The notes under the pieces: model-generated
What the model saw: the letters and a program-made list of their open reading frames with translations, nothing else
What the model was told of the DNA's origin: nothing
Database searches by the model: none
Position numbers and translations under genes: made by a program
Shown here: one piece after another, positions 1-64,000 of the stretch
How positions within the stretch are numbered: position 1 is the stretch's first letter
Layout: every line of letters begins with the position of its first letter
NCBI GenBank assembly: GCA_951406725.2
Contig: OX597828.1
Span: 14,694,001 to 14,758,000 of the forward strand
DNA from: Octopus vulgaris
Lineage: Eukaryota
Length of the DNA: 64,000 nt
Direction of reading: 5' to 3'

Positions 1-411
1 TATGCTAATAATAACTGAACAGAATGTTTTTATTCATGTTTTACAAGATGTACCTAATTCGTTTTGAAGACAGGAAACTCATGATATCCTGAGGCATCAA
101 CCCATGATATCCTGAAGCATCTTATAACAATAATAGGAGTTAGTGCACTCATCCATTCTCACACAGCATTTGCTAACATTGAACATTTTTATGCAGGTTT
201 TCTAAGATGTACTTAAACCATTTCTTTGTGTAAGAAAGAGAATTGTTCATATATTTTTTCAAACTCTTTTACTCTTTTACTTGTTTCAGTCATTTGACTG
301 CGGCCATGCAGTCAAATCGACCCCAGGACTTATTCTTTGGAAGCCTAGTACTTATTCTAGTACTTATCACAGGCATACAAACACACACACATATACTACG
401 CCAACTCTGTA

Positions 412-1548
412 ATGGGATACTTAGAAGAACAACTCTACCAAGAGGTGGAGGTAAACTATGGCACTGGATTTAGAAAGTATATTGAAAGGGCATGGAAGAG
501 ATACCTAGACGACTGTTTCATAATCTGGACAGAATCTCTAAATACTCTGGAAGAGTTCAATATCCTCCTGAACAACCTACACCCATCTCTCAAATTTACA
601 AAGGAGATGAGTAGTACCAAATTACCATTCCTGGATATAATGGTAATTAAAAAAGACACCACCATCACCACAGATATATACTATAAACACACAGACACAC
701 ATCAATACCTAAATTTTAAGTCGTGCCATCCACCACATACAAAACGTAACATCCCATACTGCCTAGCCAGAAGAATTTGTACTATTGTAGAAGATGCAAA
801 TATCAGGAACAAACGCCTAATAGAACTAAGAGAATTTTTGCTCAAACAAAAATACCCATCTCTACTTATAGAAAATGGCATACAGCGGGCTATAAAAATA
901 CCTATACAACAACTTAGGACAACCCAAGGAAGAGGAAAACAAGAACAAGTCATACCATTCATAGTGACACACAACCCATGTCACCAGAATATCTTCAACA
1001 TTGCCAAAGCAAACCTACCAATCATTGCCCAAAGTAATGAATTAAAAGACATAATCAAGGATCGAGCTATGGTGCTTAGTAAAAGACAGCCTAAAAACTT
1101 GAAAACATTACTAACAAAGGCAAAATTTGACCTCAGCAACAAAGACCAAACATTCACGGTATCTAAATGCAATGATAGCCGATGTGGCACATGCCAATTC
1201 ATACATACCGGTCAATATATAAACACAAAAACCGGGAAAATATTCACAAACGCGAATATGAACTGCAAAAGCAGAAATTTAATTTACTGCATCAAATGCC
1301 CAAATTGTGAAGAAATATATGTAGGTCAGACGGGAAACGCACTATTAGAACGCTCACGTGTACACCGGCAACAGATTAGAGACCCAGAGGTCCGTCAGAT
1401 ACCTTTGAGTAACCACCTAGCAACATGTGGTCGGAAAATATATATAATATTTCCATTCTACAAATTACACAGCCCAAGTGAAATCGAGAGGAAAATCAGA
1501 GAAAAGAATTTTATTGATAAATTCGAACCCAAGCTAAATAAGCAATAA
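412..1548 (+). CDS. Penelope RT (C-terminal part) + Cys-rich linker + GIY-YIG endonuclease; uninterrupted but N-terminally truncated
   Basis: RYLDDCFIIW (YxDD), LPFLD, IYYKHTDTHQYLNFKSCHP thumb, CNDSRCGTC linker, NLIYCIKCPNCEEIYVGQT...R..H GIY-YIG motif, terminal PKLN. Confidence 0.92.
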   Translation: MGYLEEQLYQEVEVNYGTGFRKYIERAWKRYLDDCFIIWTESLNTLEEFNILLNNLHPSLKFTKEMSSTKLPFLDIMVIKKDTTITTDIYYKHTDTHQYLNFKSCHPPHTKRNIPYCLARRICTIVEDANIRNKRLIELREFLLKQKYPSLLIENGIQRAIKIPIQQLRTTQGRGKQEQVIPFIVTHNPCHQNIFNIAKANLPIIAQSNELKDIIKDRAMVLSKRQPKNLKTLLTKAKFDLSNKDQTFTVSKCNDSRCGTCQFIHTGQYINTKTGKIFTNANMNCKSRNLIYCIKCPNCEEIYVGQTGNALLERSRVHRQQIRDPEVRQIPLSNHLATCGRKIYIIFPFYKLHSPSEIERKIREKNFIDKFEPKLNKQ

Positions 1549-1863
1549 TAATAATACTTAGAGGTATTACTTCCACTGCTACGACCATGACCACTAACAA
1601 CAACAACAATACTAAAGGTGATCAAGACGAAGATAGCAGGAAAATTATCTTATTTAGGGTTAAAAGTTCTATTGCCACCACCATCACCACTAGCAACAAT
1701 AATTAAGGTGCTGACAATGATGATGATGACAATTGAAATATAAAAATATAAAAATCTCTGACAAAGGATATTTACAACATTTCTAAAAATAACCCAACAA
1801 TTGCTGCTTCGGCCAGGGTCAAGATACAGGACTCTTGACCTGTCCAACAAAGCGTGATGCCTA

Positions 1864-1980
1864 AACCAATCAGCTCAACCAACCAATCAGCTTAAGTAAT
1901 TGAGTGATACTACACACTGATTGGTCAGAATACAGTTTGCAAAACCTAGCACTCTGGAGCCTACCCAGCTGTATTTATAG
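1864..1980 (+). promoter_or_regulatory. Putative pLTR promoter (CCAAT boxes + TATA-like)
   Basis: Two ACCAATCAG, an inverted ATTGG near 1920, and TATTTATA near 1972, all upstream of the ribozyme. AATAAA lies near 2177. Confidence 0.45.
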
Positions 1981-2042
1981 CACAGAATCACTCATCTTGC
2001 TACAGTCAAAAATTGTGAAGCATGACTGTCAACACTACTACA

Positions 2043-2087
2043 TGAACCCGAAGATTGCAGAATTCAATGCATGAAAGTACTAGTTCA
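2043..2087 (+). ncRNA. Minimal type I hammerhead ribozyme in the Penelope pLTR
   Basis: Stem I TGAAC/GTTCA; core CCGAAGA (U4C variant of CUGANGA); stem II TGCA..TGCA; GAAA; palindromic stem III AGTACT; UH = TA. Confidence 0.75.
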
Positions 2088-2302
2088 ATCAGAATGAATA
2101 TTTAACATTCTACTATTTCATTTTATTTTATTCAATTATAATATATTATCTTATAATATATCATTATAAGATTGTAAATAAAACGTGAAAATCAGACAAG
2201 GTTGGAATTCTTTTTATTAATATATTCTTCTATACACAATCACACACACCCATATATATATATATCTATATATATATATATATACATACATACGTACATA
2301 CA

Positions 2303-2365
<63 letters not shown>

Positions 2366-2511
2366 GACTGGCTTCTTTCAGTTTCCGTCTACCAAATCCA
2401 CTCACAAGGCTTTGGTCGGCCCGAGGCTATAGCAGAAGGTGCCACGCAGTGGGACTGAACCCGGAACCATATGGTTGGTAAGCAAGCTACTTACCACACA
2501 GCCACTCTAAC

Positions 2512-3777
2512 CACAGGGTCGACTAAAAAGTTCATAGGCTGACCAAGATACTCTCATGAAATGTGGCCAAACGAGGTTTTACTTTTCAACATAGTCCCCT
2601 TTGCAGTTCATACACTTCTTCCATCGGTGTCGCAGCGCTTGGATCTCATTCGCGCGGATCAAAATGATCAACAAAAGATAGGACGTCATCATCACTGCGA
2701 CACTGGTTCCCAGCCAACTGCTTTTTCATGTTGGGAAACAGATGATGGTCATATGAGGCCAAATCAGGAGAATAGGGATGATGATCAACCTGTTCAAAGA
2801 CATTGAAACCAAGAGCTTGTGTGCCGGAGCATTGTTCTGATGAAAGAAGACACCTTTCATCAGTTTTCCCGGGCTTTTTGGTCTTGACGGCCTTTTATAA
2901 CTATTTCAACGTGTTGACATAGAAGCCTCCATTGATGGTGTGGTCTTTGTGAAAATGCTCGATGCACACAATGCCTTTTGCATCCCCCAAAACTGAGGCC
3001 ATCATCTTCCCTGCAGAGGAAACAACATTGACCGTCTTTGCAGCAAGTGAAGAGAGGTGTTTCCACTGCATGGATTATCTCTTTGTCTCTGGCTCGAAGT
3101 GATGAACCCCAACACTCATCCTCACTTAGGAAACGTTCAAGAAAACCAGCTGGATCTGCTTCAAACAATGTCACACTTTCCCGTGATGTGATCAGCCTGG
3201 TGCGCTTTTGGCTAGGTGTCGGAAGACGTGGCACGCAACGAGCAATAAACCTTCCTCATGCAAAGTTCATTATGCAGGATATTCTCGACTTTCTCATGGG
3301 ATATGTGTGCTATTAGCACTGGCTATTTGATTTATTGATTTATCGTCAATTGCCTGTCATCCATCACTATGTGATAAACACGATCAATGTTTTTCTCGTT
3401 GGTGACAATTTTAGGACGTCCAGACTTTGGCTAATCTTCAAAACACTCCCTTCCTCTCATACATTCAGCTGTCTACTTCTGAACTGCTGCTAAAGCTGGA
3501 GCGTCAACCCCTAATGTAGCAACCATGTCAGTATAAATAATCTTCGGGGTTAGACCCTTTTCTGCAGGGACTTGACAACACCACGATGTAAAATTTTGTC
3601 CATTTTCAAGAGAAGTCGGTACAAGTTACTTTCGAAGTGTTCTATGAATACTCAGATATCAGTTTACCTGGAAAGAGACAATGAGTTATTAATAAGAAGT
3701 ATTGAAATGAATGCAAGATTTCACTGTTCTAACATCATTCCTTCATAGTCAGCCTATGAAATTTGAGCCCACCTTCA
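2512..3777 (-). mobile_element. Decayed mariner (Tc1/mariner) transposon
   Basis: Imperfect TIRs (AAGTTCATAGGCTGAC / GTCAGCCTATGAAAT). Frameshifted minus-strand peptide with CVPRL, DECW-VHHFEPETKR*SMQWKH, SAGKMMAS, GDAKGIV and FHQNNAPAH. Confidence 0.88.
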
Positions 3778-3979
3778 TATCTGGAGTAAATATACCCGTT
3801 CTGTCCAGGGACGAAGGGAAGATGCCCGATGGGGGCTATCCTTTTTTTTTTCTTTTTTTTTTTTTAGTGGGGAGAAGGCTAGAGGTTGTTACCTCAACTG
3901 GGACACTGCTATTAATCGACAGCTTCGTTCCATCACACACCCTAATGCTACTGCGCTAACCGAACAGAATAAGATCAAA

Positions 3980-4390
3980 GGCGGCGAGCTGGCAGAAACG
4001 TTAGCACGCCGGGCGAAATGCTTAGCGGTATTTCGTCTGCCGTTACGTTCTGAGTTCAAATTCCGCCGAGGTCGACTTTGCTTTTCATCCCTTCGGGGTC
4101 GATTAAATAAGTACCAGTTACGCATTGGAGGTCGATATAATCGACTTAATCCGTTTGTCTGTCCTTGTTTGTCCTCTCTGTGTTTAGCCCCTTGTGGGTA
4201 GTAAAGAAATTGATATTTCGTGTGTCTTTACGTTCTGAGTTCAAATTCCGTCGAGGTCGACTTTGCCTTTCATCCTTTTGGCGTCAATAAATTAAGTACC
4301 AGTTGCGTACTGGAGTCGATCTAATCGACTTAATGTCCTTGTTTGTCCCCTCTATGTCTAGCCCCTTGTGGGCAATAAAGAAATAAGAAT
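3980..4390 (+). mobile_element. tRNA-derived SINE (Meta/Sauria-like core), head-to-tail dimer
   Basis: GGCGGCGAGCTGGCAGAAACG head, B-box GAGTTCAAATTC, core GCCTTTCATCC..GGGGTCGAT..AAGTACCAG. The second unit restarts internally near 4210. Confidence 0.85.
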
Positions 4391-4504
4391 AAGATTCTGA
4401 AATATAATTTGCTGTTGCATTATGTTTTTCAACGTGCGTGAGTATATGCATGCGCGCGCACGTGAGTGAGTGTGCCAGCATGCAAATGCATAAATTCACA
4501 TGTG

Positions 4505-4826
4505 AAGGCGAGTGGATTAGTAGTTAGGGTATTCAGCTCACGATTGTAACGTTGTGAGTTGGATTCCCGGTGGTGTGTTGTGTCCTTAAGCAAAACACTT
4601 CATTTCACGTTGCTCCAGTCCACTCAACTGGCAAAAATGAGTTGTACCTGTAGTTTAAAGGGCCGGCCTTGTCACATTTGATGTGTTACGCTGAATCTCC
4701 CAGAGAACCACGATAAGGGTACGTATGTCTGTGGAGTGCTCAGCCACGTGCACGTTAATTTCATGAGCAGGCTGTTTCGTTGATCGGCTGAACTGGAACC
4801 TTCGTCGTAACCAACGGAGTGCCAGT
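4505..4826 (+). mobile_element. Older tRNA-derived SINE, same family as 6776-7161
   Basis: tRNA-like head; 3' part matches the reverse complement of 6783-6960. Confidence 0.75.
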
Positions 4827-4887
4827 TGAATTAAACATACTAATATACACATATAAGTATGTATATATACATGTATATGCATATAGA

Positions 4888-5297
<410 letters not shown>

Positions 5298-5490
5298 TGC
5301 GTATACATGCATGCATAAGTGTCCTAGTCTAATCGATGCACACTGTTGCTTATAAGATAAGATTGACGCATTGCTCTACATTATTCATCCTGTCGGTTTT
5401 ATTTTGAAAGCATCCATTCGAAACATGAAGATATAAATGATTTAAATGACAAGCTTGAGCGTTTGCCTCCATTTTCAATTTTTCATATAC

Positions 5491-5542
<52 letters not shown>

Positions 5543-6287
5543 CGGGAGAAATTGATTAGTAAATAATATTATGAAATGTCGGAGTCAACAGTTGTAACGA
5601 TAAAAAATTGTTGTTATAATTGCATACTGTAGGATGTGAAAGATGATCAATGCATGAAGTTTTAAGGAAATATTCATTTACCGTCACGTTACAATACCTT
5701 GCCTTGACGGGCAGGTTATGATAAATCCAAAAGCATGCGAAAGAAAGTTAGATGTGGTAGAATTTTTTGCATAGTTTGGCGTACACAAATTGTTAGTAGT
5801 AGTAATCCACAGACAGCGATAGAATGATGTTGTAAGAGAACAGAATTAGAGCTAGTGAGAGTTGTAGGGTGTTGTCTCACAGTTGCTGACAGTAAACTTC
5901 ATTTCTCCCCCTGACCAAGGTTCTAGCTGGTCAGCCAGACTTCGTTGTCACTATAGTGACTAACTGGTTAAGTTGTCACCGACTGTGACTAACTCATTTT
6001 TGCTTGGGATATTCTTGCTTTTATAACTATCCAGAAGGATAGACATATGATTGGGAACAATAGATTTAGTTGGTGGTCTTGTTATCTCTATTCTAGCTTT
6101 TGGTGAAGTAGAAGAGGTTAGAAAGGGTCAAGTGGTGAAGACATTATTTCGGCCTAGCTAAAGGCATCTGGAAAATGTAAAACTGATGTCAGAGAAAAAC
6201 CATTGTTCCACCGTGGGAAAAGTTCTGTTGCAGTATTAATTTAAATTTGGCTATGGTGGATCGAATCCACTTCATGCTTGCAAGATC

Positions 6288-6356
<69 letters not shown>

Positions 6357-6775
6357 AAAGAAGCAGTATTAGATTAAAATAGTGATCGATCTGTGAATCA
6401 TACTTATTGTAAATACATCACGAAAAGCCAAATTTACCTTCTACCAGAACCCAGCAAATAACCCCACCACTTTTCCAATACTATTTCCTGTTATCTCAAC
6501 ATATTGTTATAAACTTTCTCTGTATATTGCAATTTATTTTCTTTTGTTTTATATTTTATGCTTCGTTTTCTTCTCCTTCCCATCCTTCCATATTGCTATA
6601 TATATATATATATATATATCCCACTCTCGCCCCCCCCCAAAAAAAGAACCTGCTCGTTAAATCCGAAATCCGTTACCTTGAGGCTTGTTAAACCGAGAGC
6701 TAAATACATACACGCATACACAGCAGAATTTATCAAACATTATGTGACGTACTAAGAGGTAAAGCAAACTTCAAT

Positions 6776-7161
6776 GGATGGGAGCACTCCGTCGGTTACG
6801 ACGACGAGGGTTCCGGTTGATCCGAATCAACGGAACAGCCTGCTCGTGAAATTAACGTGTAAGTGGCTGAGCACTCCACAGACACGTGTACCCTTAACGT
6901 AGTTCTCGGGGATATTCAGCGTGACACAGAGAGTGACAAGGCCGGCCCTTTGAAATACAGGTACAACAGAAACAGGAAGTAAGAGTGAGAGAAAGTTGTG
7001 GTGAAAGAGTACAGCAGGGATCACCACCATCCCCTGCCGGAGCCTCGTGGAGCTTTAGGTGTTTTCGCTCAATAAACACTCACAACGCCCGGTCTGGGAA
7101 TCGAAACCGCGATCCTATGACCGCGAGGCCGCTGCCCTAACCACTGGGCCATTGCGCCTCC
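6776..7161 (-). mobile_element. Young full-length tRNA-derived SINE with 15-bp TSD
   Basis: TSD AAAGCAAACTTCAAT at 6761-6775 and 7162-7176; head GGAGGCGCAATGGCCCAGTGGTTAGGGCAG; B-box GGTTTCGATTCC. Confidence 0.92.
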
Positions 7162-7895
7162 AAAGCAAACTTCAATAGATCATGCAAGAAAGCAATTACG
7201 AAATAAAAAGGTCGTTTTAGTTATCAAGTAATAGAATTTGTGGCTGCCAGTAAAGTTTGGAGTTTATAGAATTACAAATGTGATCGTTAACCTCTGTAGG
7301 AATTTGGGTATAAGAAAGACAGTGTGTGTACATGAGTGCGATAGAGGGAAAGAGTGTGCGTGTAAGTGAGAAAGAGAGAGAAGGAAGGAGTGTGAAAGGT
7401 AACATAATGTACGTGTGTCTATGTATGCATGAGATAAGATCAGATATTACTGTCATCATAATGTGTTACATTAGTTGGAAATGCAATCGTTTTTCTATTA
7501 ACATTTTCTTAACAAACTACGTCGTGCAATTTCTTCCTCGCAAAATGATATAACTGCTGACAGACATCTGTTTTCAGACATTTGAGCTTTCGTAATCTAT
7601 TTTCCTTATATGACAATCAAATCGACAAAATGAGACAGCGAGGGAAGTTTCTACGTAGTTGTTCAGCTTGCTAGAGACAGCAGCCAAACTTCTATCAGGT
7701 AACCCACCGCCTGAAGAAAAAAATAAATAAATAAATAAATAAAAGAACAAAAGGATACATTAAATCAGTAATTTTCTATGTCCCAAACCCCTAGAAAATT
7801 ACCTTCTACAGTAAGTGAAATAAACATCAGAGCTGCTTTTTCCCTGCGCAGTAATTTCAGGAGCTTTTCTGAATTCATTGCAATGTCGGGAACTA

Positions 7896-7952
7896 CAGTG
7901 ATCCCTCGCTACTTCGCGGTTCAACTATCGCGGATTCACGACTTCGCTGATC

Positions 7953-7991
<39 letters not shown>

Positions 7992-8406
7992 CGCATAAAA
8001 TTTTTCATTAAATCCATTAAAATATTGATAATAAATATTTCCTAGTGTAGGAACAACAAAACAAGTGTAAAATAGCAAAAAAGCATATACAGGGGTATTT
8101 CAACTTAAGACGGGCTGTGATTGGTGCAATGAAGAGAGACGGCGAATCACAGCTTTCTATTTTGTAACCTGGCCTGTGTAACAGTAAGTCTTTATTTTTT
8201 TTCAAATCTAAAGTGTTAGATTTTTAAATTTAAAGTGTTATTAATAAACTACTGTAATGGGTGGGTTGTTAACAGTACAGGGATGGGTTTAAAAGTCCAA
8301 ATACACGTTAAATAAATGCTGTAAATATAGTGTCCCTACTTCACGGAAATTCAGTTATCGCGGCCGGTCTCGGAACCGATCTACCGCGATAAACGAGGGA
8401 TCACTG
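7896..8406. mobile_element. pogo/Tigger-like MITE
   Basis: TIRs CAGTGATCCCTCG / CGAGGGATCACTG with TA on both sides. Confidence 0.9.
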
Positions 8407-8860
8407 TATTCCGTTTCATCAGCTGGTATCTCAGAGTCACAGCGTTTCGCTCCCTAGCTTGTAAGATTTACCTGATTGGAGCAGCGAGGACTGAATTAGT
8501 CTTCTCTTATGGAAATATTCCACCTGCGGTCTTTCGTCAACCATAGCCACCTTGAGCTGGTTTTAGTTTTTATGTCTTCCCCACCTTTCTTACTCAACCT
8601 GTATGGGAAGGGTTTTCCTTAGATCAGTAGATAAGCATTTTACGCCCATGGCTGTAGGAGATTATTCAATAACCTTATCGTAAAGATCTCGTTCAGCTGT
8701 GTACCTAGTATCAAAACAATACTAGTGAACGCCCCAAAGCCTCATGCAGAGTCAAGATGCTCGAGGGGTTAACAGTGACTACCCAATGAATGATCATTAT
8801 TGACAATTGTCTACGAAGCAGATGTGCTGTTGTATGTATGTATATATATATATATATATA

Positions 8861-9078
8861 TAATAAATATTAGGGAATGAATCCAAAATTACAGGGAAAA
8901 ATCAGATTTAGGGTTAAATCCAATTTTATAGTAAAATATTATATAATATAATTCGAGACAAAACCACTATTTTAAAATCAAACAAGGAAAGACTTAATCA
9001 ATACATAAAATTTTAATATAAATTAAATAAACCGCCACTACAATTGTTTGATTTTAAAATAGTGGTTTTGTCTCGAAT

Positions 9079-9088
<10 letters not shown>
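8861..9088. mobile_element. Fold-back mini-element in (TA)n, same family as 49811-50074
   Basis: Perfect 45-bp inverted repeat (8941-8985 / 9044-9088); both of its segments recur at 49811-50074. Confidence 0.75.
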
Positions 9089-9126
<38 letters not shown>

Positions 9127-9477
9127 CCATGATCTAGAGGCAGAGGAAAAGTCACTGACGGCGGCGCCCCATATTAAGCATCTGGTTCTAGATCTGTGGT
9201 GTCTTCATCCCTGGAGATGCAACGTAGCTTTCCAGGGAATGCAAACATTTATTGCGGTAACAAGGTACAGAAAAAAGTTGGAGATCACAGATCTTAACCA
9301 AACTATTTTGAATCAAACATTAACTTCCTTGAACTCACGCTATATTTCATAATTTTAAGCCCAACCTGTATTCATTCTGCTTCATATTTCATATTTTATA
9401 AGCTTACTAGAATTCCTGTTATATTTAAGATAATTTTACCAAGACGTGTATTCGTTCAAATGAAATTAAATATTCTT

Positions 9478-10723
9478 TTCTACTCTAGATACAAGGCCCA
9501 AAATTTTGGGTGAGGGGCTAGTCGATTAGATCGACCCCAGTATGCAACTGGTACTTAATTTATCGACCCCGAAAGGATAAAAGGCAAAGTCGATCTCGGC
9601 GGAATTTGACCTCAGAACATAAAGGCAGACGAAATACTGCTAAGCATTTCGCCCGGTGTGCTAACGTTTCTTATTTCTTTACTGCCCACAAGGGGCTACA
9701 CACAGAGGGGACAAACAAACGGACTAAATCGATTACATCGACCTCAGTGCGTAACTGGTACTTAATTTAACGACTCCGAAAGGATGAAAGGCAAAGTCGA
9801 CCTCGGCGGAATTTGACCTCAGAACATAAAGGCAGACGAAATACTGCTAAGCATTTCGCCCGGCGTGCTAACGTTTCTTATTTCTTTACTGCCCACAAGG
9901 GGCTACACACAGAGGGGACAAACAAACGGACTAAATCGATTACATCGACCTCAGTGCGTAACTGGTACTTAATTTAACGACTCCGAAAGGATGAAAGGCA
10001 AAGTCGACCTCGGCGGAATTTGACCTCAGAACATAAAGGCAGACGAAATACTGCTAAGCATTTCGCCCGGCGTGCTAACGTTTCTTATTTCTTTACTGCC
10101 CACAAGGGGCTACACACAGAGGGGACAAACAAACGGACTAAATCGATTACATCGACCTCAGTGCGTAACTGGTACTTAATTTAACGACTCCGAAAGGATG
10201 AAAGGCAAAGTCGATCTCGGCGGAATTTGACCTCAGAACATAAAGGCAGACGAAATACTGCTAAGCATTTCGCCCGGCGTGCTAACGTTTCTTATTTCTT
10301 TACTGCCCACAAGGGGCTACACACAGAGGGGACAAACAAACGGATTAAGTCGATTACATCGACCTCAGTGCGTAACTGGTACTTAATTTATCGACTCCGA
10401 AAGGATGAAAGGCAAAGTCGACCTCGGCGGAATTTGACCTCAGAACATAAAGGCAGACGAAATACTGCTAAGCATTTCACCCGGCGTGCTAATGTTTCTT
10501 ATTTCTTTACTGCCCACAAGGGGCTACATACAGAGGGGACAAACAAACGGATTAAGTCGATTACATCGACCTCAGTGCGTAACTGGTACTTAATTTATCG
10601 ACTCCGAAAGGATGAAAGGCAAAGTCGACCTCGACGGAATTTGACTTCAGAACGTAAAGACAGACGAAATACTGCTAAGCATTTCGCCCGGCGTGCTAAC
10701 GTTTCTGCCAGCTCGCCGCCTTA
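9478..10723 (-). repeat. Tandem array of a Meta-core SINE, 207-bp period, ~6 units
   Basis: GGAATTTGAC recurs at 9601, 9808, 10015, 10222, 10429 and 10636; a single complete head lies at ~10723. Confidence 0.95.
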
Positions 10724-11574
10724 TGAAATTAAACATTAAATTCTTCCCTTACTTTTGAGAATAACTTCTAAACTACGTAATCTACTCAATGAGAACGACA
10801 AGGAAAGTTAAATGTCAGAGCAATGTAATAAATACCTCATCATTTCACTCTCTATTTGGGATTTGGCAGCTTTCTTCTCCAACACTTATTTCATTAGTGT
10901 TGATAACGAACAAACACATAAGTTAATTATTATACGAGAGATTATATTCATTCTAGCTAACACAGACAAACAGTAATTCCCTTGAACTTTATTTTCATTT
11001 CACATTTTAAAGTTAATACTGACTGCATTCACTTTTGTTGCCGCAGACAAACGCCTATCTATCTGTCAGAGTCTCCTGCTCTGAATGTTTTTGTGTTTAT
11101 GTTAGTTCAGGGTATTGTTTAGATAACAGCACGTTGTTGTAGTATTGCTGAATGTCTCCAGCTGCCATATTTGGAGTGGAATACTTTTTACAACAAATAT
11201 AATAAAAACTATTGGGTAAAATACACGGACAAGGAGTTACTATGGCAACTAGATTCATCTCTTATCTTTGAGAGAATACAGGTTTCACCATTTTCGCTAT
11301 CTTTATGAGACCAATAGACCATGTTTTGTGCTTTATATACACTAAGTTTAGAATTAATTTTAATGAGGGAGCTTTTTTTACGTAGTTGCTCGAAATGCTA
11401 AAAATAGCAGGCAAATTTCTATTTTCTAGCAGGTCATTTGACCTGCTAGAAATAGATTTCTCTGCTGTGAGGAAGAGGAAAGATATGACGATTTAGGCAG
11501 GGCCTTACACATAACACACGTACATAGATATACAAACACATACCTAGACGTACAGACATACACATACATATAAA

Positions 11575-13030
11575 TAGGTGCAGGTGTGGTTGTGTGGTAA
11601 GAAGCTTGCTTTCAAACTACAAGGTTCTGGGTTCAGTCCCACTGCGTGGCACCTTGGGAAAGTGTCTTCTATTATAGTCTTGGGCCAACCAAAGCCTTGT
11701 GAGTAGATTTGGTAGACGGAATCTGGAAGAATCCCGTCGCATACATCTGTTTCCTACAACCAAATTCACTCACAAGGGCCTGGAGCTATACTCTTACTTG
11801 TTTCAGTCATTTGACTGTGGCCATGCTGGAGCAACGCTTTGTAGTCGAGCAAATCAACCCCAGGATTTATTCTTTGTAAGCCTAGTACTTACTCTATCAC
11901 TCTCTTTTGCCGAACCGCTAAGTTACACATCAGCATCGGTTGTCAAGCGATGCTGGGGGGGGGGGGACACAGACATTCAAACATATATACATATATATGA
12001 CGGGCTTCTTTCAGTTTCCGTCTACCAAATCCACTCACAAGGCTTTGGTCGGCCCGAGGCTATAATAGAAGACACTTGCCCAAGGTGCCACGCAGTGGAA
12101 CTGAACCCGGAACCATGCGGTTGTAAGCAAGCTACTTAACCACACAGCCACTCCTATACCTATAGTACAAGACATTTGATAATAATGGTTTCAAATATTG
12201 GCACAAAGCCAGTAATTTCAGAGGAAGGGATAAGTTGATTACAGACTCGCAGTCATAGGATCGCGGTTTCGATTCCCAGACCTGGCATTGTGTTTATTGA
12301 GCGAAAACACAAAGTTCCACAGTGCCCCAGCCGGGGGTGGTGGCAGACCCTGCTGTACTCTTTCACCACAACTTCCTCTCACTCTTTTTTCCTGTTTCTC
12401 TTGTACTTGTATTTCAAAGGGTCAACCTTGTCACACTCTGTGTCATGCTGAATCTTCCCTGAGAACTACATTAATAGTCCACGTGTCTGTGGGGTGCTCA
12501 GCCACTTGCACGTTAATTTCATGAGCAGGCTGTTTCGTTGATCTGATCAACTGGAACCCTTGTCGTCATAACCAACAGAGTGCCACGACCCCAAAGCATA
12601 TCTGGTATTTATTTTATCAACCCAGAAAGGATGAAAAGCAAAGCTGACCTTGGTAGAAATTGAACTTGGAACATAAGGACGGATGAAATACCGCTAAGCA
12701 TTTCGCTCAGCATGCTGGCAATTCTGCCAGCTTGCTGCCTTGCTCTATAATGATAATATTAAAAACAATAATAATTATTTTTTCCTACTTTTGGCACAAA
12801 GATGAAAGAAAGTTGACCTCAGTGGAATTCGAACACAGATACTGAAGCATTTTGTCCAGCTTGCCACCTTCAACAAGAATAATAATAATCTCTAAATTTG
12901 GTACATAGATGAAAGGCAAAGTTGACCTCAGCAGAATTCAAACTCAGCAATTAATTAAAGAACTGGAAGAAACAATGTTAAGTGTTTTGTCTGACGCTCT
13001 AAACAATTCTGCCAGCTTGCTGCCTTCAAC
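11575..13030. mobile_element. Cluster of nested SINEs of three families
   Basis: CORE-like SINE heads at 11575-11735 (+) and 11790-12152 (-); tRNA-SINE 12245-12586 (+) nested in a Meta-core SINE; degenerate copies up to 13030. Confidence 0.8.
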
Positions 13031-14269
13031 AGGAATAATAATAATAATAATGATAAAAAAACAACAACAACAATAATAATAAAAATACATACAACATATA
13101 GTTATAAATGTGTCATTTTTATTCTATACATGTCAGAATTAGTATTTTAATTTGTCTGATGTTATATCCATAACCAGCAAAGTCAGAAACCAGTGGTCAA
13201 AGTTTTGAAAAACTTGTCCAGAGTTCAGCTAAATAGGTTTTAAAATATTTTTTTTTATTGAAATAATAGAGTCATAATAAGAGAGGGGTTTCATTTAATA
13301 TTTGTTCCACATCCCATATACTTTGGATGATGAGCCTTCATATTTTTATATATATTTTTATTATCTGTTTTTTTGTTATTTCATTTTTTTTTTCGTGTTT
13401 GAAGAAGTTTCTTTTTCTTTTTTTTTGAAACCTGTAAATAAAATTCTGATTATGTATATTTTAGGGTCACGACTAACTGTTTAATGATGATGAGCATGAT
13501 GATGATGATTATTATGAGGTTAACACTTTTTAGTTCCTTTAACAAAATATTTTATTCTCACTCTCTTACTCACACATACACACATAAAATATAAATTTTT
13601 AAAAAAAAATAAGTCAACAATAAAACCATGAAATGTTGCAATAATAATGAAAAATAAAATAAAATCTGGTAATTTTATTCTCTCCCTCAAATTTAAATAT
13701 CTATTAAATTCATTGTGAAAATAGCAAATACAAAAATGAAAAACTTATTGAAAACACTAAAAATATCTCTGAAGCTAATAGATTTTTTTTTAAAAATTAC
13801 CTACATCAAATAAGAGATTTTTTAATGAAATTAATGGAATAGAAAATAATATATATATATCTATTCATTGGCAAGTGTCTTTCATATGCATAACAGATTT
13901 TAGAGTCACACACACATATACCCACATACATATACACTCACACAACCTCATATTTAAGGACCTCTAAATTAAGCAAACCAATGTTACTATTTGTTTGTTT
14001 GCTGCACAAAAGAAAAAGGGTAGCATTAGAGCTGAATGAACCCACCCTAAGATAGATTACTGTTTTGACCACTACTGTTTAATCAATTATAAAAATTTGA
14101 AAAAAAATAATAATAAAATAAACCCACGTCTCTTGGATTCAAAGCATAGAGTAATGTAAGATTTAAAATATTCTAAACAGATTTACTCTGAGTATCTACT
14201 CATGCAAAGATCACTGCCTTTGTTTGAATTTTGCTTTTGAACCCTTAATTCTAACACAAATTCTATGAA

Positions 14270-14301
<32 letters not shown>

Positions 14302-14499
14302 ATGTGTATATATGCATGCATACATACATACATACGCATGCATGCATACATACTTATATACGCATGCATACATACGCATGCATACACACATACGCATGCA
14401 TACACATATATGCATGCATACACATATATGCATACATACACACACACATATATATGCATGCATACACATATATGCATGCATACACATATATGCATACAT

Positions 14500-14530
<31 letters not shown>
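14270..14530. repeat. Compound (TA)/(CA)/(CATG) microsatellite
   Basis: Direct inspection. Confidence 0.95.
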
Positions 14531-14531
<1 letters not shown>

Positions 14532-15212
14532 GCGTTGCACTGCAACAGATTTCAAGTTTCCTATAAATATAATATATACATAAACTAACTGAAATATAAA
14601 TCAATTCTGTATTTGAAATAAATTTTAGAACTAAATACTTACAAAACAAACAAAAAAAAGGCAAGCAAGCCTCCCTAACGAAAATTCCCAAAAAGCTGAA
14701 TTGAAAGGGAAAAAGAAAAACTTTGAAATAACAATTAACTAGTTGCAAGTTTCAAAGATGAAATTTCTTTCTAAAGGCTGTTTCTTAAGAAATGGAGGAG
14801 GAGGAGGAGGAATTCTTTAGACAATTGAGATGACTGCTGGTAAAGATGTTTGGCCTCTTTCGGGGGACTAAATGGTCAAGTTTGATGTGAAGAGAAAGAT
14901 CAAGAGAGAAACAGTACAAAATTAGACCATCAAATGACACAATGAACTGAACACAGCAATGAAAGATAAACCGACAAATTATAATTTGTCAGGTTTTTTT
15001 TTTAAGGGTTCTTTTGTTCTGTTTTTACAACAAATATATCCAATATTTACAATTTACAATGGTTCAAGTTCGATTTCAAGAAGAAATCAATATTTCAGGA
15101 ATTTTTTAATTCTTTTTTTTTTTTTAATTACACCAGAAATACATCATTTACAAGATGTTTGGCAGAGTAGAAAAAAAAAAGTTGAACGTTCATGTTAACT
15201 GCCAGAACTTGA

Positions 15213-15555
15213 CAGTCAACAAGGCCAATTGATCATGTCCACTAGTGAACAATACACGCAGGTCAACAAGCCCAGTTGATTGTGTTCACGGTGAACAACA
15301 CACGGAAGCAAATAAGCCTTTAGTTTATGTTCTCAAGTGAACTATTATTGAAAAATCAACAAAGCCAACTGCTTGTGTTCAGGGAACAACATATGAGCAA
15401 ATAAGCCTTTTGTTAATCAACAAGCCCTATTGATTGTGTTCACTGGTGAACAATACTTGTAAGCCAACAAGCCCTTTGTTCCTGTTCACTAGTGAGCCAT
15501 TAATGTTAACCAACAAGGTTAACTGTGCATGTTCACCAGTGAACAACACAGCAAA
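15213..15555. repeat. Degenerate ~46-bp tandem array with palindromic core TGTTCAC-NN-GTGAACA
   Basis: Cores start at 15236, 15283, 15328, 15376, 15437, 15483 and 15530; each is preceded by a CAACAAGCC-like motif. Confidence 0.88.
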
Positions 15556-16259
15556 CCCAATTGTTAAGTTATGGTCCTTTCTGTCACCAGACACTTCAAC
15601 GGAATAACGGATAAAACTTAGTGGAACCTCATTAACTGTTACTAGATGAATTATTGCAAAAAAAAAAAAAAAAAAAAAAGTAGTTCCAAGAAATTTAAAA
15701 CAAACAAACAAAAAAGATTGTACTTTTTTGCTCCTTTTAGAGCTAGCAAACCTCCAGATAATTCATTTTACTGAAGTCTAACTAAAACTCCGACCTTAAC
15801 ACTTTTAAGGACACACATTGGTAAATAAACCACCCCATGACATCTAGTCACAGAGATCAAATTAAATAATATTTAAGCCATTAAACTCATTAATAAATTT
15901 ATGTATAGATTAAAAAATATGAGCTATTTTCTTAAAAAAAAAAAAGGAAACAATCTTATATATATATATATCATTATCAACAATATCACATAAGAGCACA
16001 TTATCATTAAAGCATGTCCTTATAAGGTTAAAGATATAAACAGACAAGATGTATCAGCACAGTGTATGATGATGATGATGATAATTTGATGTCCATAGCT
16101 ACAGCTTTTTCATTCAATAGCTTTGTTTATCTTCTTTCCAATGTAGACAATGTTATCAGAATAATTTCGATAAAACACTCTCTTACACGCACACACAAAG
16201 AAATAGTTCCACTTGGCATTGACTTCAACCTGGAGATATATATATATATATATATATAA

Positions 16260-16533
16260 CATTTAAACACATAAGGAATCCATTCGTGGGATTCAACATG
16301 CTGGGAAGAACAGCTAGGTTCCATAACCACAGAATTAGGGATAAAATCCCGATAGAAACGAAATGAAAAAAATAAAAACTTTTACCATCTAGATGGTAAA
16401 AGTTTTTATTTTTTTTTTTTAATTTTTCATTTCGTTCCTGTTGGGATTTTATCCCTAATTTTGTGGTTATAGAACCTAGCTGTTCTTTCTAGCGTGTTGA
16501 ATCCCACGAGTGGATTCCTTATGTGTTTAAATG
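16260..16533. repeat. Long palindrome centred on CCATCT|AGATGG, within a (TA)n-flanked segment (16259-16645)
   Basis: Arms of ~130 bp; the outer ~110 bp differ by 9 substitutions; perfect loopless centre at 16390/16391. Confidence 0.95.
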
Positions 16534-17509
16534 AACAGTGTATTTTATGACTAATACATAGTCTTTGGACTAAATTTTTACACGCTTGGCCACTGGAAGA
16601 GAAAATTTCTACTAATTTCCATTTCCCTTTGATATGATTAATATATATACATATATATAATAAAAAAAAAAGTGGAACTTGCTCCAAGCTTCAATCAATA
16701 AGACCTCTCCGTAAACTCCAATACATTACAGCTACTTATTTTCCTGAGCCTACAATGATGAAAGACTTCAGACAACACTGACCAAATGGAATCCTTGAAA
16801 TTCTTCGGTTCCCAATTCCAGTACAATCACTCAGTTACCATCTTGCTAATAATCTGTTTCAACTGTTTCGAGTCAAATACATAATTTCTACTTGGCTGGT
16901 TGAGACCGAGTCTGAACATCTCAATCCCATATTTTAGCTGAACTATTCTTTTTATCCACATGCTTCAACTGCCAACAGGGAAGACCAGAAGAGAATAAAT
17001 GTAGCATTTTTTTTTCTAGAATTGATATAAATGAATCCAAAGACCCAGTTTTTGGTGACACATCAATGCTTAATAATAACTGTCTCTAATTTAGGGCACA
17101 AGGCTAGCAATTTTAAATGAAGGGTGTTAGTTGACATTGTTGACCCTGGAGGGATGAAAGACAAAGAAGATCCCAGTGGGAACTGTGCAAAGAACACAAA
17201 GAGCTGGATGAAACGCAGCCAAGCATTTTTTCCAATGCTGTAAGGATTTTGCCAGCTCAATAATAAAAAATAAATTTAATTACAATTCTTTCTAATATTG
17301 GTAAAAGGCCACAATATTTCTTTAAGGGGACAGTTGATTAGATTAACTACCATTAGTACCGTGCTGATAGTTATTGACCCCAGAATGAAGGTTAAAGTTG
17401 ACTTTGGCAGAATTTGATTTTTGTTTTTGCTTTTAACTTACTGGATCTGGAAGTCAGGGGATATTCTCTTGATTTAAGAAGTGCTAGTATTCTCTTTTAG
17501 CATTGAAAA

Positions 17510-17935
17510 AAGACGAGATCAGCACAATTTCCATTGGAGGATGCTCTCAAGATCTCTACAGAATCAGCGCACATTTGACATAAGGTGAGTGTTGCATGTG
17601 GATGAAGCATGGTTGGGGAATCTTACGGGAAGAAACGAAGGGTAGTATCATCTGCGTAAAAGTGGTTATTGTTGAGCATGATACCAACCAAGTTGTTAAT
17701 GTATAGAAGGATAAGGGTGGGAAGAGGGGAAAAAACAACAACAAAATAAATCCTGGGGTATACCAGAGTTGATAGAGTGTGGGACATGGCTCTGTCAACA
17801 CATGTTGTGATAATGCAATCTAGTAGCAGGCTACCAATCCAGGAGATGAGAGCTGGATGGAGCCCATAGGCAGCCAGTTTCAATGGGAGATTTGCATGCC
17901 AGATACGGTCAAAAGCTTTGCTAATGTCTTGAGGG
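17510..17935 (-). mobile_element. CR1/Jockey-group LINE RT fragment
   Basis: DISKAFDRIWH, KLAAYGLHPALISWIGS and FYADDTTL motifs across broken frames. Confidence 0.85.
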
Positions 17936-18399
17936 CAACAAAATTGTTTTCAACAAACAATTAAAAGAACAAAATAAAAATCTTTTTTTTAAAATTTTCA
18001 CAAATTATGATAACAAAATTATGTTTAAGAAAACAAGAAACTAAAGAAAACAATTAGTCAAGCATTAATTAAAATTAGTAAAATTGAATTTCTTAGGACT
18101 GGGCACAAGTGCCAGCTTGTAGTACAGCTAATTGAAATGAACTTAACCCTGTCCTTTTCTCTCTCTCAATATATTTTAAAATATTAAGAAACAGATGGAG
18201 CAGCTGGAAATAAATACCAAAAGGCATCTAATTAACCTACAGCTTCTACGAACCGAAACTGTTGCCCTCTTACTAAGACCGCCTTGCCTGCCTCTACAGT
18301 GGCAGCCACCAAAATATTCAGGCATACAGAGACAGACTGGACAATGGAGAGAATACAACATATCCAGACTGCCATGCTGCATACCGTAAATTCCTTTTT

Positions 18400-18680
18400 G
18401 CATATTGGGATGTGCAGTATGACTCTGAGGTAGACAGAGGCATACTGCAGGCTAGAGTATGCAATATGACTCATCTAAGCAGGGGCATACTGCATTTTGA
18501 AGCATGCAGTATGGCTCTCAAATAAGTAGAGGCATACTACATGCTGAGCATGCAATACGACTCATCTAGGCAAAGGCATACTGCATGCTAGAGTATGTAA
18601 TATGACTTATCTAAGCAGAGGCATACTGCATGATGGTGTAAGCAATATGGCTATCACATCTAGGCAGGGCCATACCATAT
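18400..18680. repeat. ~45-bp tandem array built from alternating inverted half-units (CATACTGCA / TGCAGTATG)
   Basis: About six units of GGCATACTGCATGCTAGAGTATGCAATATGACTCATCTAAGCAGA-like sequence. Confidence 0.88.
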
Positions 18681-21600
18681 CCAGAATGGATCTGTGGGCC
18701 ACAGCTAGATGCTTGGCCAACTACCCAAGTGCTGTAGGGTCATCTGGTCAATCAGACTTTGACCTCAGGCTTACACACCAATAATAACTGTCTCAGCTAC
18801 CTCTACCACCCTTTAAATAAAATACTAAATTAAAAGAATTAATCTGATCTATTAGATGCATGGGAAACTTAAGGTTTGAACAAGGAATTTATTTTTTTAA
18901 AACTGTGTGGTAAGTAAAACGAGAAGTCAGAACAGAATTAGTATGACTAATAACTTTGCTATAAACTACAAGTCAAATACCAATATGTAGGTAAGAGTAC
19001 AATACGAAAAGTCAGAAAATTTGTAGCAGACACTTATTGAAGTTGGTTTAGCCAGGTGTAGGTGGAATAGGTTATTTGGGAGCTGGTTATACAATTAAGA
19101 GAGGTAAAAAAAAAGGTGGGGTGACACAAAAAAACTAAGAAATTAATCATTTGCAGGCAAGAATTTTAAAAGAAAGAGAATTAAAACAAGTAATAATAAT
19201 AATAATAACAACAACAACTTCTCCAATAGTACTCACTCTATCAGAAACAGACTTCCATAAAATACCTTTGCAGAAAGCACAAGAAAGACAATAAAATCAA
19301 TAATCACTCAATAAAGAACAATTAATCAATGGAGAAAGACACAAAGAATTAATCATTAGCACCAGCAGTACTAGTCAATTATGACAATTTGTTTAATTTG
19401 GTGACAAAAAAATAAAAAAAGGAAAAGGAAATTGGTACAAAAACATACACAAAAAACCTCAAACAAATCTCAACTGTTTATTTTCATACCTTAATTTTTT
19501 TTCTTGCATTCATTCAGACATTCCAAGTTACAAATGTGGAGAAGATGAGGAGTGATGGTCATCAAAATGATGTTTATTCATTTGGGGTGAGGAGATGGGT
19601 GGGTAGATGAAAACCTTTCACCACTACCACCACCGCCACTGCCAACACGCAAGCATAACCAAATCAAATCAAACCAGACCGATTCCAACCATTCTTTTTA
19701 CATGTTAATGCATCACCAAATTCTGATATTCTTAGAATGTGTGTGTGTGTGTGGGAAGAGGGCACTAATCTTAAACAACAGGAAATTTTAAGTGTATGGA
19801 TGAAATAGTGAAAGGTGGAGAAATAGGGAAGGAAAATTAATTCATATTCATCACACACACACTACAGATTAATTATTATCATTAATATTATTATTAGTAG
19901 TATCATCATCATCATTAAAGAGAAAGTTGTTAAGTATAAACAAGTAGTCTATAAACAATATATAGAAAAATCTATACACATACCATACACATATATACAT
20001 AAATATTTATATACATACATTAAGTACATATACATATATACATATACATACAGTTTTAATGTTAATATAATTATACAATCATTCAGCATTAATGTTTCTT
20101 TTTTTGTTTTTGCATTTAAAAGTGTGTGTATGCAAATTACATGTAAATGGCACTTACATAATTAAAGAAGTGTGTGTTGGAGATATGTAGGAGTGTATTT
20201 GTGTATGCGTGACAGAGATAGAGAGAATAGGTGTGTGCATGCACATATAAAAGGAATGTGTGTGTGTGTGTCATAAGTCTTTCATAAGCCTACAGGCCTA
20301 TCCAGGCTGAAGCACACCCCTTGTTTCTATGGCGAGTAACTATGAGTACAATACTCTCCTCTGAACAAGATGCCAGATTGTGTGAGGGTTAGCCACTCCA
20401 GTTATTGTCGGTGGTACTTATTCATGGCCAAGTGGACTGGAACACTGAAATGACGTGCTTTGCTCAAGAAAGCCAATGTCTCAACCAGTCTGGGAATCAA
20501 AACCATGACCTTTCAATCACGAGCCCAACTCCTTTACGACTAAGCCAATATGTTGGTTGGTTTTTGAATCCTTGAGAAATTTGAAAATGAATCTTTTGAA
20601 AAAGTTGTTAAAATTTCTCACTGCTTCAACACAAACCAAACATACATGATACACCCCACCCACCAAAAAACATGTACACACACAAAGTAACACTTCCTAT
20701 ATATTTATATGTATATATGTGTGAGTGTGTGTGTGTGTGCAATGTTATATTACATATACTGCTGACTTAGGTGACAGTTTCTTAATTAGATAACAAAAAA
20801 AAACAACAATAACCTGAGAATGCTTAGGCATGAAATGATAACATTTCAACAACAGACTGGGAAAAATGAAATTTAAAAAAAAGGATTAAAGAGGAACCAA
20901 TCGAAATGGGAAAATTTAAGGAAAGAGGGGAAAGAGAAAAAAAAAAAAAAACAGGAATTAAGTGCCAGCACAAAGCAAAAACTCCATTGTAATCAGAGAC
21001 AAAAATTCAATTTTTACATTAAATTTTACTTCCATGTGTATGTATATATATATTTCATATCTAAAAAAAAAGAAAAAAAAAAGGAAAAAAGAAAGCAATA
21101 TATATAAGACTTTTTACATTTTAGTTTTTGTTCAGCTCGCTTATTCTAATTCTAGGCTGCAAAGGTGGTCATCATACTGAGAAGAAGTTAAATTAAATTA
21201 AATTAAAATATAATCTTGCATAGTAGTTAATGGGGAGGGGGGTGAGGGTGGAGGGGGGGTAGATGGGCAAATGTTTCTGAATAGATTTTATTAGTCATTT
21301 TCTAAATATGTTTTTATTCCTTAATTATTTTATTTTATTAAAAATAAATAAATATATACATATTTAAAATAAATAAAAGATAGTAGCTACAAATAAAATT
21401 TTTAAAAAAACAAGAAAAACAAAAAATATCTTTAATAGGAGAAAAAAAAGATTTGAAAGGTATGGGTGGGCGGGTGGTTGGGAGAGAGGGAGGGAGGTAA
21501 TGTTTCTTCAGATTTTAGTATTTGTTAATTTTTAATTACTACCTTTGAAAGTAAACATTTCGTTATATTAAAATAAATATACAAACAGATCAATCAGAAG

Positions 21601-22164
21601 GAAGAAAAAAAATGTTTTTTAAAAAAATTTAATTACTTTTTTTTTAATTCGAAATTAAAACCAATTTTCCAAGTGAAAGCTTTAGTTCTTTTTTTTTTGT
21701 CTTTTCATTTTCTTTTTTTTTTTTCCATTTACACAGAGGCATAGCTGAGAAATGATGGATTAATTTAACAGACTTTTCCACCTCCCCCCCAACAAAACAT
21801 GAAATAAAATAGAAGTGTGTTAATTTTAGCACCCTGAACTCAGCAGTTATATACATACATACAAATATATATATATATACACACATATATATATGTATAT
21901 ATATATATACACGTCTGTGAGAATATATATATATATATATTCAGTCACACAGACATGCATATAATTGTATATCATTATATGCATATATATATATATATGT
22001 ATGTATGCATAAATAGACCAGTATATACAAATACATAAATATATACAAATACACACAGATTCACATTACACATCATTACACACACACACACGCATACATA
22101 TATACATATTCACTGACATACACACACATACAGCACAAGCACATATAATCATGTGTAGTAATAA

Positions 22165-22201
<37 letters not shown>

Positions 22202-23393
22202 CATACACACACACATGTATGCATGTAAGTATACATGTATATGTGTCCAAAGAAAATGTATGTGTAGGTATATGTATACAAGAGAGAGAGAGAGAGAGAA
22301 GAGGAGAGGAGAGAAAGAGAAGAAAATGGGAGACTTAGTAATAACATCTCAACTATAGGCAAATATATTAGCATGATGAACAGCAATTGTTAGCACCTGA
22401 TAGAAACAGGTAAGGTAGATGACAATGTCACAGACATAGGGGATCCAAGAATCCTAGCAGGAGTGAACAAGACTGGAGATGGTCAGGTGAAAATAAAAGG
22501 AATCTGAAGTTATGTAATGCAATAAATGGTCCCTGTTTTAGCAAGTCATATAAAATACTTCAACCAAGGAGGACAGACAACATTTCTTCTATTTGGGGGA
22601 TTTTTTTTTGTGGCTGGAAGATAACAAGAAAGCTCTCTATATAACTATCATTCTTTGAATAGATCAGTTCCTTCAAAGAGAGAAAGGTAGCTGGTCTGAT
22701 TTCACAGTTGATCCAGCAGTTCAGTAATGATGAGAAAGAGAGAATGAGCATATGCATGCATGTGCGTGCACGTGCAGGCCTGAGATCACCTAACAGTTTA
22801 AAAGAAAGTGTCTCTAAGTGTCTCGAATAAGCTGCTTATACAACTGAATTTTTCAGAGATTCTATGCACATATCCAGAGAGGCTGGTAGAGGTACCCTAA
22901 AAAAATTATATTGTAGTTTATACCTTTTGCAGAGAATCGGTAAAGGGACTGAGCCAAAAATAAAATAAGCGTTAAGTAGATTCTTCCATGAAACAGATTC
23001 TTCCACCTTCTGTGCCCTAAAGAAGTTGGAAACTAGATGAGCTGGGCATTCAAGGATATTACAACTTACACCAAAGATATTCATATGTGGTGTGTGAAAT
23101 TGTTCATTGGTAGAGTAAGCATTTTTTTTATTTTGCACTCACGAAATGACAGAACAGATGGAAATATAGTTGCTGTCCTTCCTTTTGAATGTATATTATT
23201 ATGGCTAATGTGTCCTCACATAGGAAATGTAATTCAATTATATGCTTTACTGCATAAATGCCCATGACTCACAAATATATATATATATATATATATATAT
23301 TAGTGAGCGAGAGATACAGATATGTATACACAAATGGTATATATATATATATATATATTAGTGAGCGAGAGATACAGATATGTATACACAAAT

Positions 23394-23443
<50 letters not shown>

Positions 23444-24171
23444 ATGTAGACACACAGTATGTGTATATATGGACAGATACAGGGCATAGATGCATCAACA
23501 AAAAGATAAGCTCTAAAGTTTAATAGCTAAAGTGACTAACGGCTTAAATATACGAGGTCACCTTGAGAGTGAGTGAAAGAATGGGTGGGTAAGTGAATGA
23601 GAGAAAGAGAAAGAGAGAAACTGAAAGAGAATGAGTGAGAGTGAGTGAGAGTGAGGAAGTGAGAATCACAAACAGTTCACTGAGTAGACTGCACATTTGC
23701 ACAGATATCAAATACACAGACATACAGGATGTTATTTTAGAAGATACTCGGTTTTATTACAGTTAAAATAGTTCTGGTTTATTTGACGTTTATGTATATG
23801 AGAGAGAGAGAGAGATAGAGAAGTGATAGAGAGAGAGAAAGAGAGAGAGAGAGAGAAGTGAGAGAGAACTTGTCAAAGCTCTCCCTAGCTGTGTTAAGGC
23901 CATTCTCAATGAAGTAATAATTTACAAGTCATCTTGGTACATACAGTAGTTACTAGTAGTTTTGAAACAAAATAAAACCAGTGAACTATAACACCCAATT
24001 GTCCTTGGTTGGTTTATTTATTTATTGATTTGTTTGTTTGCTTGCTTGTTTTTCTTTCTTTCTTTCAGTCATTCCAATGGCCACCGGGGAGGAACAAAAA
24101 TCTAGTCAAAGTATTTTCTAGATGTTTTGATTTATTTAAATCTTAAATCTCTCCCTGGAGAATTGAGATTA

Positions 24172-24303
24172 TCAGGCTGCTGTGTCTGGATCGAGCCAAT
24201 TTAGTTCAGATGAGGTTGCCGTGATTTCTTCTAATGTGGGGTAAAAGGCTATCAAGATCGCAAATAGCAGAATCAACAGAGGAATGCTGGAGATGAATGA
24301 CAG
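24172..24303 (-). CDS. SLMAP: SLMAP-like terminal exon encoding the tail anchor (LSFISSIPLLILLFAILIAFYPTLEEITATSSELNWLDPDTAA*)
   Basis: Branch CACTGAC, pyrimidine tract and TTGCAG acceptor; phase 0; single hydrophobic helix near the C-terminus as in SLMAP. Confidence 0.8.
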   Translation of the reverse strand: MSFISSIPLLILLFAILIAFYPTLEEITATSSELNWLDPDTAA

Positions 24304-24554
24304 CTGCAAGAGAACAAAGATCATAGTCAGTGAAGGGTCAAAGGAACTGCACAAAAATATCTACTATTTCTTATATGCTATGCTAGCTAGTTCCACAGAA
24401 TATTGAATTCTTCATTCTTTCAATACACATGAATTAAAAAGAATTTTTAAAATTTAACATAAAACATAGATGAAATTCTCTCAGGGAAATGACTGAGCAG
24501 GTGTAGGGTAGTTGAGAGATAGTGAAGCCTAAAGAATTGTGCCTGTGTGTTATA

Positions 24555-24772
24555 CGAAGGGGTGCCGAAAAGTTCCTGGCTTTAAGGTTATTGTGAAAGG
24601 CCTGGTTGGAGGCCCAACCTTCCAAGTTCTTTCACAGGGCTTAAAAAAACTGAAGGACCACTGCAGTATGTGTGTGAATCTGTGAGGGGAACATGTTGAA
24701 TAGAATCATAATTAACTGATCATTCTGTATTTTATTTTACCCAAATCCAGGAACTTTGCAGCACCCCACCCA
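24555..24772. mobile_element. Mariner-derived MITE
   Basis: TA-CGAAGGGGTGCCGAAAAGTTCCTGG / CCAGGAACTTTGCAGCACCCC imperfect TIRs. Confidence 0.7.
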
Positions 24773-27175
24773 TGTGTGTGTGTGTGTGCGCGTGCGCGCG
24801 CGCGCGTGTGTGTGTGCATGTGTGTGTGTGTGAGGCACAGGTATGACTGTGATTAAGAAGTTCATTTTTCAAACATATGGGATATTTTCAGACCCACTGT
24901 GTAGCACTTTAAGCAAGTTTTTTTCTATTCTATTATAGTCTCAAGCTGACTAAAACCTTGTGAGAGGACTTGTTAGATGGAAACTGACAGAAGCCCATTT
25001 CTGTAAAAACATGTCTGGCCAAGAGGAAAAGTGAATGTTAAAACAAGGATAATGATTTTTTTTTATTTTTATTTTTTATTTTATCTAGTTTCAGTTCAAG
25101 AGGCTGTGGCCATGCTGGGGCACCGCCATTTGATGTTGATACATGATTTTACTTCACGAATGCTTTTTAGCAACTGACATTTGGTGCATGAGAGTTCGAT
25201 GCAGCTGCCCTCATCTGCACCTCCTGCCGTGAAGTTGGTTCAACTGGGATGTATCTATCTATATATATCTTATCATCATTTAATGTGTCTTCTATGCTGG
25301 GTGGGGAATGGCAAGCTGGAGAGCGGCATCAAATATTTCCTGGCTTTGAATCACAAAAGGATACAGTTTTTGTTCAGAAAAATACCATCCATGATTTTAA
25401 AGCTTAACATCCGAGAAAACTCAGCAGATTTTACTATTGTCTCAGAGAAGAGAGAGAGAGAAAAGTTGGGGCACAAGATTGCTGTTGTTGTTTAGCTGTA
25501 ATCATTTAATCTTTTTCCTATGTGAAGAAAACCCAGAATCACATTACCCAATGTGTATTTTTCTACGATGGTGTGCTGTGATTTGAACATATAATATGCA
25601 GCCATTTCTAGCAGACTGACTGACCACTTCTTTGATATTACAGTGAGTGTAACTTTGTGCTGTTGAAAGAGACAAGACTCATCACGTCCACCTTTGAGAA
25701 CATTTCTTGCAGTCTCTGTGCATGGAGGCAGTGCAGGTTTTTCTGAGATGTCTAGGATGTGTGAATGATTCTTGAGTGACCGATGTTAAAGAGGATTGAT
25801 GAGTGGTTATCATCTTTGTACGAGTTGTTAGAAACCTTTGACAGCCAGGTCATTGACAGACAAAAGGAAGATTGGGACACACCAGTGATGATAGAGTGCT
25901 AATTAGAGAACACCGACTAATGCACACTTAACTGGCATGATCTGAGGAAGCATCTAATCTTGAAAAAAAGAAGATAGCTAGTGCTCATAAACAGGCAAGA
26001 AGATTCTAATGCCAGACACAGTAAAATCCTTTGCTGATGCCAGATTTCTAAGAAGCCAGTGTTGGATGGAAAAGGAGAGAAGGACCCTAATAGATCTGAA
26101 TTTATGAAAGTTGTGCTTGTAGTTTTATATGGAGAGAGAGGGATTCAAGTTGTTGGAGAAAGAGGTTAACTGGTTAGGAGCAAAAGGTTGATAATCAGAA
26201 AGACTGTTTTTCATGGGAACGGGAGACACTCCACCAGATTTCCAAAGATGAGGATACACAAGTAATTTGGGATAGTTTTTTTTTAAATAGCTGTAATTTT
26301 TTTTCTATTTATTGATATACTAAGCACAGGTACAGCTGTAAGGTTAAAAAAACCTAGCTTTGCGATAACATGGTGTCAGGTTCAGCCCATTAGAACAACA
26401 CCTTGTGTAAGTGTCTTCTACTATAGCCTTGAGTTGATCAATTGCTTGTGGGTGAATTTGGCAGGCAGATTATTGTGTGGAAGCCTGTTGCATGCATGTA
26501 TGCATCTGGGTCTATCGACTCAAACTGCTTGACAACTGGTGTTTGCTTTGTTTTCATATCCCCATAACCTAGCGGTTTCAGCAAAAAAGACCCAAGTATG
26601 AGTACCAGACCTCAAAAAAAAAAGGTACTTGTTTCTATTTATTCAACTAAACCCATCATGGTGATGCCCTAGCATGACTACAGTCAAATGACTGAAAGGA
26701 TAAAGACATTAAGCTAGCGTTGGGAATGCAACTATATATAAAGGCAGATTTTTACAAACTCAAAGCCCACATCCTTATTTTGATTGCTGGTTTAATTTAA
26801 ATAACTGTTTAACACAGATAGTTTTAACCAGGTTGGTAACAAAGAATGTAAGGCATATGTATGGAGGTCTTTGGAATAAAAGCATCAAACAGCTTAAATA
26901 ATGGAAGAAATAAAACAAAATGCTATTCAGTGACATGTAAAAGTGCCTGTGCAACACCATGTAAAAGCGCCCATGGGGTGTCACATAAATGCACCCGGTA
27001 CACACTGTAAAGTAGTTGGCGTTAGGAAGAGCATCCAGCCATAGAAACCCTGCAAAATCAGACTGGAGTCTGATGCAGCCCACCAGCTTTGGTCAAACTG
27101 TCCAACCCATGCCAGCATGGACAACAGATGTTAAATCATAATGATGATGATGACAATATAAGAAATAAGACTCAC

Positions 27176-27310
27176 CAATTTACTTTTGTCCCTGAGATAT
27201 TGGTAGTCTTCCAGCATACTGCTTAGTTCTTCACGAAGACTGCGAACTTCATCGGTGTACTTATCGCACTTCACAGTAAGGTCACTCACTAAATCTTTGG
27301 TTTGCCCCGT
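27176..27310 (-). CDS. SLMAP: SLMAP-like exon (TGQTKDLVSDLTVKCDKYTDEVRSLREELSSMLEDYQYLRDKSKL), 135 nt, phase 0-0
   Basis: TTCTTTTCAG acceptor, GTGAGT donor; coiled coil resembling the SLMAP pre-TM segment. Confidence 0.85.
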
Positions 27311-28933
27311 CTGAAAAGAATAATACCACATGGTAACGTTAAAGGTAGTTACATCAAGGAGAATTTTCAAACAAGATTTCATCAAAAGTCAGTAAAAGGT
27401 GTGTATGTGTGTAGGTGATGGTCAGAATTGGACGGGTCAGTTGTAGACAGAACAGTTCAAGCTGTGTCCCTGGTACTGAGGACAAGTCAAGTCGATTTAA
27501 CTCATAGATAGTACAGTCAAGCCAGTTATAAATGGGTAATGACAACAGAAGCACTGTATGATTTGCGAAATGTTTAGTTCATTAGTTGCAGGGTTTAGTT
27601 CAAATATTCTAATTTTGGCACAGGGCCAGTAATTTTGAGGAGAGTGGGGAAGTTGATTACTTTCTCCCTGGTGCATAACTGGTACTTATTTTATCAACAA
27701 TGATTCTGCCAGCTTACTGCTTTGAGATGCGCTGGCAGAATCATTTCTGTGTTTAGTTCAAATATTGATGTCTAATATAGGCAAAAGGACTAGAATCTAG
27801 GGTAGTGAGGGAAATGAAATACTTGATTACACTGACCCCCACTTTCCACAGTAATTGAAGGTACTTTAAATTTGACCTCAGTAATTGATGGTACTTTAAA
27901 TTTGAAAGGTGAAGTTGACCTCAGCAAAATTTGAACTTGGAAAATAAACTAACAAAAACAAAAATAAATAAATAAAATGCAAGATGTATTTTGTCTGACA
28001 CTATAACAGTCCTATCTGGAAAAGAATGAATGGGTTCCACCACATTGATTTGGGGCCTGTTAGAAAAAGCAACTAAATTTCCCTCACATTACACCCTACC
28101 AGCTACAAAAAAAAAGTGAAATGGGACACAATTATTTAAGTAATCATAGTTTCAAATTTTGGCATAAGGTCAGCAGTTTTGGGGGATGGGGGCAAGATTA
28201 CATCACCTGCAGAGCTCAAATGGTATTTATTTTATCAACCTTGAAAAGATGAAAGGCAAAGCTGTCCTCAACAGAATTTGAACTCAGAATGTAAGTACAA
28301 ACGAAATGTCACTAAGCATTTTGTCCAGCATACAAACAATTCTGCCAGCTTTCCACCTTTAACTTAAGTAATCATAAACAGAACAGCTCTGGATCACAGG
28401 TCTACTCCATCAAAGTGGACCTGGGGGTAAACAGCAGCAACAACTAAATAGTTACTGTATGAAGATGAAACCATTAGTGGTACCCCACCACCTTGCGCTT
28501 AGATGCCTTTCATGATAAGCATTCAGGCCTGACTTGATAATTTCCTACCAACAGTCTGGGAGACTTTGAAAAGGAACATAGGTGCCACCTCTCCTCTTTT
28601 GTGTTGGGGTCAAGAAGTACATCCAGTACTTACATAGGTTTCGGTCTGAACCCACTGCATGACACTTTTAGCAAGAATCTTCCACTATAATCTGAAGTTG
28701 ACCAAAGCTTTGTGTGAAAGCCCATTATTTATGTTGCCAGTACTGCCTAACTGGCCCTTGTGCTAGTGGCACGTAAAAGCACCCACTACATTTTCGGAGT
28801 GGTTGGCGTTAGGAAAGGCATCCAGCTGTAGAAACTCTGCCAGATCAGATTGGAGTCTGGTGCAGCCATCTGGTTCGCCAGACCTCAGTCAAATCGTCTA
28901 ACCCATGCTAGCATGGAAAGCGGACGTTAAACG

Positions 28934-28965
<32 letters not shown>

Positions 28966-29820
28966 ACACACACACATGCATGCATGCATGCATACATACA
29001 TACATGGTTTCAATTCCTGGACTGGGTGGTGCGTTGTGTTCTTGAGCAAAACACTTCATCTCACATTGCTCAGCAATCACTTCAACACCCGACACGTGAT
29101 ACACAGTGCACCTGTTCAGGCAACACCAATTTGATGGAATGAGGTGAGCCAATGTACAGCACATACATTTCATCACAATAAACAACAAATCATTTGTGCA
29201 GGCCGTTTGGCAAATGTTGAACTCTCACATACCATCTTCAATAGGAGAATCTATCTTGTACACATACACAGAGTATATTTGGGTGCCTGTCCTAATGTTG
29301 ACACCACTTTAAAAAAACATTGTATGTGTTTATGACCTATACTTAGTGGTGCAGCAAATAGTGATCACTAAAGTAAGTACCAGGTTCAATATAAACTAAA
29401 ATCCTTCAAAGTGGTGCCCCAACATGGCCACAAACTAACAACTAAAAGAGTCAAACACACACACACACACACACAGAAGAACAGGCATGGTTGTATGCTT
29501 AAGAAGCTTCCTTCTCAGCCATGTAGACTCAGGGTTCAGTCTCACTGCATGGCACCTCAGGCATGGCGTTTAGTACTAGAGCCCTGGGCAAACCAAAGCC
29601 TTGTGAGTGGATCTGGTAGATCCACTATAGAAAAAGCCCATTACATGTGTGTGTGTACGTGTTCACATTTTCATGTTTGTCACACCAAATAACAATTGGC
29701 GTCAGTTTGGTAATGCCCCCACCCCACTCCTAACTTGGGGTTAATCTGATTGACTACAGGTAGTGTCCAACCATGGCTGCAGTCCAATGACTGAAATCAG
29801 TAACATGTAAAAGTGTATGT

Positions 29821-30020
29821 CCGGCACTAGTTGCCATGATAGATCGTTAGCCACTACACACATTTTTTTCTCTCCTTGTTTTTTTCTGTGTCCCTAACTG
29901 TAGAAGAGCGTAGGCTCGAAACGTAAAAGACTTTTTCTATTCCTGAGCGTTATACTAATACATTTGTTTGTTTTGTACACTAGCTGACTTGGTCTTGTTT
30001 TTTTCGTAAACTCTCCCTCT
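29821..30020 (+). mobile_element. Microsatellite-associated mini-element with a degenerate hammerhead-like motif (29894-29930)
   Basis: CTGTAGA-A-GAGC GTAG GCTC-GAAA-CG-TA; ends in (CT)n(TA)n; stem I is poorly paired. Confidence 0.4.
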
Positions 30021-31254
30021 CTCTCTCTCTATATATATATATATGCACACACACACACTCAGCCAGCATGGTCATAACTGAAGACCTAGTTTCACTAAAT
30101 CTTCACACAATATAACTCTGTGTAGTGTACACCATGCCAAGACATACTAACACATAAGGAAGGCGGCCAAATGAATTAAAACCACACACACACACACACA
30201 CACAAGCAGTTGTAACATATTCCCCTATTGCTTAAGATAATGGAACAAATATATACAAATATATGCTAATGTTTGTTTTTATGTTCAAAACGTAATATAA
30301 TAAAAAACAATTTTACACTAATCTGATGGATTACTCTGTACTCTTGTGGAGTAAAAAACTATTATTCTTAAACAAGAGTATTGTTTGAAACTTCGAAGTC
30401 ACAGTCACATTTGTCCCACTGATTGTTTCACCTCTTTGTATGAAACACATATACAGTTTGCGTAAGGACAGACTTAATTTCACTAAATCTTTACTCGTTA
30501 CAACTTGTATATGCTGTCAAGATACTCATATAAAAACAAGGAGACCAACTAAACTCTCACTCACACACACACAAAAAGGAAAATGGCCCAGTGGTTAGCG
30601 CGTTGCATTCACAATCACAAGGTCATGGTTTAACCCTTTAGCATTCAGATTACTTAACTCTCTTTTACTGGTTTCAGTCATTTGACTGTGGCCATGCTGG
30701 AGCACCGCATTTAGTCGAGCAAATCGACCCCAGGACATTCTTTGTAAGCCTAGTACTTATTCTATCTGTCTCTTTTGCTGAACCCACTAAGTTACGGGGA
30801 AGTAAACACATCAGCATCGGTTGCCAAATGATGTTGGTGGGACAAACACAGACACACAAACATACATCATCATCATCATTTAACATCCGTTTCCATGCTA
30901 GCATGGGTTGGACGGTTCGACCGGGGTCTGGCAAGCCAGGAGGCTGCACCAGGCTCTAGTCTGATTTGGCAGTGTTTCTACAGCGGGATGCCCTTCCTAA
31001 TGCCAACCACTCCGTGAGTGTAGTGGGTGTTTTTTACGTGCCACCGGCACAGGGGCCAGAGCAGGCTGGCAAATTCTGTCTAAAGGCTACAATATCATTA
31101 AGTTAGTGTAAGGAACATAAATTGTGACTTAGGTTTGGTGGAAGATTTAAAACAAAACTTATGAAAACAGGACATTTGTACTCAGAGCCAGAGGCGGTTT
31201 CAGCTGGGTTGGTATCAGAAGAGTTAAAAATAATATGCTGTCAGCTTAGACTCC

Positions 31255-31420
31255 CATATGAGAAGTGGTGGGAACATAAGCCTGCCAAAGTACTAGCAAA
31301 TAAAGACAACACTGTTCTTTGAGATTTTGGTATTGAAATTCACTGAGCTATTCAGGCCAACAGACCAGACATTGTGGTAAAAAATCACATTGACAAAATA
31401 TGTGTTTGCTCATAGATATG
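31255..31420 (+). mobile_element. R4/Dong-like LINE fragment (restriction-like endonuclease)
   Basis: EKWWEHKPAKVLANKDNTVL*DFGI...IQANRPDIVVKNHIDKIC..LID. Confidence 0.75.
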
Positions 31421-31436
31421 TAACACTTCTATAAAG

Positions 31437-31800
31437 TCATTTGAATATTGAAGTAAATACAAGGACTTTCAGCAGGTCTCCATAAAGACATTCATTTGTA
31501 ACATGTTGCTGCCATTTCACAATCAGGGCCATTTGTAACATCCATTTAGCCAGTGTCCATGTCTCACTGTCATATACTAGCTCTGATTCAACAGTTGCAA
31601 TGAACAGCTTGCTAACTTTCAGCAGGTTTCCATAAAGACATCCATTTGTCATATGTTGCTGCCATTTCAGATTCAAGGCTGTTTGTAGCATCCTTGTGTA
31701 GCAACCATTTAGCCCGTTTGATAATTTCGTTGTCAGCATCCATGTTTGACTGCTATATAATAGCTTTGACTATCTGGTCACTGCTTGCACCACCCTGAAC
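31437..31800 (-). mobile_element. RTE-group LINE fragment with internal ~150-bp duplication
   Basis: ATVESELVYDSETWTL and LNGCYTRMLQTAL; the WQQH.TN.CLYG.L motif occurs twice. Confidence 0.75.
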
Positions 31801-31812
31801 CGAGCAAAAGCA

Positions 31813-32215
31813 TCTCTATATATATAAACAGCAAAATGTCTGTCTGTGTGTGTGTGTGCATGTCCTTTATACAAATCCACAATTTTTTAGTTAGAGGGCT
31901 TACACTTACTATGGTTATTCAAAACCGTCCAAGGGTGGTCGTGCACATCTTTACATTTCCCCGGTCGTGCACATCTTTACATTTCCCCAGTCACCCCGCA
32001 AAGCCATTAAAAAATCAATAGAAGTGACATTTTTTGTGAATTTTCTATCCAAAACCCAATCAAAATGCCTGAAACTTGATACGCCAATTGAATGCCAGCT
32101 AGCTGTATGTGACTGGTCGGAGATTTGGACAGTACTCGCGTGTATGTGCGCATGCACGCAGCTGTATATGCATGCACGAGCACTATGACCGGGCGTTGCC
32201 GGGTCCTAGTGCTAG
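31813..32215 (+). mobile_element. Non-autonomous Helitron
   Basis: A|TC 5' end; subterminal hairpin GACCGGGC-GTT-GCCGGGTC (32187-32205); CTAG|T 3' end; no TSD. Confidence 0.85.
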
Positions 32216-35200
32216 TAAAATAATAAAATATATATATATACACACACACACATACACATATATATGATGGGCTTCTTTCAGTTTCTACCAAATCCACTCA
32301 CAAGGCTTTGGACGGCCCGACGCTATTGTAGAAGACACTTGCCCAAGGTGCCACACAGTGGGACTGAACCTGGAACCATGTGGTTTGTAAGCAAGCTACT
32401 TACCACACAGCCACTTCTACACTTTTGTCAAACATACTTATATATTCACATTTTATGAAATTAATCCTGTGTTATCTCATAGCTTTGAGATTTCGAAGAT
32501 ATGATTATTTTTAGTATGACATTGCAGTGTGGGTGTGAGAGGCTGGATCTGACCAGTCTGGATATAAAACAGGTAAAATATTTTGGCCAGATATGGCCAG
32601 TTTAAATGCTAAAGGGTGCATTGTGTTCTTGAGCAAAACACTTCATTTCACATTGCTCCAGCTGTAAATGGGGAACCCTCCCTGCAACAGATCTGTGTTC
32701 TATTCAAGGGGATGAAACTAGCCAGCCAGCCAGCCTGTCTGCCTGGCCAGTAGGATAGCATCATTCAAAAGCTACAACAATGCAAGGAAGTGCATTGTGA
32801 CCAGTGATGCAGAATATCTGATAGCCTGATCAACACACAACATACAATTAAGTTTTCTCTTTTCTTGAATTTTTCAAATCACATTGAAGTATCACAAATT
32901 TTCATTATAGAACAAGCAAATTACTAATATATATATATTTAAATAACACAGCATAAAAAACATCTTTCAAAATAGTTAAGAAAAATGCAGAAAAGCGGGG
33001 TAGGTAGATGAAGGGTTGAGAAAGCAACTGGCTGGTAAGAACTGACGCTGTTGTAGAAAAGTAGAGACAATATTTAATAAGCGAGAAATTATGCCTCAGT
33101 AATGAGATGATGCACATGCATTAGCTGCACTTTATAAGGAAAAAAAAAAAAGGACCACACGCAGCAAACAGCCGACACACAAATCCCACCCGCCAAAATA
33201 AAAAAAGAAAAGAAATGAAAAAGATCAAACTCCAAAAGCTCCACAGAACAGAATGAACAGATAGATAAACAAACAGAAACATAATCATCAGGAGTTCAAA
33301 ATCCTGAACAGTCAACATTTCATTGAAACATTAATACAATTTCTTTTTCTATTTTTTTTTTTTCTTCTAGTGCTGCTCAACTTTTTCTTTGACAAACTCA
33401 CTTTCAATGATGATAAAGTTTGTGTCTAGTTAGTAGAACAGATTAAAATGTCTGAGACACGTTATTGTTAATTATATGATTATATTTCCGTCCAACCCGT
33501 GCTAGCGCGGAAAACGGATGTTAAACGATGATGATGATGGACTATTACCCTACATCTTTTGACATGAAACAAAAATGTTTTAATATTCACATCCTACACA
33601 ACGTTGCAATCATTTTGATCTCAAATTGTGAACAGGGATAAGACCCCATATGACAATCAGAGATAGAATCATAGATAGTCAATGTAAAGATGTAATTAAT
33701 AAAACCCTTTTCATCATTAAAGATGAGGATCAAAGTCTAACTAAATTATAAATGCAGCAGTATGGATGTTTTGTGTAATTAGTAGGAAGGTATGTTTATA
33801 TGTCAGATTTGGGTCTTCTCAAGGGTTTGATGTATAATTGGAATTCAAAAATGCTGTCAGCTAGTGACAAAATTGGTCACTGCTTTAAGAGCATCTGGTT
33901 TTCTTATAAGTAAGTTTCTTGTCAGCCAAACAGACATTAAATATCTAATTCTACACCAAAATTCAGCTAATATTAAGATCCTACTGTATCTATTATATAT
34001 AATCATCAGAATAATGGATAGGGAAATCCAGCAGAGTGATGGAGTAAATAGCATGCAATATCTACTCAAGTCAAGGCGGCAACCTAGCAGAATCGTTGGT
34101 ATGCCAGGCAAACTACATAGCAGTATTTTATCCATATGTCCTGAGTTCAAAATTCCACCACAGTCAACTATGTCTTTCATCCTTTCAGTGTCAATAGAAT
34201 AAATACCAGTTGAGTACTGGGGGTCAATGTAACTGACTATTCCCTTCCCACAAATTTCAGGCCTTGTGCTTATAGTAGAAAGGATTATTATTATTAAGGT
34301 GGTAAGTTAACAGGATTGTTAGAGCATTGGGGAAAATACCCTGTGGTATATCTTACGGCTCTCGACATTTTAAGTTCAAATCCTACCAAAGCCAATAAAA
34401 TAAGCACCAGTCAAAAACAATTATCATCACTGTGTGATATTCTTTAATTTGTTGTCCAACCCCTGGAAAGCAGACGTTAAACGATGACGATTTTTATAGG
34501 AGGAATGTTTTCCTTTTATGATTTGTACATTTGCTAATTAGTAAAACAACTGCATTTATATGGCCAAATATCCTTTGTACTGCTAACGCCACTTGACCAT
34601 GAAGTATGAGTAAAACCTTTTTGTCAGCCAAGCAGACTGAGACCTCTAAGGATTAAAAAAAAAATCAAACCCTGCGACTAATGGTCGTAATTATCTTTTC
34701 TACTCCTCACCAGATAACTACAATGTATTTCAGTTTTGTGTGTGTGTGTGTGTGAGAGAGAGAGGGTCATTACACACCTCTAGATAGTTATTATACTAGC
34801 TAGAAACAACTGACAAATCTCCCTCAAATCACATTGTCATCTTAATAAAACATAACTGGTAATGTAATCTGAGATCCACAATGACCAAAGGAAAAAAAAA
34901 CAAAAAGACGAGATGGTCATAGCTGAACTACATAATGAGCCTGTTTACGAGGGTCAACAAGTGGCTGAACAGCAACAGACCACAATTAGAGACATAGAGG
35001 GCCTACAGCCTAGGGCAAAACTGGAGCAAAATAATGATGGACAATCTGGTTTCAGTGCAGAAAATGGTATCTCTAGCACCTTGATTTGGTTCACAAGAAC
35101 CGTTAACCTCAGTCCCAGCAAACTAATAAAGCTGTTGGTGAAGATACAGTGCTCCTGCTTCTTACAGCAGTGAACTGGCCTTATTGTATGTGGTACCTAC

Positions 35201-35930
35201 ATACAGCTAAGTAGACTGAACCAGCGAGAGCAGTTAAGTACCTTCAGCAACAAACTAAGTAGTAAACAGGATATGAACCACTGTCTGGTTAGGTAAATGT
35301 CTGACACCTATGTATGAGACTATAATTGCGACTTTATGATGGTTTGAACTCTTGTCAATCTGTTCAGCACCTTGACCTTACAATCACTGTGCCTGGTCAG
35401 GGTCAATCTTTAAATAGTTTGAATGTCTTAATGGTGATTGGAAGCAACATTTTCGTATAACAAGACACAGTGTAAAGGTTTGAAGCTAGATGGCGGGAGG
35501 CTGCAATGTTACGTCATGAAAGGTTCGTTAAGATGAAGAATGAGGAGAGAAAAAAACAATTGAAGCAGGTGAGAGTGTAGTGAGAGAGTAGTAGTAATAG
35601 TAGTAGTAATAATAATAGTAGTAATAATAGTAGTAGTAGGAATCAGTGGAGTTCATGCAGTGTGTAGTGTAGCTGTGGTACCTGAGCTGGTAACTGGTCA
35701 CTGCTTAACCTGTCTGGAGAATGGCCAATGCCCTGCTGGTCAAGTTTTCCTGAAACAGCAGTGACAGCAGCAGCAGCAGTAGTGGTAGCAGTAGTTGTGG
35801 TAGTTGTTGTTGTAGAAGTAGTAGTAGTATAAGCAGAGCAGCTAGGAGACGAAATAGTAGTTGTAGTGATGGTAGTAGTAGTAGTAGGAGGAATAGGAGA
35901 AAGACTTGTCATGGCTGGATTCACGCTCAC

Positions 35931-36090
35931 CTCCTGTTTAGCTTGTTCAGCCTCTTTTTGGGCATCTGTCATATTGGATTTCCAAAGAATTGCTTTGTGT
36001 TCCAGTTTGACCTTCAAAGCTTCAAGTTCTCGGTGGGAATCTTGCAGTTTGTTGTAATCAGATGACAGTTGTAAATTTTCTTTCCTTGAT
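35931..36090 (-). CDS. SLMAP: SLMAP-like exon (SRKENLQLSSDYNKLQDSHRELEALKVKLEHKAILWKSNMTDAQKEAEQAKQE), 160 nt, phase 2-0
   Basis: TTTTGTAG acceptor, GTGAGC donor. With the previous exon it gives LRKRIHAIETEMKLSRKENLQLSSD, similar to vertebrate SLMAP LRKEWNALETECHSLKRENVLLSSE (recalled from memory). Confidence 0.88.
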
Positions 36091-37494
36091 CTACAAAATC
36101 AACATTAATTGTTCAAGTTTCCCCAGATTCTCTTTCGTTTATTCATTTATTTATTTTTAAAATAAAAAAAAACACATTTTCAGAATAAATATATACAAAC
36201 AGTTAAAAGAAAACATAGAATGAAAATAAAATGACCAAAGAAAGAAAAAATGCACAATTCACCAATACAGAAATTCTGTCCTACTTTCTGCATAATTTTA
36301 CTACAAAAACTATAAAATCTAGCTGGATACAAAAAATACAGTGAAAACTTGTGACAACATGAAGTTATTTCAGAACCAAACAGAAACACTGATCATTATG
36401 AAAATGAATCATATTCTCTCTTATATTTAACTTGTACCTTGTGGGTATGTCCTCATCATCTCTCTTTCTCACACACTCTCTCATGCGCGTGCGCGCTATC
36501 TCTCTTGAGGGAAGCCATGTATTCATCTATTCAACAAGACACTTGTCCTGTCCCTCTATCATGCTTTCACTACAATACTATACTCCACTCAGCTGAGGCA
36601 GGTCTTGTCTTGCAAGTGTTTAGATAACCTCACTAATGCTGCTACCGTGATTTAGGGGGGAAAAAAAAAAAAATGGCACCCTGTATACTCTGCAAAACAG
36701 TTGGCGTTAGGAAGGACATCTAAGAGTAGAAACCATGCTGAAGAAGACACTGGAAAAAGCAACATCAAATGAGGATGATGATTTAGTTGCTAATTTCATA
36801 CATAAAAATTCACCAAAAGATATAAAAAAAAAAAGAGTGCTCACTTAAATGAATATCAGCTGATCGCAGTTATTTTGAGATAATCTCAACCAACCTATTG
36901 CTGACAGTGAGGCAAACCAAAGCAATTTATAAAAAGTTCTCTAAACCCCCCGAATCACCTGCGGCTTATTTAAACTCTCCATCTACAACATACTAAAAAG
37001 GCCGATACTTTACATACTTTTAACCATCTTGCCTCTGCTGTATATCAATTTCATCTTTCTGAAATCGCTGATAAATACTCGTCAAATACTAGAGGGACTA
37101 TACTTTTAAAAGTAGTGTCCTAATTATCAGTTGAATGCCTGGAGCTGTTATATACGAAATTTATGTAAACCCTTATTTGAAAAACATGTAAAACACATGA
37201 TACACACAGATATATATGCATGTATGTGTGTATGTGTGTATATATATATATATATATTAGTCGATTCATAGGGTTACCCAGGGTTTTGAATCCATAAAGC
37301 AATTGGCTTTGCAGTCATTAGGGTCTAACAAAACATATGTAAGGCTTAGTGCTTTATGAAGCAAAACACTAGGTGACCCTACGAATTGGCCATAATTATC
37401 TTTATCAAAATACTCTATTGCTCTAACTTAGAGTGTGCTTCTCTTTAGGATTTGTGATTTATTGATGATATATTTGTGTTTGTGTGTGTGTTCT

Positions 37495-37880
37495 GGCTGT
37501 GTGGTAAGTAGCTTGCTAACCAACCACATGGTTCCGGGTTCAGTCCCACTGCGTGGCATCTTGGGCAAGTGTCTTCTGCTATAGCCCCGGGCCAACCAAT
37601 GCCATGTGAGTGGATTTGGTAGACGGAAACTGAAAGAAGCCTGTCGTATATATGTATATATATAAATATGTGTGTGTGTGTGTGTGGGTTTGTGTGTCTG
37701 AGTTTGTCCCCCTAGCATTGCTTGACAACCGATGCTGGTGTGTTTACGTCCCCGTCACTTAGTGGTTCGGCAAAAGAGACCGATAGAATAAGTACTGGGC
37801 TTACAAAGAATAAGTCCCGGGGTCGATTTGATCGACTAAAGGCGGTGCTCCAGCATGGCTGCAGTCAAATGACTGAAACA
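37495..37880 (+). mobile_element. Full-length CORE-like tRNA-derived SINE with internal (TA)/(TG) tract
   Basis: GGCTGTGTGGTAAG head, GGTTCAGTCC B-box, CTTGGGCAAGT core, GTAAAAGAG tail; other copies at 267-2506, 11790, 30660 and 32264. Confidence 0.88.
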
Positions 37881-39766
37881 CGTAAAAGAGAGTAAAGAGA
37901 TGCAGTTACCCTGTTTAAAACAGAGTGAAGTTTACATATTTTGAGTATGGATGGTTTGACAGGAGCAGGCAAGATGGAGGGCTGCTCCACACTCCAGTCG
38001 TCTGTTTTGGCATGGTTACTATCGCTGGGTGCTTCTTACATGGCACCATCAAGGATGCTTTTTTTATGTGGTGCCGGCAGAACTTTTATCCCTGATGAGA
38101 GTGTGGTAACAAACGGAAACAGTTGGCCAGCTGTTAAGAGCCAAATCTCAATAAATATATCTACCACACCCTACAGTTCTCCACTGCAACATTGTCTTGA
38201 GCATTTCATCAAAACTAAATCTCACATATAAATAAAATCCCTTACATTAGTTTATTTCCCTTGCCCTACAATTTTCTCTGCTCCCTATTCCTACATTCAT
38301 GCTACCACTTTCACTGATTTCTCCTTAGAAATCGCCATTAAAAAAAAAAGGGGGGGAGACAACCCATGCACAACTGCGATAATCTGACAAATAAGAGTAG
38401 TGCCCCTTCCATTTTCTGAAGAGCATCCGTACTTCTAACGTTATCTTCACAGAAAAAAAAAATCAGCAGGAATATATACAGGCACAGGCATTCGTTGAAG
38501 TTCCACTTTGCAACAACATGCTTTCTAGTTCTATCCCGCAGCGTATCACCTTGATCAAGTGTTTTATATTGTGGCCTTGAACCGATCGCAGGTTTGTATG
38601 TGAATTCAGAAGACAGAAACTGAATATATCAAAATAAATTAGTAGTAATTGATGGACAGGTGCCAATTCATTAGAGCCGTTTCTAACGAATTTTTTTAAT
38701 TGATCAATGAGTACCCTATATCATTATAAGAAACCTTTTTCTCCAGATGAATACATGAACTTTATAATCGAGGGCATTTAAAATAATTTTAAATCCATGG
38801 CACATACATATTTAGTGATTCTGTGACTGGCTCTTGCTGACCTAACCAGGTGCCTCAACTTTAAGTACCTTCTTTAACAGAATCTGGTTATGCTATATTC
38901 TATATATATAGATATATATTGAAAAAAAAGGAGCCAGTCAGAAACCTCTCTATCTATCCCCTCTTTGCTTTCCTTTCTTGATTGCCCTGCTCCTTATCTT
39001 TCTTTCTCCCTCCCTCAAAAACAAAAACATTTTCTCCTTTTCTAAGCAAAGCGAAAAAAAAAAAAAAAACTCCTGATTCACATAAAAGAACAAGAAAACG
39101 TTCTGTTTTTATCCTTTTGGTTTTAATTTTTACCTTGAGTTCAGTTCGACGAACAAAAACACTACTAAATTATCCAAGATTCTAACAACCACCGTTTTTT
39201 TAAAAAATACAATATCTGTACACCACTTCAAACACTATACATACATACATACATACATGCATATATGGAAATGCATGTGTATATCTATAAACACACACAC
39301 AGAGATCTACAATTTTTTGTGGTTTTTCTTACAAGCTACTCATTGGATCATAATTTTCCACACAACTTCATAGGTTTGAACCCAAGATACAAATATAATC
39401 ACATTTCTAGAGGAAATGTCTAAAGAATGAAATGAATTATACAAGAAAGTGTTTTCACTGTATTTTCTAATTAAAACCAAGGAATTATATCGAATCAATA
39501 TTTCTATATTATATATTGAATGCATGCCTATATGACTACACAAAAAATTATATAAAGAAAAATAATAATAGTTAAGCACTTAATCCAGCAATGTGTAATT
39601 AACAGATAATACTTAATCATTTAGCTACATATAAAGCATAACAATAGAGTTAACAGTTGTTTATCGAGGACTATTCAAGCTCTTAAACTAACATATTTTA
39701 CATCATAATATAAACGGAACATTAAAAAAGGGTTGGGTTTGTTTTTACATTATGATCTCTACTTAC

Positions 39767-39842
39767 AACTTCATCTCTGTTTCAATAGCATGTATTCGCT
39801 TTCTAAGGTTTGTACATTCCTCTTTTAGGGAGTTCAATTCAC
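39767..39842 (-). CDS. SLMAP: SLMAP-like exon (SELNSLKEECTNLRKRIHAIETEMKL), 76 nt, phase 1-2
   Basis: TTTTTACCAG / GTAAGT; frame joins both neighbours. Confidence 0.88.
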
Positions 39843-41059
39843 CTGGTAAAAAGGTAAAAAAAATTATTATTTTTAAGAAATTGTTTCAAAAATATTATAA
39901 ATCATCATTATCATCATTTAAGGTTTGTTTTCAATGCTGGCATGGGTTGGATAGCTTGACAGGAGATGGCAAAACCAAGGGGTGCCCCAAGCTGAATAGA
40001 GTATAGTGTGTGCTTTTTATGCAACACCAGTGTCTATTTTTGTGGTGCCAGCACCAGTGCTTTTTTTTTCGTGGCACCAGGACCAGCATCATTGCTTTTT
40101 ATGTGGCACCATCACCATAACTTTTTACATAGCACCAGTGCTTTTTATGTGACACCAGCACCAATGCATTTTTTTTTTGTGACACAGTAATTTAGAAGGA
40201 AGGGTTTAGTTGACTACATCAACCCCAGCACACAAGTGGTACTTTACTTTATCAGTCCCTGAGGGATTAAAGGCAAAAATGACCTAGGCTGCATTTGAAC
40301 CCAGAATGTAAAGAGCTGGAAGAAATATAGGCACGTAAAAAGCACCCACTACACTCGCGGAGTGGTTGGCGTTAGGAAGGGCATCCAGCTGTAGAAACAC
40401 TGCCAGATCAGACTGGAGCCTGGTGCAGCCCTGGCTTCCCAGACCCCAGTCGAACCGTCCAACCCGTGCTAGCCCGGAAAACGGACGTTAAACGATGATG
40501 ATGATGATATTCATTCCAAAACTGTAATGATTCTGCCAGCTTTCCACCTTAATACATGCTTCTGATTTAAGCACAAAGTCATGGAAACATGTGGCTAAGT
40601 GGTTAGGGTGTTCAGCTCACAATTGCAAGGTCACAAGTTCAATTCCTGACTGCACGCTATGTCCTTCATCAAGACAACTTATTTCATGCTGTAGGATTCA
40701 TTTCCAATATCTATTTGGAAATCTTGAAGCAGCCAGTGTTTCATCTGCCACCACCATCACCAACAATAACAGGGCTGTTTGTATTATTTCACTTGGTAAT
40801 TAATATTCAAAGCTATTTCTAAAATACTCCAATATTAACTCTCTTTTTTTGTTTTACTATTCGAGATAGTAAATAAAATGCTTAATAATAATGGTTTCAA
40901 ATTTTGCCACAAGGGCAGCAATTTTAGGGGAGGGGGTGAGTCAATTACATCAACCCCAGGGGTTCAACTGGTACTTATTTTATTGACCCCCGAAAGGCCG
41001 AGAGGTAAAGTTGACCTCAATGGAATTTGAACTCAGAATATAGTGACAGGCAAAATACC

Positions 41060-41392
41060 TGTTTCTTTACTACCCACAAGGGGCTAAACACAGAGAGGAC
41101 AAACAAGGACAGACGAACGGATTAAGTCGATTACATCGACCCCAGTGCGTCACTGGTACTTAATTTATCGACCCCGAAAGGATGAAAGGTAAAGTCGACC
41201 TCGGCGGAATTTGAACTCAGAACGCAGCGGCGGACGAAATACCACAAAGCATTTCGCCCGACGTGCTAACGTTTCTGCTAGCTCGCCGCCCTTTTTTTTT
41301 TTTTTTTTTTTCCATCAGTCTCAAGAACCAGAATGTATACCCTCCATGTATGTGGCAAAATCAGGTTATACAAGATAGAGCTCATCCTCTGG
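41060..41392 (-). mobile_element. Chimeric retro-insertion: 81-nt RNA + A20 + young Meta-core SINE, inside an older SINE
   Basis: 15-bp TSD GACAGGCAAAATACC at 41045-41059 and 41393-41407 encloses all three parts. Confidence 0.85.
41312..41392 (-). ncRNA. Retrocopy of a candidate box C/D snoRNA
   Basis: CCA-G-AGGATGA (box C, 1 mismatch)...CTGA (D')...ATGGAGG (C'-like)...CTGA (D)-TGG, terminal CCA/TGG stem, followed by oligo(A). Confidence 0.4.
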
Positions 41393-41489
41393 GACAGGCA
41401 AAATACCACTAAGCATTTCATCTGGCAGGCTAATAATTCTGCCAGCTCGCCGCCTTCATAATAATAATAATAAAAATAATAATAATTAC

Positions 41490-41606
41490 TTTTGTTTTTA
41501 GCTGTGGGTCTGTGCGTAGATTCATGTGAGCTCTTAACATGAGGAGAATCTCGTTGACGAGTGTTTTTATCAGTGTCTATTTCATCTTGTAATGTCTTTA
41601 CTTTGT
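41490..41606 (-). CDS. SLMAP: SLMAP-like exon (NKVKTLQDEIDTDKNTRQRDSPHVKSSHESTHRPTAKNK), 117 nt, phase 1-1
   Basis: TTTTATTTAATTAG / GTAATT; open in the running frame. Confidence 0.78.
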
Positions 41607-42289
41607 CTAATTAAATAAAAAGATAACATAAAAAGATTAATAACAAAAAATAATGAAAAACCATAATTACAATTTCTTTTCAATAATAATAATAATAGCA
41701 GTCTATACTTCCTGGATGAATAATCACCATTTGCGTTTTTGTAAAGTTACTACCATTAATAATTTTATTGTATCTGAGAGCATAAAAGATGCATGGGTAT
41801 ATTAGACACATTTCAACAGTGCACATTCCGAAAAAAATTGTTTTTAGTTACAAAGGCCCAACTTTGCATAGAGGACCAGAAGTTCTTTTGTTTTTTAAAG
41901 ACTAATTTTGATATTAAGAAAGAAAAAAAACCGTACATCTTATATGCTTTCAAGTTCAATATTACTGTTAAAAACTCATCTCAAAAATGTTGGTATGGAA
42001 CAACATTCTCAAAAATCTAAATTAAATAAAATGCCTTATTAAGGTAAATTTATAATTTAAATTAATGCATCATTGAAATTAAATTCTGAATTAAAAATGT
42101 GAAAACAGCTGCTCAAAACTGTAGTTGATCTGTATCGAAATCTTAACTCCACAAAATATGTTTAAATGTTAAATCATTAAACATTTTGAGACATAAATTA
42201 TGAAATATAAAATTTTAAATGATTAAATATTCGTAAATTATTCCTTGCTTGAAGAAAATCAACAAATGCAGAGAAACTTCAGCACTTAC

Positions 42290-42352
42290 TCTTCAATTGT
42301 TCTGCTTCATTTCGGCTCTGTTTAGCACTTTGGAGCGCCTCCTGCAGCAATC
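42290..42352 (-). CDS. SLMAP: SLMAP-like exon (RLLQEALQSAKQSRNEAEQLK), 63 nt, phase 1-1
   Basis: CTTATATAG / GTAAGT; heptad-like. Confidence 0.85.
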
Positions 42353-42499
42353 CTATATAAGAGATATATATATATATATATGTATACGAGTCTTAATATG
42401 TAACTCAATCTCAACAAATATAACAGATAATTACATTAACAAATGATTTTTAACCTTGACACAGAGGCACAAATTTTGGTAAGATATGAAGAGACCAAC

Positions 42500-42860
42500 A
42501 CCAACATCAAAATAAAAATCAAATGGAAATTGTAGTTAAGATACCCGTGCCGGCGGCACGTAAAAAGCACCATCCAAACGTGGCTGATGCCAGCGCCATC
42601 TGACTGGTGTCCGTGTTGGTGACACATAAAAGGCACCAACCGATCGTGGCCATTTGCCAGCCTCCTCTGGCACCAGTGCCGGTGGCACATAAAAAGCACC
42701 CACTACACTCACGGAGTGATTGGTGTTAGGAAGGGCATCCAGCTGTAGAAACACTGCTAGATCAGATTGGAGCCTGGCGCAGCCTCCTGGCTTTCCAGAC
42801 TCCAGTCAAACCGTCCAAACCATGCTAGCATGGAAAACGGACGTTAAACGATGATGATGG
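42500..42860 (+). mobile_element. Abundant short retroelement with RTE-like 3' tail ending (GAT)n; representative copy
   Basis: GGCACGTAAAAAGCACC repeats then GGCATCCAGCTGTAGAAAC...CCCATGCTAGCATGGAAAACGGACGTTAAACGATGATG; similar copies near 26950, 28740, 30870(-), 40330, 52170, 54480, 56670 and 57640. Confidence 0.8.
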
Positions 42861-43598
42861 TATAATCTATTAAATCAATCAACACTAGCACTTGCCTGGT
42901 TCTTAGCTGATTAGCCACAGAAAGATGAAAGGCAAATTTAGCTCCCATAGGATTCAAACTCAGGAAAAGAAGAGACCTTAGCTAAATACCACAAGGCATT
43001 TCATTAGTTTCTCAACTGATTCTGATATTAACCATTCTATCATAGTCTCACATTAAAACAAATTAAACAAATATTAAATATGGCTGCAAATTTAAATTAA
43101 ATCTAAACATTAAAAAAAAAAAAAAAATCAAGGAATTGAGATTGCCAAATGAATAAACTGTTAACCTAGAACCCTGTACCTTGGGCACAGGATCGAGAAA
43201 CTTTTATGATCTCACACTTGGTTGTGCAGAAAGTCTAAAGTTGTGCTGCTTTTCTTCATTATCTCAGTTTTTTCTGAACATTTGAGTGACAACAGAACCT
43301 TCATCATCATTTAATGCCTGTTTGCCATGCTGGCACCAGTCAGATGGCAAGTCCATGGGCCACACCAGGTTCCTTAGTCTGTTTTGGCTTAATTTCTATA
43401 ACTGGATGCCTTTCCTCCTGTCAATCACTGTACAGATTATACTGGGTGCTTCTTACATGTCACCATCACCAGTGCTTTTTACATGATACCAGCATAATAA
43501 TAATAATAATAATAATAATCCTTTCCACTAGAGGCACAAGGCCTCAGATTAGGTGAGAGGGGACCAATCAATTACATCGTCCCCAGTATTTTACCGGT

Positions 43599-44069
43599 AC
43601 TTTTACTCCCTCTACGCGATCAGGTTCGGTCGTCTTCTCCGGGCCATCAGAGAACGCGCCAACGACGGCGCATAATACCGCCGCGCGTAAGTGGACTCAT
43701 TGGCCAGATCCGAGGACCTCACCAGACCGTTCGATCGGTAGTAGCGATGGGCAGTGTGTACAAAGGGCAGGGATGTGAACGATGCAGGCTGATGACCCGC
43801 ACCTACTGGGAATTCTTCCTTCACGGGGTTGGTTCCAGGCCCCGATCCCTATCACGGGAGGTGGTTCAGAGGTTTCCCGACCCTCTCGGGCTGGGGGAGA
43901 CGCACCTGCTGATACCTCCAGTGCAGCGCGTGTGCGGTCCTGGACGTCTAAGGGCATCACAGACCTGTTATCGCTCTGCCTTGTGCAGCTTTCTGCTGCC
44001 CGTCCCTCTAAGAAGTGCTGCATTCACCAACCAACTGGCCCGGACGTGACAGCATGCCGCCACCAGGCT
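43599..44069 (-). pseudogene. 18S rRNA 3'-region fragment embedded in a SINE
   Basis: Conserved motifs TCTAAGGGCATCACAGACCTGTTAT, GA[T]GGGC[A]GTGTGTACAAAGGGCAGGGA and ACTTTTACTCCCTCTA; GC-rich island; CpG-type substitutions. Confidence 0.93.
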
Positions 44070-44254
44070 TGACCCTGAAAGGATGAAAGGCTAGGGCAAC
44101 CTTGGTGGAATTTGAACTCAGAACACAGCAACAAGCAAAATACTGCTAAAGATTTCGTCCAGCTTGCCAGTTAATAATAATAATAAAACAATAAATGGGG
44201 GTGATGATAAATTTATGTTATTATTACAAGAAAAAAAAAAAACACATCACTTAC

Positions 44255-44317
44255 GTTTCTTTTCAATTAGTTCGTCAAATGTTTCTTTGTGCTTAGACTT
44301 CTCAACATCTAATTGAT
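44255..44317 (-). CDS. SLMAP: SLMAP-like exon (xQLDVEKSKHKETFDELIEKK), 63 nt, phase 1-1
   Basis: TTTTTCTATTTAG / GTAAGT. Confidence 0.85.
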
Positions 44318-45073
44318 CTAAATAGAAAAAGAAAGACAGTAATTAATACTACCAATTTCTTTTTCTTTCTAGTCTTTTTCTTTTCTTTTTATATTTCTTA
44401 AATAAATGAAAATATTAGTCTAATATATATTTATCTCAACTAAGACTGGTTAAAAATATACAAACTGAAACAGAAAACAGAAAAATAAAAAAATTTAAAT
44501 TGTTGAAATTTTTAGTGCTGGAAAAAAAAAAAAAAAAAGAAGAAACCACGAGTAAATTCTACTCACTAAACAGAATTTTTGCATCGTTCACATGTCATCA
44601 TCATCATAATCACAGCCCTAAGCTATAAAGGTTGAAAATGTCAAAGTATGATATTTTACAATGTAGTTATCTTCTAAGTGTGTCGATGTTGAAAGTATGG
44701 GGGACAGAAGATGATGGTTGTACATAGGAAATGGTTTGTTATGCAAAAATTAAACCAAATCATTGTTTTTATTCAGTTTAACAACAACAACTGACCAGAG
44801 ATGAGTTGGGGTTAACAAATATATATATATATATTATCATCATTGTTTAACGTCCATCTTCCATGCATGCATGCATGGGTAGGACAGTTGATAGGAGCCG
44901 GCCAGGTAGAAGACTACCCCAGACTACTGTGTCTGTTTTGGTAGGGTTTTTACGGCTGGATACCCTTCCTAACACCTACTACTCCACAGAGTGGTTGGTG
45001 TTAACAAATGGATTATATGTGTGTGTGTGTATTTAGAGTTTTTGAAGTGATGTACAGATATTGTATATTTAGA

Positions 45074-45246
45074 ATAATAAGGTAATCAGAATGTTGGATG
45101 ATTATATATATCTTTTTTTTTATTATTTATTCACATCTTATTTACATTTTTAGTGCTTTCTTCTGTTATTGGAAGAAAGCAATAAAAATGTAAATAAGAT
45201 GTGAATAAAAAAGTGTAATCATCCAACATTGTAACTACCTTATTAT
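45074..45246. repeat. Imperfect palindrome next to (TA)n
   Basis: ATAATAAGGTA..AATGTTGGATGATTA..TTATTCACATCTTATTTACATTTT pairs with the right arm. Confidence 0.85.
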
Positions 45247-45491
45247 ATATATAAGCATTAAAGTATATATGTGTGTGTGTGTATATATATATATATATAA
45301 ATCAAAATTAGGGTGAAAAATTGGATATTAATTTGATAACATCAATTTTAACACCAGTGGTCTAGCATATAAAAGAACTGAGATTCAGTAAATAGTATTT
45401 CATACATAAATAGAAGACCATAGCAGATCTTCTAGCATAAGGGCTTCCACATAGTGGTTAAAAAAATTCCCTCTTATATTTATGTATGAAA

Positions 45492-45540
<49 letters not shown>

Positions 45541-45556
45541 AGTGTTAGAGTGGACC

Positions 45557-45592
<36 letters not shown>

Positions 45593-45618
45593 ATGCGTAT
45601 GTTAGAGTACACCAGATA

Positions 45619-45669
<51 letters not shown>

Positions 45670-48600
45670 GTTATACACACAAGAATATACAGACCAGAGT
45701 AGTAAAACAAATGTAACACCAATACCATAAAGCTCCCTCAGAAGACAATGATACCTCAGAAACAGAGGAGTGCATCAAATAAAAGAAAAATTTTTTTTCT
45801 ACTGTAGGCAGAAGGACTACTGGGATAAGGGAAGAGGTAGTCAATTACTTCGACCCTAGTACTTGACTGGTACTTTATTTATTGGCTTCAGTGGAATTTA
45901 AACTCAGAATGTAATGAGGAGGAGGAAATACCAATAGGTATTTTGTCCGACATGTTAATGATTCTGCCACCTCACTGCCTTTGACCTAACAAAAATAATA
46001 AATAGACACAGGAATGTTCCAGAAAACCAAAAGATAAGAATCTGTAAATATTGAGAGGGTATTTTCACACATCATTTGTTAACCTTCAACATCTTTGTTA
46101 GCCAAGGGCACTTTCAAGTAGGTTTTTCAAAATGTACCAAATTCTTGTGTTAAACCTGACTTCATTTTTTTTTTTTTATTTCAAACCATAAACAATAAAG
46201 ATAACGATTTCAAAATTTTGGCTCAAGGCCAGCAATTTTTGGGGAGAGGCTAAAGTCAATTAAATCAACCCCAAAAGGATGAAAGACAAAGTCGAGCCTG
46301 GCGGCATGTGAACCTAGAATGTAAAGACGAATGAAATGCCTCTAAGCATTTTGCCGGGAATGCTAATGATTCTGCCAACTCACTGCCTTAATGATAAAGA
46401 TAATAATTTGTTACAGGCAACAGTATTAGATTAAAACAGTATCATACTAAATGCAAATACATCACAAAAGGGCAAAATAACTGCAGTATTTGTCTGGAGA
46501 CAATATTTCTTATGGACATAATGCATTTAAAAACAAACGTATCAACAGCTGACAAAAAAAAAATCATTCAACAGTGGTGATAATAATGAAAGTAAAGATA
46601 ATTAACGCTAGTTAATGTGTAAAATATTTAATATGAATATTTATTTCACAGTTTGTTGAAGGCAGTAGATTCGTTGAAGAATAGAAAATAAAAATGATTA
46701 TACCAGAATGTAGCCCTACAAATAATTTAAAGAAATTTGAATAAACAGTGTTATACAAACTTTCAAACAACAATGTAAAACAAAATTAATGGAATTCTTA
46801 TTCCATCTCATCTTTAGTCGATACATTAATAATTTATTACATAAGCTTGCAACTCAAAATTTACAGGCGAAATAATGGAAAGCTGTGGTGTGTATGGCTT
46901 CCTAAGAGCATTAGTGCACAAATGAAAGCAATCTAAAGAATTTTTTTTTAAATGGCTCAGACTCCAATCCTGGCAAAATAAGCCCTGCAACCATCTACCT
47001 GTCAGAACTGATTAAATAATACAGAAAGTACTATGAGTTAAAACATATCTACAGGCAAAAGAAAGTGCAGATTAGCAGGGAATGAAAATGCAAATCTTGA
47101 TTGAAAAGCTGACGTTTGACACAATATAACAGCACTAAGGGAAATAATTTTGTCATTCTAATTAATACAGCTAAATTTTAATCAGAAAATTCATCATAAG
47201 TGACAGAAGCCAAAAACTGATAACAATGACCTAAAATAGTTCTTAAGAAATTAACGGACATAGTTGATAACTTAGATAGTAAAAGAACTTTTTAAAAACC
47301 TCGTAAATTGAACCCTTAAAAGTAACACAAACATTGACTTAAATTATATCACCCAGTAGTCCTTATGCTCTAGTCTTCAAGGTCCTTATAATGTTTTAGG
47401 CAAATCCCTCACTCTTTAGATTACATCAGCCTATTAATTAATAATTTGAGAATGAATGTGTGTGTGTATATATGTGTGAGAGAGAGATTTTGTCTCCCTG
47501 TCTTGACATTTGTACAAGTGTCACCCTCATACATAAGTGTCCTTCATTCCCAATCTTCTGGCCTTACTTGGAAACTGGTGAGGGTTGGCAACAGGAAGGG
47601 CATCTGGCCATAGACAACCCGCCTCAACAAATTTCCCCCAGTTTATGTGAGCATAGTAAAGTGGACATTAAAACAATGATGATAATATAAAAATAGAAGG
47701 CTATCAGTCCTTTTTCATTTCAAAATAGTCTGAAATAGCATGTTCGTTTTTTTTTCTTTCATGTTAGTTGTGCAACAGAAATGTAGAAATAACATCTCAA
47801 ACAGCATTTTCTACCAATCCCAAGAGACATCAGGCAAATGAAATAAACATTGTTTTCTTGTACAAATATTTTCTGCTGTTTTCGCTTTCTTACAATGGTC
47901 TTTCAGAAAAGAAAGACCTTCACACTTTTATCTACCATTACTTACAGTCTGTCCTAACTATCAACTATGTCCTGTCACAAGCCAATAAAGGTGTCCCCTG
48001 CAGGCATTCAACTACATCGAAATAGCAGTGAAGTCTCCTTCAAATAGCCACTACCTTATCATTATTATTAATAATAATCCTTTCTACTATTGGCACAAGG
48101 CCTGAAACTTTGAGGGAGGAGGATAGTTAATTACATCAACCCCAGTGTTCAATTCGTGCTTATTTTATCAACCCTGAAAGGATGAAAGGCAAAGTCGACC
48201 TCGGTGGAATTTGAACTCAGAACGTACAGATAGACAAAATGCATTTATCCTGGCATGCTAACGATTCTACCAGCTTGCTACCTTAATAATAATAATAACA
48301 ACAACAACAACAACAACAACAACACTAGACACTATGGACTGGAATTTCTTGGGTTGTAGATCTACTCAATCAGAATTAAGCCAGAACTAAGCATTAAATA
48401 TCCTAGTTTCATCCAAGCTGAAGGGCATAATAGACCATGTGACCAAGAAATAAGTCCCTTAATATTAAGCCTTTAGTTCTGGGTTCATTACTGCAGACTA
48501 ATTACCATTCAACTGAAATTTATTCCCCAATATCAACAATGTTCCTAACATTGTTTCTCTCAGTAACAATGTCCATTTAAAATTTATATTGGTAAAAAAA

Positions 48601-48730
48601 AAAAAAAAAAAAGGGATGCTGGTAGGTAGTTAATTCTGTAGAAAGCAAGAGATACCATCACTGTACAGGATGCAGATTGATTAAGGATTGAGCCTGTATT
48701 AGTTAAAATGCACTTTCAGCCAAGACTTAC

Positions 48731-48796
48731 TTTTCAAATTAAATACTTCATCCTGCATTAACTGATACTGGTCTCCGTCTTGAAGCAGACACTCTG
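48731..48796 (-). CDS. SLMAP: SLMAP-like exon ((A)ECLLQDGDQYQLMQDEVFNLK), 66 or 63 nt (NAGNAG acceptor), phase 1-1
   Basis: CCTAG-CAG acceptor, AAA|GTAAGT donor; open and frame-preserving. Confidence 0.7.
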
Positions 48797-48920
48797 CTAG
48801 GCATAACATAAATATGCAAAGTGGATAGATGGGAGAGCAAAGTATTTAAGAAAATGAAAATAGGAAAAAACATGCAATAAGAAGTACTAGAGAGAGTAGT
48901 TGCCGATGATGACAGAGGTG

Positions 48921-48959
<39 letters not shown>

Positions 48960-49045
48960 CTGTATGTAAACATTATATTTGTGTGAGGTAAGGTATTCGT
49001 AAGAGTTGAAAATACTGGAAAATATTTTCTGCAGAGTAATAATAT

Positions 49046-49259
49046 CAAAACAGGAGATTGAAAAAAAATTTTGCTATTATTTTATTCACCATTACATGTG
49101 CTTCATTAGGTAATAGAAGTAACAAAATTGTATATATGTAGTAGAAGACATGTAAAATATTTATTAGAAATTCTTCAGACAGATAATCAAATAATATTAC
49201 CAAATGAAACATGTAATGGGAAATAAATAATACCAAAAATTTTCCAATCTCCTGTTTTG
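49046..49259. repeat. Inverted repeat (~70-bp arms) in a (TA)n-flanked segment
   Basis: CAAAACAGGAGATTG...CCATTACATGT / ACATGTAATGG...CAATCTCCTGTTTTG. Confidence 0.8.
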
Positions 49260-49775
49260 TTTATATATATATATATGTGTATATATATATAGGAAACCAG
49301 AGACAGGAATTTCAATTCAGTTTTTTAGTTCAAGCTTCCAGTTTGAAATATTCTATTGATTTTTTTCTTCTTTTTTTGAAAACCAAAAACAAGTGTGTAC
49401 GGGTGAGGAGGGGAGTGGGCATCCCGGAAAAAAAAAAAAAATCAAAAATTAATTTTCTAAACAGAAATAGGAATAAAAAAAAAAAATTTAAACAATCTAG
49501 ATTAAAAAAGAAAAAGAATTCCACTCAAATTCAGATTTAACCTTGTTTCCTCTTATTAAAAGAGGACTTTAGCTTTTCCAATTTTCCAATCCAATTTCAC
49601 AAGTTTCATTTCAGTTTTATAAATTTCAAATAGAAATTGAGGAAGGGGATTGGAGAAAAAAAGGGTAAATAATAACCAGGGAATTTCCACACTTGTCAAA
49701 AAAATATCTAAGGTTTACTTGAAAATAGACTTTGAATACCATATTTGATGGTCACAGAAGATGTATTCCTCACTC

Positions 49776-49810
<35 letters not shown>

Positions 49811-49817
<7 letters not shown>

Positions 49818-50074
49818 TTAGAGACAAAACCACTATTTTGTAAATCAAACGAGGAAAGACTTAGTAATACATAAAAAAATTTTAATATAAAGTAAATAAA
49901 TCGCCACTACAATTGTTTCCTGTCTTCAAATGACATTCATCAGGGGGATTTCATATCTTCCATTCAATTTAAAGTTATGAAGTTATTATATAATATTTTA
50001 CTATAAAATTGGATTCAATCCTAAATCTGATTTTTCCCTGTAAATTTGGATTTATTCCCTAATATTTTATTATT
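49811..50074. mobile_element. Penelope pLTR-like mini-element with inverted segment, in (TA)n
   Basis: Left part matches 8949-9049 directly; right part matches 8861-8947 in reverse; contains a hammerhead motif. Confidence 0.7.
49904..49947 (-). ncRNA. Minimal hammerhead ribozyme
   Basis: CCCC-CTGATGA-ATGTC ATTTGAA GACAG-GAAA-CAATTG-TA-GTGG: canonical core, palindromic stem III, stem I with one mismatch. Confidence 0.7.
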
Positions 50075-50134
50075 ATATATATATATATATATATATATTT
50101 ATGTATATATTACACATACATACAGACAGACAGA

Positions 50135-50331
50135 CAGAGTCTGCCAAAAATAATTTATACACGCTTCTGGAAAGTGGAAAATCTGTACAAATATTTTAAT
50201 TCAGTGTTATAGCATATTTGATAAAACATCGAAAGAAGTATTTATATTTATAGAGGTAATTATGCAAGTTAAATATTTATATAGATTTTTTCCATTCCTG
50301 AAGTGTGTATAAAGTTTTTTGGCAGATTCTG
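50135..50331. mobile_element. Tc1/mariner-type MITE
   Basis: Long imperfect TIRs CAGAGTCTGCCAAAAA..TTTATACAC / GTGTATAAA..TTTTTGGCAGATTCTG-TA. Confidence 0.75.
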
Positions 50332-53163
50332 TATATATGAAATACCTCCAGGTCCCATATGCAAAGTTGGGCCTTTAATGTACAAAAACCATTCCCCCTT
50401 CCTGAATATGCACTGCTGAAACTGGGATGAGTCTAACATGCCCAGCCATTTTTTATGCCATCAAATATGGTAATTAAAGCCTGCAATTAACAGCTTTATG
50501 AAGAATGTAACTGTGATAAATCAATAGAATATTTCAAGAAAATTAACAAAACAGATTCAAACAAAGAATATTTTGGTCAGGAGTTAGAATTAACAAGAAT
50601 ATATGAGATTAAGTGAATTATTTAATTTGGTTGCTCTTAAGACAGTAATCTTAACTAAGCATAAGGTCAGTTTCCATAAGTGAGTATAGCTAATTGAACT
50701 TATTCCAGTATATTACTAGTACCTATTTCATCAACTCATGTAGAATGAAAGGCCAGTTAAGTACAAGGTACATTATGAAGTCACCAACATTTGTGGGCTA
50801 TAGTGAAACTAGTGAATATTACAGGGTATGTGAACCAGATGTCAAGCATCTAGCTGACCATATGCCATCAATAATGATGGCTAATTTTAGTATTTTATGT
50901 ACAAAATACGGTACATAATAATCACACATACAAACATTCACATACTTCCTTTGTACATGCACACACATATACTCACACAGAGTTGAGATGCTGATTTTTT
51001 TTTTTTTCACCCCTTCCTTCCTTAATCATCTATCACCCCTTCTTTTCTCTTATTGCTATTACTTTCTTTTACTCCCTCTCAGTCAGGGCTATCACTCTCC
51101 TCACTGTCCTGTTCTTGTTACCAATTTCACCCTCCGCAAAAAATACCAAATTTTATTTGATTTGCTTTGCGGGAAGAACTGTTTCAACAAAGTTGCGTAT
51201 TGTTGTTGCCTTCGAAACGTGGAGTAGATGAAACAGGGACAACTGAAGAAGGGGAATATTCTTTATGTTGTATGTCTCGTTTCTCTGTTTTTTTCGCTGT
51301 TTGAAAAAAAGTTTGTTTTCTATGTTTTCGTTTCTCATTGTGTTCAACGTTTTTTGATGTCCTGTACCCATATATTCATGTATATATACATATATATGTA
51401 GGTATGTACATATATGTATGTATATATGCATATATTTATATATTAGTTATACTATTACTCTCTGCACTGAATTACTATTTTCTCTCCTCCTCTGCGTCCG
51501 GCATGATTCTGGACATACAAATATATAAAAACACTACACTCATTATTATATTTGGAGATAACGACGACGACAGAGATTGGACTGAGCAATTTGTGGTCCA
51601 TAGGATATGCAATGTTAAACATAAAAATACCCAATATTTTGATGACATTAATCGAAAGAATTCGCCTGTAAAAGGGAAATGATAACAATCTTCTTTAAGA
51701 GATATGTCATCTATCCAGTTTTAGTAAAAACTTATCAAGTATCAATAAGAGTTTCTATATGGCTGCTTGAAATGCTAGAAATAACAACCAAATCTTCCTC
51801 AAATCATATGTCACCATCTTATAAAAAGGACACACACATTGTATACTAGATGCAATGTCCTCAATACACTACTTCTGAAAACAAGACAAGATTTTCACAG
51901 CTAGCGTACCTTCAATCAAAGGTCTGCTTAGGGCTGACATGAGGCTAAACACACCAGATAAATCAACTGAAGCATATGGTTGCTAAATAAACTTACTCAG
52001 CTCTGGTTGAGCAACCAATCCAACACTTATAAGTAACTTAAGAATATGCCATATTTTGATATGGCCAAAGAGCATGCTATGCACTCGCCTGTGCAGTATT
52101 TAGTTGTATCTGGTACAGCAAGGCAATCAGAGCATGCTACATTTATCTTATTAGCCTAGATATTTCACCATCCGATCGTGGCCGTTGCCAGCCTCGTCTG
52201 GCACCGGTGGCCAGATCAGACTGGGCCTAGTGCAGCCTTCTGGCTTCCCAGACCCCAGTTGAACCGTCCAACCCATGCTAGCATGGAAAGCGGACGTTAA
52301 ACGATGATGATGATGTTTCACTGAAATATGGGTTTGAAAACAGCTTTGCAACTGAACGCTCTTACTTACTTATATATACACACACATCTTTCTTTCATCC
52401 TTTTACTTGTTTCACTCATTGGGATGCAGCCATGCAGAGGCTGCCATCTTAAAGGGTTTAGTCAAACAAATCAACCCTGGTACCTACTTTTAGTATTTAT
52501 TCTATCATATTCTTTTGCCAAACTACTAAGGCATAGGAATGTAAACAAACCAATACTAATTGTCGAGCAGTGGCAGAGCACACACACACACACACCAGGC
52601 TTCTAAGGTTTCTATCAATCAAACTCACTCACAAAGCATTGGTTGACCTGGGACCACAGTAGAAGACACATTTCCGAGGTGCTGCGCAGTGGGACTAAAC
52701 TAAAACTCAAATGGTTGCAAAGCGAACTTCTTAACCACATAATCATGCCCATATTCTGCACATGGAATAACTAGATGGAGCAACCCCTTTGGACCCATGG
52801 CCTTTTCATTTCTATTTTTGTACCTATATTTTAAAATCAGCTTGCTTACATATATTCATAGCAAGTGAAAGCACAAATCTAACTATAGCCTATTCTTAGT
52901 GTATACATGCATTAAACCAGTTTTCATGCAAATAGCAAGTTATAATTCACATGCAGATGTCTTTTTTAAAAAATCTGAAATGGGATAAAATGTTTTGAAT
53001 CTTAGAAATTAACTCTTGGAATTTTAGTTGTGAAAAAGAAATATTAGAATATATTTAATGGCAAATTATCAATATGTTAATTTAATCCTCAGTGATTATG
53101 TTTCTAATGAGATATGCTGTTTAGGCTTCAAGTAATTTTGTAAATGGAAAAATGAATTTAGAG

Positions 53164-53461
53164 CAGTGGTTCCCAAAGTGGGCGGTATTGCCCTCTTGGG
53201 GGTGATGGAAAATTCCAAGGGGGTGTTGAAGAAAAGTAAGGCAATAATGGGATAGCGATTCATGTAAAAAAGTGGGGTGATAATGGGGTAGCAATTCATA
53301 TAAAAACAACAAAATAAAGGGTTCATTAGCTTAAGATTTATTTGTGAAATACAGTGGCTTTGTATTTGCTTCAGAAAGAAGTCTCTGTTTGGGGTGGGGT
53401 CACTAGGAATGTGACCTGGGTATCAAGGGGGCGGCAGCCTGAAAATGTTTGGGAACCACTG
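53164..53461. mobile_element. hAT (Charlie-like) MITE
   Basis: TIRs CAGTGGTTCCCAAA / TTTGGGAACCACTG; 8-bp TSD ATTTAGAG / TTTTAGAG. Confidence 0.9.
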
Positions 53462-53863
53462 TTTTAGAGGAATTTAGTAAAATAATTTTTTTTTCTCTAT
53501 TTACTGGTAAAAGTTCTTAAAATTACAATGAAGGTTTTTATTAAAATGTGAACACCTAAACAACAGGAGGTTTTGCATTAGAGGAAACTCCAAGTCAGTC
53601 AGTGTGAAAAAAGTTACACATCAATGAATGCATAAAATTTTTGAATATGTTAATACTTTCATTAACAACTTGCCCAATAAAATGTGTTTTTTTGTAAATA
53701 GAGATCTCAAGGAGAGAGACAGAGAGAGAGAGAGAGAATAGATATAATGGAACCTAGTGTAACATCAAAGCTACAAGCTCCATGATGCATTCAACTTCAC
53801 ATCTGAAATAAACACTAAAACCAAGTGAGAGAGAGAGAGGGAATAAAAACACATTCAACTCAC

Positions 53864-53929
53864 CTCGTAAATCAAGTATTTGTTGTTTCACATCTCTTGT
53901 TGCTTCAATCATCCTTTTCTGTTCAAGAG
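53864..53929 (-). CDS. SLMAP: SLMAP-like exon (ALEQKRMIEATRDVKQQILDLR), 66 nt, phase 1-1
   Basis: TCTTTTTTCAG / GTGAGT. Confidence 0.85.
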
Positions 53930-54734
53930 CTGAAAAAAGACAAAAACGAAACATTCATTCTCCTGAATTTTCAAAATAGACAGTTGAATCTCTTGAGAGC
54001 AAAACATCTTAACTATTCCTGCACTACAAAAATCTCCGGAAAATAGCTTTTAAAAAATAAACAAATAAATCACAATTATACATAAAACATTCATGTATAG
54101 ATTATAATCTGGAAAACAAGTGAAATCTGAACAATCAAACTGATATATTTTGGAAACATTAGGTGGACATGCTTTATTTACAATAAATAGAAAGCTCCAA
54201 TAAGCTGTATAATGAGATAAAAAGAACAAATCCTATATGCTATAGATCTTACCTACAATCTGACCGAGACACAATGCAGTAATGGATTACTGACTGGCAA
54301 GTCAAACAAGCTGTAGATAAGTACACCAATATACATTTTCAAAAGAGAAAACCCACTACTTTCGCCAAAACACCAAACCTAAGAAGTCTGCTGGGATTAT
54401 TGTCAACAATGGTCTACATTGGATGAATTACAGTTCTAAAATCGTCAAAAAAAAAAAAAAAAAAGCCAAAGGTGTTAAAAGCACCAACCGATCGTGGCCG
54501 ATGCCAGACCCCCCCTGGCACCTGTGCAGGTGGCATGTAAAAAGCACTCACTACACTCGTGGAGTGGTTGGCATTAGGAAGGGTATCCAGCTGTAGAAAC
54601 ACTGCCAGATCAGACTGGAGCCTGGTGCAGCCCCTGGCTTCCCAGACCCCGGTCGAACCATCCATTACTTATTAAGATCTTTGTCAGCTGCTTACCAGCT
54701 ATCTATTTAAAGATAAATAATGGAATAGTATACA

Positions 54735-55150
54735 TCCACACTGTTTGCATCTCCAGTCTGGAAACCCCATCTTGTTCAGAATATCAATCCTGGAAGCTGT
54801 CCAGAGGCATGCAATGAGATGAATAATCTTTATCACTCACTAAACATATCTTTAATAGCTTGCTTCTTTGTGCATTAACAGACTAAAGTTATGATGTTTA
54901 GCTGCTTACTTAGTAGAAGCCCAAAAGATTTTCCACAATTTTTCCAACAACTTTGGCCACCTTTTTGAATTCAATACCTCTATCAACTAGGGTTATGCTT
55001 ATAAAAATTTTAAAAATTTAAAAAACCCACAAAAACTGTGCAACACCTATGACTTTCAGAAAACATCTTTTTCAAGCTCAGAACAGTCAAAGCATGAAAT
55101 AAGACTACCAGCAGCAATTGTTAATTGTCAGGATACTGCATCCTTAAAAA
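54735..55150 (+). mobile_element. CR1-like LINE 3' remnant; related remnant at ~63200-63430
   Basis: SPVW.PHLVQNI..LEAVQRHA-like peptide and VNCQDTAS ending. Confidence 0.6.
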
Positions 55151-55824
55151 AATTCCATACTTCCCAAAATTTACCAATCCTATTCCTGACATGCACCCCT
55201 TTTTCACGGCACTGTCACTGTACACTTTTCTGGCTTTCAATGCTTGCTTTAATTCATTTATAGATGCTTTCTGCCCTCCACTTTTTCCCTTTCCCAAGTT
55301 GTGCACCTAAACATTGTATACAATAAGCTCATTATTATTATTATTATTATTAGCATCATTAAGGCAGCAAGCTGGCAGAATCATGACTGCACAGGACAAA
55401 ATAATTAGCAGCATTTCTTCTGGTTTTACATTCCGAGTTCAAATTCCACCAAGGTTAACTTTGCGTTTCATCCTTTCAGGGTCAATGAAATAAGTTGACG
55501 TAATTAAATTTCAGGTCTTGTGCCTATAGTAGAAAGGATTATTATTATTTTAGCACACCAGCTAAAATGTTTAGTGGCATTCTGTCCATCCTCACACCCC
55601 GAGTTCAAATTCACCGAGGTCAACTTTGCCTTTCATCCTTTTGGAGTTAAAGTGCCAGGCAAGTGCAGGGGTTGATGAAACCAACTTTCCCTTCCCCTTT
55701 AAAACAGTTGGACCAGTGCCAAAATTTGAAACCAATATTATTTTTTTTTACTTTCCCCCCAAAGTTAATCATTAAGTAATTTTTTATGAATATATGAATC
55801 TAAATAACAGAGAAATTAGATTAC

Positions 55825-55860
55825 CTTTGAATATTATTCCATTTCTAACAAAAGACTGAC
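55825..55860 (-). CDS. Candidate 36-nt microexon (GQSFVRNGIIFK), phase 1-1
   Basis: ATTTCTCTAG acceptor, AAG|GTAATC donor, in frame; peptide is not coiled-coil-like. Confidence 0.4.
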
Positions 55861-58500
55861 CTAGAGAAATGACAGATTATCATGAACTTTGAAACACTTT
55901 ACTCTAACTTCTAACATTTTCTTCATAAGACTGACTTAATTCTGAAAATGTTCAACAACAGCAACAAATCCAAATGTTATGGATATTAAATAAATAAATA
56001 AATGAAAAATCTTCCTGTATTGTTATTTACATGAGAACCTTATCACGTGTTTTGGAAATTTACTCAAGTTGGATTTACTAACAAATTCTTCCTTCAGTCA
56101 TTCTATTTATTTATTTTTTTTGCAAAGAAATAAAGAAATCTTATTTACCCTTTAGCATTCAGATTATTTTGTCAAATGTAATGCTTTTTTATTCACATTG
56201 TTTTGAATTAATCATGCATTATCTCATAGCTTTAAGAATTCAATAAAGTGGTTGCTTAATTTTTTTAAATGACACTGAATGAAAAGCTTTGTTTAATTTT
56301 TTTTAATGGCATTGTATGGCAGGTGTGAGAGGCCTGATCTGGTTGGTTTGAATGCTAAAGGGTTAATCTTTTGCAATACCACTCGGCAGTTTCTTCTTCC
56401 ATCCTACAATTCTTAATGCCAATCTTGGTTTGTGGGAAGTATAGACTGATTTGAGTAGGGCCCTGCATCAGTGAAAATTATATGCAATGATATTTTTTTT
56501 TTTTTGCCCCTCTTTCCTGTGCATCTTCAACTTTTGACATCAAACTGCTCCTAGCCAAAATTCATCTTTCATTCGATTAAATACTAGTAATAAACTGAAA
56601 TCATTTCAACTAGCTATACCTCCTTTTGTATAAATTTATGGATTTGCACCAATTATCATAATTGTGCCAGTGGCACTTAAAGGCACCATTCGAGCGTGAT
56701 CGTTACCAGCGTCACCTTACTGGCACTCAAACCCCGTGCTAGTAGGGTATTAAGAGCACCATCCAAGTGTGATCGTTGCCAGAGCGGCTATCTGGCCTCC
56801 GTGTCGGTGGCACGTAAAAGACACCATTCGAGCGTGATCGTTATCAGCATCGCCTTACTGGCACCTGTGCCGGTGGCATGTGTAAAAGATTCAAGCGAGG
56901 TCGTTGCCAGTACCAGTGGCACATAAAAGCATCCACTACACTCTTGGAGTGGTTGGCATCAGGAAGGGCATCCAGCTGTAGAAACTCTGCCAGATCAAGA
57001 TTGAAGCCCGGTGCAGCCATCTGGTTCGCCAGCTCTCAGTCATTCGTCCAACCCCTGCTAGCATGGAAAGCGGACATGATGATGATGATGATTACTGTTG
57101 TTCTTATTATTACAAGGTGGTCAATATAGTCAACTAGCCTTATCTCCTAAAAAATTTCAGGCCTTGTGCCTATACTAGAAAGGATTATTGGACCCTGCAG
57201 TAGACAAGCTTCCTATTCAGAAGGTATGTTGTGATCTCCGACACTCATACAGCATGGAAGACCTAGTAACCCCCTTTATGAGTCCTAGGGCTAAATAAGT
57301 AACCCATTGAAAAGCAGATTAAATAGCTTGATATATTTATTCACATTCTGCATTCAAATCCTGGATAAGAGTCCATCGTACTCCAAACACTAGTTTCTAC
57401 CATGATTATTACCATCAGAAGAAGGTGGCAAAATCGTTAGCACACTGGGCTTAGTGTCATTTCATCTGTTTTTACATTCTCAGTTCAAATTTTGCCGAGG
57501 TCAACTTTGGCTGTTTTTTTTTTTTTCGAGGTTGGTGAAATAAGTAGCAGTTGAACACTGCAGTCAATGTAATCGACTTGCCAATTCCTCTGAAATTGCT
57601 GGCCTTGTACCAAAATTGGAAACCAATTTTAATGGTCATGCCGGTGGCACATAAAAAGCACCATTCAAGTGTGATCGCTACCAACGTCGCCTTATTGGCA
57701 CTTCTGCCGGTGGCACGTGAAAAAACATTCAGGTGAGGTCATTGCCAGTGCCACTAGATTGGCTCCTGTGCAGGTGGCACGTAAAATACACCATTTTGGA
57801 CGCGGCCGTTGCCAGTACTGCCTGATTGGCCCTCATGCCGATGGCACGTAAAAGCACCCACTACACTCTAGGAGTGGTTAGCGTTAGGAAGGGCATCCAG
57901 CTGTAGAAACTCTGCCAGATCAAGATTGGAGCCTGGTGCAGCCATCTGGTTCGCCAGTCCTCAGTCAAATCGTCCAACCCATGCTAGCATGGAAAACGGA
58001 CGTTAAACGATGATGATGAATAAGGCAGTGAACTGGCAGAACTGTTAGCACACCAGGACAAAATGTTTAGTGACATCTGGTCCTGAAGGCGGTGAGCTGG
58101 GAGAATCATTAGCAAACCAGAGAAATATTAAGCAGCATTTCAACCACCTTTACGTTCCAAGACCAAATTCCACTGAGGTCAACTTTTCCTTTCATCCTTT
58201 CAAGGTCAATGAAATAAATACCAGTTGCACACTGGGGTCAATGTTATTCATTGACCCCCTCCCACAAAATTGCTAGCTCTGTGCCAAAATTTGAAACTAC
58301 TATTACTAACAGCACAAAAAATACCTGCTGTTTCATATCACCAGTAATTTACCCATTTTACTGCCTATCCTTCTTATCTCTGGTTATTCTTTTTTTGTCC
58401 TATGTTAAAATCTAAGATACAGTGTCAGAAAGTAAGAGAAGTTTAACCCTTTTCTTTCTGACACAAAAAAAAAATTAAAAAATAAACATAAGAAGCAAAC

Positions 58501-58671
58501 CTTTTAATTTTTCGACATCAATTAGATGAGGCTTTTCAGAATCAAGATGATTGGAAATTTGATAAGGAGAAGTAAGAGTTAAACTGTCAACTGGTTCATA
58601 TTTCTCATCATCATGGTCAATTTTCTCAGACTGTTGTAAAGTCCATTCAGATTCTAATTCTTCAATTTCAG
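58501..58671 (-). CDS. SLMAP: SLMAP-like exon (AEIEELESEWTLQQSEK...LIDVEKLK), 171 nt, phase 1-1
   Basis: TTTTTATTTCTCAG / AAG|GTTTGC; 57 open codons with an acidic linker. Confidence 0.8.
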
Positions 58672-58734
58672 CTGAGAAATAAAAAGTTAAACTTCTGTGC
58701 CAAAACTAACAAAATACAAGTTTATTGTCTAAAA

Positions 58735-59370
58735 TCTACAGTTTTAAAATTGTTAGATAATCTAGTTTTAAAATTGTTAGTTAATCTACAAATTATTAAA
58801 CAGTCAGTTAATCGGCTGTTTTGAAACGGTCAGTTAATCGGCTGTTTTGAAACGGTCAGTTAATCGGCTGTTTTGAAACGGTCAGTTAATCAGCTGTTTT
58901 GAAACGGTCAGTTAATCGACTGTTTTGAAATGGTCAGTTAATCGGTGGTTTTAAAATGGCCAGTTAATCGGCTATTTTGAAATGGTCAGTTAATCGGCTG
59001 TTTTGAAACGGTCAGTTAATCGGCTGTTTTAAAATGGTCAGTTAATCGGCTGTTTTGAAATGGTCAGTTAATCGGCTGTTTTGAAATGGTCAGTTAATCG
59101 GCTGTTTTGAAATGGTCAGTTAATCGGCTGTTTTGAAATGGTCAGTTAATCGGCTGTTTTGAAATGGTCAGTTAATCGGCTGTTTTGAAATGGCCAGTTA
59201 ATCGGCTGTTTTAAAACGGTCAGTAAAGAGTATTTTAAAATGGTTAGTAAACAGACTATTTTCAAATGGTTAGTAAATCGAGTATTTTAAAATGGTTAGT
59301 AAACAGACTATTTTAAAATGGTTAGTAAATAGACTATCTTAAAATGGTTAGTTTATCTACAGTTTTAAAG
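58735..59370. repeat. 26-bp minisatellite (CAGTTAATCGGCTGTTTTGAAAYGGT), ~16 homogeneous units plus degenerate flanks
   Basis: Direct inspection. Confidence 0.97.
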
Positions 59371-59944
59371 TATTCATACATCTTACTTCATGTGGATATA
59401 CTGTAGAAAACTGTAGTATTTACCTCAAGAAGGCATCTCATAAAAGACATTTTCTGGCTTTCTACAATATATGCTTGCTAAGTAAGACATACAGAATACT
59501 GTTTCTGTCACTAATAATATTTAAAATAGATTTTTGACATTCATTTCTCCATGCTTGCAGGGGTCAAAGAGAATTTGTTGAGGGAGATTTTCTATAACAC
59601 GGTGACCTTTCTGTTGCCAACTCTCACCTGGCTGGAAATGTCTTCACAGAAGATTGGAAAAGAACACCACCACTTGTACAACAAAGACACTCATTTACAA
59701 CTATCACACAGCATCAAGACAAGGAAGCACAAACACACACATATATATACACTATATATACAAACTACAACTTTCAATTTATAGCTAGCAAATTCACTTA
59801 CAAGGCTTTGGATGGCCCAATGTTATAGTAGAAGACACTTGCTCAAACTGTCTACAGTGGATTGAACCCAAAACCATATAGTTGCAAAGTGAGTTTTTTC
59901 ATCACATGGCCATGCTGTGCAGATATACATATATATATAATCAT

Positions 59945-60300
59945 TCAAGCTCCAGATGTTTGTAAATAGAGGTCTTTGCAACAGCCTTTGGTAAGATGGC
60001 AAGACAAATTCACAAACAAGGCCTTGTAGAGAACAGGCAAACCAACAATCTATTGAAACCCAAATGAAGAGGAGAAAATAAAGTTGGCTGTGACACACCT
60101 GGCAGAAACCCTATTTTCAATATTACAAAGCAAGCCTTCCTCTGATGGACACCCAAGGGAGAGGGAAGCATAACAGACCAAAGACAACGCGGAGAAGGTC
60201 CACAAAAACTAAAGCACTGGAAAGCAGCTACTCCTGGAGACAACCACAATCCATTGTCTAAGATTGAGACATGGAGATCTCTTGATGGGGCCCAGTGCTC
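59945..60300 (+). mobile_element. RTE LINE C-terminal remnant
   Basis: KLQMFVNR..RWQDKFTNKAL..IETQMKRRK*SWL*HT..NITKQA..RPKTTRRRS. Confidence 0.75.
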
Positions 60301-60553
60301 TAATTGGAATCAAAGGAATTTGTGAATGAAAAATTAATGATTTATCATTGTTTTTATGCCTACTTTTCCCATACTGGCAAAAGGCTGGACAAGAGTTATT
60401 GGGGCAATACTCTACAAAGCACAATGAAGGAGGAGGAACTGTAGATATGAACTTAAACCTCATAAATATGTAGTCCAATACCTTAGCCAAACCATTTTAA
60501 TTTCCAGTCTATTATAGTAGTGTAAGGAAACCAAGATTAGCCACACTCTAGAC

Positions 60554-60740
60554 CAGTGCTTTTCAAACTTTTTGCTAGAGTGGAACCCCAAGGAAACATT
60601 CCACTGGCTCGAGGAACCCCTGTGCAATAATTTAATAGTTTTATGCACACATATTTGCACAAGAGAATTAAAAATTACTGCCGATTTTAGCAGTTTTGTA
60701 ACTTCTTGCAGAACCCCTGGACTGTACTGGTGGAACCCTG
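60554..60740. mobile_element. hAT (Charlie-like) MITE with eroded right TIR
   Basis: Perfect 8-bp TSD CTCTAGAC at 60546-60553 and 60741-60748; CAG...CTG ends. Confidence 0.88.
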
Positions 60741-61704
60741 CTCTAGACTAAGGAAGACAGCTCAGTGGTTCTCAAAACATTTTGGCAGTAATTCATTATA
60801 CAATTTTCCAAAAAGTCACAGAACCCATAGGATACAACTGCATTCTATTTCTGTTTCAAATATAAAAATGAAATGACAATGGGTAATGTAGGACTAGGCA
60901 CACTCAAAGCAAGACTGGGTAGCTGCAGCTGGAAGATGTAACCATATTCCTAATGAAACATACTGTCCCCATATTTCAATTTTGAAAACGTCAAGAATTT
61001 GGAAGGATTAAATCAGATATCTAATGCTCTGATTAAGCTGACATTTGAACCATTAACAAAAAAAAAAAAAAAAAAGCTCATATATTATCGCAGTTGGGTT
61101 AATTTAAGTACAGATGTTTTAAAACTACAGGATTTTTATCACAGAACCTAAAGTAGGCTGAGACATGTTGGTATCAAAGCAATCATTAGTCTCATTTGAT
61201 CAGGACTAGCCTAGGGCCAAATACCAACAAAAACAATATAAGGTTTCCCATTCATAACATAATAGTTTTTGTATTATTTATAATTAACAATTTGTTATTA
61301 AGAAATTCATTTCACTATCAGCATTTATTAAAACCAGATCACTGAATAAATACATTTTATATTTAACCTAGTAGTGGCTTTCATCCCTTTCTTCATGTAA
61401 TCATTATAATGTCAATTTTCCTAAGTCGGCCTGGATCAGACAGAGCTTAAAGCAGATTTCCTACAACCAGATACTCTTCCTGTCCCAAGCAAGGTAAATT
61501 TTAATATTTCCCTCATGATCAGACATGCTTTCACAGAATACTGGAGGACAACAATCATGCAATGTCAAGGACAAAGATACACAAACATACACACAAACAC
61601 ATATATATATGTCTATGCAATGGGCTACTTTCACTTTCCATTCACCAAAGAGAAAGGCCTTTCTGACAAGCTAAAAGCAGTCGATTTTCCATCTCTTTAC
61701 TTAC

Positions 61705-61767
61705 CTTCTAAATGTGTGTTCAAATCACTGCTGCACTCAGTCTGCCGGTGAGCTTCTTTCAACTGCA
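61705..61767 (-). CDS. SLMAP: SLMAP-like exon (xQLKEAHRQTECSSDLNTHLE), 63 nt, phase 1-1; most 5' exon seen
   Basis: TCTCTGTTTTACAG / AAG|GTAAGT. Confidence 0.83.
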
Positions 61768-62072
61768 CTGTAAAACAGAGAAGAAAAGAAAACAATTAAT
61801 TTTTGCCTTTATGCTCAATAATATATCGCTAAATTGATCTTCTTGTAAACAACAATTAAAAAAAAACAACTAAAAGGCAAAAACCCTGATGCTTAATTAA
61901 TATCTTTGGTAAAACAGCATCGTGAAAAATGCAGCAATTTAGTTTAATTTTCTTTCATCTTCTCAATTAGGTAAACAGAGAAAGGAACAGCTGAATAGGG
62001 TTCTGTCTTAGTAATTAGTTAAGAATCAGCAGTAATTAGTTTAGAATTAGGTCTACGAAGGAACTTCTACAT

Positions 62073-62322
62073 CAGTGGTTCTCAACCAGGGTTCATATGG
62101 TGCTTGGGAGTCCATATAAGATTTTGTTAAAATTTTATCTGCAATAAATTACTTATACGTCTACAATACACAAAAAATTTTTTTTTATACAATTCCTAAT
62201 AATATTTAATTATAAAAGTACAGTAGGATTTTTTTTTTAAATACACTGAATGATTATTAAGGTCCAATAGAGTAAAATAAGAAACAAAGGGGTCCATAAG
62301 TAAAAAATGGCTGAGTAACCTG
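62073..62322. mobile_element. hAT-type MITE
   Basis: CAGTGGTTCTCAACC / GGCTGAGTAACCTG imperfect TIRs. Confidence 0.65.
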
Positions 62323-64000
62323 CAAGAAATAGAAGTCAAATCTTCAAGTTGCAGTCTACTATCTTTGAAAAAAAAAAAAAAAAAAAAAAACATGGAAAGA
62401 CAACATTAGATAATGCAGTCCATGGCATACTATATTGAAAATAGAATTCTGGATGGTCATTACTGGAACAGCTTTGATCACAGGACTGATCCATTCAGAA
62501 GTGACCTGGAGCTAAAGAACAACCACAAATAATTTACTTTACTCTAGACCAATGGGTTTCCAAAACCAATGTGTCAACACCTCCAGGGATAGCTAAAATT
62601 CACTTCAGGAGCAACTAGGAAATCAAATTAAACTCCACCTGCCTTTGAATAACAACAATACAAAAGATTTAAAGAGAACAGCTGTCCGAATTGTCAGGTA
62701 ACCACAGATGGTGCTGAACTCACAAAAGATTATGTACAGAACACTGCTATAGATTGAACAAAATAACTTTTTGGATGGTGATGGAAAGAAATTTAAAGAG
62801 TAAAAACCTCCTTTGGTCATGAATGACCAGAAAGTTACCCTCTGAGGTACAAATCTAGGCAAAGTTGCTTGTGGAAGACCAGTAATCGCACATGCATACC
62901 AGTCACCTCTCTCCACACCACTGATGTTATCCAAGGGAAAGGCAAAGGCCGATACAGCTTGGCACCAGTGACGTCGCAACTCATTTCTACAGTTGAGTGA
63001 AATGGAGCAACGTGAAAAAAGCATCTTGCTCAAATACACAACACAAGCTCTGTCTGGAAATTGAACCCACTACCTCATGATTGTGAGCCCAACACTCTAA
63101 CCACTGAGTTAGACATCTAAATGTGACTACTAATTGATGCGAATAAAAATCAAATATGTTAAATCTTTAAACTTGTTTACTGCATATATAGTATAAAATT
63201 TCTCAAGTATGAATATCTTGAGTTGATAAATCCCACCTTCAGAGATTGGCCTTTTTGGAACCCTAAACAAATGACATTGTTGTTCACAAATGCAGTGCAG
63301 CACCCATGACTTTCAAAAACAATTTTCCATTCCCAGAATAGTTCAGGTATGGAATTATCTACTTGTGGTGGTTGGTTGATGTCAGGACACTGCATCCTTT
63401 GAAAATTCCAAGCTTCCTAAAATTCAAGAACACTTCTCCTGATATGCCTATATACCATTTTCTCTTTATGGCTCTTGTACTGTCCATTTCCCTAGCTTGT
63501 TCTGTTTTGTGTCATAGACTTCTGACTTTCCTTGCTGTATTTCTTTGACTCATTGTTGCCTTCTGCCCCTCCCCCCACACACTTTAGTCATCTCTGATAA
63601 CTTGTAGAGCACTATATATAATAATGGACTCTCCAGTTGAAGATTTCGTATGAGCATTAGGCTTTTGCCGAACGACCTGCACAAATGATTTGTTTCTAGT
63701 GATCAAATATATGTGATGTACATTAGCTCGTTCTCTCTATCAAATCAACATTGCTTGAACAGGTGCTCGGTGTACCATGCATCAGGTGTTGAAGTGATTG
63801 CAGAACAATGCAAGATAAATTATTTTGCTCAAGAGACAATGCACCACCCGGTCTAGGAACTGAAACCACAATCTTGCAATCATAAGCGCAACAGCCTAAC
63901 CACTAGACCATGTGCCCTCACTATATACAATAAGCTCATTATTTTTAGTAAAAAGCACTGGTGCTGGTACCATGCAATAAGTACCCAGTACACTCTGCAA

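Follow-up and report, generated by a model that had tools for sequence, protein, structure and literature searches.

Within a 64,000-nucleotide stretch of Octopus vulgaris DNA, which was analysed as a whole and is called the window here, a short sequence resembling a box C/D small nucleolar RNA (snoRNA) is followed by a run of 20 adenines (A20) and then by a complete short interspersed element (SINE). The locus raises the question of how a small RNA and a SINE came to be joined in this manner, and whether a new snoRNA gene was created as a result. The evidence described below makes it probable that a box C/D snoRNA with a predicted target at A102 of 18S rRNA was recently retrocopied here, that it was fused through A20 to the SINE in one insertion by a jump of the reverse transcriptase (RT) between templates, and that the copy is non-functional. 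The single locus is probably a pseudogene, and the recurring pattern to which it belongs is the finding.

A snoRNA copy and a SINE within one target-site duplication

An earlier note, made from the letters of the DNA alone, described a minus-strand arrangement in which one 15-bp target-site duplication (TSD) surrounds an 81-nt sequence, A20 and a complete young SINE, and this description matches the sequence base for base. The features are listed below in window coordinates, from 5' to 3' on the minus strand; the parents mentioned are the genomic snoRNA copies described in the next section.

about 41490..41606, minus strand: upstream SLMAP exon, located by tblastn
41408..41456, minus strand: head of the older, interrupted SINE, recognized by sequence comparison
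41393..41407, minus strand: 5' TSD, 15 bp, equivalent to positions 49-63 of the older host SINE
41312..41392, minus strand: box C/D snoRNA retrocopy, 81 nt, likely SNORD57 orthologue, by similarity to its parents
41382..41388, minus strand: box C, AGGATGA, a variant common to the four parents
41361..41364, minus strand: box D', CTGA, whose guide is without a convincing rRNA target
41320..41332, minus strand: D-box guide, with a predicted 13-bp duplex (2 G-U) with the animal's own 18S rRNA
41315..41318, minus strand: box D, CTGA, a sequence motif
41292..41311, minus strand: A20 linker, which the parents do not have
41060..41291, minus strand: full-length young SINE, 232 nt, 98.7% identical to sibling L020
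41045..41059, minus strand: 3' TSD, 15 bp, an exact direct repeat of 41393-41407
40939..41044, minus strand: body of the split older SINE, colinear with the head listed above
about 39766..39842, minus strand: downstream SLMAP exon, located by tblastn

The sequence motifs reported for the 81-mer are present; it begins with CCAG-AGGATGA, carries CTGA internally and again near the 3' end, and has TGG as its last bases. Its box C is one change from RUGAUGA. The copy extends from 4 nt before box C to 3 nt past box D, so that its ends fall within the stem of the parents, and such ends are those expected of a trimmed snoRNA. No match was returned by Rfam for the whole window at the gathering threshold, and the bare 81-mer folds no better than its shuffles (z 0.96), a weakness that is expected for C/D snoRNAs.

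The insertion lies in sense orientation in an intron, as had been proposed, with SLMAP exons on both sides on the minus strand, and one exon in the window matches Octopus SLMAP proteins at 96-100%. With the insertion, the intron is 1647 nt long. The snoRNA copy begins 97 nt past the 5' splice site, and about 1470 nt separate it from the 3' splice site further down. The immediate target was an older, about 80% identical SINE that is split by the insertion at family positions 49-63.

The inserted SINE, which we take to be of tRNA origin and to belong to the family named OK SINE, returned no tRNA when it was examined with ARAGORN. It starts with one or two A's. Its proposed youth is borne out by its nearest genomic sibling (L020), the percent identity of which is given above, and which carries an A before the same SINE head and has its own 15-bp TSD. 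The TSD of the window insertion starts with GGT, and GGT also follows the SINE in 17 of 29 young siblings (L020-L048); for 11 of these, the sequence that follows is another SINE from its position 49 onward. The GGT flank and this sibling pattern together indicate that the 3' junction carries the signature of this SINE itself. The GGT found after SINE ends and at the start of several TSDs suggests either priming by base pairing or a preference for certain sites. In a transcriptome of O. vulgaris, an RTE-clade LINE was the sole putatively active element found, according to the part of that report available to us (PMC9115989).

Four contig sets (X1, X2, X4 and X5) were compared with the insertion at 100% identity. 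They provide essentially no depth on 41375-41391, an interval that holds the private base of the window copy (snoRNA position 18, window position 41375), in contigs of a kind that drop variants. No joint across the insertion was present among the best 15 of 68 from the same sets. This outcome fits a private insertion and proves nothing. In a further comparison with X22, X23, X2 and X6, copies of the SINE dominated the matches, and the unique flanks received no coverage from the raw-read runs.

SINEs also form head-to-tail arrays elsewhere in the window, at 9520-10720 (minus strand) and 3980-4383 (plus strand), where later units begin at SINE position 16 or 48-49, and such dimers and multimers are common genome-wide. 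A 395-aa open frame at 361-1548 (plus strand) has a GIY-YIG domain at its end and is likely the end of a Penelope-like element.

The parent snoRNA and its predicted target

The 81-mer had been described as unique, which proved incorrect. A search of the animal's own genome yielded six matches, namely the window copy and five others, of which four lie on contig C11 and the last is a 5' fragment on contig C23. The C11 copies are 98, 96, 94 and 85% identical to the 81-mer, and they reside in the 15-kb third intron of RPS23, a gene assignment made by Pfam (PF00164) on two of the three exons scanned. Each is closed by a stem of 5-7 bp and is free of both A-tract and SINE, and the window copy differs from one of them (c3) at 2 positions. 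The similarity search suggested in the earlier note thus recovered a box C/D snoRNA parent that lacks A20 and the SINE. This parent is neither an mRNA end nor a fragment of a transposable element, and its locus is devoid of the A-tract and SINE that a 5' transduction would have copied. The flanks of the parents are missing from the insertion, and both 5' transduction and DNA duplication were therefore rejected as origins.

The match on C23 (L006 1501-1548, C23:24128474) is a second retrocopy, 3'-truncated, that preserves about 48 nt of the snoRNA 5' end. It has a 17-bp TSD and 2 nt of microhomology, with neither a tail nor a SINE. Capture by a SINE is therefore not the sole route by which this RNA has been copied.

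The earlier note could assign no target and proposed that the guides upstream of D and D' be compared with rRNA. Against the 18.5-kb rDNA unit of the animal, this comparison succeeded for the D guide, whereas the D' guide gave no convincing target (best score only 16, compared with 24 for the D guide). By the D+5 rule, the D-box guide points to 18S A102. Its pairing with 18S is the top match in the rDNA unit, where the next-best score is 18 and the antisense control also reaches 18. When the guide was shuffled 300 times, only two of the shuffled versions paired with rRNA at this score. The energy of the predicted guide-18S duplex is -21.4 kcal/mol, and it is -23.6 kcal/mol for the most diverged parent.

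The top Rfam match of the 81-mer is SNORD57 (RF00274), aligned over the whole model with 18.6 bits (E 0.11), which falls below the gathering cut-off of 47 bits. In humans, SNORD57 guides Am99 of 18S rRNA, as given in the accessible part of one report (PMC11550049). Octopus A102 is the site that corresponds to human Am99, and the D guide occupies the same place in both RNAs. Next to this target, octopus 18S differs from the complement of the Rfam guide, and the octopus guide has changed to match, which would account for the low Rfam score. Judged by target site, the octopus parent is thus likely a SNORD57 orthologue, while not being a member of the Rfam family. The hosts differ, because human SNORD57 is hosted by NOP56 and the octopus snoRNA is encoded by RPS23, with four copies in one intron.

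That intron (C11:40634863-40650312; L007, L008 and L016) is crowded with C/D snoRNA copies. Besides the four SNORD57-like copies, it carries at least two with predicted guides for 18S C2449 and at least two for 28S C3410, and more were recognized by eye. The 18S rRNA gene itself (L014, C20:23978688-23981330) is 2643 nt long and deviates at a normally conserved stretch around A102.

Other snoRNAs fused to SINEs

In total, 11 fusions of the form snoRNA-oligo(A)-SINE were found, including that in the window, and these represent four snoRNA families. A TSD of at least 9 bp surrounds both parts in eight of the 11, with lengths of 15 (window), 18, 20, 16 (1 mismatch), 17 (2 mismatches), 16 (2 mismatches), 9 and 15 bp (L122). 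The TSD of L122 was read by eye and also encloses an extra 36-nt piece. Two further fusions (L139 and L083) have just 8-bp TSD matches, likewise read by eye, and for L143 no TSD was recognized.

The largest family resembles snoR77Y (Rfam E 0.0025, below the cut-off) and has a predicted 11-bp guide to 18S U828. A similarity search returned eight matches, consisting of one untailed parent, six copies that each lie on a different contig, and a partial duplicate in inverted orientation (L125), which adjoins L122 and was left out of all counts. An A-rich linker and then a SINE follow the snoRNA in all six copies. Two fusions, both recovered with the C/D pattern described below, carry a snoR38-like snoRNA with a predicted 11-bp guide to 28S G4119. 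Two more carry a SNORD100-like snoRNA, one of which (L083) emerged from a search for shorter A-runs and the other from a C/D pattern. The SNORD100-like parent has five genomic A's after its box D, so part of the linker in this family may be templated.

Two pattern searches contributed to this collection. A box-D pattern gave 48 matches, of which 30 were fetched, and one of these 30 is a full snoRNA chimera, through which the snoR77Y-like family came to light. A C/D pattern gave 19 matches at 17 loci, seven of which are snoRNA chimeras; the other ten were rejected because they have no guide with an A-rich linker or because the A's fall within the TSD. These patterns required A's and a SINE head, and thus the snoR38-like and SNORD100-like families yield no frequency. 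For the two families listed by similarity, seven of eight retrocopies are SINE fusions and plain poly(A) copies are absent, which is what a tail-specific LINE enzyme predicts.

Judging from their sequences, the six snoR77Y-like fusions look independent, because their SINE halves are unclustered, their linkers vary in length between 10 and 56 nt, and the SINEs include monomers as well as dimers. The SINE halves have a mutual non-CpG distance of 0.098, compared with 0.092 to 53 background copies, and the smallest clade that includes all six contains 90 of 91 sequences. Two bases common to all six copies differ from the sole parent found, and the donor was therefore not identical to that parent. 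Either a later change in the parent or a paralogue missing from the assembly may be responsible.

The parents of the snoR77Y-like and SNORD100-like fusions both belong to a C/D snoRNA cluster on contig C2 (L121, C2:174744835-174747904). This cluster also includes SNORD24, which scores above the Rfam cut-off, as well as SNORD79-, Cm2645- and SNORD81-like sequences, which score below it, as do the SNORD100- and snoR77Y-like members.

Formation of the fusions

The window chimera has the structure expected of template switching, since one TSD encloses both parts with none between them, the parts share an orientation, and they derive from separate loci. The earlier note proposed that RT finished the SINE and then jumped onto an oligoadenylated snoRNA. 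We infer such a jump as well, with support from the single TSD and from the recurrence of the arrangement. In this process, the LINE enzyme would prime from the 3' end of the SINE RNA, using a site of the GGT type favoured by this SINE, and would copy the SINE up to its 5' A. The terminal T of the cDNA could then pair with the oligo(A) at the end of a snoRNA that was undergoing trimming or degradation, after which the enzyme would copy the snoRNA to its 5' end and join the second target end. Because L020 begins with an A, the last A of A20 may be the first base of the SINE, which would provide one pairing base for the jump.

The source of the A-run is central to the alternative that survives best, according to which a single insertion also formed by template jumping, the snoRNA acceptor was untailed and the A's arose from enzyme stutter on the 5' A's of the SINE. 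This SINE does begin with one or two A's, as noted above, and template jumping by the R2 RT depends on non-templated addition, according to the part of that study available to us (PMC8857657). Moreover, about ten loci have a TSD, an A-run and the SINE with no cargo between the TSD and the SINE head, which implies that the enzyme may make A-runs itself. Such runs are rare, however. In the genome, at least 13 A's stand immediately in front of the SINE head at only nine sites, and shorter runs occur at 36 (30 of which were fetched), as compared with 35,154 exact SINE heads. Thus A-runs precede about 1 in 1000 heads (at most 45 matches in the two A-run searches, for about 35,000 heads), and yet all six snoRNA copies that were found by similarity, with no filter for A's, carry at least eight. 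The A-run is something that travels with cargo. An RNA other than these snoRNAs, followed by an A-run and the SINE in one apparent TSD, was seen at eight of the 39 loci examined besides the window (L049, L052, L058, L066, L068, L078, L079 and L087; the TSD of L068 lies in a microsatellite). In L087, the cargo is just a 17-nt 3' stub of SINE RNA before A12, so the cargo-less cases can be jumps that halted within a tail. Finally, of 285 junctions at which SINEs stand head to tail, the first 100 were read by eye and showed no run of eight A's; many of these junctions may be sequential insertions. With this evidence, we consider stutter onto an untailed snoRNA to be quite unlikely.

A second alternative is that the two RNAs were joined first, either by ligation or by read-through from a chimeric master, and that retroposition of the joined RNA followed, in the manner of platypus snoRTE. 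Ligation has been proposed for U6/L1 chimeras, according to the portion of that work we could consult (PMC13174262), and the two bases shared by the six snoR77Y-like copies and absent from their parent would be compatible with a common fused source. Such a source is difficult to reconcile with the SINE halves, which are scattered on the tree and differ in subfamily marks, in monomer or dimer form and in linker length, and the window copy is the sole SNORD57-like chimera. To our knowledge, moreover, an RNA with an oligo(A) 3'-OH end and one with an intact Pol III 5' end are not substrates for RtcB, which also counts against prior joining. We therefore regard it as highly improbable.

It is scarcely credible that a poly(A) snoRNA retrocopy and a SINE were inserted successively at the same site, as was concluded for adjacent snoRNA and SINE inserts in mammals by Weber 2006 (PMC1687206), because even though SINE position 49 is a hotspot that follows 11 of the 29 siblings, neither internal junction of the window chimera holds a third TSD copy or remnant whereas in the cases described in the accessible part of that paper the TSDs are separate or triplicated, 10 other loci repeat this order and flush junction, most of them outside the hotspot, and none of the eight retrocopies is a stand-alone poly(A) snoRNA.

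Function of the window copy

The sense orientation of the copy had raised the prospect that it could be processed as a new snoRNA gene. Its boxes and guide are intact. Its position alone does not exclude function, because one parent is only 63 nt below a 5' splice site in an intron with multiple snoRNAs. The terminal stem, by comparison, has been reduced to 3 bp, as compared with 5-7 bp in the parents, and its energy is -3.1 kcal/mol versus -7.4 and -9.8 kcal/mol in two of them. Function is doubtful because the parental stem has been lost, and the four parents are predicted to serve 18S A102 already. From sequence features such as these, we believe that the window copy is unlikely to be functional. 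The older sister chimeras of the snoR77Y-like family depart from the majority sequence at 1-5 of 69 positions, and these differences include a lost box D and altered guides. Most such fusions in the genome are likely dead copies.

Relation to known chimeras and snoRNA retroposons

The closest precedents for an RT jump onto a tailed snoRNA are U6/LINE and U6/SINE chimeras, in which a small RNA likewise lies 5' of a retroelement in the same orientation and within one TSD (PMC4476161; PMC13174262, both available to us in part). Chimeras of the U6 type are known with SINEs of stringent LINEs, as with Mon-1 in platypus and AnolisSINE2 in anole, and the cargos described in the available parts of the same two reports are mainly U6, 5S, truncated U3, tRNA and rRNA pieces (PMC4476161; PMC13174262). 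In contrast, the octopus cargo is a mature intronic guide snoRNA, the linker is oligo(A), the SINE is complete at its 5' end, and the host is a mollusc. Thus the kind of event is known, whereas the form in which a guide snoRNA, oligo(A) and a SINE are united is new. The literature searched contained no description of a snoRNA-oligo(A)-SINE chimera from a cephalopod, with the reservation that the tables of three papers (PMC1687206; PMC4476161; PMC13174262) could hold single cases, and a search of the literature found no study of snoRNAs in octopus.

Type-1 snoRNA retroposons of mammals resemble the octopus copies in having a mature 5' end and a 3' end at or close to the mature one, and they are often in sense orientation in introns (PMC1687206). 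Their A-tail has been attributed to a TRAMP-like enzyme in the accessible part of this work (PMC1687206). In that class, as described there, priming takes place at the tail and any SINE nearby is bounded by a TSD of its own, whereas the octopus tail is internal, the SINE forms the 3' end and there is one TSD. An assignment of the window copy to Type-1 was rejected on this basis, since its tail is followed by the 232-nt SINE rather than by its own TSD.

A snoRNA-derived head on the 3' part of a retroposon is also found in snoRTE/PlatSINE1 of platypus (PMC7245038). As portrayed in the part of that report available to us, snoRTE is an amplified family of uniform structure, whereas the octopus fusions look independent (PMC7245038). 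A family of this sort was rejected here, with only one SNORD57-like chimera present and with the SINE halves of the six sister copies forming no clade.

Mammalian L1 primes directly on snoRNAs that carry a tail, and the SINEs beside such copies proved to be separate events. The octopus fusions would extend capture by template jumping from U6 to guide snoRNAs, and to an invertebrate. Their junctions record the ends, and likely the oligo(A) tails, of germline snoRNAs, and they add new predicted guide-target pairs for octopus rRNA. A far broader proposal, offered tentatively because we judge it improbable, is that hitchhiking on this SINE is the main route by which snoRNA genes reach new loci in octopus, that the RT of the SINE routinely jumps end-to-end onto oligoadenylated intermediates of maturation or decay, leaving a fossil record of them, and that young sense-intronic copies are processed into working guides.

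Additional junctions

Several loci have junctions of more than two parts. In L122, the extra 36-nt piece (1468-1503) ends with CTGA and A's ahead of the snoRNA. An extra piece lies between the A-run and the SINE in L139, and repeated 5' stubs of the SINE are found at the 5' end of L041. These three-part junctions suggest serial jumps.

Two loci (L094 and L117, at about 1480-1520) have cargos of 22 and 13 nt that end in CTGA plus 3-4 nt and are followed by an A-run, inside the TSD. They may be 3' stubs of other snoRNAs, and no target was found when one was sought for these short cargos. At three more loci (L057, L074 and L093), a sequence of 60-90 nt with a terminal T-run lies just 5' of oligo(A) and the SINE, and in L093 it is located inside a 22-bp TSD. 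This recurring sequence is possibly another captured small RNA.
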